DNA of 64,000 nt. It comes from Rebecca billardiae RCC1528. Lineage: Eukaryota; Protista; Haptophyta. Within the stretch, counting starts at the first letter, position 1. Each line of letters begins with the position of its first letter. The notes below the pieces were generated by a model. That model was not told the origin of the DNA. It saw only the letters and a program-made list of their open reading frames with translations, and ran no database searches. Made by a program: the position numbers and the translations under genes. Of the stretch, positions 1-64,000 are shown one piece after another. Where the stretch lies: the NCBI GenBank assembly GCA_965240325.2, contig OZ251224.1:2914001-2978000 (forward strand), read 5' to 3'.

Positions 1-1588
1 ATCATCTGCTGCGTGCCGCCGTGCTGCTGCTTCGCGATCTGGCGCGCGAGGCAGAAGCCCAAGCACAACGCCGACGAGACCATCCTCAAGATGCCCGCCG
101 GGCTGCAGATGTGGGTCCTCGGTCCGATGCTGCACGAGCACCCGCAGATGAGGCGCGACCTGGAGAAGCAGGCGGAGCTCGAGCGCAAGCGCGCGGAGGA
201 GGAGCGGCGCAAGGGCCACGCGAGCGGCGACCCGCGCCTCGCCAACGACCTGCGCCTCGACGGCCCGAGCCGCGGCGCCTCGGGGCGCTCGCGCTCGCAG
301 CCGCAGCGCGCGCGCGCCGCGCCGTCGTCCAACTTTGTCGTGCAGAAGGACGCGTGGGTGGTGGCGCGCGCGGGGCGCGTGCCCGAGCCGGGCGGGGCGC
401 GCGGCGCGGCGGGCGCGGGGCCGCGCGACATCGACGAGGACACCCTCCGCTTCTTCCTCACCGCCGCCACCTCCGCCAAGCTCGCCGCGCTCGACGACGG
501 GCTCGGCGCGCTTGACGGCCGAGAGAGGCGCCGCTGCGCGTGCACGCCCGGCGCGGACGCGCTCGAGTGGGCGGTGGCGCTCGGCGCGATCGAGGAGTGG
601 CTGCGCCGGCCGCCGCCGCCGCCGCCCGCCCCCGCCGGCGGCGCGCCCGCCTCCGACGAGCCCGCGCCGCACCGCCACGCGCAGTACGCGCGGCTCGAGG
701 GCGAGCTCACGGCCGCGCGCGTGAAGGCGCTCCTGGCCGAGTACTTGGCTCAGGCGCGCGTGCGCCGCTTCCGCATGGCGACGGACGAGAAGGCGGTGGT
801 GCGGCTGCGCGCGGAGCTGGGCGTGCGCGCGCTCGACCTGCGCAGCCCGCCGCCCGCCGACCAGCCGCGCCTCCTCGAGCTCCTCTGCCTCCCCGAGTTC
901 TGCGGCGACGACGGCATGCGCGCGCTGCTCACGTGGCCAGACCAGTTTGGGCTGAGCAGGCCGACGGCGCGCGCGTTCGTCGCGGCCTTCTTCGGGCTGC
1001 TGTGGGGCGGGACGCACGCGTCGAAGCTCGAGCTCGTCGTGCACACCGGCCCGCGCGCCGAGGTCGCCGTCGTGCGCATGCTCGGCCCCATCCTCGCGCC
1101 CTCCGCCCTCGTCTCCGCGCCCGAGCTCGGCGCGCTCGGCTCGCACGCGGAGGAGCGTATCTCTGTGCTGGCGCTGCACCCGCTGCGCGCGCGCGTGTCA
1201 CGCGAGCGGCTGGCGCGCTTCTTCGTGGCGGAGCAGACGGTGCAGGCGCTGCCGCCGTCGGCGAGCGTGGACGAGCTGCGCGCCGTGCTCGAGGCGCGCG
1301 GCGCGGCCAACGCCGAGCGCGTCCTCGCCCTCACCGCGCCGGGCCTTCCAATCTTTGACGTGAAGCGGCACGCGGGCGTCAGCCTGGCGCCGATGCGGCC
1401 GCCGCGCGCGCACGCGCCTCCGCTGCCGCTGCCGACGGCGCAGCCCGCGAAGGCGGCCGAGTCCGCCGCCACGCCCAAGACCGAGCGGGCGGCGCCCACG
1501 GCGCCCACGCCGACGCGCACGCACTCTGCCACCAAGCCCACCCACCGCGAGCCGCCCTCCGCCGCCAAGGCCGCCGCCGAGACGAAGA

Positions 1589-1619
<31 letters not shown>

Positions 1620-2823
1620 CGCGGCCGCGGCCGCAGTCGCGGCCGCGGCCGCGGTGACGCCCGCCTCGTCGACGCCGCCGCGGCCCGTCGCGCCGGCGCC
1701 TTCGACGCCGCCGCCGGCCGCGTCGCCTGCCCCGCAGCTTAGCGCGATCAGCGCCGAGCGCTCCGTCGGCGGCGGGCCGCTCGCCGACTGGCGGCTGGGC
1801 GCGCGGCCGCACCTGATGCGAGCGCGCCGCGCGCCGCCCGGCCCGGCCAAGCCGCTCTCCGACCAGGATTCGTTTGTGCACCTCGCGCACGGCTGCGTGC
1901 CCGGCGGCGACCTGATCGAGATGTTGCTCGTGCTCTCGCTCGTCGACGAGGCGCGCTCGGGCACGGGCGTGCTCGCCGCCGGCGCGGCCGCCGACGACGC
2001 GCCGGCCGGCGGCGCCGCGGCGGCCGCGGCCGGCGGCGCGTCGCCCGCGCGCGCCGACGGCGGCGCCGGTCTGACCGCGGACGACGTCGACGTGATCTTC
2101 AACGCGTACATCAACCGACGTGCGCGCGCGCACGCGCGCGCGCACACACTCGCGCGTCTGGCGCCACCGCCGCCTCACGCGCCGCGCGCCCCGCGGCCCG
2201 CGCCGCGCGCAGCGGACGTGCGCGCGTTCCACGTGTACACCGACGAGAACGCGCTGGACAACGCGTGCGCCAAGCTGGGCGTGGCGCAGTGCAACTTTGT
2301 GCGGCCGGGGGAGGGCGGGGGGCGTGGCGCGGTGTCGGAGGACGAGCTGCTCGCGGTGGTCACCTCGGCCGAGTGCACCGGCTGCGAGCAGCTCCGCCTC
2401 ATCCTGCGCGAGCCCGAGCGCTTCGGCGTGCGCCGCGTGCTCGCGGCCGCGCTGCTCGCCGCCTTCCACCGCGCGCTGTGGCGCGCCGGCCCGCCGCGAG
2501 AGAAGCTCCGGCTCGAAGTGCTCGCGGGCGACCGCGCGGACCGCGTGCACCGCGCGCTGCAGAGCGGCGCGGCGAAGGGCGAGGCGCCCAAGTACCACCC
2601 GCGCCACCCGAACGCCGTGCGCGTGCAGATGCTCGACTTCCTCGCCGACGAGCTCTGGGTGCGCGCGGCCGACGTGCCCAAGCTGAGGCAGGAGGCGTGG
2701 CGGCGCGAGATCGAGCACTACGAGATGACGCGCTCAGAGCTCGCGCGCGGGCTGCCCACGCCCACCGTGCTCGCGGGCGCGGGCGGCGGCAGCGGCAAGC
2801 AGCCCAGCTCGGCGGCGCGCTGA
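1..2823 (+). CDS. 5'-truncated membrane-associated protein with two copies of a ~300-aa domain separated by a Pro/Ala-rich linker; probable intron 2120-2212
   Basis: Frame is open from base 1 (IICCVPPCCCFAIW, end of a TM/Cys cluster) to TGA 2821-2823 with strong GC3 bias. GTGCGC...CTCAC...GCAG intron of 93 nt (in frame). Internal repeat visible: CTPGADALE/CVPGGDLIE, FRMATDE/FHVYTDE, PDQFG/PERFG, APGLP/ARGLP. Confidence 0.75.
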
Positions 2824-3534
2824 GCGCGCGCCGCTGCCGACGCGCGCCGCCGCCGCCGGCTGACGCGCGCCGCGCGCTCGGCGCGCTGAGCGCGCCGTTC
2901 ACGTTTCGCCCTGTGGCCACTCACTGGCTCAGGCGCGCGCAAACACGTGACGCAGACACGCGCGAGGCGTCTCGGCCCGGCCAGTGCCCGCCAAGCTGCC
3001 GGCTGCTGGTGGGCTGATGCGCCGCAGCGTTGCTCAGCAGACCGCCGCGCGCTGACTACAGCCACCACCGGGACTACTACTTTCTACCGTCTAGGCCTAC
3101 GACCTGCGTCCTGCTCGTCAGTGAATCAGTGCTCGGGGCTCACGTCGCGTCGTCGTCGTTTCGCGTCATCGACATTACAGCGCATCGTCGTCGAATTCTA
3201 TTCGTCGATGACGATCGGCGCTGTTGTAAACTTGTATAAGTGTAACTGGCGCGTCGTATAGTAGTGGATCGATCGTCAGTGTACGGGCAGTATAGGACTT
3301 CGCTAGTCGTCGTTGGCGTGTCGGTCACTGTCGCCGTCGGCCGCCTTGGGGCTCGGCCGGACGGCCGGGGATGAGACATGCTGCATGCTGATGAGTACAG
3401 TCTATGCTGTACCTATAGACTATATCGTCACTATATATGCCGTGTATGAGCCGTAGCTTGGCTGCTGCTGATGACAGCAGTGATGATGATGATGCGCTGC
3501 GCGCTTTTTCCTGTTTTTCTCATCGCGCGCGTCA

Positions 3535-6500
3535 TCACAGCTCCACGACAGCCGCTCGTGCCTCCGCGAGAAGCGCGTCGCAGAGCTTCGGGGTGCGGTG
3601 CCGCTCACGCACAGCCGTGATTTCGGAGCAGACCTTGGCAGGATCCAGCCGCAAGGCCGCGCGCAGCACACCCATCGCGGCCGCCTGGATCTCTGGGCTG
3701 AAGTCGTCGAGGTGGACGAGCACGCCGCGCACAAGGTAGCTCAGGTTGGACTCGTCCAGGTTGGCGCCGGCCTGCGTCGGGGTCCGAATCAAGCGCGCGC
3801 GCGCGGCCAGAGGCCGGGCACGGTGAGCACGGCCGGCCGGGGCGCACGCCGCGGGGAGGGGCAGGCGACTCGCGAGCGGGCGCGCACCTTGCGCAGGTGC
3901 TGGTCGTACACGGCGCTCCCGAGCAGCGCCTCGATCGCCGGGCAGATGGCGAGGCGCACCGCGTCGTTGGCGTCGTCCAGCCGCTTGAGCAGGTCAGGGT
4001 ACAGGCCGCGCACCTCGTCGTCCTTGAGGCGCGCGCCGACGAGCGGGAGGACGCGCTGGAGGATCGAGCACATCGCGAGCCGCGACTCGGCGCCGTCGTC
4101 CTCGAGCGCCGAGCGCAGCACCGGGAGGGTCGTCTGACAAAACACGCGGCGGGGTCGCGCGGCGGAGGGACGCGCTCATCGGTGCGCGCGCACACGCGCG
4201 GTCGGGTGCGCGGGGCGAGGCGGCGCGTGCCGGGCCGCGCGTCCGGGCGCGCGCGCACGGGCATGGCTTCTGTGAGCTCCGAGGCCGTGAGCACGGCGGG
4301 CTCCAGCTGCACGAGCGCGCGCAGGCAGAGCGCGGCGCCCAGCCGGACTTGCTGCGCCGCCCGGCCGGCGCGCCACACGAGGTTGGGGATGAGCAGCGCC
4401 TGCATCAGCAGAGCCGCCCACTCGCGCAGCCCGTCGTGGGCGCAGAAGGCCGGGTCGGCCAGCAGCCGCTGCACGACTGTCAGCGCGGTCAGCCGGAGCG
4501 CGGGCTCTCGCGACGGCTCGAGCAGCGCCGCGAGCACGGGGAACGCGCCGAGCAGCTGCGACGCGGCCCACTCGCCGGGCGCGTGCTGCAGCAGCGTCTG
4601 CAGCACGTGCCACTCGTGCGTGCTCACCGTCCAGGCCGAGTACGGAGGGTCGGCGCCGCTCGCGCGCTCGGCGCCCGCGGCGCCGCCGTTGGGCGCTGCG
4701 CGCGCGCCGGGCGCTGCGCGCGTGCCGCCCAGCTCGACGACCAGCTGGCTGCCGCCCTTCTTGCCCGCCGATCCCGCCGGCGCGTCCGGCGCGTCGAGCC
4801 TCTCCGCGAGCTCGTCGTCGGGCGCGAGCCCTCCGGCCACGAGCTGCTCGAGCAGCCGACCGCCGTGCCGCGCGTGCAGCGCGCCCGCGCCGTCCAGGCC
4901 GCACGCGGGCGCGAGCCGGGCGTCGAGCACGCTCAGCGCGCGGCGCTGCGGCGCGTAGTCGTCGTCGGCCGCCGAGGGCACGGCCGCGAGCTGCACGAGC
5001 GTCGCGTACAGCTGGAAGCCCTGCGGGTCCTCCGCGCACGCCGCGGGCGCCGCCTCGACGAGCGAGGCCACCACGTCGGCGAGCCGCACGCGCAGCTGCG
5101 CGTACGCGGCGGCTCCGGCGTCGTCGGCCGCGCCGGCCGCGCCGCGCGAGACGGCGGGGCCCGCGCAGAACTGCGGCCGGCAGAGCGTGCGCGCGAGCGC
5201 GCGCACGTGCGGGCCCACCGCCTCGCCGCCCACGCCCGTGAGCAGGTTGGCCAGCGTGAGCAGGCACGCGGAGCGGTGCGCGAGCGGCGCGCTGTCGCTG
5301 CGCTCGCAGTGGCGCGCGGCGAGGCCGAGCGCGACCGCGACGTCGCACTGCGTGCCGGCCATGCGCGCGCACGCGGCGACCTTGGCGCGCACGGCGGCGT
5401 CGTCGTCGTCCGCCGCCGCGTACAGCGCGCCGAGCAGCGCGTCCAGCTGCTCGGTCATCGCGCCCCGCGCGAGCCAGAGCAGGCCAAGCAGCGTGCACGC
5501 GCCGCGCAGCCGCTTGGCTGCCGTCCAGTCGCGCAGCTGCGCGACGGTGGCGGCGAGGAGCTCGGCGAGCTCGGCCTGCGCGAGCTGCACGGCGCCCCAC
5601 GGCGGCGGCGCGTCGAAGGGCGGCGGCAGCTCGGCGCGCGGCGGCGGCGTCTGCGGGGCCGCGTGCGCGACCCCCGCGCGGTCGCCGTCGGCGCCGGGGC
5701 CCGCGCGCTCGCCCGCGCGCCGGAGCGCGCCGAGCGCCGTCTCGCGCACCGACGCCACCTCGTCGCTGAGCGCGTGCAGGAGCACGGGCAGCAGGCGCAC
5801 GGTGTGCGGCGCCGGATCGGGCAGCGAGACGAGCAGCTCGCCCAGCTGCCGCGCGCACTGCTCGCGCACGCTCGGCGTGTGGTCGGCGGCGAGCGCGACG
5901 AGCCGCTCGGCCAGCTCGGGCAGCGCCGAGTCCTCGCGCAGCAGCAGCACGCACATCGCGTCGAGCGTGACGGCGCGCACCTTGGAGTGCGCGTGCGCGA
6001 GGTTGGCGGCGAGCGCCTTGGCGAGCGGGGCGCAGTGCACGCCGATCTGCGTCGGCAGCGCGGCCGCCAGCTCGCGCGCCAGGGCGCACACGTCGCGCTT
6101 CACGTCGGGGAACGCGTCGGCGGCGAGGCTGGCGCTGATGCCGGCGAGCTCCTTCGTGTGCGGCGCGCACGCCGTGCCGCCGCGTCGGACGACGAGGCGC
6201 GCGAGCTCGACGAGCTGGAGGCGGACCTCCTCGCATGTCTCGGCGTAGGGCACGGCGCCGACCCGCGCCGCGATCGTGGGCAGGAGCGTCGGCAGCGTCG
6301 AGCCCACGTCTGGCGCAGCCTCGAGAATGCTGCGCGCGCGCGCGCGCGCGAACGCGGCGGGTGGGGCGGAGAGGGTGGCCTGCGCGGTGAGGGACGACGA
6401 CCCCACCGTCGCATCGGCGCGTGCGCGCGGCGCACGCACCTCGTGACCAGCGTCAGAGCCATCTCGCGGTTCTTCTCGACCGGGTCCGCGAACAGCTTCA

Positions 6501-6684
6501 GCACGGGCACGCGGAGGGCGCTGTCCCACACGGCGAGCAGCTCGTCAGGCGCGACCGGGGGCGATGCGCGCAACAGGGCATCGCTGATCTTCTGCAGAGC
6601 GCGCTTCCGCGTGCTTCGGTTCTCCTCGCCCAGGCAGTTGATGTCCCGCGCCAGGGCCGTTGCGAGCGCGCTCTCCGCCGCCAT
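3535..6684 (-). CDS. DNAAF5: Dynein axonemal assembly factor 5 (HEATR2), HEAT-repeat protein; exons 6684-6440, 6329-4259, 4133-3888, 3771-3535
   Basis: N-terminus RDINCLGEENRSTRKRAL...FADPVEKNRE, ETCEEVRLQLV, HAHSKVR, LIPNLVWRAGR, YPDLLKRLDDANDAVR and LVHLDD match HEATR2 motifs. Three GT-AG introns (6330-6439, 4134-4258, 3772-3887) join the frames. Confidence 0.88.
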
Positions 6685-6900
6685 GGATGTGCGTTGAACC
6701 GACGAGTTTCCACGGCCTCCTCGCGGAAAAAAACACAAAGGAAAAAATCGCGACTTGAAGATGGCGGGCGGTTTTTCGTATCCCGGTCCGGATGGGCACA
6801 ACCTGAACCTCCACGCAGCGGCACGCACGCACGGCCGAGGAGCAGCGAGGGATTCATCAGCGCTCGAGCGCGCGCGCGCTGCACGTCTGCACGGGGAGCG

Positions 6901-8286
6901 ATGCCGGCCAAGCTGCGGAGCACGCCGAAGCGGAAAGGCTCCAAGCCGAGTCTTGCCGACCTGGCCGACGCGGGCGACGCGGACGCTTCCGTCCTCGCGC
7001 CGAAGACAACGCACATGGAGTTTGGCGGGCCGCCTGGCGCGCTCGCGACGATGGTGTTTCTGCCGCTCGTGGTGTGCGCGCTCGTCGTCGGGTGCGACTC
7101 GACGTACTGCCTCGGCCCTCAGCCGGCCTCCGGCCTGCTTCCGCGCCTGGCCGAGCAGCTCCCGCGCGCGCTGTCCGTGGAGGCGGTCGCGATCGTGCTC
7201 AGCTGGATCGGTCTGCAGGTGGTGCTGCAGCTCGTGCTGCCCGGGCCGTGGGTGGAGGGGACCAAGTTGCGGACGGGCGAGAAGCTGCCGTATAAGATCA
7301 ACGGCCACCTCGCCTTCTGGATCTCGATGCTCCTGATGGGCCACGCCTGGCCAACCTTCCGCGCGGACGGCGCGTTTGAGCGGTTCGGGCCGTTCCCGCT
7401 CTCGTACGCGTACGACCACTTCCTCGAGCTCGCGGTCGCGACCGCGCTGATCTCGGTGGTGCTCTCGGTGTACGTGTACGCCAGGTCGTTCCGCCCGGGC
7501 ACGCTCCTCGCCGAGGGCGGCAACACCGGCATCGCCGTGTACGACTTCTTCATCGGGCGCGAGCTCAACCCGCGGCTCGGCTCGTTCGACCTCAAGGTCT
7601 TCTTCGAGCTGCGCCCGGGGCTGATCGGCTGGCTCGTGCTCAACGTGGGGATGATGATGAAGCAGCGCGAGCTGCACGGCTCGATCTCGCCCTCCATGCT
7701 GTGCGTCAACGCCTTCCAGGCGCTGTACGTCTGGGACGCGCTGTACTACGAGAAGGCCATCCTCACGACGATGGACGTGACCACCGACGGCTTTGGCTTC
7801 ATGCTCGCGTTCGGCGACATCGGCTGGGTCACGTTCACGTACGGCCTGCAGGCGCGCTTCCTGGTGGAGCACGACCCGGGCCTCTCGGCGCCCGCGATCC
7901 TCGCCATCGTCGCGCTCAACGCGCTCGGCTACGCCATCTTCCGCGGCGCCAACCTGCAGAAGGACCTCTTCCGCTCCGACCCGGAGAGCGAGCGCGTGAA
8001 GGCGATCAAGTGGATGCCGACCGAGCGCGGCACGCGGCTGATGATCTCGGGCTGGTGGGGCCTGGCGCGCAAGATCAACTACACGGGCGACTGGCTCATG
8101 TCGCTCGCCTGGTGCCTCACCACCGGCTTCGTCAGCCCGATCCCGTACTTCTACTGCACGTACTTTGCGGTGCTGCTCGTGCACCGCGCCGTGCGCGACG
8201 AGCATATGTGCCGCGCCAAGTACGGCGCCGACTGGGACAAGTACAAGAAGCACGTGCCGTACGTCTTCTTCCCGTACATCATCTGA
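6901..8286 (+). CDS. ERG24: Delta14-sterol reductase (ERG4/ERG24 family, ERG24/TM7SF2/LBR type), intronless
   Basis: EFGG, YDFFIGRELNPR, ELRPGLIGW, ILTTMDVTTDGFGFMLAFGD, ANLQKDLFR, SGWWGLARKINYTGD, HRAVRDEHMCRAKYG..W..Y motifs. ATG at 6901. Confidence 0.93.
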   Translation: MPAKLRSTPKRKGSKPSLADLADAGDADASVLAPKTTHMEFGGPPGALATMVFLPLVVCALVVGCDSTYCLGPQPASGLLPRLAEQLPRALSVEAVAIVLSWIGLQVVLQLVLPGPWVEGTKLRTGEKLPYKINGHLAFWISMLLMGHAWPTFRADGAFERFGPFPLSYAYDHFLELAVATALISVVLSVYVYARSFRPGTLLAEGGNTGIAVYDFFIGRELNPRLGSFDLKVFFELRPGLIGWLVLNVGMMMKQRELHGSISPSMLCVNAFQALYVWDALYYEKAILTTMDVTTDGFGFMLAFGDIGWVTFTYGLQARFLVEHDPGLSAPAILAIVALNALGYAIFRGANLQKDLFRSDPESERVKAIKWMPTERGTRLMISGWWGLARKINYTGDWLMSLAWCLTTGFVSPIPYFYCTYFAVLLVHRAVRDEHMCRAKYGADWDKYKKHVPYVFFPYII

Positions 8287-8761
8287 GGCCGCGGGGCAGT
8301 CCCCGGGTGAGTCGGCGCCCGCCGCCGCCGCCGCCGTGGCCACGCCACCCCGGGCCTCGTGCAATCTTGGAGGACAGCACGCCCGTCTCGGCGCAGCTCG
8401 AGCCCATCCGCGGAGTGGCGCTGGTCAGCAGCAGCGCGCCATGCCACGCGCGCGCGCACCGCCGAGCCCCGAGGCAGGCGAAATCGGGTGACCCGCTCTA
8501 GACGGTGGTGCCCTGCTGGATTGCAGCTGCCCTCCGGATTGGCAGCAGCGGAAAGCGTGCAGTGCCGGGCCACTGCTGCGCGCCGTGTGGATGCCATGTG
8601 CGCCGCCAGCCGGCGAGCCGCGCCGGATTCTGAGAATCTCGCCCTCGGACTCGGCGGCGTCGGGCGTCATCACTGACTGGCTCGTCGCAATCATCATCGA
8701 CATCACGCTGTTACAGTACCAGCGGCGCGGCAGCATCGCTCCATGATAATATATATATATA

Positions 8762-9363
8762 GCGGCGCAAGCAGCTGCAGCTCCTCGACCGCGAGGTCTA
8801 CGGCACGCTCATGAGGGCCAGGTGGGCCCATACGAGGCGCGGCTCGACACCTTCCCCGCGATCGTCCCGATTGTCGTGGGGGCGTTTGGCGAGTGGAGCG
8901 CGGAGGTGGACCTCACCCTCAAGAAGATCGCGCCAAGATGGGGCGGGACACGTGACGCGCGCGCGCCTCAGCGCGCCCTCGCGCCCTGCCGCCGAGCGCG
9001 CGCTGCTCGGCACCATGCGGCGCGAGCTGGGCATGCGCTGCCTGCGTGGCCAGGCCAAGATGCTCCTCGCCCGCGCGCGCATGGCGCACGTGCGCCCGGG
9101 GGCACGCGCCCGCGGGGGCGCTGCATACGACGACTACTTCGAGACGACGGCTGACGACGCGTGGCACCGCGACCACCGCGGTGGCGCGCGCGCGTCGACG
9201 CCAGACGGTGCGTCGAGCTTCCGCTCGGCGATGGAGTGATGGGCGACTACGAGGGGGGGGGGACGACGGCGAGGAGCGCTGATCCTGGTGTTTGTCTCTG
9301 CTGCTCGATCTGCTGCTACAGCTTGCTGACTCTGACGCCTGCCCGTTGCATACCACGTCGTTA
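8762..9363 (+). mobile_element. 5'-truncated, frameshifted non-LTR retrotransposon 3' end (C-terminal restriction-like endonuclease region) between (TA)n tracts
   Basis: Across two frameshifts it reads LDREVYGT/GQVGPYEARLDTFPAIVPIVVGAFGEWSAEVDLTLKKIA/ALLGTMRRELGMRCLRGQAKMLLAR, resembling RLE-type LINE C-termini. Preceded by (TA)n at 8749-8761. Ends CCACGTCGTTA, shared with 44182-44363. Confidence 0.6.
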
Positions 9364-9689
9364 ATATATCATAGACCGACGATATGCATGACTTATTATG
9401 CTGCGCTCATGCAAATAATATATACGAATGACTACGATCCTATCAGACCTATGCTGACCGTCAATATTACTATATATGCGCATGTCTGCTATAATAATTC
9501 ATCGCGCTTATAATATGTAAGCTTACTACAGGCCCTGGAATTAAATAATATTATTAATAACATATACTTAAGGCAGTCATAAGCCTCAGAACGAACTTGA
9601 ACGGATGGACTTTGTCAGGCTGCCGCGGCGCGCACCGCCTGGCGGCCCGCGCACGGCTCGCGGTTCGTCCGCCGTGTTCGGTGCCAAGC

Positions 9690-10853
9690 CTACGGACCCG
9701 AGCGGCATGCTAATCGCATCCCATCCTGGGGGATGGCGTGTGCGCTCAGCAGATCACGTGGCCGTGTGCAGTTCAGCTTGCGCCACAGGTCCTTGCCGGA
9801 GCACGGGTTGACACGCGTCTTCCCAATGCTCTGAGTCTGAGTCGTGCCAATGCTCATGCTGCTGCGCAGTGCTTGGACATGCTGGCGTTCCCAGTGAAAC
9901 ATGCGTTTGAGGGCCTGTTCGCTTGGCCACTGCTGCTCGAGGTGGTAAGCAACGGCCGTGTCGTCAATGGCCGCGCGGTACGACGGGCAGATCTTGGGAA
10001 AGCACGCGACGTAGCCACAGCCGCCAACATTCGATCTGTCTAGCATGGACGCAAGACACGCCCACGCACGCTGCTCGAAGAGCGTCGCAAAAAGCTCGAT
10101 GGTGTGCACGCGGCGTATGCAGCGGTTGGCGGTCAGGTCCCGCATCGCCGTGAACGTGCTGTAGCTGCCTTCGATCGCTGGCGAGATGAGGCTGGCGCCG
10201 ACCGTGCGCATCGAGTGGAGGAGGCGCGGAATGCTCACGCGCAGAGGGCCAGAGCCAGGCATCAGCAGGTCGTCGAGCAGCAGGAAGACGTGCTCGAAGC
10301 GAGAGACAGCGCCTGCGCGAAGATAGCTCAGGAACTCACCCCAGTACCGCCCGCGCACCTGGAACACAGTGCAGCCCCCACCCGAGGCTCTGAGCCTCGG
10401 ATCGGCGTCGAGCGCGTCGCGGAGGAGCTCGCCATCCGCGTACGCGAAGACGACTCGCTCCCACGCAGACCCATCGGCGAAGTGGGTGGCGAGATTGTGC
10501 ACGATGACATGCGCGGTGGAAACACGCCCGAATGCGTTCACCACGACCAGGCGCTGAGCGTTGGAGCGGTTCAGGAGGGCGTTGAATCGCTCCTGCTCGG
10601 CATCATGCCCACCGTGCGCGACAACTAGCGTCGTGGGCAAGAAGAAGGCGTTCTGATGGTCCGAAGGGGGCGCACCCGTCGACACTTCGCAGTGCATGAT
10701 GATGGGCGCGGCGAGCAACACGAGCACGCGCAGGAGGACGCGGCTCGAAAGGTGACATCGCCTCCGCATCCCCCCCGGGCAGTGGCAGAGAGCGTCAGAT
10801 CGCTCGCGCTGACGGCGCGCCGCCACGGCTACGGCCATTGTTGGGTCGGGCAC
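9690..10853 (-). CDS. DUF707-like putative glycosyltransferase with N-terminal signal anchor (start uncertain: ATG at ~10838 or ~10769)
   Basis: Hydrophobic VLLRVLVLLAAPII, then FEHVFLLLDD, ASLISPAI, IELFATLFEQRAWAC and NVGGCG, which parallel DUF707 motifs (YIFLWDED, EISQP, VEIMAPVFSR.AW.C, GWG). Confidence 0.6.
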   Translation of the reverse strand: MPDPTMAVAVAARRQRERSDALCHCPGGMRRRCHLSSRVLLRVLVLLAAPIIMHCEVSTGAPPSDHQNAFFLPTTLVVAHGGHDAEQERFNALLNRSNAQRLVVVNAFGRVSTAHVIVHNLATHFADGSAWERVVFAYADGELLRDALDADPRLRASGGGCTVFQVRGRYWGEFLSYLRAGAVSRFEHVFLLLDDLLMPGSGPLRVSIPRLLHSMRTVGASLISPAIEGSYSTFTAMRDLTANRCIRRVHTIELFATLFEQRAWACLASMLDRSNVGGCGYVACFPKICPSYRAAIDDTAVAYHLEQQWPSEQALKRMFHWERQHVQALRSSMSIGTTQTQSIGKTRVNPCSGKDLWRKLNCTRPRDLLSAHAIPQDGMRLACRSGP

Positions 10854-10962
10854 TCGTACACTGCTACTTAGGCCTCAGGCTCAGGCGAGATTGACGCCCG
10901 CCAACTGTCACCGCCATGATGCCGTCGCCAAGAGACGCACACAGCTCAGGCAGGCGATGTGG

Positions 10963-13533
10963 TCAGGCCTCAACATCCTCCACGACCAACGCTTGCTGAT
11001 TGCGCATGGACGTGGACGTGGTGCCATGATTCCCGCGGCATGACGATGACCGCGCTGCTGGCGATGAGCGCGACGAATACCACCGCGAGAGCGTTCGCGC
11101 CGGCGGCGCGGCCGAGGCGGTGGTGGAGGATGGGGATGCCGACCGCGTCAGCTTCGACGCGAACGCCACCCGGCGGCTGTGACTGTGCGGGTCGATCGGG
11201 TAGATCGCGTCGTCCACGTCGTCATCGTCCGTGTCGTCGTCGTCGTCGTCGTCGTCGTGACGGGGGCGGCGCATGCCGCCGCGAGTGCCGTGCGCGTGCG
11301 CGGCAGCCAAGCGCTGACTCGGCAGCGTGGCCGCAAGCGCGAGCTGCCAGCGGCGGCCCAGGCCGAAGCGCACGCGCCAGTCCTGCACGTCGCTCGGGCT
11401 GAGCGGCGTGAGTGCCGACAGCAGCGTGTGCCAAAAGTCAGCGCGCGCCTTGGCGCGCCGCCGCGCGTCATGCGCGCAGCACAGGCAGAGGCAGCACGCG
11501 AGGAGCGAGAGCAGCAGGCAGCCGCTCAGCCGCGCGATCAGCCACGCCTCCGACTCCGTCAGGTGCACGGGCCCGGCCGGGCGCGGCGGCGGCGACGGCG
11601 CGGGCGGCGACGGCGGCGCCGGCGGCGCGGGCGGCGGCGGCGACGACGGCGGCGAGGCGGGCGCATAGGACGCGTAAGGCTCGGAGCCGTCGTGGGCCAT
11701 GAAGGCGAGGGCGAGCGCGCGGCTGGCGAGCGCCGGGATGCGCGCGCGCAGCAGCGCGTGCTCGAGCGGGGCGCCATCCACGGTGCTCGACGCGACCGGG
11801 GTTCCGATCAGCGCGCCGTCGCCGTCCGCCCACCGCGGCGGCGCCTGCACGACCGCGGCGGGCGCGACGCACCGCCACGCGCCCAGCGTGCCGCCGAGGG
11901 GCAGCAGCGCGCCAAGGCAGATGTGCACGCCAAAGCCGCTCAGCGCGTCCGTCGAGAAGGGCTCGGTGGGCGCGATGCCGCCGGCGCGCGACGAGGCGGC
12001 GAGCTCGAGGAGGACGCCGCCCTCCGCCGACGCGAGCGCCTGCGCCGACGCGCCGCCCCCGCGCTCGCGCAGCGCCGGCGCCTCGATGGCGACGGGCGTG
12101 GACAGCAGCGCGTCCTCAAACCGAAGGCGGAGCGACGACCACCGGCGCGGCCGCGTGGCGGCGCGCAGCTCGCTCGGCGCGGGCGGCGCGGCGACGCGGA
12201 GCGTCGAGGCGGCGAGCAGGCGCACGCTCGCCGAGTCGAGCGCGCTCGCGTTCAGCGGGGCCGTGCGCGCGAGCGCCTCTGGCACAAAGAGCGAGCCGAT
12301 GCCGTCGGGCTCGGCCGCACCCTCGAAGCGCACGCGGCCGAGGCTGGCGCGCGTGAGGGCGGCCGGGCCGGTCCCAACGAGCACGTCGGCGTGCACCGCG
12401 AGCTCGGCGCGCGCGGGCGCGGCGAGGGCGTCGCCCGCGCCCCCGCTGCCCGAGTCGAGCGCCTGCAGCAGCCCGGGCGGCGCGCGCGCGCGGATCTCCG
12501 CCGCGGCGCCGGCCGAGAGCTCAGCCAGCCGCACCGGCGCGTGCAGCCACACGCGCGCGCTGGCGGGCAGCACGCGCGCGGCGCTCGTGCGCGGGGGGCT
12601 CTGGAGCGTGCGCGCGGCGGCGGCGGCGGCGGCGGCGGCGATCGCGTCCGCGCGCTCGGACGAGCTGCCGCCCGCCGCAGCGTGCACCACCGAGCAGCGC
12701 GCCATCGCCGCGCCCCCGAGCGCGGCGAGCTCCGCAGCGCCCACGCACGTGCCGTCGTCGCACCGCACGACGCCGCGCTCGCCGCCGTGCACGAGCGCGT
12801 GCCCCGAGCCGTGGCCGCTGTCGTCCGCGATCGGGGAGCAGCCGTCGTGCGACGGGCACGGCTGCTCGACGGGCACGCACTGCCCGTCGGCGCACAGCCG
12901 CAGCGCCGCGCCGTCCAGCGCCGCGTCCGCGTGCCAGCTGCCGGTGGCGGCTGCCCAGCGCGCGTCGCTGCGACCGCCGGCCGGGGCGCGCCCCGAGGTG
13001 CAGAGCGCATGCGCGTCGACGAACGGGCACGGCGCGGCGAGCGGGAGGCAGCTGCCATCGACGCACCGCTTGGGGGCGTGCGCTGGGCAGCTCGGCAGCG
13101 CCGCACAGCCGCTGGGGGCGCAGCTGCCGTCGAAGCATCGCGCATCGGAGCACGTTGCGCCCGCCTGCAGCGCGAGCTGGGCAGAGCACTGCGCCGGCCG
13201 TGCTGCGCACAGACCGGCGCCCGCGCAGTCCACTTGCTCGGTCGCGTTGCTGCCGATTTGCACCCACGCCTCGCGCGAGCTCGCCGCGCACGCGCCCGCG
13301 AACGCGCGCGGCGGCGGTGGCGGCGGCGAGCGGCCGATGGACTCGACGTCGAGTGCGCAGTCGTCGCCCGCCCAGCCGGCATCGCACGTGCATGCGCCCG
13401 AGAGGCACGCGCCACGGCCGCTACAGTCCGCCGGGCACGTCGTCTGCGCCGTGGCGCAGACGAGCACCGCGGCTAGCCGGAGCCACAGCCGTTGCATGGC
13501 GGGCTGTCCTGTGCTGCCGGCCTGGGCAGCCAT
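10963..13533 (-). CDS. Single-pass surface protein with signal peptide, tenascin-type EGF domain, Cys-rich C.DG.C repeats, Pro-rich stalk and TM
   Basis: CPADCSGRGACLSGACTCDAGWAGDDC after the hydrophobic leader. Repeated CFDGSC/CVDGSC/CADGQC/CDDGTC. TM WLIARLSGCLLLSLLACCLCLCC. ATG at 13533 (alternative 13497). Confidence 0.75.
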   Translation of the reverse strand: MAAQAGSTGQPAMQRLWLRLAAVLVCATAQTTCPADCSGRGACLSGACTCDAGWAGDDCALDVESIGRSPPPPPPRAFAGACAASSREAWVQIGSNATEQVDCAGAGLCAARPAQCSAQLALQAGATCSDARCFDGSCAPSGCAALPSCPAHAPKRCVDGSCLPLAAPCPFVDAHALCTSGRAPAGGRSDARWAAATGSWHADAALDGAALRLCADGQCVPVEQPCPSHDGCSPIADDSGHGSGHALVHGGERGVVRCDDGTCVGAAELAALGGAAMARCSVVHAAAGGSSSERADAIAAAAAAAAARTLQSPPRTSAARVLPASARVWLHAPVRLAELSAGAAAEIRARAPPGLLQALDSGSGGAGDALAAPARAELAVHADVLVGTGPAALTRASLGRVRFEGAAEPDGIGSLFVPEALARTAPLNASALDSASVRLLAASTLRVAAPPAPSELRAATRPRRWSSLRLRFEDALLSTPVAIEAPALRERGGGASAQALASAEGGVLLELAASSRAGGIAPTEPFSTDALSGFGVHICLGALLPLGGTLGAWRCVAPAAVVQAPPRWADGDGALIGTPVASSTVDGAPLEHALLRARIPALASRALALAFMAHDGSEPYASYAPASPPSSPPPPAPPAPPSPPAPSPPPRPAGPVHLTESEAWLIARLSGCLLLSLLACCLCLCCAHDARRRAKARADFWHTLLSALTPLSPSDVQDWRVRFGLGRRWQLALAATLPSQRLAAAHAHGTRGGMRRPRHDDDDDDDDTDDDDVDDAIYPIDPHSHSRRVAFASKLTRSASPSSTTASAAPPARTLSRWYSSRSSPAARSSSCRGNHGTTSTSMRNQQALVVEDVEA

Positions 13534-13714
13534 CGTGGATTCGTGGTGAGCACCTCGTCGCATCAGCAGAGTCTTCTCATCGGCTCATCGCACTCGTGGA
13601 CGCACGTGCGGCGTGGCCGGCGGCCTTGCCGCGGACCACAGCGGCCAACGGCGAAGGGCGCACGACGTGCGCTTCCCGACAGCGGCGCTCACTGCGCCAG
13701 CGTGTGCGCGCTGG

Positions 13715-14980
13715 ATGCTGCTGCCGGCGACGCTGCTCGCGCTCGCGCTTGACGCTCGCGCGCACGGGAGCACGGCGCGCGCGCCCACCATGCGCCGTGG
13801 GCTCGCGCTCGCGACGGCCCCGCCGATGCCCTCGCCCGAGCGCTTCAGCGTGGCTCCCATGATGGACTACACCGATCGCCACTTCCGCTACTTCTTCCGC
13901 CTGCTCAGCCGGCGCGCAGTGCTCTACACCGAGATGGTCGTCGCGAACTCGATCGTGTACAACCCGGACAATGTCGAGCGCTGGCTCGGCTGCGTGGACG
14001 GTGCCGAGTTTGGCGCGCCGCGCGACGTGCTGCAGCTCGGTGGCTCGGCCGCCGAGCCGCTGAAGACCGCCTCCCGCCGCGCGCTCGAGTTCCCGTACTC
14101 GGCCGTCAACCTGAACTGCGGCTGTCCGAGCGAGCGCGTCGCGGGCTCGGGCGCGTTTGGGGCGTCGCTCATGCGCGAGCCCGAGCACGTCGCCTCCCTC
14201 TGCGCCGCGATGCTCGAGGGCACGCGCGGCGAGCTGCCCGTGACGGTGAAGTGCCGCATCGGCGTCGACGACGACGACTCGTACGAGGCGCTGCGCCGCT
14301 TCGTCGACGTCGTGTCGGGCGCGGGCGTGCAGCACTTTGTCGTGCACGCGCGCAAGGCGATCCTCAACATGCACCTCACGCCGCACCAGAATCGCAACGT
14401 GCCGCCGCTGCGGCCGGAGATGGTGTACGCGCTGGCCGACGAGTTCGAGCCGGCGCGCGTGCGCTTCACGCTGAACGGCGGCATCGTGAGCGTCGCGCAG
14501 GCGCGCGAGTGCCTCGAGCGCGCGCCGCGGCTCGCGGGCGTGATGGTCGGGCGCGACGTGACCAACCGGCCCTTCCACTGGGCGCACTCGGAGCGCGCGC
14601 TGTACGGCGGCGGGGCGGCGCACGCGGCGCCGACGCGCGGGGAGGTGCTCGCCGCGTACGCCGCGTACGCGCGGCGCGAGCTGCGCGAGCGCGGCGCGCG
14701 CGAGTCCGCGCTGATCAAGCCGCTGCACAACCTGTTCCACGGAGCGCCGGGCGCGCGCGGCTTCCGCCGCGCGCTCGCGCAGCTGACCGCGGAGCACGGC
14801 GCGGGCGCGGCCGTCGACGGCATCGAGGCGGCGGCCGAGGGCGCCGTGCCAATCGATGTGCTGAACGAGCCTGCCGATGAGCGCGCGCGCGATGCGCCCG
14901 AGAGAGACTACGCGGAGAGCGCGCGAGGGGCCAGCGCCCAGGATGCCGAGCCCGCCCTGATGCGCACAGGCCATCACTGA
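13715..14980 (+). CDS. dusA: tRNA-dihydrouridine synthase, DusA type, with N-terminal signal/transit-like leader
   Basis: FSVAPMMDYTDRHFRY, LYTEM, LQLGGS, NLNCGCPSERV..G.FGA.LM, VTVKCRIGVDD, VHARKAIL, NRNVPPL, NGGI, GVMVGR. Confidence 0.9.
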   Translation: MLLPATLLALALDARAHGSTARAPTMRRGLALATAPPMPSPERFSVAPMMDYTDRHFRYFFRLLSRRAVLYTEMVVANSIVYNPDNVERWLGCVDGAEFGAPRDVLQLGGSAAEPLKTASRRALEFPYSAVNLNCGCPSERVAGSGAFGASLMREPEHVASLCAAMLEGTRGELPVTVKCRIGVDDDDSYEALRRFVDVVSGAGVQHFVVHARKAILNMHLTPHQNRNVPPLRPEMVYALADEFEPARVRFTLNGGIVSVAQARECLERAPRLAGVMVGRDVTNRPFHWAHSERALYGGGAAHAAPTRGEVLAAYAAYARRELRERGARESALIKPLHNLFHGAPGARGFRRALAQLTAEHGAGAAVDGIEAAAEGAVPIDVLNEPADERARDAPERDYAESARGASAQDAEPALMRTGHH

Positions 14981-15370
14981 GTGTGTATTGTCGTCACTGT
15001 GTAACTAGTACTGTAGCATAGCTAGTATCATACTACCTATAAAAGGGCCGAGCCACGATAACTGTCATGTTACCGGTTACCCAGATCGCGCGGACAGTTT
15101 AAAAACCCATCGTTTTGGTCAAAAATGGGCGCAAAGTCTGGTCTTTCTGCCGGCGGATCGCGTGATGGCAGAGGAGCACTGCTGACTGCAGCTGCGCCTT
15201 CTCGGTTCTCCCCCGGGCGACCCGGCGCCAGCGGCGCGGCCGCGCGGCGCGCGCGCGGCTGCGACTCGGCGCTCGCGCTCGACCCGTTACCCGTACGACG
15301 GCCGCACCGGACTCGCTGCGCCCCTTGGCTCGCTTGCCCACAGAGCGCCGCGCGGACCTGGCATGCGTGC

Positions 15371-15562
15371 CGCGGCCCACGCCCGAGGTGCCAATCTCAA
15401 ATTTGTGCGACATTCAGGGCGGCGAGGTCGGCACCGTCGACGAGTAGGATGGGTTCTTGACCTCCGCACGTCCCACGGCCACGCGGAAGTCAAGAGCGCG
15501 TCGGAGCGGCCGGGGACCGCGACCTCGTCGCTGTGAATGTCGCACAAATTCGCGTGGGCCGT
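15371..15562. repeat. Imperfect foldback (long hairpin)
   Basis: 15400-15430 is inverted to 15520-15550 (28/31). Inner arm TCTTGACCTCCGC pairs with GCGGAAGTCAAGA. Outer arm CGGCCCACGC pairs with GCGTGGGCCG. Confidence 0.7.
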
Positions 15563-15698
15563 GGCCGACGTCGTCGCACGATGGCGGCTGCCTGACAGTT
15601 ATAGTGAAATGACCCTTTACTATACTGAGTCTGATGTCGTAGTATACATAAAGTAAAGTAAGCTACCGTAGCTACATTCTACAGTTGACACATGAGTA

Positions 15699-16303
15699 TG
15701 GAGCGCTCGTTGGAACTTGGCGGGGCTTGGAACTTGACACCGCATTTCCCAGCGAAGTGCCCCATCTCGTCGGGGCTGGCACGGTCGGCACACGCTCCTG
15801 AGCGCTCGCTTTGCGGTGCGGCAGGCCTTGGGCAGCCCAGACAGACATGCCGCGACCGAATTACCGGGCCATGCGCGCACCACACCCGCGCTACATGGCC
15901 TACGCGCTGGACGACTGAGAGGCAACGCCGAACCACTGCATTCCACTGCCCGGCATGCACCCCGAGTCACCTTCAGAGGGCGTCGACGAGCGCAGAGCGG
16001 GTGCGTGGGAGTTCGACCAACTCGTGTACCTTCTTGCAAGCACCAGCGGCGAGGTCGCAAGCCGAACCTTGACCAGCCGTGGAACTTGAGCTGGTCGGCA
16101 GCAAAACCACCGTTCAACCCGGATCAAGTTAGCAGCGTGCGAGGAGGAGGCGCGGTGCGCGTCCGCGGCTGGCGAGAGGCGTCCGGACCGTGCCGTTCTC
16201 GGCCGCGCCCGCGCGCTTCCCGCCGCCGCGGGCCCCGTGTACGCCCGTCGTCGCCCTCGCCGCGCGGGCGCCAAACCGGCGTCAAGTTCCAACGAGCGCT
16301 CCA
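15699..16303. mobile_element. MITE with 21-bp TIRs and TA target duplication (Tc1/mariner-type)
   Basis: TA|TGGAGCGCTCGTTGGAACTTG (15697-15719) is the perfect reverse complement of CAAGTTCCAACGAGCGCTCCA|TA (16283-16305). Extra internal GGAACTTG motifs. No transposase inside. Confidence 0.75.
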
Positions 16304-16323
16304 TATATATATAAACAAAATGC

Positions 16324-17724
16324 ATGCGTAAGACGACGACGACGATGGCGGCGCCAAGCACAAGTGGCTGGTCGGCCTCCCTCACGTTCGTCCTTCTTGC
16401 GGCTGCGTACGTCGGGCGCTCTGATGGCAGTGGGTGCACGGTGGATCTTTCCACCGCCACGTCGGCCCCACCCGTGCGCTCGGCGATGGCACGTGTGCTG
16501 GCGAACGGCAACACATCGGTCCGCGAGGCGTTTGTGTGGGCACACCACGCGCCCCTTCCGGTCGGCGCGCCCTGCCCGCTAGTTGCAGCCGTGGTGCCGG
16601 GCCTGGCGCGCGTGTGCAACTACACAGCTCTCACCCGCCACTTTGTCGCGCCATGCGTGCAGGGCATCGCGACCCTCACTGTCGTACTCCAGGACTATGG
16701 CGACGATGGCCTGTTCGAGGCGTGCGCGGCGACGTTCCGGACCGCCGTGCAGGGCACGCAGTGCAGCCTGCTCCTCGTGCGCCAGTGGTTCATCCAGACA
16801 TCGGCCGAGCCGTTCTGCGCTGCCGAGCTGGCGGCCGCGCGTCGCCCCCTGAGGCTGGAGGCGCGCAAGTACACGGCCAAGCGCTTTGGTCGCGTGTTCG
16901 TGCAGACACTCGCGGTCGGCCGAGCATGGGAGTGGGCACGGGCCTTCCACCCGTCGGCCGCGGCGTACGCACGGGTGCGGCTCGATAGCCTCTGGGGCGC
17001 ATGGACCAGCCCAAGCGCGCGTGCGCCCGATCTGCTCATCACAGACTCGAACACGTACGCCGAGGACTCCGACGACGGCGCGCGCTTTGCGGGCGACATG
17101 TACGCCTTCATGGACGCGCGCTCGGGTGCGGCGTACTTCGAGGCGTGGCGCGGGTGGAAGGCGGTGCGCTGCACGTCGGTGTGCGGCGCCGGCAGCGCGA
17201 CGAGCGCGTGCTACTTCTACCTGATCGCGCAGCGCTGCACCGGCGAGACCGCGCTCACGGCGCGGCTGTGCGAGACGCTGGGCGGATCGAACGCGTCGCA
17301 GGTAGCCGCGCCCGCGGGCAGCCCGCCGCCCGTGCGGCCGCGTTGGCGCCGGGCGGATCGGACGCCGTTCCCGTACCTCTTCGCGGTCAACGCGACGCAC
17401 GTCCGCTACCGCCACTCGAAGGCGATCAGCCCCGAAGCAGCCGTCGCGCTGCTGGACGCGCGGCGCAAGGCCGTGTGGGGTCGGGCCGACGACACGTGCG
17501 TGCCGTGCTGGCTGCCCGGTCCCAGACACATCTCCGGCCTGCAGCCAGAGATCAAGCCGAGGCTCACCAGGGAGGTGCTGGATTCGCAGTGCGCGCAGGG
17601 TGATTTCATACGTCGGCAGTGCCTTTTTGAGGCGCAGCACAGGGACCATCATGCCCGCGTCCAGCTGGCGGCCGCTGCGGCCCACAGGTCCGGTGATGCG
17701 CTCGGCGCTGCCGAGGCGGCTTAG
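16324..17724 (+). CDS. Secreted or signal-anchored Cys-containing hypothetical protein, possibly glycosyltransferase-like
   Basis: 466-aa ORF with coding-like bias, hydrophobic leader LTFVLLAAAYVG, and a YARVRLD...GDMYAF segment reminiscent of R.RxD...ND.FA GT-like proteins. Confidence 0.6.
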   Translation: MRKTTTTMAAPSTSGWSASLTFVLLAAAYVGRSDGSGCTVDLSTATSAPPVRSAMARVLANGNTSVREAFVWAHHAPLPVGAPCPLVAAVVPGLARVCNYTALTRHFVAPCVQGIATLTVVLQDYGDDGLFEACAATFRTAVQGTQCSLLLVRQWFIQTSAEPFCAAELAAARRPLRLEARKYTAKRFGRVFVQTLAVGRAWEWARAFHPSAAAYARVRLDSLWGAWTSPSARAPDLLITDSNTYAEDSDDGARFAGDMYAFMDARSGAAYFEAWRGWKAVRCTSVCGAGSATSACYFYLIAQRCTGETALTARLCETLGGSNASQVAAPAGSPPPVRPRWRRADRTPFPYLFAVNATHVRYRHSKAISPEAAVALLDARRKAVWGRADDTCVPCWLPGPRHISGLQPEIKPRLTREVLDSQCAQGDFIRRQCLFEAQHRDHHARVQLAAAAAHRSGDALGAAEAA

Positions 17725-20117
17725 CGACTAGCTAAGCGAGCGGCGTCGACGATGTATCATCATATCATACGTTCGTGCGCATCTTTCAAGCCTGCACTGC
17801 CTTCTATGAGTTGGGCCACGTGGCAGCTGACGCCGACGGTCCGACGGCGCCGGCGCCCGAGAGTCCGCGAGACCGTGGCGATATTGACACCCCACAAGTA
17901 CATACAACAGTGTCGTTAACAGTGTAGGCACGTGGACAGGTCCATCGGGGTTGATGAAGACAGTCTGAATAAGAACGAAAACTGTAAACTCCTCGGAATT
18001 CGACGCTCGCGCGTCGACTCGTCGTCGGCGACCGTTGACAGTTGTAGATTGAAGATCCCAGTACTGGTTCGGTATGAATCTCGACCCGGGAATGAATATG
18101 AGGGTAATAAAAGGGCTTGTCCGTTGTGAGCAAGTCCGGGTGGCGGATCGATCCGTGGTCAAATTCGCGGCGGCCAGCGCTGGCTCAGCGGCTACTAGGG
18201 CATGCTGGTGGACTCTTTTGGCTGTCCGGAAGGGCTTGGGCAGGACTTTTACTTATTGGGCTATCTTTTGGCTCACATAGGACTTCAGACTGCCATCTTT
18301 TGGCTCAGCCAATGGTTTGCACGAGTTGGCGGAGGCCTTGCGGCGACAACGCCCTTGGCCCTCGTTGACTCCCCTCCTCCGGCCCTCGCACTTGGTCGCT
18401 GACGATGGCGCCCGGCGAGGGGTTCAAACACCCTGAGACCGCGCGTGGGGAGCGACCTCAAGGCGCGTTTGGCAACGCACGATCGACGCTAAACGCCGTG
18501 GCATCGCGTGCATGACTCCCACTGGCACATATACGCGTGTCGGCAGGGGACGCGCCTGACCACCCACGTGGCGTCTGATTGCTAAGTCGAAGCAGTCCAT
18601 GCGCAACAAGCTCTTGTCAGCGCCGGCGTTGGCGCTGCTCACGTTGCTGACTTCGGTGCTAGCGCCGCCGACCTTCGGTGGACGCGGCCGTATCTCGCGA
18701 TGCCATGCCGGCCGCGGCCGATGCGGGGCGCCGTGGCGTTGCCCTTCGCCGACGACGTGACGCACACGCGCGCGCCCGTGACACCGACGCCGCCTGTGCG
18801 CGCGGCCCTCGGCGGCCGCCGCTGCCGTTAGCGGGCGGCGACGCGGGTGATGGGTAGACGCGCACTACAGTCTCAGCTGCGAGCGCACGCCCTCTGTGGC
18901 GCCGGCAGTGCCGAATGCGCCGCCCGCCGCCGCGCCGCACAGCGCGCCGCCCGCCGTTGCGTGCCTAGCAGCGGCGGCCGCGCTCGCGCGCGCCGACAGC
19001 CGCGGCGCTGCGCAGCTTGTCGCGGCGGCGCTGGGCGCATGGCTGAGAGGCGCGATCAGCAGCAGATATGCGAGAGGAAGCACACCGTGGAGCGAGGGAC
19101 CATGCGCGTGCGTCCGCGCTCGCGAAGCCGGCCCCTGCTGCACGGTAGGTGAGTGCGAGATCGTGGTCGGCCCAGAGCTTCAGCAGCTTGGGCTCCGGGC
19201 GGTACCGGGGACGAGGCGCTAAAGCTGCTCGGGGGCGGCCCTGCGATCGCCAACGTCGCGGACGCTCTTGCCGCCGTGATGCGTGCCACTTGGCGCGTGA
19301 GGCGGCTGAGGAAGGCACATGGGTGCACCGCAGCAGCCCTCCAGTGTCTCTGAGTGCCGCAGAGGCTGGACGACACCCTCACTGAGTCACTCGGCCGCTC
19401 AGTCACTCGCACACGCGCGCGCATTTGCATCGGGAGTCGCATACAGGCCGCGGCACCGGTCCACCGCACCTGCACTCGCGCGCCCCGTCGTCAGGCCAGC
19501 CCTCCTTGCTCTCGCGGCGCTGAGTCCTTTGTGACAGCGACCCACCCAGTGGCACGTGCTGTTGGCAGCCGTGCGCTGTGCCGTGTGCGTATGCAATAGC
19601 CATCCGCTGACTGACACACGCTTTCGTGCGCATCGGCCGAGGCGACTGTTCGCCCGCATTCCGCCGCCTCCTCTCGTCTGTCGCGTGACCACCTGCACAG
19701 CTCCACTTCAGCTCGCACGTGTGCGGAGGCTGCTGATGGGCGGAGTGCCGCCCACTTGCGCGATGGCCGCTGACTGGCCTGAGACGCGCCCCGCACTCGA
19801 GCGCTCCTCTTGCTCAGCAGCAGTGGTCGATGAGTGAATCAGCCAGCTGCCCATTGAATGCATCGGCCTGTGGTTGTGACGGCAGGGCGTGTGCGCACCG
19901 CTACCGCCTCACTGAGCCCAGGTCTGACGGCGTGCGCTTTGCCTGCGGAGGCGGGAGGGGTCGCTGTCATCGCCTGTCATGAGGGCTGCAGAGACGAGCA
20001 GGCGTGACCGATTCAGCCACAGTCGACTGATGGCACGTCTGTAGCCGAGGCCTGACGTCCCTGGCCGAGCGCCCAGCTGTATCAGACTGACCGCCACTAT
20101 CACCAACTACGATGATC

Positions 20118-20202
20118 CTGCTGTTCCTCCCTCTCTTCTTCCCCCTCTCTTCTCCCTCCTTCCTGCTCCTCCTCTCTCCTTTTTTCTCCCCTCTCCTTTT
20201 TC
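20118..20202 (+). repeat. Polypyrimidine (CT-rich) low-complexity tract
   Basis: About 85 nt that are almost exclusively C and T. Confidence 0.8.
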
Positions 20203-20333
20203 TGGCGCGAGTTTACAATAACTCCACCAGCATGGACAATTTGCCGGCTCAGCCGCCTCCGCGCTTTGACTTAGAGGTGGCCAGCGTCGCCCGGGGTCCC
20301 CACCTGCTTTGATCGCACCGCCGCGCGTCCGCC

Positions 20334-20672
20334 ATGTTCCCGATGAACATCGAGAAGAGCACAGGCGGATCGCCCTACCTGAGCGAGTCTCCGGACGACT
20401 CGAAGATGACCGACACCTATTACATCTGGGGCAACAAGGGGTCTGGCCTGTCCATCGGCGTCCGGTACGACGTGGACTACGCCGAGGCGCACGAGCTCGA
20501 CGAGAAGACGTCCATGCCGCACTTCTTGGACGGAGACGTGTTCAGCGGCGGGAACGCCTTCATGCAGACCTTCGGTCAGCCAGTGCCTCTCGTCGAGGCG
20601 TTCGCCGAGAGCGACACGGGCGTCGAGCCGTGCAACAGCCCCCACATGTCGGGCGCTAGCCACTGCCACTAA
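20334..20672 (+). CDS. Small acidic hypothetical protein (112 aa) or isolated 3' gene fragment
   Basis: GCCATG start, in-frame TGA upstream at 20310, strong C/G third-position bias, and a balanced amino-acid composition unlike shadow ORFs. Confidence 0.5.
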   Translation: MFPMNIEKSTGGSPYLSESPDDSKMTDTYYIWGNKGSGLSIGVRYDVDYAEAHELDEKTSMPHFLDGDVFSGGNAFMQTFGQPVPLVEAFAESDTGVEPCNSPHMSGASHCH

Positions 20673-22252
20673 ATATTCACCTCAAGCTCATCACCAGCGG
20701 CACTTACGGGCTGGCGTCGGGGTGGCGCGCGTGGTGTGCGGTCGGCGAGAGGTGTGCGGCTCGTTCGGGTCTTTCCTGGAACGGCGCGGGCAGAAACAAG
20801 TGCCGGGGGGGGGGGCACGTGCGCGCATCGACGACTTCTGGCTTTGATGTGCTGCTGGCCTTCATCGTCATGCACTACGTGCGCTTCTTTGTTGCACAGC
20901 TGGCGTGCAGGCGCTTATCGCTCGTACCCGGACCACCGCGTGGACGCATGTCGTTGAGAGCTGACGTGGCAGGTGGTGACCACTGACTGTGGGGCTCGGC
21001 TGATGGCGGCTACTGTTGCAAGCGGCGCAGTCGCGGCTCCGCGGCCGAGTGCCCGCCGACCGCAGTTGTGACGGAACTTTTCCGGTCTAGCCTATAGTTC
21101 GGCTCAACTTATATCTGTCTCTGACTCACTGATGAAGCCTACTATCGTCCGGTGGATTTGCATTGGCACACCTGGCTCTCCCAGGCTCAGTTCACAGCCA
21201 CAGGCGCGGACGGCGCGGAGTACCTGTTCCTGTAGCGGGCTGTAGGCTGTACTGTACCGTAGTCCGCGTGACACTCTTCATCTCATCGCGGCAGCCGGGA
21301 CGGAGTGCCGAGTGGAGCCTACTTCAGATACCCTGAGACTCCGCCTTGTAATAACAGCCCGTGTCAGTGACAGTGTGAGTGTGACACGGTCCCTACTTAT
21401 CTGTTGTCTTATATATATGGCCACCCCGGCCCCGCTGTCCCCGGCCGATTTCTGCGGGCGGGGCTGCTCTCAGTGACTTGCCGTTGCGTCTTGCAGCGGC
21501 GTGCTGCATCCGAAGATCGGCTCGGTTACTATAGCTCTACCAGGGCGGCCCAAGCCCAAGCCCAAGGCGCTCCGCAATGATGTATGACCTGGGACTGATC
21601 GGTGATATCCGGAGGCGGGAGCCGGCGGGGCCGGGGAGGGCGGCGGGGTCACTGACGATGACTCACCGATTATTTACCGGACTCAGCCCCGTCGGAGCGG
21701 GCCCGTAGCTATAGGGCCCGTAGGCGTAGCGGGGCTGCCTAGGCTCATTCAGCAACTACGGATTCAACCGACTACGTCACTCACGTCAGTACACGGACAG
21801 CGGCGGTTCCGTGCCCGTGCGGGCCGCATGGGCCCTTGGCCGCCTTGCCGCCACGGGGCCGATGATGTCTGCCACTCTGCCATCGCCTCATCAGGGCATC
21901 GCGGGTTATTATAAATAGAACGGTCCGTCCGCGCGAACATTGTTTATTGGTAGTTACATTACAAGTGCCCGTAGTCCTGTCAGGTAGTTCAAACAGGGGC
22001 CAGGGCCGTCCGACGTTCGACGTTGAACCATCGTGACCGTGAGGTCGGCCCGCCGCTGGTGAAAGCATCGCCACGGCGCAGCACACGCGCAAACGTAGCC
22101 ATACCTCCCGCTCCCTGCGGCGCGACATGCCACTCGAAGATCGAACTCAAACGCGCATCATCGTCAATCGACAATGTCCAAAGTTCTTCCAGGTGCCTGC
22201 CCGCTGCCGGCTGAAGCCTCGGCCGGACGCAACAAGCCAGGGGCGGTGTCAA

Positions 22253-22945
22253 TCACCTTTCCACGCCCTCGAGCGACATGCGAATCCGCGCGACCACATC
22301 ACTGAGAAGAGTGCTAGCCGTGCCGGCCGCATTCGCGACATCTGCGCATGAGAGCGGCAGGACGGCACACGCCCGCGCGGCCTTCAGCTCCTCAACCCCA
22401 AGCGCAGCACCAACTGCCTCCGCCGTTGCGGCGTCCTCGACGTCCTGCTTGTTGGCGATGATCATGAGAGGGACGCCTGGCAGCGCCTCGAGAACAGGGC
22501 TCAGCGCCTCGCGTGCTTCGTCAAAGCGCGTGGCGTCACACGCATCCACGACAAAGACGATGAGCATCGTATCGGCGGTGAGGTATCGAGGCCAGAACTG
22601 CCGTATCAACTCGTTGCCGCCCAGATCCCAAAGGTCCAGACGCCAGTGCGGACGGATGTCGGCATTGCGGCAATTGAAGCCAGACGTCGGAGCCTGCTCG
22701 AGCGACGGCTTGCCCTCGACGCAGCTGCAGACTGTGGTCTTCCCCGCACCGTCGAGCCCCAAACAGATGACTCGCGCGCTCCGCCACTCCACCGGCCGCT
22801 CGACCCAGCACCAGCAGCAAAGCTTGTTGATCACGATCCGCACAACTGCAACCCAGGTGGCAGGATTGCGCATGATCGACGATGATCCCGACGAGCCGTG
22901 GGTGCCTCCGTCGTTTCCTGGGGCGGCGGCGTCGACGCCAGCCAT
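22253..22945 (-). CDS. ARF-like (Arl) small GTPase
   Basis: GLDGAGKT (G1), PTSGFN (G2), WDLGG (G3), IRQFWPRY, FVVDA, ANKQD (G4). Confidence 0.88.
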   Translation of the reverse strand: MAGVDAAAPGNDGGTHGSSGSSSIMRNPATWVAVVRIVINKLCCWCWVERPVEWRSARVICLGLDGAGKTTVCSCVEGKPSLEQAPTSGFNCRNADIRPHWRLDLWDLGGNELIRQFWPRYLTADTMLIVFVVDACDATRFDEAREALSPVLEALPGVPLMIIANKQDVEDAATAEAVGAALGVEELKAARACAVLPLSCADVANAAGTASTLLSDVVARIRMSLEGVER

Positions 22946-23069
22946 GACCGAGACGTTCGAACCGCCGCCGCGCGACCGGATTTCCCCGCTCCTTCATTAC
23001 TGACAATGGATCACAATACCCCATACTGAGATACAATGTGGCGGGTACTTCGATGGTGCTGGCCGGGTA

Positions 23070-23710
23070 AAGACCCTTCAGGAAAGGTTGTGGCCCCACT
23101 GCGACCGCCCGGACGAGGGCCGCTCGGAATAGCCGTGAGTGCGACGTCACGCGCCGCTGTTCGGCCTGAGCGCCGCTAATGAGGCCCTGGCAGCGCCCCA
23201 TACCCACCATGCGGCCGAGTAGCCCTCTCACGCCTCTCACGACAGCCTGTAAGCCACACCGTGAGCAACGCGGCAGCCATCGGAGCCGATCGTCATCACA
23301 CACACCGTTCAAAATAGAAATGGGAGCAGCTACGGGACGCATCCGCCACTCGTCTCTTCTCTACAGACGTCACAGCGTTGCGTGTTGCTGCTCCGGCGGC
23401 ATCAGCACGCACTCACGCCTATTTCGGGCGTGCAAAGAGCAGCGCGTGCAAGCTGTTGCGGTTCACTGCGTTGCAGATCGCGCGTCGGTGACAAGGTGGC
23501 AGAGACGACGGATGACAGCATGCCGAAGCGGCGCATGCCCTTCCAATTGGTGTCTACTTGCCCACCATCCACCCCGGCGGACGATCCGGCGATGGCGCCG
23601 CGACTCTGAGCGCGCACAGTAGGCGAGGTGCGCTGGCGGGACGAGCCGGGCGGCATGCCGCCAGTGGGAACCCACTGAAGCCGGGGCCACAACCTTTCCT
23701 GAAGGGTCTT
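23070..23710. mobile_element. MITE with 28-bp TIRs and TA target duplication
   Basis: TAAAGACCCTTCAGGAAAGGTTGTGGCCCC (23068-23097) is the perfect reverse complement of 23683-23712. Non-coding interior. Confidence 0.8.
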
Positions 23711-24749
23711 TATGTAGTGCGCCTCTGGGCAGACTCACGACTGACGACCCGTGGGGTCAGACAGAACATTGATAGGTCTGCACCCTCGCCGGGCATGCCC
23801 CCGTAGAGGTCAGCACGGCCGTCAGAAGGGTGATCTCGGCCGCTAGCTTACTAGCCCATCCTTCCCTGAGTGATGCGCCGAGCCTCGCGCGCGCCGGACA
23901 CACGATGAGGCTTGTTGCATTTTGAAGTGAGACCAAACGCGACATCGGGGGGAATTTCGGCGAGCGAATTTTTTTCATGATGGCCGCTGCCGCGCTGCGG
24001 CGGCGGCCACGGGAGGCGCTCAGGAGGCGCGCGTCGCACCAGACGACGCGCGTCGACGCTTGCCTACGGTTCTAGACAGAGTGTGCGCCACGCTGCATGC
24101 TATACAGTCACGGCACGCTCGGCAGTCAGGTCGACACTCGTCGACGCCGTCCGCGTGCAGTGCCGACACGAGTTGTGATCGAGCGCGTCGGCGCGCTCAG
24201 CCATCTGGTCGAGAATCATGCTGTGGTCTGCGGGCGAGAGAACGACCGGGATCTTCCTCAACGCCTTCCCCATCGTGCTCGAGTTGTGCGTAGTCTCGCC
24301 CGCGGGCGCGCTCGCAATCACCATCTGCAATCTACGCTCGCCTTGTGGTGCAGCGCTCCTCGGAGTGCCACCACGAGAGCTCGCGGTACTTCTACTGGGT
24401 ATTGGAGGAGTCGAAGGTGCGCCAGCCAAGTAGATGAAGTCGACCACCTCGGTGCCAGCCACGATCAGTCCCCAGACGCCCCCAAAGCAGTGTCGGGGCC
24501 CAGAGGTAAGCGTCGAGGATCAGTAGTAGCTTACGGCGCAGTGTCCGAACGGTGCTCAACAGGACAGTACTGCAAGAGAATGAGATAGTACTCGTAGGAT
24601 TCAGTGTCATCAGACTAGTTGCCGCCGGCGTCATCCACGGCTGGGATGGCCCCGTTGTGACCGGGCTCAATGAGTGCCACGCGTCGCTGCTGGTCGTCCA
24701 GGAAGCGCTCTGCGAGCCAGTGTCAACCCGGAGCTGATGCGCTCGGGCC

Positions 24750-25212
24750 TCGGCGGCGCTCGAGGAGGGCGCCCCGCATTATCAGCTTCACCGAGGAGAT
24801 CGCGCGCTGGCTGGGGACGGCCAAGCAGATGGACACGGAGCTGGGCGGCTCGAAACGGATTATGAACCGCAGGCGCGCGCAGCTCGCGAGGACGCGCGAT
24901 CGTGTGGTGGTACCCTACGCCGAGATCACCGCGACTTCCGGGGTACGACACAATCGACCCGGCGACGCGCGACGAGAAGCGCGCCCGCACTCAAGCCGGA
25001 AGAGCTTCCACAACCTGCGCATCGACCAGGCGGGTCGCGTGTGGGTGTGTCGCTGGCCGTGCTCGTGCGCACCGTGCCGTGCCGCGCTCCCGCGCAACAT
25101 GCGCCCGACATCCGGTCCCTGCGCGCTCCGCCCCATCTTCAGCGAGCTCAACGACTGGCACGTCGCACGACGTGACGGCGCAGCTCCAGCGGAAGGCCGG
25201 CGCTGGAGCTGA
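24750..25212 (+). pseudogene. Possible decayed DNA-transposase C-terminal fragment
   Basis: Frameshifted coding-like stretch ending SFHNLRIDQAGRVWVCRWPCSCAPC, resembling H...R..SCxCxxC tails of some eukaryotic transposases. No catalytic motif seen. Confidence 0.3.
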
Positions 25213-26361
25213 GGACTCGGACGATGAGATCGAGGTCGACCGGGACTTGCGTAGCGCCTCGTGCCCGCCTCCTCACGCGTCTTGCGGGCTGCAGCATGCG
25301 CTGAATCTTGAGCTCCACTGCTCCAGCCCTTCTGAGCTTTCTTGCCGCGTCGACCGCGCGCGCAGAGCTTCTGCTTCCGCTTGGACATGAGGGGGTGCCC
25401 ACTTGGATGCAGAGTGTTCTCGACGTAGGTCACGCCCCAGCCTGGCGCAAGTGGATTGCTGCACTCACGACAACCTCAGGGGTGCAGCGATCGCGTTCCC
25501 CGCGGTCCAGACGCCATCCTCGTAGAGAACACTCTGCATCCAACCGGGCGTCACGCGGATTCCCACTGGGATGTCGCCGTCACATATTTGTTGGTATTTA
25601 TTCAATTTGCAACAGGCCATGACGTAGACGTGGAGGTGAGAGTGGTCGAAAAGTCGGAAGGGAAGCTGTCACTCACGCTCACGCGCTCGTACAGCGACGC
25701 CGACCGGCGAGTGCAACGCCTCCCCGGTCCCAGGCCTTGCACTTGCGCCTTGGATCGCGGTGCCGGGACTCATTCGCGCCCTCGGCCCCGGCGCCGGCCA
25801 CTTCAAGGCTTCCCTTCCGAAGTCCCTAGCAAAGCTTCATCTGGACCCCCCCTGCCCAGCAGGCTGTACTCCGGAGTCGTCGGACGGCGGACCAGGAAAT
25901 AAATAAGCAATAACGGCTACGGGCGGCTAAGCTCGTCTGCTCTGATGAGTCTGATGCCAGACTGTGACTAGCTTTTCAAGTTATCAGCACTTTTATTATA
26001 ATCAGCAGATCGTCTAGAACGCCGAAACGGCGCGAGGTTCGTCAGTGACGACGACATGGCGTCGGCATGCTGCTGACGGCGCCTGGTATTTGGTAAGTGA
26101 CGACAGTATATGAGTAACCAGCAGCAATAAACTACCAGTATACCATCAGCGGCGGCAGTGTCATAGTCATTCAGTCTCAGACCTGCTCGGCTGCTCGGAG
26201 CCCCGGACCGGCGACCCAGTCCAGATGGGCCCGAGTGGGGCAGGGCCGCTCGCCACAGCCCCGGACCGAGCCGCCGGTCGTTCCGACGTTCGCCAGTGAC
26301 ACTACCAGTGTCATAATTGATGCCCGTGCAGTCATGAATAGTGATCAAGTGACGCACGCTA

Positions 26362-29112
26362 TCACCGATTGGGCCTGGTCAGGCCGCGCCCGCTCTCCGA
26401 CCCCTCAGCCGACCGAGTGCCGGGTTCCGCGGGTCGCGCTCGACGCCAGCCGCCGGCGCCACCGCCGAAGCGGAGCGCAGCCGTCGTGCGCTCGCCAGCG
26501 TTTCGCAGCTGCTCCCTGCGCTCGTCCTCGCGCGTGATGACGCGCAGCATCGGCCGCCTGCCGCCGGGCACGGTGCTCTGGCCGGGCTGGTACGGGGCGT
26601 TCTTCGCCCATAGGCCGCGGGCCTGGCTGCCCTGGCGTCCAGGGAGCGCGTACGGCGAGTTTGGAGGCTGCCCACCGCCCGGCGGCGCCGACTTGGCGCG
26701 CGTGGCGCCCGCTTGCGCGGCCCGCCTCCCCTTGCGCTTGGGCGCGGGCGGCGGCGGCGGCTCAAAGTCCGTGCCGGCGGGCAGCGTGTGCTGCGCGAGC
26801 AGGTCGACGCGCTTGAGCACGCGCATCAGCTCCTGCGTGTGCACCGCCTGCACCTTGCCCTGCTCGTCCACGCGCTCGCGCAGCTCCTTGAGGAAGAGCG
26901 TCACGTTCTCAATCATCTCCGAGGTGGTGGCGTTGCGGTGCCGCTCCACGCGCCAGTCGGCGAGCGCGCGCGCAAGGTGCTTGTTGCGCATCACTGCGCG
27001 CCGCTGCTCGAGCTTGCTCACCGCCGCGCCGCGGATCGCCGCCGTCGAGCGCGCGGCGATCGAGCGCTCCGTGCCAGCCTCGCTCGGGAGGGAGCTATTC
27101 CGCGCGCCGTTGGCGAAGGACACGCCCTTCTGCGAGGCGCGGCTCGCGCCCGCCTCGCTGCGCGCCGGGCTCTCGGGCGCGACGCTCACGTCCGGCGGCA
27201 GCCGGCCGTTGAAGCCGAGCGGGCGCGAGGACTGCGCGCCGGGCACGGCCGCGGGGCTGGCGGGCGCCGGGCTCTCGGGCGCGACGACGGCGCCCGCCAT
27301 CGCCTCCGCCGTGCCCGGCGGCAGGCAGCTCGCCACGTGCTTGCGCAGCCAGAGCGGCAGGCCGTAGAAGGACTTGTTCGCCTTGCGCTTCCACGCGCGC
27401 TGGATCACGCGCACCGCCGCCAGCTGGATGCGGTTGGCGCCCTCGGCGCGCTGCACGACGTGCATCAGGCGCAGCTCGACGTCCGAGAGCGAGAGCGAGT
27501 CCGCGAACGCGGCGGTCATCAGCGCGAACAGCCCCAGCCCCACGACGGAGTTGAGGAACAGCACGCACCGCCCCAGGTAGCTCCGCGGCGGTGCGTCAAA
27601 GCCCAGCCCGACCAGCCCCAGGCAGATCGACCACAGCTGCTCAGGGCGCGGCGCGGCGGGCGCGGGCGAGGCGGAGAGGGAGGGCGGCGAGGGTGCGGGC
27701 GCGATGGGGGCGGGCGCCGGTGGGCAGACGCGCGCGCTGCAGCGGCGGGAGCGCCGAGCGCCGCCGACACGGCCGAGGCAGCGCGGCGGCGCGCGGCGGC
27801 GCGCCGTGCGCGCCCGCGCCGCGCACCGCGTTCAGAAAGTACTCCTGCGACGAGAACGGGTCATGCAGCTCCGGCGTGTCGAAGCGCACGCGGTAGGCCT
27901 GCTCGCGCTCGAAGACGTAGTAGATGTACCCGAACGTGATCAGCGAGACGAACCCCACCGCCAGGAGGAACGTGACCGCGTAGTCGCGCATCACGACGCG
28001 CGTCGCAAAGCGCAGCGACTGCTCGATGTGCGACGAGCGCGCGAGGAAGCGCGCCTTCATGCGCATCGCCTTCGAGTGGAGCCAGAGCGAGCGCGCGAGC
28101 ACGAGCGGCAGCCGCAGGAACATGAGCACCGAGACGACGACGAACATGTCCTCCACCCCCACGTACGCGATGCCCACCACGTCCGCGATGTCCGTCTCGA
28201 TGCGCCAGCGCTCGACGGGCACGAGCCCGCCCGCGTCCACAAACGGGTGGATGCCCAGGATCAGCATGTCGCGCCCCAGCGTGTAGATGAAGTCGGACTG
28301 CAGCATGTCGCCGCCGAGCAGAGCCTTGCTCGACACGTGCATGAACCTGCACGCGCGCGGGGCCGCGCGACGACGGCGCGCGGGGCGCCGAGCGCGCTGC
28401 CGTGAGTGGCGAGCGCGCGCGCACAAGCGCGCGCGCGCCCAAATCCGGCCGGCGCGCACCGGTGGTAGTCGACAATGCACACCTCGAGGACGACGGTCAG
28501 CACGAAGATGGCCCAGCGCAGCGCCCTGACGATCCACTCGTGCTTTCCCGCGTCCTCGTCGGCGCGCATGCGCGCCTTCCAGTCCGAGAAGACGAACTCG
28601 CTCATGATGACCATCAGCAGCAGGCTGAGCAGCGCGATGTGCGTGATGCGCGCGTGCTTCGACTGCAGGGCCTCGAGCCTCCAGTCGAGGCCCTTGCTGG
28701 GCACCTTCGAGCTGTACAGGTTGGCGGTCACCTTGATCGAGCGCTGCGCCCCCAGCACGTCGCGCGTGCGCACGAGCCGCCCGCGGAAGTGCGCCTGCAG
28801 GAAGATGACGTGCTGCTTCTTCGACTTCACCTCACGCCGAGCCTTCCGCCCGCGGAACACGGACTGCATCCTGAGGGCGGCCTCATGCTTGGCCTGGGAG
28901 ACCGAGGAGATGCGCCGCCGTGCTGGCTGCGGCTCCGCGAGCGAGCTGTTGCGGTCCACCGTCGCTTGCACACCGCCCAGCGCGCGGCCGATCACGAGCG
29001 TTTGGCCGCTGCGCCGCGGCTCGCCAAGCCCGGCACGCTCGCCCTGCCCGGGCTCAGCGCCGGGCGCCGGGGTGGGAGCACTGTGGGGCTCGGCACCACC
29101 CTCGCACGCCAT
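26362..29112 (-). CDS. SK/KCNN-like Ca2+/calmodulin-regulated cation channel with N-terminal IQ motifs; exons 29112-28460, 28346-27827, 27636-26362
   Basis: IQ motifs MQSVFRGRKAR and LQAHFRGRLVR. TM helices with the SK-like IHPF and LMFLRL signatures. Pore YFLNA/LWSICLGLVGLGFDAPPRSYLGR, then S6, a CaM-binding-like AAVRVIQRAWK and a coiled coil. GT-AG introns 28347-28459 and 27637-27826. Confidence 0.78.
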
Positions 29113-29551
29113 GGGAGACGTGCCACCACAGTGCGGCCGCCTGCCCGCACGACCGACTGCCCGCACGCCCCTCCCCTCCGAGGCCAAGCGGGGGGCGTTG
29201 TGGGCGCAGCCTTGCTGGAGTTACTTGCCGTGCGCCCGCCCGCGCGGTGCCTTGACGAATGAATGCCGAACGACTTCGGCAACGATGGCGACGTTGTACA
29301 AGACAGTACCAGTACTAGTAGTACACCGGTATGGGGTAGAGTTCTACAACGTACAATAGCGATTGTACAAGCGTAACCAGGTACCTGCATGGCTGCATCC
29401 ACCTCGCAGGAGGCCTGGTGGGCAGTGTTCTGACATTATCAGAGCGCGCCTGCGCGGGTCATCGCAGCAAGCCACGGCGAGAACTTTGCCCGGGCACTTG
29501 CCCCGTCCTCTACCGAGGCAACCGTCTCGCGCTCAGAGTGACTTGCAGCCA

Positions 29552-30395
29552 TTACGACGCGCGTCTGCATAGCAGGCGCCAACACGCGCTGCGATACGCG
29601 CCAAGGCGCGTCGACGAGATGGCGCTGGGCCTCCGCGAGTGCGAGGAGGCCGCATCCCGCGCGCTGCGCACAGCGTCATCGAACACCTGCTTGAGCTGGT
29701 TGCTCTGGTTAAGCGCCGAGCATTCGACGTAGGTGTAGGCGCCAATCTCCGTGGCAAGCGCCGCCACCTGGTATGGATGCGCGCGGGGATCGCGAGCGCA
29801 GCGTTGGTCGGCGGCTCTCGCCGCGCGCGCGCGCGCGCACCCTGTGCCGCGCACGGGGTCTCTCAGCGCTCACCTCCTCTGGCTGCACGAGCTTGCGCTT
29901 GTGTGCAGGGTCGTCCCGCAGGTCCGCCTGGGTGCCCACGAGAACCAGAGGGACGCGAGGGTCGTGCTGTCTCACTTCGGAAGCCCACTTGCGCCTGACC
30001 GCCTCGAGCGATGCTCTCGAGGCCACGGAGAAGGCCAGGAGGAAAACGCGCGCGCCCGGGAAGCACAGCGAGCGCAGAGGGTCGTAGTCCTCATCGCCGG
30101 AGGTGTCGTACAGGACGAGGCGCGAAGGCTTCCCATCGACCATCACGTTGGCAACGAATTGGTCGTACAGGGTGGGCGTGTACTCCGCGACGAAGGCCGA
30201 GGTGGTGAAGGCCACGCAGAGCGCGCTTTTGCCCACCGCGGCATCACCGCACACGACGCACTTGATGCTGCGCAACACACGCGGTCGCGGAGGTGGCCGC
30301 GGCGATGAGATGTGGCCTCACGACCGGCGCGCAAGGAAGCATCGCGCGCTGGGGGGTCCAGCCGACGCATCGCGCGCGTCACGCCACCTCTCCAT
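29552..30395 (-). CDS. Atypical Rho/Rac-family GTPase; exons 30395-30388, 30267-29874, 29767-29552
   Basis: Spliced MESIKCVVCGDAAVGKS, YTPT, YDTSG.EDY.PLR, LVGTQADLR, YVECSA. GT-AG introns 30268-30387 and 29768-29873. Confidence 0.88.
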
Positions 30396-30532
30396 GCGCA
30401 GGCGCTGGGTCGCGCAAGTGTCCACAGCCGGTCCGCTCGCTTGCAGAATTCTACTTGCCGGCGGCCGCCCGGAGCCATTGTGTTCCGAACTCCCAGAAAG
30501 ATTTTCGTCGAATTTTCAAACCACCGCGCGCG

Positions 30533-31726
30533 ATGATGATGCCGCCGCCGCCTCCAGCCGGGCCCGACGGCCGCGCGCTCAGACGGCTCGTCGATGCGCA
30601 GGCCAAGGAGATATCCGACTTGCGGGCGCGTCTTGCAGCCGCGGACAGCCTCCAAGATGACGAGGGCTGGCAGCAGCTGCAAGATGCGGACGAGCTGCAC
30701 GCGTCCCTCGTTGAGCTTCGCAACGTCATCTGGCCGGAGGTCATGCAGCTGCGGGAGCGCAATGCGCAGCACGTGCAGGAGATCGAGGCCCTTCGAGACG
30801 AGCTCGAGCGCACCAGGGCGGCGAACTCGGACGCCCTGTCCGAGCTCGAGGCGCTGCGCGGGCAGGCGGAGGCCGCAGCCTCGGCACGTGCGCACGCCGA
30901 GCACGAGCTCGCCACCTCGAATGGCGAGGTCGCTGAGCTCCGAGCTCGATGCAATGCGCTGGTGTTGGACATCAACAAGGCCACAGAGCGCGCGCTGCGA
31001 GCCGAGAGCCGCCTCGCCCAGGCGGAGGCGCGCCAGGCTGCCGCGGAGGATGTTCGGGCGCAGCTCGACACAGTGCGCGCTGCCGAGGGAAAGCAACGCG
31101 CGCGAGCAGACACGCTGGCACGCGAGCTGACGCAGGCCCGCATGAGCCTCAGCAGCACGCTCGAGAAGGAACGCGATCGGCTGCATCGACCCGACCGCAC
31201 GCACGAGCGCGTGCGAGCAGACTCGACGCCCACGGCCAGGCCACCGCCCGTGGAACTCCGCACGCACGCGAGCCCACGGAGCGGACGAGCACTCACATCT
31301 GCCGCGGAGGCGGCGCGCCGCTTGGTCGATGCGGCCGAGAGCCCGCCGCGCAGACGCTCGGGTGCCCACACCCCGAGAAGTCGGGGGCTGGACACGCGTG
31401 CACGTGCAGCCCCTGGCAGCAGCGATGAAGCCGATGGCAGCAGTGACGGGGCCATGCAGGCTGCCAGCTCTCGCCCGCGGCGGAAGAGTGCGAACGCACG
31501 CATGGCCAAGAGAGGGGACTCCGGGGTCGGGGATGGACCGTCGCTTCGACAGCCCGCCTCGGACAGCGACGACTCTGGGGGCGACCACGATGGCAAGGGC
31601 ACCATGGCGCCTTCGGTCGGCACTCGCGCCGACGCTGAGCTGCAGGCTCAGCTCAAGCGCCTGCACGAGTCATTTCGCGCGACGGTGCAGTCCACGGCCC
31701 CGCGAGGGCATGGCCCACGCCACTAA
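30533..31726 (+). CDS. Coiled-coil hypothetical protein
   Basis: ATG at 30533. Long E/L/A/R/Q heptad region followed by a disordered Ser-rich tail. Confidence 0.7.
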   Translation: MMMPPPPPAGPDGRALRRLVDAQAKEISDLRARLAAADSLQDDEGWQQLQDADELHASLVELRNVIWPEVMQLRERNAQHVQEIEALRDELERTRAANSDALSELEALRGQAEAAASARAHAEHELATSNGEVAELRARCNALVLDINKATERALRAESRLAQAEARQAAAEDVRAQLDTVRAAEGKQRARADTLARELTQARMSLSSTLEKERDRLHRPDRTHERVRADSTPTARPPPVELRTHASPRSGRALTSAAEAARRLVDAAESPPRRRSGAHTPRSRGLDTRARAAPGSSDEADGSSDGAMQAASSRPRRKSANARMAKRGDSGVGDGPSLRQPASDSDDSGGDHDGKGTMAPSVGTRADAELQAQLKRLHESFRATVQSTAPRGHGPRH

Positions 31727-31941
31727 CTACTGCAGTACTGCTGCTGCTCTGCTAGTGATTCTATAGAGGTATTTCGTTTTGCAGTCGCGCGTTATGTATG
31801 TGCGTTGATGCTCGGGTCGGGTCAGACGGGCGGTGCACGCTATGCAGCCCGTGCCGGCACGGCCGCCGCAGACGGCGTCGTCCGTCACGGCTTCCCGCGC
31901 ACGCGGGGGTCGGGCCTCGGGGGGGCGGGGCCCCCCAGCCG

Positions 31942-32514
31942 AGGCAATCGCGGGCAATAACTATATTGTGAAGTTGCACCAGAGATCTCACGGCGGCTAG
32001 TCTAGGTTTCTTAGCCGCCGTTCGGTAGCCCGAGCGCCCACGGAGTCTCAGTTTCTGATGAGCTTAGAGCTAGGTAACAGTACTGGTCCGCCCGCCGCGC
32101 AGGCGCGGGGGGCGCAGGCGGCAGGGTGAGGGGGGCAGACCGCAGAGCCCCCCGCTGAGTTTTTAGGCCCGGCCGGCGAGGCCGACGAAAACTTTTGGGC
32201 CATTTTGGAGCATGCAAATCTGGCATGATGTTGCATGGATGCCGCGGTGCACTGGCCAGGAGTCAGTCAGAGAAGTCGGGACTTGGCCCGTCTACTCGTA
32301 GTCGCCAGTCGGGCCGCGCGCCGCGTCCCATGGGCACTGCGCCTCGGCGGACCACGTCAGCCGCGATGGCAGTAGCTAGTCCCAGTTTCTGAATAGTGTG
32401 ACTATGCATAGCGAACCAGCCAATCGCTAGTCTGAGTTTCTAGGCTAGATCCGCAGATAGCAAGCGCCCCAGTTTCTTAACGTGACAGTTCCTTATATTG
32501 CCCGCGATTGCCTG
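31942..32514. mobile_element. Probable MITE with 18-bp TIRs and subterminal AGTTTCT repeats
   Basis: AGGCAATCGCGGGCAATA (31942-31959) is inverted at 32496-32513. Right end reads CCTG|TA; the left TA is not preserved. Five to six (A/G)GTT(T/C)CT motifs lie near the ends. Confidence 0.6.
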
Positions 32515-33642
32515 TACACACGACGTGCTCGGATGACTCACAGTTAGTAGTCACTGACTGCACCAGAATATTCGTCATCAATAAGTTTTTAAATCAGTCG
32601 CGTCACACATGAACATTCGAGTTAAACTATCATAAACAGTACAGCTAGCTTACTGCTTAGCGCCTAGCGGGTTATACGGACCTTACACTTACCGAGAATA
32701 ATGTCGTAATAATTCGTGCCAGGCTAGTCGCGCTCTCGGACACTGACTGACAGACTCTGACACTGACACTTGACAGTCCACCCGTCCCAGCCCCCTACGT
32801 GAAGGCTCGAGTCGAGTCCGTGGTACTGCACCGTGGTACAGTGTCGAAAACGAGAAAATGCCCGCATCAACTATTCGTGGCCGGTGAGTTTTATAGTCGG
32901 GGTGGACCGTTTTGGTAGTTACCGTCGGTACCTATAGTCGCCCCCAGAGCGGGGACAGGCTCAGGAGCTTCTTGGGACGGGTGTTCTCAATCACTGTCTC
33001 ATCGACTACAGACAGCAATATGGCAACATCGTCATGAGTCGATGAGATTCGGACAGAGTGAGACAGGCTCAATGGGACCAGTCGGCAATGCGCCGCTGCG
33101 ACTCGTCAGTGACGACTTGACTCGCAACCGGCTGTCAACGACGGCGGCCCCCGTGGACTGTGACCATCAGGCATCGAACTGTCCGCGCGTCGGCCAGGCT
33201 CAGCCGGGCTGGCACTGCTGCGTGCAGCGTGACGATCATTGGATTGTTCAATAACTTCAACTAGCTAGCCAGCTACCGTTAATTCCAATGGTACTGTCGT
33301 CAGCTTGAACTCGCGGCGCCGCGCCCGCAAGCCGGACAAACCCGCGCGGGGCCCCGCGGCCGCAGCCCGCGATCGAGACGCGGATTTTATCAGCCAGCAG
33401 CAGCAGGCAGCTCCGACCGTGAATCAAATAGCAGCAGCAGGTAGCATATGCAATGAATGCATTCGCCGTTCTGACCATTTGTCATGGGGCATGATCATCG
33501 TGATCGAATGAAGATTGAAGGCGGTTCAAGTGCCAAGACGGGCCGTCGCATTCACTACCAGAGTCCAGAACAGCTTGGCGCATGGCAGCCATCAAGCAAG
33601 ACGTCCAAAGAATCCGAATATCCTCACTCGCGGTGTCCACAG

Positions 33643-34611
33643 CTAATACCATGGCCATTCCGTGTAGCTCACGCTTGTCGATGCCGCCTGCTGGGCGACT
33701 GGGGGAATGAACTTTGGATGTGGCCTCGCTGAGCGGCTTCTCGCTTTGGACGCGGTTCCATCTGTGTGTGGTTTCGGCGCACCTGTTTTGCCGTGCAGCT
33801 CGCTTGCCGAGCCAGTTCCAGGGCGTGTCCCGGCGCCAGCACGCGGTGCGATGGAATGCTCGTGAGTAGGCTGCGCGCGCTCGGCTGATGCCTTGCACCG
33901 GGCCAGCTCGTCCTTCATTACGCGTAGCTTCGCAATGTACGAGCGCGCTCCTAGGATTTTCTGCTTTGTCGGGGTATGGCGCGCGACCTCAGCTTCCGTA
34001 GCAATGAGCGCAGTGAGCTCGGCTGTGAGGCGAGCATGCTCGTCCGACGTCTCTCGGCGCTGCGCGCGCTGCTCGTCCATCTGTCTCTCGAGCTCTGCGA
34101 TCTTCATCTTGCAACCAGCTGCGAGATCGACAACGTCGTCCTCGGCAGAACGATTGGCACTGGGCTCGAGAGCCCAGACAGCCCGCGTGAGTTCTAGGGA
34201 TGAGCTATCGGTCGCATCGAGGAGACGCCCTAGTACGTCGAAGTGGGCGTGGACAGCTGGGCCGGCATCCGTCATGGGCGTGGCCACCTCGAACACGCCA
34301 AGCGCGTCCAATTGTCCAAGCTCCGACCGACCAGTGCCGCCCGGGCCGGTCCCGTTCGTGAACAACTCTTGAGGACTGGCGGTTGGAACAAAGGCGGAAC
34401 GGAAGTTTTTGGAAAGACCAATAAACGAATAACCTGCTCCGACCTGCTCCGGCCGCCCCCGGCCGGCCAGACCCTGGCGGGTTGAGACCCCGCCTTTTCT
34501 GACGAGCTCCGCGCTGGCGCGGAGCGGCGTCGCCAGAAAATCGACGTCGCGGAGATGAAACGGCTGGGTCTCAATCAGCCAGGGCCAGACCTGGATCGAG
34601 GGCGGCCCCCG
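33643..34611 (-). pseudogene. Coiled-coil-encoding reading frame without a clear start, in a lower-GC island; possible pseudogene or element relic
   Basis: The 240-aa ORF frame stays open upstream to a TAG near 34612. Heptad segment KIAELERQMDEQRAQRRE. Codon bias is weaker than in neighbouring genes. Confidence 0.3.
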
Positions 34612-35762
34612 CTACCAGCGGTCCAGCGGGCAGCGGCTCCGGACTCGGAGGCGGACATCATTTTATTACTGACATACCGTTACACTGATGATGTCAAAGA
34701 CGACCAGCTAGGACTAGCAGCTATACCCTCACCTGCCTGCGCCGGTCTCTTTTGTGGCGGTGTCTTTGTGCAGTGTTGGATGGCGTCAATCACGGGCTTA
34801 ACCAAGTGTGCACGACAGCAGCACGTTAAATCATAGTAAACTGTATGCTGTATTGAGTACTATGCAGAAGTACGGCTTACGGTATGACTGTAAGAGTGAG
34901 TGTACCATTGTAAGCATATCGTCGTCATCGTATTATTTCGTCACTGTCCTTTTACACTTATTGTCGTCAGTGAATTATTCTGCTGATGATGACGATTGAC
35001 GACAGACAGATGATGATTGTCATGTAGTGGGGTCAGAGCTCCGACCGTTACACTCTCGGGTGCCACAATCTCCCGAAATCTCTTAGCATGAACTATCACA
35101 CGGGTATTTACTTGGACGAACTAGTTAGTAGGCGTTAAGGCTTAATTCCAGGGTGTAGAATCCGCCTGTGCCAATTTCAGACTGCCAAAAAGTGATCTAG
35201 ACGGTGCGATTCTGGTGCAAATAGCGAGCTCACCTTGGAGGTCGTGTATCTCCCCTACTAATGTTGCCGAGATCGCGTCGAGATTGAGGTCGTATATCTC
35301 CAGTATACTGTGACATTTTTCGCAAAACTTGTCAGCGTGACCCCAGCTCATTTCAGGCAAATATTGACATCCCGAAGTCTGAGAGCCTCATCTCAAGACG
35401 ACAGGATGTCAGGAAGTTGGATTTTGGGCCACGCACCCCCCAGTGACGCAGTGGGGCGGTGGGGCCGTCTTACTCTTAGTTAGGCGGACCCCTACTCTAA
35501 TTGTCATGAACTTCGGAAGCATGGCGCCTGTAGTCGCATTATAAGTGTAACCTGCCGGCTCGGGCCTCGGGGCCGGGGGCGGGCGCCGGGGCGACTCGGG
35601 GCACTAAGAGCCTTAACCTTTATAATAGCATTGAAATTTGAACGGCGCCGCCGCTGACCGAGTCACTGACCAACGCGGGTCCGCCAAGGGCAAGCGCGCA
35701 CTGTCCGCGTCGACTCCGCTGCGGATAGCCGGTGGCAACGGCATAACGTGGTGCGTGATGCA

Positions 35763-37613
35763 TCAGTCGCTCCACTCGTCGTCCTCGTCGTCCTTCTGGG
35801 CCTCCATGTCCTTCCGGCGCTGCAGAATGGCGGCGGCCAGGGCTGTGGCGAGGCTGCTTTGATCCGGCGCCGACATCCTCCCGAGAGCGGGCAGCTCCGG
35901 CGTCGCCTGCGCAATCTTTGGCGGCGGAGCATCCGACACCCGCCGCAGCTGCTTGCCCAAGCGAATCTCGGCCATCAGATCAGTGCCGCCGGCTCCGCGC
36001 GACGGCTCCGGAGTGCCGCCAGAGCCATGAGAACGGACGTGCGGCGCAGGCGGCTCACGCGGCGCGTTGGGAGTCGAGGCAGCGCCGATCGCTGCCGCCG
36101 CCGCCGGTGGTGGTGGTGGCGGCGGCGGAGGTGGCGGCGGCGGCGGCGGTGCGGCTGGGGCCGGTGGTGGCTGCGTTAGCGCGCCCGCCCGCACAGCCTC
36201 GGCGGCGTTGGCCGCTGCTTGCCGCTTGCCGCTCACCCCTGCACCACCGGCTCGCTCTGAGGTGGCGGACGACGCCTGCAGCCGCGGAGGCTGCGGGTGC
36301 GCTGGCGACGCGGTTTCGGGCGGGACGATCTGGACTGAATGCATCGGCCGACTGCGCGAAGGCGAGAAGCGGCGCCACAACGACGTGCCGCCGCCACCCG
36401 CCGATGCCCCGCGTTCGGATGGGGCTGCGGCAGCTGCCGCTGCCGCTGCCGTCGGCGCCGGTGCGCTGCCAGCAGCCACGCCCCCGCGCTGTGCGCGTCG
36501 AGACTGGGGCAGCGGGGGCGGCTGCGGCGCGGGCGCCGCGGCGTCATCATCCGCGAAGTGCTTCGCTTGCGCCGTGTCTCGCAGCGACTTGTGCGGCTGC
36601 AGCGGCGCCTTGAGCAGGTGGGCGGGCAGCCGCGCCTCCGCCCGCAGCACGGCTCCGGGCGAGCTCGCCTCAGCGGCCTGCGTGCCGCTTGCCAAGTCCG
36701 TCTTGACCGCCGACTGCCGGAGCACCTGCGACGGAGCGGGCTTCTGTGGCGTCGAGCAAACCGCCCCGTGAGCCATCCGACCCGGCGCCGCGGCGGACGC
36801 CGGGCGCGCGGCCGCCGGCCCCGGCTCCGCGCGCTCGAGCTGGTACGCCTGCACCGTGCGCGCGACCAGCCTCGCCGTGCGCGCGTCGCGCAGCTCGCTC
36901 TTGCGGATGCCCGCCTGCTTGAAGACGGCCTTCCACTCGGGCGGGATGTTGCGGACTTCGAAGCCGCCGTCCGACGCGAAGCCCACGTGCGTCGTGTGCT
37001 GCACGTCCGTCGGCAGGCCAATGTCCATCGACCTGGACGCCGCCGCGGCGTCCTCGCTGCTGCCGCCTCGGCTGAGCCACCCGGCGATCGACTGCAACAA
37101 GCCGCCGCCGCTCTTGCCTTCGGTGGAGGCGCGGCCCTTGGCGCCGCCCGCGGGCGACGACGTAGGCGCCCCGCTGCCTCTCCTCTCGGCCGGTGCGGCC
37201 GGTGGGACGGCCGGCCCCGGGGCCAGCTTGGGCGAGAGGCGCGGCACGAGCGTCGCAAACCGGGCAGCGTCCGCTTCGTCCGCGAAGGAAAAGCCGACGA
37301 CGCCGTCCTCGAGCTCGAAGCAGTGGAACGTGGGCATCGATGTGATCTGGTAGCCAAAGTCGTAATACAGGAATACCTCGAACGCGAGCTTCGCCGGTGG
37401 GCCGAGCCGATACACCGCGAGCGTCTGCACCTGCTCGTTCCGCTTGTCAATGGTGTACGCTGCGACGCCGGCGAGGCGGCACTCGACCCACGCACGCGCG
37501 TGCGGGTCAGCGCGGTAGACTTTGACCGCGCCCGTGCACACGCAGGCGCGTGCACCGCCCACCGCGGTCGTCACGTCGCTCCGCTGCGACGGCGTGAGCG
37601 TGCCGCCGGCCAT
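35763..37613 (-). CDS. WASP: WASP-family actin nucleation-promoting factor (WH1-CRIB-polyPro-WH2-C-A)
   Basis: WH1 (FHCFELEDGVVGFSFADEADA), CRIB IGLPTDVQHTTHVG, NIPPEWK.VF..AGI, poly-Pro, WH2 DLMAEIRLGKQLRRV, central LATALAAAILQRR, acidic DDEDDEWSD end. Confidence 0.92.
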   Translation of the reverse strand: MAGGTLTPSQRSDVTTAVGGARACVCTGAVKVYRADPHARAWVECRLAGVAAYTIDKRNEQVQTLAVYRLGPPAKLAFEVFLYYDFGYQITSMPTFHCFELEDGVVGFSFADEADAARFATLVPRLSPKLAPGPAVPPAAPAERRGSGAPTSSPAGGAKGRASTEGKSGGGLLQSIAGWLSRGGSSEDAAAASRSMDIGLPTDVQHTTHVGFASDGGFEVRNIPPEWKAVFKQAGIRKSELRDARTARLVARTVQAYQLERAEPGPAAARPASAAAPGRMAHGAVCSTPQKPAPSQVLRQSAVKTDLASGTQAAEASSPGAVLRAEARLPAHLLKAPLQPHKSLRDTAQAKHFADDDAAAPAPQPPPLPQSRRAQRGGVAAGSAPAPTAAAAAAAAAPSERGASAGGGGTSLWRRFSPSRSRPMHSVQIVPPETASPAHPQPPRLQASSATSERAGGAGVSGKRQAAANAAEAVRAGALTQPPPAPAAPPPPPPPPPPPPPPPAAAAAIGAASTPNAPREPPAPHVRSHGSGGTPEPSRGAGGTDLMAEIRLGKQLRRVSDAPPPKIAQATPELPALGRMSAPDQSSLATALAAAILQRRKDMEAQKDDEDDEWSD

Positions 37614-37735
37614 GCTCTTGGGAGCGGTTGGAGGCACGTTCAAGACAAGTTCTCGTGAGTCATCCGGCAGACCGGCAAGCTTGCTGGCAAAGGTCTTCGT
37701 CCATCAGATGATCGAACGATGGCGGCGGCGAGCAC

Positions 37736-37932
37736 ATGAAGCGTAGGAAGCTCATCGCTCTCATCGTCCTCGTGCTCGCCCTGCAGACGATAGTCGTGGT
37801 CCTGCTGGGACTCTGGCTCTCGGACTCGAGCCTGCCCGTGGGTGAGGAGCCCTCCGTCTCGCGCGTTCGGGCCGCAGCTCCGTCGGGCCGCGGTCGCGGC
37901 GCGGACAAGGCCACGGCCGAGCGTGCGGACGG

Positions 37933-37966
<34 letters not shown>

Positions 37967-39934
37967 GAGGAGGAGGACGCGAGCGGCTCGGGCGGCACAG
38001 GGCTCGCCACGCAGGCGCGCGCACGACCGGCAGCTTCGGCGCTGGTGGACACTGCTTCGGAGGACGACGTGCTTGACGTGCGAGAAGCGCGCGAGCGCGC
38101 CACCGCTCACGTGGGCATGCCGTCCGAGGCGTCGGTGTTCGGCTCCGGCAGCACTGACGATGCCGACGCGGCGGCCGATGCTGTCGAGGACGCCGTGGAG
38201 GGCGCAGAGCTGCCGCCGCGGCGAGATGCGCCCAGTTCGACGCACGCCGGCGCGCACGAGCCAGCCGCTGGCGCCCCGGCCGAGAGCGGCTGCGTAGGCT
38301 GGATGTGCGGCCGCGCTGCGGCGGTGGGCGCCGGCGGCCCCGCGGCCGAAGCTTTCGACCGCCTCGATCCGCGGAACTTTGTGCCGTCGAGCACGCCTGG
38401 GATCGTGCGCGAGTCCCGAGAGACGACCGAGCTCGACGTGCTCACGGCCACGCTGCCCAACTGCACGAAGAAGTTCAAGGTGGGCGACCGCAAGGACCAC
38501 AAGCGCTCGATTGCGTCAGCGTTCCGCGAGCTCGGGCTGTGCGAGACGCGCTTCTCCGACTACGACGTGCGCTGGGGGCAACAGTGGGACTGGGGCTGGG
38601 AGCCGGACAAGCGCGAGATCCTGTCGCGCAAGGCCGGCGACATCGTGAACAACATCCCGGGCTTCCAGGACACGGTCGGCGAGAAGCTCGGGCTCGCGCG
38701 CATGCACATGGACTGCATCGAGCGGCACGGGCCGCACCAGGCGCAGACGTGGTGCACGTACACCAAGCGCGCCTTCAACGTGGGCCGCTTCGGCTCGGAG
38801 GTGCACTTCCGCTTCAACGAGTTCCGCAAGCACTCGAAGCTGATCGCCTCGCAGCAGAACGTGAAGTGGCCGCTCTTCTGGATCATCAAGAAGCAGCAGA
38901 AGTCGTACGGGTCGCACTTCATGCAGATCGTCGCGCTGCGGCACAAGGACCTCACGTCCACGGGCGACCTGGCGCGCTGGATCGACGAGACGATCCCCGA
39001 GGGCGGCTGGACGGTGCAGGAGTACATCAAGTACCCGCTCACCTACCGCGGGCGCAAGTTTGACGTGCGCGTCTGGGGGCTCGTCACCTCCGTCAACCCG
39101 CTGCGCGTGTACCTGCTCGACTCGGCCTTCCCCAAGATCTCGACGTTCGCGTACAACGACTCGACCGCCAACCTCGCCAACCCGTGCATGCACGTCATCA
39201 TGCCGCTCGGCGAGGCGTGCATCGCGTACGCCGACCGGCTGATCAAGCCGTACCCGCCCTCGACGCGCTCGCGGCTCTTCCTCGACCACATCCGCGGCTA
39301 CCGCGCCAAGATCGCGGTCGACTGGCGCGAGATGTGGGCGGAGGAGGTGTGGCCGCAGATCGCCATCAAGATCCTGATGGCGCTGCTGCAGGCGCGCTCG
39401 CAGCCGCTCAAGATCGACCGCAAGATCAAGGCGGCCGGGCGGCGGTACAAGCGCTTCCTCTTCCTCTCCCCCGACTTTGTCATCGACGCGAACGGAGGCG
39501 CGTTCATGGTTGAGCTCAACACAAACGGCTTCATGATCGGAGACCAGTATCCGGAGCTCTTCACCGCGCAGAACGAGACCAAGGCGGCCATGGTGATGCT
39601 CGGCGTGACCGACTACCCGCGCCGCGGCACGTACGAGGCGCAGATGCGAGATGCCATCGCCGACTTCTGCTCGGATGTTGCGCCGTGCGACGCCGAGGAC
39701 AACGCGGCGCTCGAGGAATTCGTGCACGAGGAGCGGCACCTGTCCAACGGCTGGACGCGCATCTTCCCCTCGGAGCTCTTCTCGCGCTACTGGGAGTCAC
39801 TCGACCACTCCAACGACCTCAGAGGAGACAACGTCTTCATGACTGCGCAGGACAAGCTGGTCGAGTCCTTCATTAAGACGACGTGGCAGCCGCGCTTTGG
39901 CGGCGACCGCTACGCGCCGCCTCCAGGAACCTAG
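37736..39934 (+). CDS. Tubulin-tyrosine ligase-like (ATP-grasp) protein with N-terminal signal anchor
   Basis: VNNIPG, WIIK, VQEYIKYPL...RKFDVRVWGLVTSVNPLRVY, DFVID...MVELN motifs. MKRRK followed by about 22 hydrophobic residues. Confidence 0.85.
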
Positions 39935-41021
39935 CCGCCCGATGGTACATCTAGCTTACGCGGATCAACGAGTCATCGCGACAGGCTTTTCTGGCAAGTC
40001 GGTGGCAACCCGGCTGCCGCCGCTGCCGGCACCGCCACGCCCACCGCTGACCGCCCTCCATGGGCATGTGCACAGCGGCCAGCGCGGCCCTGAGCGGGGT
40101 GCCAGCAGCCGCAGGCGGCAGGCCCGCAGCCGCAGGGGCACCGTCGCGGGTCCCGCCCGGCCCGGCGGGTCAGACCGTACGCTCCCATACGACTGATCGG
40201 AGACACTCTCACTGATGGCGGATGATGTCAGCCCGCACCGCGGCGGGCCCGTCCGCCGCGGCCCGTCCCGCGTCTAATTAGCCTATATATATTATTCAGG
40301 CGAGTCCGCGGGGCTGCCGGCGCGGGTGGCCGCGGTGGGGCGGGCCGCGGGGGCCTCCGGGCCCGGGGCGGGTCAGAGACAGAGTGTCTCACAGTCTGTG
40401 TCACTGCTACGGTGTAGCCTGTGTCAGTCTTAGTATGCGGTGAGCACGGTGTGTATCACTGTGTACTGTCACTGTGTCGTCTGTGACTGTCACAGTCTGT
40501 CACACAGGGCTCGGCGGCCGCGGGCGCGGCCGACTCTAGATATCGCGGATAGCCTGACAGTCAGTGTCTGAGTGAGTGTCAGTCAGACAGTCCGTGAGCG
40601 ACCGTACTGGTCAAGACTCGGGAACGGACCGTGGCGGTGACGGCGGCGCCCTGAGAGTCTGATGGCGGCCTGCCACTCGTATCAGTTTTCATATCATCAG
40701 CGTTACGTTTAGGCGAATTCGCGGCTAGAAGCGGCATCACTCCTCGCGGTGCCTAGAGGGGCAGCAACAGTGACGGCCGACAGCGTCGACAAAGCCAAAG
40801 GCGCGCCCTCGGGACACGTCACTTCTGAACGGCCGTGTGAGCTGGTCGGGTGGGAAGTGACCACGCCCTGGGCTGTCGACCATACCATCCTCCCGATGCC
40901 GTGCGCGCCTCATGTGCCCCTCTAGCCGTGCCTCGGGGCTGCTCGAGATCGTCGGCATCGATTGTTCTATGGAGAGCTCGGCAGCTCGCTGTGCAGCTGC
41001 GCGCAGCGTAGGCCTCATCCC

Positions 41022-41504
41022 TCACACCTTGTACTGTGTCAGGTCCACACCGTACTTTTTCGCGGTCAGGTCGATGCCATACTTGTCAATGGTCTTCATC
41101 GTCTTCGTCGCAAGCTTCATCCGCACCCACCCGTTGAGCTCCGGCGAGAAGTACTTCTTCTTGTGCAGGTTGATTCCCTGCTTCCGGCTCGAGACGCGGT
41201 GCGAGAACGAGATTGCATTCGCGTTGTTCGGCCCGCGGCCCGTCATCTGGCACTTGCGCCCACTGTTTGCACCCATAGTCACCTCAGAGCGCTGCGGAAT
41301 CGCCTGCGTCGCGCAACGGGGTGGCAGGTGCGGGGAAACAGCCCTGCGCTCAGCCCAGTCGCACGGCGAGACAATTGGCCCGCCCGCGCCGGAGGCAACT
41401 GAATGGCGCACGCGTACCTGGGATCGGAGGGCACGGGGGGTTGCGACGAACGCATGGCTCTGGCTCAGCCCGAGCAGCGCGGCGAGAAGGACGAGCACGC
41501 GCAT
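41022..41504 (-). CDS. rpl28: Nuclear-encoded plastid 50S ribosomal protein L28; intron 41304-41417
   Basis: RKCQMTG...NNANAISFSH....KQGINLHKK, WVRMKLATKTMKTIDKYG. Bipartite leader MRVLVLLAALLGLSQSHA-FV. In-frame GT-AG intron of 114 nt. Confidence 0.9.
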   Translation of the reverse strand: MRVLVLLAALLGLSQSHAFVATPRALRSQVRVRHSVASGAGGPIVSPCDWAERRAVSPHLPPRCATQAIPQRSEVTMGANSGRKCQMTGRGPNNANAISFSHRVSSRKQGINLHKKKYFSPELNGWVRMKLATKTMKTIDKYGIDLTAKKYGVDLTQYKV

Positions 41505-41789
41505 GGCCACAGTCCCCCGGCGATTTGCGCGAGAGCAGGGGGCGAGCCCTAGACACCGGCCGCAGCTTGACCACGCAGCTCCTGATGAATGTATGCCGTC
41601 CCGGTTCAGTCGTCCGGACTTCCGAACACACGCGAAAACTCGTCCGGACGGTTTTCTACAGCTGCGCCGTTGTTGCAGTAGCCAATCAGAGCCGAGTGTT
41701 GGGGAGGCGCGCGACTACGCCGATCGCCAACCACCGGCGGCGGCGCAGCGCGACAGGTACGACCGGGGCGGCCGCGCTTGACCTCCACC

Positions 41790-43120
41790 ATGCTGCTCGG
41801 AGCCACGGCCACCGCTAGGCGCGCGTCGCGCTTCGCGGGGGCGAGGCGAACGGTGGTGGTCGCACAGCGTGCGTTCAGCACGGGCGACCGCGTGTACGGC
41901 AACCTGAAGGATGAGGACCGCATCTTCACCAACCTGTACTGCGACGGCAGCCCGTGGCTCGAGGGCGCGAAGAAGCGCGGCGACTGGTACCGCACGAAGG
42001 ACATCGTGCTGCTGGGCCCCGAGAAGATCATCGCCGAGGTCAAGCGCTCCGGCCTGCGCGGCCGCGGCGGCGCCGGTTTCCCCTCTGGGCTCAAGTGGTC
42101 GTTCATGCCGAAGAACAACACGGAGAAGCCGCAGTACCTCGTCGTGAACGCAGACGAGTCGGAGCCTGGCACGTGCAAGGACCGCGAGATCATGCGGCAC
42201 GACCCGCACAAGCTCATCGAAGGCTGCCTGATCGCCGGGACGGCCATGCGCGCGACGGCGGCGTACATCTACATCCGCGGCGAGTTCGTGTACGAGGCCA
42301 CGTGCCTCGAGCGCGCGGTCGCGGAGGCGTATGAGGCCGGCCTCATCGGCAAGAATGCGTGCGGCTCGGGCAAGGACTTCGACGTGTACGTGCACCGTGG
42401 TGCCGGCGCGTACATCTGCGGCGAGGAGACGGGCCTGCTCGAGTCCCTCGAGGGCAAGACGGGCAAGCCGCGCCTCAAGCCGCCCTTCCCGGCAAACGCG
42501 GGCCTGTACGGCTGCCCGACCACGGTGACCAACGTCGAGACGGTCGCCGTCGCGCCGACGATCATGCGCAAGGGCGGCGACTGGTTCGCGGGCTTCGGCC
42601 GCAAGAACAACTCGGGCACGAAGCTGTTCTGCATCTCCGGCCACGTGAACAACCCGATCACCGTCGAGGAGGAGATGAGCATCCCGCTGCGGTGCGCGCG
42701 GATGCCGTGAGCGGTGAAAGCGCCGTGTGTCGCTCCGCGAGCGCCCCGCGTGCGCGGCTGGCTGGAAGGGTCACGAAGTGGTCCGCGGCGTTGCGCTCGC
42801 GCCGGCCTACACCGCCTGTCCGCGCGCTCACCTCGCGCCGCTCGCCGCGCCGTGGTACCCGTCGGCGCGTGCGCCAGGGAGCTGCTCGAGAAGCACTGCG
42901 GCGGCGTGCGCGGCGGCTGGGACAACCTGCTCGGCGTGATCCCCGGTGGCTCGTCCGTGCCGATCATGACCAAGAAGACGTGCGACGACGTGCTGATGGA
43001 CTTCGACGCGCTGGTTGCTGCTGGCTCGGGCCTCGGCACGGCGGCGGTGACCGTCTTCGACAAGTCGACCGACATCGTCGCGGCGATCGGTCGGCTCTCG
43101 AAGTTTTACGCGCACGAGAG

Positions 43121-43153
<33 letters not shown>

Positions 43154-43471
43154 GACCTGGATGAACAAGATCATGGACCGCATGGTGGTCGGCGATGCGA
43201 AGATGGAGGAGATCGACATGCTGTACGAGATCGCCACGCAGATCGAGGGCCACACCATCTGCGCGCTCGGTGACGCGGCGGCGTGGCCCATCCAGGGCTT
43301 GATTCGCGCCTTCCGGCCGGAGATGGAGGTGCGCGCGCGCGCGCCGCGCACGCTGCGCGCTGCCCGCCAAATGCCTGGGCTCATCTTGGCCCTGCGCGGT
43401 CGTCCCCTCACGCGCGTGCGGCTCGTGGCCAACAGGAGCGCATCATGAAGAAGCAGGCTGGCAAGCTCTGA
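41790..43471 (+). CDS. NDUFV1: Mitochondrial complex I 51-kDa flavoprotein subunit; exons 41790-42691, 42878-43328, 43436-43471
   Basis: [61 protein letters not shown]. Arg-rich presequence. Two GT-AG introns. Confidence 0.96.
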
Positions 43472-44181
43472 TCGGTGATGATCGGCGAGCGCGCACACAG
43501 GTGCTCTGAACGCGATGAAGATCACAAGGCGAGGGCCAGCTGGCCGAGCCACGCGCGTCGGTGGCCAGTTTCGCGGCGAGCGGCGCGCACTGAGATGCCG
43601 CCTGGCGGCCCCAGCCCAGTGATGCGCGGCGCGAGGCCAGGCGCGGACTGGCACCGCCCGAGCGGCTGCACAGTGCACACTGCTTGCCGACGCTGGCGAC
43701 CTGCGGGTCGCGGCCGGATCGCCCGGATCCTGTGTCACGGAGCCTGTGTGCAGCAGTCCGGCTGGTCGGTTAGCCTGGCGGGCTGTCGGCGCTGTCGCGC
43801 CTATGGAGTATGGCTAATCGCGCCCGCGGTCACGCGGTGGTTGACCGCGGGTTCGGTATATATTTGAAAACCTTTTTAAATTATAAATCATATTCCATAT
43901 ATATAGTAATATACTACGACCTCATCCTCATCCAGGCGCCCACGCGGGCGCACGGGGGCGACAGCCGCGGCTGCCGCTTGCCGGAGCTGCTCGCCGCTAG
44001 GTCGGCGGGCGGCGACATCGACTACGACCTCACCCTCATCCAAGTGCTCCGGAAGGCGCTCGGCCGCGGCGGCATCTGCCGTCGCCGCCGCGTGCCCCAG
44101 GCCGAGGCGGTGCTCCATCCCGGCCCCGCTCCCGTAGGGGGGCAGGGCTGCGGGTGGCGCACTGTCTGACCTGGACGGAAG

Positions 44182-44363
44182 GCGCGGACGCATTCTATGT
44201 GTCTGTTGCACTCTGAGCCTGACGCTTGTCCGATGCTGCCACGTCGTTAAATATATATATATATATTAATATATATATATATATTAATAAGCGCGGACGG
44301 CGTGCATTCTATGTGTCTGTTGCACTCTGAGCCTGACGCTTGTCCGATGCTGCCACGTCGTTA
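44182..44363 (+). repeat. Two direct ~70-bp repeats each followed by (TA)n; probable retroelement 3' ends
   Basis: 44182-44249 and 44291-44363 are identical apart from a 5-nt insertion. Both end CCACGTCGTTA(TA)n, like 9330-9363. Confidence 0.75.
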
Positions 44364-44611
44364 TATATATATATTAAGCCTACTGAGACCGTTTCAGGAC
44401 TACCGAGACTATATACTGCGCCTACTGACTGATATTTATCTCACTTTTCTGTACTCTGTAAATCTGTTATCCGTGTACTGAGTCTGTAGCCTGCTGATTC
44501 GTGTGCGCTGACGATATGTCGCCGCGCGGCTCTCGGCGTCAGTGCAGCAGCGCGTATGCTGGGCCATCCATGGCACCTGCCTGACACTCTGGTGCTAGTA
44601 GCCAGCACGAT

Positions 44612-45742
44612 TCATGCTGTCGTACTTCTGCGAACAGCGAGGCGCTTCCCAAGCTCGTACGACGAGATCATGATGGCGCACGCAGGTGCAACCTTCGTGA
44701 TGCGCGCGCCCATCCCTGACGCAAGCGCGCTGGCTCCCTCGGTCCTGATGATGCTGCGCAGCGTCTCGACGGGCCCCAGGGGTGCTTCTGCGGAGGTCGC
44801 CGGGTTGTACGAGTAGATGGCGATCTGCATCCGTGTCTTGACAACATCGAAGGGTGTCGTGACGCACGCCGCCACCATGCCCGCCGACGCGCCCGACAGG
44901 AAGGATGCGACGAACGGCGTCACCTCCGCCCTCTCCACGCGCGCCTTCGTCGACTCGTACAGCGTCCAGTACAGGCCGGAGAAGGGGATGTCGCGGAACA
45001 AGGTGGGCACCAGGCCCCGGTACAGCCCGCCGACGCCGTGCACGGCTGTCGTGCGGCGCAGGCCGCCGATGAGCCCGAGGCCGCGCTCCCAGATGCCCGA
45101 CTGCATCTGCGTGCGGATGAGCTCGATCGGCGCGACCGCGGCGGCGGCGATCGCGCGCGCCGACGTGCCGGCCAGAAGCGGCGCCCACGCGCTCACTGTA
45201 GCGTTCGACGACGCGTGCAGCTTGCGGCGCAGCTCCTCGTACGCCATCATATACAGCACGGTCGCAGGCACCGACATGGCCAGCGCAGGCCGCAGGCCCG
45301 ACCAGAGGCTGGTGATGCCCTCGTCCCGGACGATGCGGAGCATGGTCTGCGGCACGCTGAGAGAGGACGCCGCCCCTTCCGACGCCGCCACTGAGGCGGG
45401 CGCTCGCCATGGCCATGCACTCTTTGGGCCCACAGCTTCGCTCAGCCCGCGGTGCGTCACCTCTGGGTGGGGGCAGTCGGAGCACAGAGCCATGGAGGGC
45501 GGCCGTGCGTGGCCGTTGCGCTTCGCGACCTCAGCGCAGCACGTCTCGGATGCCGCTGTCTGCACCCCCGGCTGCTCGTGGATTCTCTGCTGCCTAGTCT
45601 TGACCACATCAAAGGGTGTGACCACGAGTGAGGTCGTGAGAGCGCCGCCGCAGGCTGAAAGCGCCTTCTGCGCAGGGGTTGCCTCGGCGTCGATATCGAG
45701 CACTGCGCCGTCCGACTCGGGCGGCACAACCTGCACGCGCAT
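44612..45742 (-). CDS. SLC25A39: Mitochondrial carrier, SLC25A39/40 (Mtm1) subfamily
   Basis: Three Px[D/E]xx[K/R] repeats. TPFDVVKTR, SVPATVLY, RDIPFSGLYW and KVAPACAIMISSYE are typical of the subfamily. Confidence 0.88.
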   Translation of the reverse strand: MRVQVVPPESDGAVLDIDAEATPAQKALSACGGALTTSLVVTPFDVVKTRQQRIHEQPGVQTAASETCCAEVAKRNGHARPPSMALCSDCPHPEVTHRGLSEAVGPKSAWPWRAPASVAASEGAASSLSVPQTMLRIVRDEGITSLWSGLRPALAMSVPATVLYMMAYEELRRKLHASSNATVSAWAPLLAGTSARAIAAAAVAPIELIRTQMQSGIWERGLGLIGGLRRTTAVHGVGGLYRGLVPTLFRDIPFSGLYWTLYESTKARVERAEVTPFVASFLSGASAGMVAACVTTPFDVVKTRMQIAIYSYNPATSAEAPLGPVETLRSIIRTEGASALASGMGARITKVAPACAIMISSYELGKRLAVRRSTTA

Positions 45743-46247
45743 CGGAGAACCTCACGATCGCGAATGGCGCCGTCGTCGTCGCGTGGCGGGTGAGTTGAAG
45801 TTTCGATCTCTCTCGCGGGCGTGCCGGCGTCCGCTTGACGGAACCTTGGGATCGGCACGATTTCTTTGGGCACGCGTTGCGCGTGCACGCACGGCACCCG
45901 TGCGTGCGCTGCCACCCACCCGCGCCCGGACAAGCACGGCGGCGGACATCTTTGGGCCATCATTTTTTATTGGCGGTGCAAATCGTACTGACGATGATTA
46001 ATCCGCGCGGCGAGACGACGACGACGATGAATGACGTGACGGCGGCATCCGCGACCGCGTCGCCCCCGAGAGCAATATGTATATTTGAAATATAACAACG
46101 CTGCACAAAGCGCCCGCGGCCCGCCTGATGATGCCGCCTCGGTCGACGACTCAGCCTGTGGCTGAGGCACAGCCTGGGTGACGCGTCGACGTTGGCGCGC
46201 GGACCGCGATGCGGAGCCGACTGCGTGCGGTGACGGTATGCATCGCG

Positions 46248-47270
46248 TCACTGCACCGCCTCTGGCAAGGCTGTTCGCAGCTTATGATAGGCCGCGCCGT
46301 TCAGCCGCGTGGCCTCGTCGACCAGCGTGCTCCCGAGCGCTTCGTGCAGCGCGCGCAAGAGCTTGGCGTTGGCCGTCTTCACGTCGGCCTTGCCCTCGTC
46401 CAGCAGCCTCACCGCGACCTGGGCCGTGCGGTGGCGGCGCACGCTCGGGGCCGGGGCGTGAGCGCGCGCGCGCAGCGCTCGTCGCGCACCCGCGACGCGC
46501 GCACGCGCAGCGGACGGGGCGCGGGGAGCGCGGCGCTTGGGCGCGCACCGGCACGACGTGCTTGATGAGCTGCGGGCGCGTCGCCTTGCTCGATGGCACC
46601 ATCTCTGCGAGCAGCTCCAACAAGGGCGCGCGCACGCGCGGTGAGCCGTAGTGCGCGACGTTGGCCATCGGCGGCCACAAGGTCGCCGGATCGGTCACCG
46701 ACTCGAGCGCGGCGAACGCCTCCTCCGTGGCGCCGCGCACCGCGGCGTTGCCCGACGCGAGCGCGTTGCACAGCGCGGGCACAATCACGTTGCACGCCGC
46801 CGAGTCGGCCGCCACGTCGGAGAGGCTGCCCACGACGCGAGGGAGCGCCTGCAGCGCGCACACGCTCACCTGCGCAGCAGCGCGCGCGCGCGCTCCGCGC
46901 AGGGCGTCAGCCCGCGGCGGGCGGGCCTCGAGGGAGGGCGCGCGGGGCGCGAGGGTTGCGCGCCGCGCGCGCGCGCGCGCCTTTGAGTTCCCGTCGGCGA
47001 TGCGCTGCGCGAGCAGGTCGAAGGTGGCGACCGCGTGCTTGGAGCGGCGCACGGAGGCCGTCTTAGCGCACACCAGCCCGACGAGCTGCTCGATGCCGTC
47101 CGTGCGCTGCCGCCAGTCGGGCGCGCCGATCGCGGCCGAGATCGCCTTGAACTCGTCGTCGAGCTCGCGGTTGAGCGGGTTGACCGCTGGCGCGCCGCCG
47201 CCCCGGCCGGAGCCGCGCACCGAGGTGGCGGACGCGCGCAGCGATGCGCCGGCGGCGGCGCACCCCGCCG

Positions 47271-47301
<31 letters not shown>

Positions 47302-47390
47302 GCCGCCGCCGCCGCCGCCGCCAAACGAGCCCGTGGCGCCGGCTGCGCCGTACGAGCCCTGGCGCTCGAGCGCGATGCCGTCGACGCCGA

Positions 47391-47421
<31 letters not shown>

Positions 47422-48334
47422 GACCAGCGCGTTCGTGCGGCTGTCGAGCCGCAGCAGCGCGCCCTCCGCGCCCTTGGACGCCGAGAGGGCCGTGTCCATC
47501 ACCGCGCGCACGCGCTTGGCGTCCGCCTCGCCGAGCGCGCGCTGCATGGTGCGCTGCAGCGCGCGCTCGGCGTCGGCGCCGTGCTGCTGCGCGACGTGCG
47601 CGAGCGCGCCGAGCGCGGCCTTCGCCGCCGCGCGCGTCTCCGCCGCGCCCTCGCCGAGGTAGCCCGAGAGCGCGGGCAGCAGCCGCTCGAGCTGCGGGCT
47701 GGTCAGCGCGCGCTCGCCCTGGTGCACGACCGCGCGCGTGACGCACTGCGCGCACTTGGTGCGCGAGGCGGCGGCCTTGGCGGCGGCGCTGGTGGTGAGC
47801 AGCGCGCCGAGCACCTTCGCGTCCGACGCGTTCGTCACCATCGCGACGAGCGCGCGCCACGCCTCCTCCGCGAGGAACTGGTCGTTGCCCGCCGCGCGCT
47901 TGATGAGCGGGGGCGCCAGCAGCTCGAGTTCAGAGTCCACGCCACGCGCGGCGCACGCAAAGAGCTCGCGGCAGCACGCGACGGCGTTGCGCGAGATGGC
48001 GGAGCGGAGCGACTCGACCATGGCGCACAGCTGGCGCACGAACGCGCGCAGCCGGTCCTTGTCCCCGAGCAGCGCCTGCCGCGCGTGGTGCACCGCGATG
48101 CGCCGCAGCGTGTTGAGGGCGTCGTGCTGCGCCATCCAGTCCTCCGAGTGGCACCGCTCGAGCGCGCCGCGCAGCTCGGCGTCGACGCTGCGGCCGGGGA
48201 AGGGCTCGAGCGCGTCCGTGCTCAGCTCGGCCACGCGCCGCGTCGACGAGCCCTTCACCTCGATGCCCGGGCTGCCCTGCTCGCCCCCGCCGCCGCCGCC
48301 GCCCGCGTACGCGCGGCGCGAAGGGCTGCCGCCC

Positions 48335-48375
<41 letters not shown>

Positions 48376-48489
48376 CAGGCCGCCGCCGCCGGCGCCGCCG
48401 CCGGCGCCGAGGCCGCTGGCCGCTCGGCCGCCCGCGCCGCCGCCCATCCGCAGCGGCGGGCGCGCGGCGCCCCCGTACAACGGGCTGCC

Positions 48490-48520
<31 letters not shown>

Positions 48521-49150
48521 GGCGCGCTGCCGCGCACGCCGCTCTCCGCGCCCGCGCGCAACGAGGACGCGCCGTGCGGCCGCGCGCCCGCGGGGCGGCG
48601 CGAGCCCCTCACCGCCGCGGGCGCCGAGCCGGCGATCCCGCGCGGCACGTCCGCATGCCCCATCCCGCCCTCCGCGCCGCCCAGCCCCTCCGCCGCCGAG
48701 CCCCCCGGCCCGTACGCCTCCTGCAGGTACTCCTCGTAGCTGCCCTGCCGCAGCGGACGGATCGGCCGCTCGTCGTCCGGCACGGAGGAGGGGGAGGCGT
48801 GGCCGCCGCCGAGCGCGCCGGGGCCGGGGCCGGCGCCGCCGACGCCGCACGACGCGGAGTGCAGCGCGCCGCCGTCCTCGGGCGACGCGACCCCCACCCA
48901 CGAGCCGCGCGCCTCGAGCGCGCCCGCGGCGCGCGCGGGCGCGCCCGGCGCGGCCGCGCCGCCGTCCGCCGGCGCGGGCCGCCGCGCCGCCGCGGGCCGC
49001 GCCGAGCTGTTGACGCGCGGCCCGCGCTGCGCGCGGCCGAAGGGCGCGGACGCCGAGCGCTGCGCGGACGACGACGGCTCGTCGCCCTCGTCGCCGCCCT
49101 CGGCGATGGGCGCCCTCGCGCCCGCCTCGGCGGCGGCCGGCCGCGCGGCC

Positions 49151-49182
<32 letters not shown>

Positions 49183-51220
49183 CTCGCCCGCCGCGGCGGC
49201 GGCGGCGGCGGCCGCGGCCGCGGCGCGGCGCTGCAGGCTGCTGCCCACCGAGTCGCCGCCGAGCTGCTCGCTGAACGTGACGGACGGCTGGCCGAACGCG
49301 CTGCTCGCGCCGTTCGAGCCGCGCCGCTTGCTGCCCGACGCCTTGAGCAGCTTGATGCGCTCGCCCACGCCCGCGCCGCCGCCCGCGCCGCCGCCGCCGT
49401 CCGCGTCCGCGCCGCCGCCGTCCGCGGCGCTCGGCAGCCAGAGCGACACCTTGCTCCTCGAGGGCGAGCCCGGCGAGGGCGGCACGGCGTACGCGGTGTG
49501 CGCGGGCGGGCCCGGCGCCGTCATGGACGACGCGCGCGCGCGGGCGTCCGCGGGCGGCGCGGCTGCGGCGGCGTCTGCGCCAAAGTAGCGCTCCAGCACG
49601 TCCACGCCACGGCCGCTCAGCGCGGGCGCGGAGAGCGCCGCGACGGGGCGCTCGCTCAGCGACTGCTGGGTGTGCGTCAGGTCGATCGGCGCGGGCACGG
49701 GCACGCTGCGCCCCGCGCCGGCCGCGCCGCGCTCGTCGCGCGCGCCGCTGTTGTTGCGCCGCGCCGCGCGCGCGCCCGCGCCCGCCGCCGCGTCCGAGCC
49801 GCGCCGGCGGCCGGCGGGCGCGTCCGCTCCCGCGCCCTCCGGCTCGAGCAGCGGCGCGTGCTGCGCGGTGAGGTCCTCCGCGGGCATGCTCGCGCGCTGC
49901 GCGCGCGGCCGCCCGCCGTCCGCGCGCGTCTGCGCGCGCGGCGCCGGCGGCTCGCGGTCCCACGGCAGCGCGTTCGCCGTGGTGCGCGTGCGGCCCGCGC
50001 CCGCCGACGTCGACGAGCGCAGCCGCCGCCCCGACGGCGCGCCGCCCGCGGCCGCGTCGCCGAGCAGGTGCACGAGCTCGGCGGAGGCGGAGACGGAGAG
50101 CCCGGCGGCGGGCGTGAACGAGGCGCACGGCGACGGCGCGGTCGGCGTCGTGCCGTTGCTCGAGCTGCGGTAGCTGCAGCACGCGAGGCCGTCGGCCGCG
50201 CACGCGCCGCCGCCGCCGTTGGGCGCGGCGCCGCCCTCGGCGCCGCCCAGCTGCAGCCGGAGGGCGGGCTCGGGCGAGGCGGCGGCGGCGGGCAGGCCGC
50301 CCTGCGCGGGCGGCTGCGCCATCGCGTGCAGGCTCACGTGCTCCACCAGCCCCTCCGCGCTCAGCGTGGGCAGCTTGCCGCCGAGCAGCTGCGCGCGCTC
50401 GCGCACGAGCGCGAGCTTGTCGTCCGCGGCGTGCAGCGCGCGCAGCTGCGCGCTGAACGCGCCGTCGCCGACGCGCACGCGCACGACGGCGAGCGCCTCG
50501 AGCGCGACGGCGCGCACCTTGGCCTTCGCGTCCGCGAGCAGCTCCACCAGCGCGGCCGTCACCACCGCGCTGCCGCCGTGCCCCGCGGCCAGCTCGGCGG
50601 CGGCGGGGCGCAGCAGCAGCAGCTGGATGAGCGCGTTGGCGGTGTGCTCGCGCACGTGCGCGTTGCGGTGCGACAGCTGCGCGCACAGCGCGCCGACGTA
50701 CTCGGGCAGCCGCGCGATCTTTGCCGCGCGGTACATGAGCGCCATGTTCTGCTGCCGGATCACGATCTTGTTGTCGCCGAACTTGTCCAGCAGCTTGGGC
50801 ACGAGCGCGGGCAGGTGGCCCACCATCGCCTCAGCCGACGCGTCGAGCAGCGTCGCGAGGATCTGCAGCGTCGTCAGCGAGATCTTGAAGTTGAGGTCGT
50901 CGAGCAGCGAGCGGAGGAGCTCGACGAGCGGGCCCAGCCCGGCGGCGAGCCGCGCGCCGTCCGCCGCGGGCCCCGCGCTCAGCGCGCGCACCAGCGCCTC
51001 GAGCTCCTCGATCGCCTCCGCGCGCACCTTCCAGTTGCCCGTGTCGCGCAGCTGCTCGTACAGACGCGCGGACACGAGCGGCAGGCCCGCGCCGCCGACG
51101 CCGGCGCCGCCGGGCGGGCCGGGCGACGGCGCGGCGGCGGCGGCGGCGGCGGCGCGCCCGTTCGGCAGCGCGGTCGGAGCGCCGCGCGCCGCCGGCCGCG
51201 CGCCGCGCGCTGCCGCCGCC

Positions 51221-51252
<32 letters not shown>

Positions 51253-52365
51253 CCACGCGCTGCGCTCCGCGGACGCGCCGCCGCGCGGGCTCGCGGCCGT
51301 CGGCGAGGCCGCGTCCGCCGCGGGGTGCTCGTCGGAGCCCTCCTCGCCGCTCTCGCTGCCCGAGTCCTCGTCCACCTCCTCGCCCTCCTCGTCCTCCTCC
51401 TCGTCCGAGTCTGACTCGAAGTCGTCCTCGGGCTCGGGCTCGGGCTCGGGCTCGGCCTCCTCGTCCTCGTCCTCGTCCACCTCGCCCGCCTCGTCGCTCG
51501 AGCCCGAGCTGGCGGACGAGGAGGCGCTGTTGCCCACGGTGTCGTCGTCGGGTTGGCGCCGGTCGGTGCCCGCCGGCCCGGCCGCCGCGCGGCCCCCGGC
51601 CGCCAGCTGCGCGCCGCCGTCGTCGTCGCCGTCGTCGCCGCGGCCGCCGCCGCCGTGCATCGCGAGCAGCTCGAGGACGTCGTGCACGCGCTGCGAGCCC
51701 GGCGCGGGCAGCGGCGGGAGCGACGCGCGCGCGTCTGGGTCGTAGTGCGCGTCGAAGAGAGCGCGCCGGCTCGGGCTCAGCCGGGAGGCCTCGCGGGAGA
51801 AGTCGGCGCACAGCTGGCTCATGTGCCCAAGCGCCTGCGCGTGCGGCGTCGCGCGCGCGGGTGCGGTGGCGCCGCGCGTGTTGGGCGCGCGAGTGAGCAG
51901 GCGAGGCCGCCGCCGCGCGCGTGGGCGGCGCGGGGCTCGACAGACGGGTCGCTCGCCCGTACCTTGCCGGCGATGGCCGACACATCCTCGTCATCGTCGT
52001 GCAGCAGGTCGACCACGCGCGGCAGCAGCGGCGCGCACGCCGGCGCCGCGCCGCTCGCGCCGGACGACGACGCGAGGAGCGCAAGCGCGGCTTCGAGTGC
52101 CGCCTCGCGCACGTGTGCCTGCTCGGGGAGCGGGTACGTATGCCGCGCGGGAGGCGCCCTGAGCGCCGGGCCGGCGCGCGGCGGCATGCCCCACACGAGC
52201 AGCGCGCGGAGCAGGGGGCGGGGGCGCCGGAGCGCGCGGGAGCGCGCGCGCGCGCGCGCAGCGCCGCGCGGATGCGGCACTCACCGCCGAGTGCGTCAAG
52301 CCCCGCTCTGCTAGCAGATCGAGCGAGCGCTCGCTACTGCGCGGCGCAACCCCCGCTGGGTCCAT
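46248..52365 (-). CDS. TOGARAM1: TOG-array ciliary protein (crescerin/TOGARAM/CHE-12); exons 52365-52285, 52118-51963, 51834-46981, 46869-46549, 46418-46248
   Basis: TOG signatures NWKVRAEAIEEL, LDDLNFKI, GDNKIVIR, SEDW, SLRSAISRNA, DWRQR and D.NSKV, separated by a long low-complexity linker. Four introns, one of them GC-AG. Confidence 0.82.
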
Positions 52366-52912
52366 CGCGGCGCCCGTGCGGCGCCGCGAGGCGGCTCCAC
52401 CGTGCAAGAGTGTAGCCCCGCCCCCGACTCACGCTGCAACCGGGTTGCAGCAGATACCCGCACACTATTATCATCAGCAGTATGGATCGCGGGAGCGGCC
52501 AATATGCCTGATGGCCGAACGCACCCGCTCTCATACAGGAATGTGAGCGTCTTTGTGATGACCTAGAAATCATCTGTAGTTATCATCGTGAGTACACGTA
52601 CAGGATGGTTACACCCGCCTATCTAGGTAGTTAAATGGGTCCGGCGACCCTCGCCGGACTCGCATCACAATAGAATGATCGGAAAGATTAAAAGTGTGCT
52701 GCGCTAAACAGCGAAAATAAAACTTTTGGACGGCCAAAGTTTATAGCGCGCAACAGCAAGGTCCTGGTGCGCCGTGCGTGCGCAGCAGGGCTGCTCCCGC
52801 CTCCCGGGCTGCTTTTGGCAAGGCGGCGAGCAGCTTGCGCCCCGCTGGAGGCGGCCGGTGGTGACGCCGGCGAGCTCTGCCCTCGGGCTCCGAGCGAGTG
52901 CGCGCAGCCGGT

Positions 52913-55900
52913 ATGCTGAAGGCGCTCAAGCTCTCCAAGTGGAAGAACAGGAGCAAACACACTCGCGAGTCGGGCGTCCACGCCGAGTTCACCAGCACCG
53001 ACGCGGACGGCAGCCCCGACGGACCCTCGTTCCTTCCACTGAGTGGCGAGGCTGACACGGACAATGCTGCACCGGCGTCGGCTAGCATCGCGCCGCCACA
53101 GGTGAACGTCCCGACGCTGAAGCTGCCCGCGCCAAAGGGGAAAGGGCAGCGGCGCAAGTCTCAGCTGGCCGCGCCCGCCGCTCCGGGTGCTCCCAGCTCG
53201 GAGCCCGATGCGGTGGGCGCGGCTGCGAAGAAGGGCAAAGGGCTGCGGCGCATGTCCCAGCTGCCCGCGCCCAGGGGCGCTCATGGTGCTCCCAGCTCGG
53301 AGCCGGATGATGCGGGCACAGCTGCGAAGAAGGGCAACAAGTCGCAGCTGGCTGCGCCAGGTGCCTCGGCTGCTCCGCCGAGCTCGGAGCCGGAGGCTGC
53401 GAGCGCGCCCGCTGCCGCGCCGCCTGGCGAGCTGCCGCTACCCGCTGGGCCACCGGCAGCGGCCGAGAAGCTGCCGCTGCCCACCGGGCCGGCAGCGGCC
53501 GCGGCCGCGAGCACGCCCGCGCCGCCAGCTGGCCCCTCTGCGGCCGCGGCCAAGCCGCCGCCCCCCTTTGGCTTCCCGATTCCGGCCAAGTTCGCCGAGA
53601 TCCGGCCCCCGCCTGGTGCCGGGGCTGGTGACGCGCCCGCGGCTGTCGGGTGCGAGCTCGCGGATCCGGCCGAGCGAGCAGTCAGCCTGCGCCAGCTCAG
53701 GCGGATCCTGGCGGCCGCGCGCGCACTGGGCGCCGCGGAGCGCTGGAAGGCGGTCGGCCGAGGAGGCCGCGCGGTGTCGGCTCGCACGATGTGCGCGCAC
53801 GACATCGTCGAGCACCTGGTGCTGCCGGCGACGCAGCACCGCGGCTGCTCCCTCGTCGAGCAGGTGGCGGCGGGTGCCCAGCGCACGCGGTGGCTGGTCA
53901 GCCACAGCTGGAATCAGCCGCTCATGGACGTGCTGCGGGGTGTCACGGCGCATGCGCGCGACCGCGCGATCGACGAGGACGCCCCGGTCTACTGGCTGGC
54001 GTGGTGCGCGGTGCGCCTCAAGGCGGGCTCGCCAGAGCTGCGCACCCCGCCAGGCAGCGCACAGGACGTGGCGCATCGTGCGCGGGTGGCGAGCGAGGGC
54101 ACGCTGACGGTGCTCGACTCGATCGGTCACACCCTGGTCAGCTCGCCGTGGGTGGCCTTCGAGGCGTACTGCGCGCTGACCGACACCGGCGGGCGGCACC
54201 TGCACGACGTGTACGTGGCGGCGCCGAGCACCGAGCGCTCCGAGGCGGCGAGATCGGGCGTCCTGCAGCAGACGGTGATGGCTGCGGCGCTCGCGCTTAC
54301 GCAGGCGCTGCCTGGCGCGGCGCAGGCTGGCGGCAATGCCGCCGACGCGCACGCCGCGCGACTCGTGCGGCCAGATCCGCGCCCCGCGGGCTCCCTCGAC
54401 GGGCTGGGCGCAGCCGACGCGCGCGCCCTCCGCCCTTCGGACGCGGCGTCCAGCCGGACGCGCAGCGAGCTGCGCTTCCAGGACGCGCTCATGAAGCAAA
54501 CGCGCGAGTTCACCTTCTCGGAGGCCGCCTCTGCCGCGGTGGAAGCGTCGCCCCGGGTCGTGGGTGCCGCGGAACTCGTCGCGACTGATGCGTACACCAT
54601 CCTGCAGTCGCTCGGAGGCGCGGACGCCGTGCATGCGCTGGAGAAGGTGATCCGCGCGCGGTTCGGGGTCGTGCCCGGCCTGAGCCGCGCGGTGGCAGCC
54701 GGCGATTCCGCCGAGCTCCGGGCCCAGCTGGCGCTCCTCAGCGACGCCGAGATGCGCATGGCTGCGCTCACGGTGACGTTCGCGCAGCTGCCACCTGTCG
54801 GCGCCGTCGCCGCGCTGGCGCACGCACTCCCGCCAAACCTCGTGCGCCTCCAGCTGATGCACGTGACGGGCACGCGGGAGCTTGCTCCCGCGGTGGCGTC
54901 GCTCGCGGCGCGCGGGCAGCTACGCCACCTCGCGCTCTGCGCGTGCCAGCTGGACGACGAGGACATCTCAGCGCTATGCCTCGTGCACCGCACGAGCTCG
55001 CCCATCTCCCACCTGCGCAGCATCGACTTGCGCGAGAATGCGTTTGGTGACACCGGCGCGCAGGCGCTGGCTACCGCGCTCGCACATGTCGCGTCCGGGG
55101 AGCAGAGCGCGCTGACGTTCTTGGATCTGTCACAGAACCCCATGCTGGGAGACGTCGGCCTGTCAGCGCTCGCAGGCGCCATTTCGGCTGGTGGCGGCGC
55201 ACCCGGCGGTGCCGGGCAGGGTGCAGCGCGCCTGGCTGAGCTCCGCATCCTCAACGTCGAGCACTGCCCGCGCATTGGCGACGCGGGGGCGACCGCTCTG
55301 GGCGACGCGCTCGGCGCGAGCACGTCGCTCAAAGAGCTGCGCATGGCTCGCACGGGCGTCGGCGCGGAAGGCGCCCGCGCTCTTGCCGTCGGGATTGGAG
55401 CCCACACGACGCTCGAACTGCTCAGGCTCTCGCGGACGCGCCAAATCGGCGACGTGGGTGCAGCGTCCATCGCGCGCTCGCTGACAAGCACGAGCGCACT
55501 CGCACACCTGGACTTGGCAGATGCGGGCATTGGTGCCGAGGGCGCGCGCGCCATTGCCGAGGCGCTCAAGTCAGGCTCGGCGCTTCGCTTGCTCGACCTC
55601 AGTGCAAACTCGCTCGGCGCCAAGGGCGGCGCGGCCCTCGCCAGCGGCCTCAGGCAAAACTCGTCGCTCGAGCAGCTTCGCCTTGCTCACTGCAGGCTCG
55701 GCGACGCCGGCGCGGAAGCGCTTGGCCCCGCTGTGGGAAGCAGCTGCCTGCGCTTACTCAACTTGGCCGTGAACGACATTGGCGATGCTGGTACGTCGGC
55801 GTTCCTGGGAGGGCTGGTGGAGGCCGCACCGGCGGCGAAGAAGCCCGCGTCAAGCGACGCGTCGGAGGCACCGGCGAAGCATGTGCAGAAGACGCTCGCC

Positions 55901-56590
55901 AGGCTCTTTTTGGACGGGAATGCCATTGGGGACGACGGCGCGACAGCTGTTGGCAAGCACGCGCGCTCAATGCAGGCCCTGCGCGTCCTCAGCCTCGGGG
56001 ACAATCGCATCGGAGGCCCAGGTGCCTCGGAACTGGCCCGTGGCGTCCGCGCCACACGGCTGGAGAGTCTCGAGCTCGCGGATAACGCTCTCGGAGGGCG
56101 CGGCGCGGCCGCCCTTGCCGAAGCGGGCATCGGGCGCACGCGATCTCTCCGCGATCTCGGCCTCGCCGGCAACACCCTCGGCGACGAAGGCGCTGTTGCC
56201 ATCGCGAAGGCCGTTCGCGGCGGACGATTGCTCGCCGTCAGGCTCGCAGACAACCGCATCGGCACCGCGGGAGCCGCCGCCCTGGGAAAGGCCATCGCCG
56301 ACCCAGTGTGCGTGCTCGAGCGACTCGACCTGGGAAACAACCTTATCGACGACGCTGGCGCCGCTGCTGTCGGCAAGGGGCTCCAGACGAACGCCCGCTT
56401 GCTTGCGCTGGATCTGGGGTACAATGGCCACCTCGGTGACGACGGTGCCAAGGCCCTGAGTGAGGCCCTGCGAGGCAACAGTACGCTCACACGTCTAGAC
56501 GTAGCGCATGGCGGCATAAGCCCCTCCGGAGCCGACGCGTTGGACAAGGCGCTGCACTACAATGCGGCGCTCGAGACACTCGTGACGTGA
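52913..56590 (+). CDS. LRR protein (ribonuclease-inhibitor/NLRC3-like repeats) with N-terminal tandem repeats and a degenerate HET-like middle domain
   Basis: Many LxxLxLxxNxIGDxGAxAL repeats from ~54800. WLVSHSW...YWLAWCA segment. Three N-terminal SQL..P...PSSEP repeats. No P-loop/NACHT motif seen. Confidence 0.85.
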   Translation: MLKALKLSKWKNRSKHTRESGVHAEFTSTDADGSPDGPSFLPLSGEADTDNAAPASASIAPPQVNVPTLKLPAPKGKGQRRKSQLAAPAAPGAPSSEPDAVGAAAKKGKGLRRMSQLPAPRGAHGAPSSEPDDAGTAAKKGNKSQLAAPGASAAPPSSEPEAASAPAAAPPGELPLPAGPPAAAEKLPLPTGPAAAAAASTPAPPAGPSAAAAKPPPPFGFPIPAKFAEIRPPPGAGAGDAPAAVGCELADPAERAVSLRQLRRILAAARALGAAERWKAVGRGGRAVSARTMCAHDIVEHLVLPATQHRGCSLVEQVAAGAQRTRWLVSHSWNQPLMDVLRGVTAHARDRAIDEDAPVYWLAWCAVRLKAGSPELRTPPGSAQDVAHRARVASEGTLTVLDSIGHTLVSSPWVAFEAYCALTDTGGRHLHDVYVAAPSTERSEAARSGVLQQTVMAAALALTQALPGAAQAGGNAADAHAARLVRPDPRPAGSLDGLGAADARALRPSDAASSRTRSELRFQDALMKQTREFTFSEAASAAVEASPRVVGAAELVATDAYTILQSLGGADAVHALEKVIRARFGVVPGLSRAVAAGDSAELRAQLALLSDAEMRMAALTVTFAQLPPVGAVAALAHALPPNLVRLQLMHVTGTRELAPAVASLAARGQLRHLALCACQLDDEDISALCLVHRTSSPISHLRSIDLRENAFGDTGAQALATALAHVASGEQSALTFLDLSQNPMLGDVGLSALAGAISAGGGAPGGAGQGAARLAELRILNVEHCPRIGDAGATALGDALGASTSLKELRMARTGVGAEGARALAVGIGAHTTLELLRLSRTRQIGDVGAASIARSLTSTSALAHLDLADAGIGAEGARAIAEALKSGSALRLLDLSANSLGAKGGAALASGLRQNSSLEQLRLAHCRLGDAGAEALGPAVGSSCLRLLNLAVNDIGDAGTSAFLGGLVEAAPAAKKPASSDASEAPAKHVQKTLARLFLDGNAIGDDGATAVGKHARSMQALRVLSLGDNRIGGPGASELARGVRATRLESLELADNALGGRGAAALAEAGIGRTRSLRDLGLAGNTLGDEGAVAIAKAVRGGRLLAVRLADNRIGTAGAAALGKAIADPVCVLERLDLGNNLIDDAGAAAVGKGLQTNARLLALDLGYNGHLGDDGAKALSEALRGNSTLTRLDVAHGGISPSGADALDKALHYNAALETLVT

Positions 56591-57305
56591 GCGCCGCGCA
56601 GGAGCGCAGCGCAGCAAATCTACATCAATTGCCGTGTTCTGCTGAGGCTACATACATGTGTGTCTTGAACCCAGCGCGCCCGCCCTGGCGGCGGCCACGG
56701 CGTGCCATGGCCACGGCCTTAGCCTGACCTGAATAAGACACGTGTATCAACTGTCTGAAAAGGCCAGTCATTAAGTAGCTGGGATTTGACTATAGTAGAG
56801 TGCTTGTAGTCCTGGCGTGGTAGCGGGTAGTCTGGTGGCGTAGCGGTAAAACCGAAAACGCTTCGTCATCTTACCATCCGTCCCACTGACCAGATCACGA
56901 ACAGACGCCCACGTGCGTGACGTTGGTACATATGTGCGCCGTTGGAAAAGCATTCACCGCTACGAGGTCGTGCGCTCTGCTACACGGCAAAGCGCGGCTG
57001 ATGGCGACTTCGCCGCCGCATGGGCGGGCGAGTCGCCGCTGCCCGCAAAAGACATACGTCATAGACGAGAAAACGGGCAGATGGCGCGTCGCGCACGTCA
57101 TGGAACTTGGTTGTGACCCTCGCCAGACTCAGCGCGCGCGGCGAAGCCACGTCCATGGGCACCATGCGTGCAGGCGGCGTCACGGCGAAGCCGCCTGGCC
57201 GCGGCGACCGGCCTCGCGCGTCCTTGCGGCGCCGCGAAAGGGCACCCATCCCGGCTGCGAATTTGGTAAGATGACGAAGCGTTTTACCGCTGCGCCACCA
57301 GAGTC

Positions 57306-57713
57306 GACTCTGGTGGCGCAGCGGTAAAACGCTTCGTCATCTTACCATAACGTACTGGGTCTCATCCGCGCGCGGTGCCAATTTGCCGCTGCAACTCTGA
57401 GCCACACCCCCCTGGGTGTGGGGCCGGTCGCCTGCCGGGTACGGTTTGTTCTCGCGGTTGGCTCCGCGTCCCATGCCCCTCTGGCGGGGCCCCCTGGGAG
57501 GGAATCCGGGGAGAGCCGACCCTGGGAGCCGCCCGGGGGCCGGACATTCGGAAATGTGTCCGGAATCCCTGGTCGTGGGCGACCCTCCTGCGAGACACGA
57601 AAGCCGCAGCGGCTGCTGTGAAAGAGCGAAAGAAGCGCACCGCAGCGGATTCGAACCCAGGACGTCACGGTAAGATGACGAAGCGTTTTAAAAACCGCTG
57701 CGCCACCAGAGTC
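57306..57713 (-). mobile_element. tRNA-derived SINE-like unit bounded by inverted arms (minus-strand copy)
   Basis: Reverse complement of 57714-58121 with 2 mismatches. Carries A and B boxes on the minus strand. Confidence 0.6.
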
Positions 57714-58121
57714 GACTCTGGTGGCGCAGCGGTTTTTAAAACGCTTCGTCATCTTACGATGACGTCCTGGGTTCGAATCCGCTGCGGTGCGCTTCTTTCG
57801 CTCTTTCACAGCAGCCGCTGCGGCTTTCGTGTCTCGCAGGAGGGTCGCCCACGACCAGGGATTCCGGACACATTTCCGAATGTCCGGCCCCCGGGCGGCT
57901 CCCAGGGTCGGCTCTCCCCGGATTCCCTCCCAGGGGGCCCCGCCAGAGGGGCATGGGACGCGGAGCCAACCGCGAGAACAAACCGTACCCGGCAGGCGAC
58001 CGGCCCCACACCCAGGGGGGTGTGGCTCAGAGTTGCAGCGGCAAATTGGCACCGCGCGCGGATGAGACCCAGTACGTTATGGTAAGATGACGAAGCGTTT
58101 TACCGCTGCGCCACCAGAGTC
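57714..58121 (+). mobile_element. tRNA-derived SINE-like unit bounded by inverted arms (plus-strand copy)
   Basis: A box TGGCGCAGCGG (57722-57732), hairpin CGTCATC-TTAC-GATGACG, B box GGTTCGAATCC (57770-57780), ~300-bp structured body, then the reverse-complement arm. Confidence 0.6.
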
Positions 58122-58969
58122 GACTCTGGTGGCGCAGCGGTAAAACGCTTCGTCATCTTACCAGAATTCGACTTGTGCGTCGGGAGACGTGCGCCAGCTA
58201 GCCAACGCGCACGCCCCGCGAGCAGCACGGGGCGCGCACACGGCGCCCGCCGCACCGGCCGAGCGTGCGTCGAAAGCGGCACAGCGGGAGAGGGCCCCGA
58301 TCCAAAGGCGGATTCGCCGGGGGCGAGCCCCCGTGGTATTTTCGCAGCCTGGGTCATTACTTAGCGTCTTTGTCAAGCTGGCGCAACGCTCCGGGAGTCT
58401 GGTAAGATGACGAAGCATTTCACCGCTGCGCTCGCAGGAGGGTCGCCCACGAGCGGGGATTCCGGACACACTTCCGAATGTCCGGCCCCCGGGCGGCTCC
58501 CAGGGTCGGCTCACCCCGGATTTCCTCCCAGGGGGCCCCGCCAGAGGGGCATGGGACGCGGGGCCAACCGCGAGAACAAACCGTACCCGGCAGGCGGCCG
58601 GCTCCATACCCAGAGGGGCGCGGCTCATGCAGAGTTGCAGCGGCAGATTGGCAAAACGCGCGGATGAGACCCAGTACGTTCTGGTAAGATGACGAAGCGT
58701 TTTACCGCTGCGCCACCAGAGTCGACTCTGGTGGCGCAGCGGTAAAACGCTTCGTCATCTGACCAGAGTCGTAACATATGGCCATCGTATTCGTCACTGC
58801 GGGCAGGCGAGCCAAGAGGCGCGTTGAGCCAGTCACGGCTGCTCTGTAGTATCCAGGCTGATCGCCAGCCCGAATCGCAAGCCGCGCGGCGCCATTCGAA
58901 TCCCCAGCGCGAGCACCTGGCACGTCCGTTCTTTGTGAGTTCTCCGCTGGTGCACACCTCGAATGTGAT

Positions 58970-59110
58970 GTGAAAATCGATAGCGCGGTGGTGCTGGCCC
59001 CTCATGCACGGTCACGCCTAGGTTGCCGGGTGCGCTGCACTCCAGCGGCTTGTCGCTGAGCTCGCGGCTGGTGGTCAGCGCCCGCTCGTACTGCTCGATG
59101 GCATCAGCGT
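58970..59110 (-). pseudogene. Frameshifted TPR-repeat gene fragment inside an array unit
   Basis: ADAIEQYERALTTSRELSDKPLECSAPGNLGV, then after a frameshift GQHHRAIDFH, fits the 40-aa TPR consensus AIEYYEQAL.I.RE.GD...E..A.GNLG.....GQ...AI..H. Confidence 0.6.
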
Positions 59111-60253
59111 TCAGAATGGATCCAGGCGGGCAACGAAGATCTCATTCAACACCAGCCGCTGTGCTTCTCCGCGGAGACGGATCAGGCTGCCTTGGCTCGC
59201 TCGCACACGGTGGCTCAAAATGGCGTCCGGACTGGGCGTGGGAATGGGCGTGGGAATGGGCTATCGGGGCGTCGTCGACGGTGTTGGCGAAAAAAGGCGG
59301 CGGGGGCCTTGAAGGCGGCGGCCCACTCAGCGTGTTGCCGTCAAGATACCTGAAAAGCGCACGGCGTGGAGGCCACGTGCGTATGCGCAGTCGTAAGTAG
59401 TGTGGGGGCGGGTCGAGCGTAGCGCGCGTGGCGCGCCACTCTCGGCGGTGCCGCACACGCGCCAGCATCACGTGCAAGATGCAGCAGCAGCCCGCACTAG
59501 CGCGCGCTGCACAGCAACAGGGGTCAGTCAATGGTAAGATGACGAAGCGTTTTACCGCTGCGCCACCAGAGTCGACTCTGGTGGCGCAGCGGTAAAACGC
59601 TTCGTCATCTGACCACTTTCCGCACTTTGTCATCTTACGAGAGTGCGTCGTTGTTGCTCCTGCATCGCGTGGAGGCCACTCATGTACGCACCGTGGAAGC
59701 TGGCTGTGCGCGACGCGCCGCGCGCGCCTGCCCCACACTCGCCAGCGCCGTGCGCGTCACAGCAACACGCGCGCGCACAGATCGGTGCACGCACGTGGTA
59801 GGGGCTGTGGCGAGGCAGGAGGTGAACGCAGAGTCTTCAGCGAGTGCGCACGCCCTCCGATGGGCTTGCGCGCGAGTTGCGTGATAATAGGCTTAGCAGC
59901 CCAGGGGGCGGCGGCGGCCGAACTCAAGGGCGCGGTACTTTCATCGGACGACCAGCTGGCACTGGCGCAAGGCCTGCACCTCGGCGCATCAAGGGCGGCG
60001 TCGATCGAGGCACGACGACGGTGCGCTGGCGGGGCTATCATCATGACGACATCTGCGGCCGCAGCGGACGAGATGAAGCCGAGCGCACGGGCGGTGTTTC
60101 GTCGCCAGCCGCTTGCACTCATCCGCCGCCCGGGCGTCACTCTCCGCCCCATCCCAGCGACGCCGAGCGCTGCTTACATCATCTGGCTCTACTGCTGTGA
60201 CTGGCTGGCTGCCAAAGTGCCGGGTTCCCGGGTCTGGTGACAGATGATGACTA

Positions 60254-61879
60254 CTACTGAGAGCGTCTGAGGCGCTTAGCATCCCTCATCACTGCCGCGC
60301 GCCGCTCAAGTTTGCGCAGGCGTGTGCCCAGCTGCCCAGCGAAGCGGAGCATGTTGCCCGCCGTGATGGCCGCGATCCAGCGCTGCGCGCGCGCCATCTC
60401 GTCGCGCACCCGCTGCCGGTTCGCACTCCCGCGCAGCCTGCTCAGCACGCCCGTCAGCTCGTCCGCAAGCTCGGAGACTGGCCGCGTGCGGAAGCGTGGC
60501 GTGAGCTCGACCGCCCACTCCGGGTGTCCGATGTCCTCGGCGAAGGTGCGGACCTTCTCGTGCGTGACGAGCGAGATGGTGGGCACGCCGAGGCCGAACG
60601 GGATCATCACGCCGTGCCCGCGCATCGACGCTGCCACCGCCACCTTCCGGTAGTACTGCAGCACCGTGCCCCACGTGTGCACCAGCTCGCCGCGCTTCAG
60701 ATTGAACGAGATCACTTCGTACGGAAATGGGTACTCGCTCGCGCGCCGGCGGAGGAAATCGAGGAGCGGCGTGTCGCTGGCGCCTTGCATGACGAGGTGG
60801 ATGGTCCAATGCTTCGCGTGCGCGCGCATCAGCCACGTCGCGAGCTGCGTCAGCACCGCCTCTGCCTGCGCCTCCGAGCCAAGTCGCAGCACAAGCTGGT
60901 CATCTGCAATGTTGACAGAGAGAATGCGAGACAGGGCACCGTCTTGGCCTCGGCGTGGCGAGCTGGGCGCGAGGAGGCACGGCTGGAGCAGCGAGAGGAG
61001 CGTGGTCGCGCACGGCTGGTACGCCAGCCGCTCGCGCCAGGCCAGCCGCCCCGGCTGCTCGGCCTCCGCCGCCGCCGTCTCCGCGGCCGCCGCTGCCCGC
61101 CCCGAGCGCTCGATCGACACGAAGTGAGCGCTTACGCTGCGCAGGGAGTACGACTCGCGCAGGCCGACGGTGCGCGCGGGGTGCTGGGCGAGCGCCTCGA
61201 GGGAGCGCAGGTACGCGGCCCAGGGCCCGGGCGCGGGCCGCTCCTGATCCCGGAAGCCATTCCAGCCCACGCCGAACATGTACAACGGCGGCGCCAGCGA
61301 GCGCAGGTGCTCGCTGTGCACCTGCCACTGCCAGCCTGAGATGTTCTGACGAGAGTGCACGTTCGCCGGATAGAAGAGGCCGCCGCCACCCACGACGACG
61401 GCAGCGGCGCGGCGGTTCGCTTCGTGGATGTCCTCGGCCCGGCTCACCGCCCGCGCCTCGTGCTCCACCCAGCGCGGCGTGACGCCGAGGAAGAATTCAA
61501 ACGCCATCTGCGTTGCACGTGGGAGCACAAAGTCGCCTGCGTTGGACTGGCTGCGCGCGGTGAGCGCGTAGTGGACGAAGGTGGGCGTGCGTGCGTGCGC
61601 TCGTAGCCCGTCGCATGCCTGGCGCCACGGTGCCAGCTCCTGCGCCTGCCGCCGCAGCGACTCGTTGCGCACGAGGTCGCACAACGACGCCGGCTGCCAG
61701 CCGCCGGCGCCACGGCAGCCACGGCGGCGGCTCGTGCGCGGCGCGTGCCGCTCGAGCAGCGCTTCGATGGCGGCGTCGGGCCGCTCGTACGCACGCAGCG
61801 CGTCGGGCAGCGAGCCGAGGCTGCAGGGGACGCATGCGAGCAGCGCCACGGCGGTAGCGCGGCGCATGGGAGTCGCCAT
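60254..61879 (-). CDS. Polysaccharide pyruvyltransferase family protein with signal peptide, intronless
   Basis: NAGD, VVVGGGGLF, FGVG, GLRESYS, SMRGHG.M...LGVP.I.L....KV motifs. ATG at 61879 (alternative 61867). Confidence 0.8.
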   Translation of the reverse strand: MATPMRRATAVALLACVPCSLGSLPDALRAYERPDAAIEALLERHAPRTSRRRGCRGAGGWQPASLCDLVRNESLRRQAQELAPWRQACDGLRAHARTPTFVHYALTARSQSNAGDFVLPRATQMAFEFFLGVTPRWVEHEARAVSRAEDIHEANRRAAAVVVGGGGLFYPANVHSRQNISGWQWQVHSEHLRSLAPPLYMFGVGWNGFRDQERPAPGPWAAYLRSLEALAQHPARTVGLRESYSLRSVSAHFVSIERSGRAAAAAETAAAEAEQPGRLAWRERLAYQPCATTLLSLLQPCLLAPSSPRRGQDGALSRILSVNIADDQLVLRLGSEAQAEAVLTQLATWLMRAHAKHWTIHLVMQGASDTPLLDFLRRRASEYPFPYEVISFNLKRGELVHTWGTVLQYYRKVAVAASMRGHGVMIPFGLGVPTISLVTHEKVRTFAEDIGHPEWAVELTPRFRTRPVSELADELTGVLSRLRGSANRQRVRDEMARAQRWIAAITAGNMLRFAGQLGTRLRKLERRAAVMRDAKRLRRSQ

Positions 61880-61944
61880 CGCCCCTTCCGGGGGCCAGCC
61901 GACGGCGCGGATTTGGAATCTGCCGATCTGCCGATCTCGATCGG

Positions 61945-62828
61945 CAGAAGGGGGGGGGTCCAAAATTGAAAATTGTCCCCGCCGACGGCTCGATGGCTGC
62001 CGCACGTGCGTGCCCCGCGTGCCTTGCGCTGTACGTGCACGGTAGGGCGTCCCGACAGCGAGGGCGGGGCGGCGTAGATGGTCTTGTGGGAGGTGCGCCC
62101 GTGTGCCGGAGACGCTTCGACACCTTGGTGGCGTGCCCACACCTCTCCTTGTCGCCGCTCGCCTGCTGCGTGCTTGACCAGCCGTGTTGAGAGCACGCCT
62201 GCGCGTGCATGGCCAATGCCGGGCGGATCGAGCCGTAGTGAGTGTGCGTGCGGGTACTCCTACCCGATGCGCATCCCTGACACCGTCGCAGTAGCTCTTG
62301 TACGTCAATTCTAAGCCGTGCACTCGAACCCACGCGACGTGTCAACGTTATCGGTGGTATGCGACATGCTGGCCAGTTTTATTTTCAAATAGCGCATTTG
62401 ACGCCATTCCTCGGCTATTGTTCGCGAGCATGTTGGGCATGTGCCCGACTGGATTCGACAGGCTTCACGACGCGCGCGAGGGCTTGCGACAGTGGTAGAG
62501 AGACGCATAGGGTAGGAGTACCCGCACGCGCACTCACTACGGCTCGATCCGCCCGACATTAGCCATGCACGCGCAGGCGTGCTCTCAACACGGCTGGTCG
62601 AGCACGCAGCAGGCAAGCGGCGACAAGGAGAGGTGTGGGCACGCCACCAAGGTGTCGAAGCGTCTCCGGCACACGGGCGCACCTCCCACAAGACCATCTA
62701 CGCCGCCCCGCCCTCGCTGTCGGGACGCCCTACCGTGCACGTACAGCGCAAGGCACGCGGGGCACGCACGTGCGGCAGCCATCGAGCCGTCGGCGGGGAC
62801 AATTTTCAATTTTGGACCCCCCCTTCTG
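61945..62828. repeat. Foldback with ~325-bp inverted arms
   Basis: 61945-62271 is inverted to 62504-62828 with only scattered mismatches. Pairing degenerates inward (62281-62290 vs 62485-62494). Confidence 0.9.
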
Positions 62829-62857
62829 GTAGGCAGCCCTGGAACGGCAGGGACCTA

Positions 62858-64000
62858 CAGGTCGCTGCTTCAACTTTCGGACCCGATTGCTGTTCACTTT
62901 TTGTGCACGATGGCGGCGGCGCCCCCGGGGGTCTGCGGCGCTCGAGATCGCGTCTGGCGGCACCCCCAGGGTGTGCCTGAGGTACAACCCAGCGGGTATG
63001 TACCATTTAGACGACTTTGTTCCACTACCATGTGCCCCACGGACGCCACGAGGTCCACGACGGGGCCGCCGACGGCATGCTTCAACTTTCAGACCCGCGG
63101 GCTCTCAGCGCGCGCGCCGAGTCAGAGCCGCTGTCTGGTGAGCCGTGTGAGTCGGGCTAACGGCATCATGCACTCTAGATACCACATACATGCAGCAGAC
63201 CACCTCAGGGATTCACTAGGCTTCCGCGCCACCGCCAGCCGGCGCTGCGGCTGCGCGGCCAGCACGGTCGACGACGACAGCTCATACTGACGCGGCGGTG
63301 CCCGGCGCGGCCGGCGCCGGCGCCGATTGCTTGCGAGCTTCCGAGCACTCGGCCTTCTTGCACAGCCACCCTCGGAGATCGATCTTCTGGCACGTCGGGC
63401 AGCGTCTCGCCTTCGCCATCGGGCAGGGCGACACGCCGCACGAGCAGGTCTGGTGACAGCGGTCGAAGCTCGCCTCGAGCTCAGCAGCAGCTGCCTCCGC
63501 CTCCGCCTTCTTCCGCGCACGCTCGGATGCGGCCGCCGCCTTGCGCGCCGCCTCGGCCTCCTTCTGCGCGGTCTGCGCGGCCTTCTGCGTGTTGATCTCA
63601 CGCAACGACCACGAGCCGTTTTGGCTGTCGAGCCGCGTGTTGTCCGGCTTCGGCGCGGCGAGCTCCACGGCGGGCACTGGAAGGACACCGAGCTGGTCTG
63701 CGAGCTCACCCGGGTCGAACCTCACCGCCTTGCGCACCGCGGCGAGCTCGGCGTCGTGCTCATCACGCTCGCGCACGAGCTTGGCGGCCTGGCGGCCGGA
63801 GTACTCCTTGGCGAGCTCGAGCTTGGCGCGGAGGGCTGGAGCAGTGTTCGAGCGCATCCCCGCAGGCGTGGCTGTGAACGCACTAAACGTAGGTGATGCG
63901 TGCGCGCCAGAGGGCTCGCCGTCGTCGGCCGAGCGCGCAGCCCCGCGCTCCGGAGTGCTTGGCGCCGCTGCCGGCGCCGCCGCCGCGAGCGACGCGGCAT
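62858..64000 (-). mobile_element. Probable end of a Tc1/mariner/pogo-type DNA transposon continuing beyond the window
   Basis: TA|CAGG candidate terminus at 62856-62861. 20-bp direct repeat TGCTTCAACTTTC(G/A)GACCCG at 62866-62885 and 63078-63097. An adjacent ORF ends toward this terminus. Confidence 0.4.
63282..64000 (-). CDS. 5'-truncated protein with K/A/E-rich helix and C-terminal Cys8 zinc-finger-like cluster; possible transposase C-terminus
   Basis: Frame is open from the window edge to TGA at 63282 and ends C..TCSC...PCP.....CPTC........CKKAEC. Confidence 0.6.
   Translation of the reverse strand, partial: AASLAAAAPAAAPSTPERGAARSADDGEPSGAHASPTFSAFTATPAGMRSNTAPALRAKLELAKEYSGRQAAKLVRERDEHDAELAAVRKAVRFDPGELADQLGVLPVPAVELAAPKPDNTRLDSQNGSWSLREINTQKAAQTAQKEAEAARKAAAASERARKKAEAEAAAAELEASFDRCHQTCSCGVSPCPMAKARRCPTCQKIDLRGWLCKKAECSEARKQSAPAPAAPGTAASV

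Follow-up and report, generated by a model that had tools for sequence, protein, structure and literature searches.

MITEs are small, non-coding elements bounded by terminal inverted repeats and flanked by target duplications of fixed length, which in the common superfamilies are TA (Tc1/mariner), 3 bp (PIF/Harbinger) or 8 bp (hAT). They occur as many near-identical copies, with clustered insertions, internal-deletion derivatives and empty paralogous sites. In tRNA-derived SINEs the head has A and B boxes spaced as in a tRNA and a cloverleaf that has decayed; an unrelated body and a downstream T-run terminator follow. Foldback (FB-type) elements have long inverted or palindromic ends that can account for nearly the whole element, and they can form head-to-head double copies; the ends of Drosophila FB are built of tandem subrepeats and its duplication is 9 bp. 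Integrase-type TG...CA elements (LTR elements and TRIMs, Ginger-type elements) are marked by those terminal dinucleotides and by duplications of about 5 bp. Apart from the named superfamily duplications and the particulars of Drosophila FB, these traits recur in the repeat family that we describe here from the haptophyte Rebecca billardiae; of known kinds, a MITE with foldback-like ends comes nearest.

The family also departs from each of these kinds. Unlike those of MITEs, its 42-nt ends can abut without internal sequence to give an 84-bp perfect palindrome, and its longer forms carry such a full palindrome at each end. The combination of a 5-bp duplication with TG...CA fits none of the common MITE superfamilies named above, the end and subterminal region are tRNA-like, and there is no partner transposase among 54 end matches. 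What separates the elements from tRNA-derived SINEs is that their terminal repeats are inverted, their duplication is fixed at 5 bp, neither an A-rich nor a LINE-derived tail is present, retroposed daughters are missing and most members lack a B box. Foldback elements differ in that each end here is a unique arm of 42 nt and the duplication measures 5 bp, and integrase-type elements in that there is here no primer-binding site, polypurine tract or coding partner and the repeats are inverted rather than purely direct. A literature search, which was not exhaustive, returned no description of a tRNA-like inverted MITE end, of terminal repeats with a tRNA origin, a Pol III-driven MITE or an algal foldback element with a 5-bp duplication.

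The locus lies in a 64,000-nt stretch of DNA (C5:2914001-2978000, hereafter the window) of a GC-rich assembly of 72 Mb in 41 contigs. We read positions 57714-57800 of the window as one inner inverted end, together with the ~35 nt of internal sequence that come next, belonging to a small, non-coding, MITE-like family of DNA transposons with palindromic ends, and give this reading a probability of roughly 0.65. The tRNA-like stretch thus named, consisting of the inner arm of a terminal palindrome and the first ~35 nt of the body, sits between an ORF with LRR repeats that ends at 56590 and an ORF that starts at 60254. It belongs to a 900-bp block composed in order of an 84-bp palindrome, a body, a 92-bp central palindrome, a second body and a second 84-bp palindrome (Table 1). 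The palindrome axis, at 57713/57714, is the exact centre of the block, and A box, T5 and B box are mirrored on the other strand. The two 450-nt halves are 99.6% complementary, have no spacer and mismatch only at two adjacent positions, 57668/57759 and 57669/57758. As a result of these mismatches the internal end reads CTTACGA in the right half and CTTACCG in the left, where the family consensus is CTTACCA; internal arms on contigs C21 and C19 also end in CGA.

Table 1. Features of the locus in window coordinates, with related insertions elsewhere in the genome
Feature	Position	Strand	Remarks
Degenerate single arm	56833-56876	+	GCGT...ACGC, 7-nt loop insertion
Target-site duplication, left copy	57259-57263		GAATT; site uninterrupted in C18 paralogue
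900-bp near-perfect palindrome (head-to-head double element copy)	57264-58163		TG...CA ends; duplication GAATT
Left terminal 84-bp palindrome	57264-57347		two 42-nt arms
Mirror tRNA-like stretch	57637-57712	-	covariance model 10.8 bits; host-tRNA profile 10.1 bits
B-box match, mirror	57647-57657	-
Left arm of central palindrome	57668-57713	-	mirror copy; internal end CCG, not CCA
A-box match, mirror	57695-57705	-
Right arm of central palindrome	57714-57759	+	inner inverted repeat, 42 nt + TTTT insertion; approximately tRNA-like positions 1-38
Full tRNA-like stretch	57715-57790	+	covariance model 15.2 bits; host-tRNA profile 9.3 bits
A-box match	57722-57732	+	TGGCGCAGCGG
T5 run between boxes	57733-57737	+	from TTTT insertion; missing in C15, C18 and C21 copies
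Anticodon-arm-like hairpin	57747-57764	+	CGTCATC-TTAC-GATGACG
B-box match	57770-57780	+	GGTTCGAATCC
Right terminal 84-bp palindrome	58080-58163		first arm has first T4 downstream of boxes, at 58098
Target-site duplication, right copy	58164-58168		GAATT
Duplication around deleted copy	58395-58399 and 58766-58770		GAGTC
Separate internally deleted copy of same element	58400-58765		no tRNA-like head; duplication GAGTC
Further 84-bp palindrome	59532-59615		without clear duplication
Full copy	C15		duplication AGCGA
Full copy	C21		duplication GTGTG
Truncated copy	C18		duplication TGGCG
Bare palindromes or remnants	C1, C11 (two), C38, C22		duplications GTGTG, CGAGG, CCCAG, CGCAC, CAGAT

Several neighbouring features were seen alongside. 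The upstream ORFs encode TOG/CLASP-type HEAT repeats (46282-51822, minus strand) and LRR_6 repeats (52898-56590, plus strand). The DNA that hosts the 900-bp block (56878-57258 and 58169-58394) is repetitive in its own right and has a paralogue on C18 (L008 1566-2185), which starts at an 84-bp palindrome; this host repeat may be another type of cargo bounded by the same ends. The palindrome at 59532-59615 recurs together with both its flanks 27 kb downstream (C5:3000659-3000741, L034), and the palindrome there lies within a larger duplicated segment.

A sequence-only reading of the window had listed an A box, a T run, a hairpin and a B box, all of which are present at the positions given in Table 1, but some of what it built on them needs correction. 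It saw a D-stem-like GCG...CGC in each arm; every arm has GCGC...ACGC, in which 3 of 4 pairs form. The arm that it singled out for a perfect GCGT/ACGC does carry that stem, but because of its 7-nt loop insertion this copy is not more tRNA-like overall. Both arms of the central palindrome continue into a B box as described, but the 7-bp hairpin stem belongs to the right arm only, the left arm, with CTTACCG, forming 5 bp. All other arms were said to stop at the anticodon-like loop, which is true of outer arms, because the element truly ends there, but not of the inner arms that adjoin the same body on C15, C18 and C21, which run on to the B box. Finally, the extra TTTTT between the boxes is present as a T5 run, but the insertion itself is TTTT (4 nt).

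The mobile unit has the outer ends TGGTAAG...CTTACCA (TGGTAAGATGACG...), with a 5-bp target duplication outside TG...CA. Its smallest form is an 84-bp palindrome alone, made of two 42-nt inverted ends that abut; the longer form consists of a palindrome, a body of ~320 bp and a palindrome, and the window block is a head-to-head double of this longer form, inserted as one unit. Ten insertions have duplications of this fixed 5-bp length (Table 1), and two paralogous empty sites support insertion: window positions 58374-58392 (caagcTGGCGcaacgctcc) are the empty site for the C18 insertion, and the 900-bp insertion in the window has its empty counterpart in the C18 paralogue. A hairpin-ended unit running from palindrome centre to palindrome centre was rejected as the mobile unit, since every target duplication sits outside the outer TG...CA ends. 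The 84-bp palindrome transposes by itself without a B box, and remnants of 33 and 42 bp retain both ends and the duplication.

Insertions are locally clustered. The 40-mer core of the palindrome occurs at 18 genomic places and the 16-nt terminal sequence, allowing at most 1 mismatch, has 54 matches genome-wide; 21 of 40 arms are identical, which indicates that the family is young. Elements range from 84 to 900 bp, and their only ORFs are mirror images across the palindrome that have no Pfam match. No autonomous partner was found, all 54 end matches (16-mer, at most 1 mismatch) lying in short elements without genes, and metagenomes, scanned for the arm as well as the B-box region, gave 0 matches. 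Because the duplication has a fixed length of 5 bp, the TG...CA ends are inverted, there is no tail and palindromes lacking a B box transpose, the element does not count as a SINE: it moves as DNA, and the defining features of SINE mobility are absent. As far as mobility is concerned, the same observations do not support the SINE/TIR hybrid that the sequence-only reading had put forward.

We propose that a DDE-type transposase or integrase acting in trans would recognise the 42-nt ends, cut with a 5-nt stagger and need the terminal CA. The sole grounds for this class of enzyme are the TG...CA ends and how long the duplication is; staggered cuts of 5 nt together with a terminal CA are the pattern of the retroviral-integrase-like group. 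The simplest origin of the double copy would be that a terminal palindrome underwent fold-back duplication at its centre; since TTTT is found in both halves, its insertion would have come first. The CCA end that is now internal has one change per half, a different one in each, and the outer, functional ends are intact; speculatively, the internal changes might blunt cutting at the internal ends. The boxes are dispensable for transposition, and mobility does not need Pol III activity. In the window copies the T5 between the boxes would be expected to stop Pol III ~20 nt from the predicted start.

The 11-mer TGGCGCAGCGG is an A box present in each 42-nt arm, but exact A and B boxes are found together in five copies only, two in the window and one each on C15, C18 and C21. 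The last three lack the T insertion, and their boxes stand 44 nt apart, exactly the length from T8 to the B box in host class-I tRNAs, which bears out the tRNA-like spacing that had been proposed; the 4 nt of TTTT widen this to 48 nt in the window copies. The five heads differ by at most 2 substitutions plus the 4-nt T insertion, and because they are near-identical, their common retention of the B box is uninformative on selection. The sole diverged copy, on C19 (87% identity over the body), has its head deleted. Conservation of A and B boxes across copies, on which the earlier proposal depended, thus comes down to five near-identical heads and a single diverged copy without one.

At the far end of each body the continuation is present as an inverted, decayed copy, CTTACCATAACGTACTGGGTCTCATCC..., with GGGTCTCATCC where the B box would be, and inverted-repeat similarity reaches ~75 nt at both body ends; the ancestral inverted repeat was therefore ~75 nt long and took in the whole tRNA-like stretch. 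Three older arms have a better A box, TGGCGTAGTGG (also given as TGGCGTAG(T/C)GG), and a perfect GCGT/ACGC D stem; one arm has a GCGC/GCGC D stem. The A-run of the arm (GGTAAAACGC), equivalent in position to the D loop, is a hot spot for indels (window 57733 and 56852; L008 1540; L006 1541), with TTTT, ACCGAAA, AAA and GT as insertion variants among copies. Beside the terminal palindrome of the C21 and C19 copies, a 40-nt arm unit (CTCTGG...CTTAC[G/C]A) is tandemly doubled (L011 1521-1602 and L010 1376-1457, respectively).

The whole 72-Mb genome was searched for the loose box pattern TRGYNNANNGG-N25-45-GGTTCGANTCC, with reversed patterns as controls. The 15 matches are the five element copies and 10 true tRNAs, and the reversed controls gave 0 and 0. 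By a rough hand estimate from base composition, ~0.9 chance matches per genome are expected for this loose pattern, and ~0.03 once the box is tightened to TRGCNNAGNGG and its spacing kept near canonical, as is the case here. On C29 and C34, another repeat containing TGGCGCAGCGG...GGGTCGAATC was rejected as a relative: it is an unrelated 660-bp stretch with the boxes there by chance. Its two copies (C29:1156178-1156837, L086; C34:366074-366733, L087) are 100% identical over 660 bp, which indicates a segmental duplication or an uncollapsed haplotype.

The stretch has tRNA promoter boxes at tRNA spacing, yet it is not a tRNA by any model. ARAGORN made 0 tRNA calls in the window or at the C15, C18 and C21 loci, and Rfam, run on 5 kb and on 121 nt, gave no tRNA match at E <= 10 and nothing at the RF00005 gathering score of 29 bits; at permissive thresholds only microRNA-hairpin models matched, because of the palindrome. 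With a covariance model built from 19 nuclear tRNAs of the host genome, the head scores 15.4 bits, where real tRNAs score 74-75 bits and an unrelated, non-tRNA, GC-rich stretch (L015, C37, 1092-1165) reaches 16.5 bits, so the score of the head is background. The C37 stretch is also a warning about the background of structure models in this genome. The covariance similarity to tRNAs that the sequence-only reading had called for is accordingly absent; of its proposal that a tRNA half serves as the inverted repeat, what stands is that the arm aligns with the 5' part of a tRNA-like sequence starting at the axis.

The structural evidence goes the same way. The acceptor stem is missing, as are 3 of 5 T-stem pairs. 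Folded alone, the head pairs its A-box region with CCGCTGCGG just past the B box and forms no cloverleaf (-28.9 kcal/mol, z = -2.2, for L007 on C15, 1522-1597); CCGCTGCGG is a third partial inverted copy of the arm. Over 28 distinct arms, covariation in the D stem is no greater than in shuffles. What the head has kept are the A and B boxes, their spacing, and pairing in the D arm and the anticodon arm.

Tests on primary sequence point, with moderate strength, in the other direction. We fetched 27 nuclear tRNA genes, a partial sample of the host set, and built a profile HMM from 26 host tRNAs; two small contigs rich in tRNA genes are organelle-like. Against this profile the head scores 17.0 bits, with E = 4.3e-4 for a search of 110 kb, and the alignment spans tRNA positions 4-62, although over the ~220 genome-equivalents at which the author puts the whole scan, a 17-bit match is expected somewhere by chance. 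The best unrelated match in the same 110 kb is 4.7 bits, and random sequence of matched composition, 72 Mb generated by a third-order Markov model of local DNA, has its maximum at 14.4 bits. The match runs unbroken from 4 to 62, stops exactly at the end of the B box and takes in T8, A14, the GG of the D loop, U33, the purine at 37 and GTC of the variable loop. In pairwise comparison the best score against a host tRNA is 17, compared with 7.8 +/- 1.9 for shuffles, and lies within the range of 11-29 seen between different host tRNAs. Individual arms, scored against the profile with nhmmer as 44-nt sequences, gave no match. From these sequence comparisons it seems somewhat probable, by a narrow balance, that the inner arm and the start of the body descend from a tRNA, or from a tRNA-type promoter module, cut after position 62. 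Neither the A-box pattern nor the pairwise scores identified a parent among the partly sampled host tRNAs. tRNA-Trp and initiator tRNA-Met, the only ones with TGGCGCA, were rejected as parents, as they show no match elsewhere.

The alternative that survives best is chance resemblance, in which the arm would have been shaped only by binding of the transposase and the B-box-like 11-mer in the body would be a coincidence turned up by a very large scan. Background scores from the covariance model, empty Rfam and ARAGORN results, the lack of D-stem covariation and of an identifiable parent tRNA all agree with this, as does the expectation, on the rough composition estimate, of about one loose box match per genome; moreover, all copies stem from one founding event. 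Against it are the 17.0 bits with the host-tRNA profile, above the 14.4-bit maximum of 72 Mb of random sequence, and the fact that the unbroken 4-62 match, including the variable-loop GTC, U33 and purine 37, starts at the palindrome axis. The three older arms, with their better A box (TGGCGTAGTGG) and perfect GCGT/ACGC D stem, also speak against coincidence. We regard chance as doubtful, though it deserves to be taken seriously.

A second alternative, the view of the sequence-only reading, has the head serve as a working internal Pol III promoter, with TFIIIC on the A and B boxes, making the family a true SINE/TIR hybrid. Transcription would start near the axis, pass through the ~320-bp body and stop at the distal TTTT, yielding a panhandle RNA of ~385 nt that might be, for example, a source of small RNA or a cofactor of the element. 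The consensus boxes at exact host tRNA spacing on C15, C18 and C21 suit such a role, and boxes kept intact while acceptor and T stems are gone form the pattern expected if only the promoter had been retained. In the C15 and C21 copies the sense strand is free of T4 up to offset 381, which lies in the distal arm (GCGTTTTACC), and the hypothetical 385-nt RNA is predicted to fold into a panhandle at -211 kcal/mol (z = -8.6). In the window too, the next sense T4 lies in the distal inverted arm, where, as the sequence-only reading had anticipated, a read-through RNA would stop and fold into a panhandle.

However, the B box is present in only five near-identical copies, whose retention shows no selection, the only diverged copy deleted its head, and the B box has decayed at the far end of each body. 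Most family members have transposed without a B box, the window copies are interrupted by T5 between the boxes, and the genome holds no SINE-like daughter copies. On balance a working promoter, and with it a head that behaves like a Pol III gene, appears unlikely. Less probable still, in our view, is the fuller proposition of a cut-and-paste transposon that made its inverted end out of a tRNA or SINE head and in which that end would still work as an internal Pol III promoter. If it were true, each full copy would make a ~385-nt panhandle RNA, which could serve, for example, in small-RNA control of the family or in TFIIIC marking, and the element would be a real hybrid of SINE promoter logic and DNA-level transposition.

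Far less credible is a miniature LTR-type (TRIM-like) retroelement, in which the 84-bp palindromes would be direct terminal repeats and the tRNA-like stretch would be tied to priming. Integrase-mediated insertion typically leaves TG...CA ends and a 5-bp duplication, a palindrome is a direct and an inverted repeat at once, and the bare palindromes with duplications resemble solo LTRs. But the left flank of the body, TGACGTCCTGGGTTCGAATCC, is tRNA-sense rather than complementary to a tRNA 3' end and has no TGG start, there is no polypurine tract at the right repeat (right flank ...GACCCAGTACGTTA), the 33- and 42-bp remnants, in which both ends persist, resemble what deletion within a DNA transposon would leave, and the A box of the arm occurs in no host tRNA of the sampled set. 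That the central palindrome, and hence both central tRNA-like copies, is a fold-back artefact of assembly can be set aside almost entirely: spacerless 450-nt arms of 99.6% complementarity do have the known shape of a long-read assembly artefact, but GAATT is cleanly duplicated within a repeat that runs on uninterrupted in the C18 paralogue; this and the two adjacent, asymmetric substitutions in the internal CCA end argue against one, the single-copy form exists at three other loci, and the block lies 2.97 Mb into a 4.4-Mb contig.

The MITE-like family with palindromic ends is of practical value as a clean new repeat family for genome annotation, defined by its palindromic ends, TG...CA and 5-bp duplication. 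It also shows, as a worked example, that a sequence with perfect A and B boxes need be neither a tRNA nor a SINE. If the likeness to tRNA does reflect descent, a DNA transposon would have recruited a tRNA-type module into its inverted end, and an element that was recently mobile would carry a potential site for TFIIIC/Pol III.
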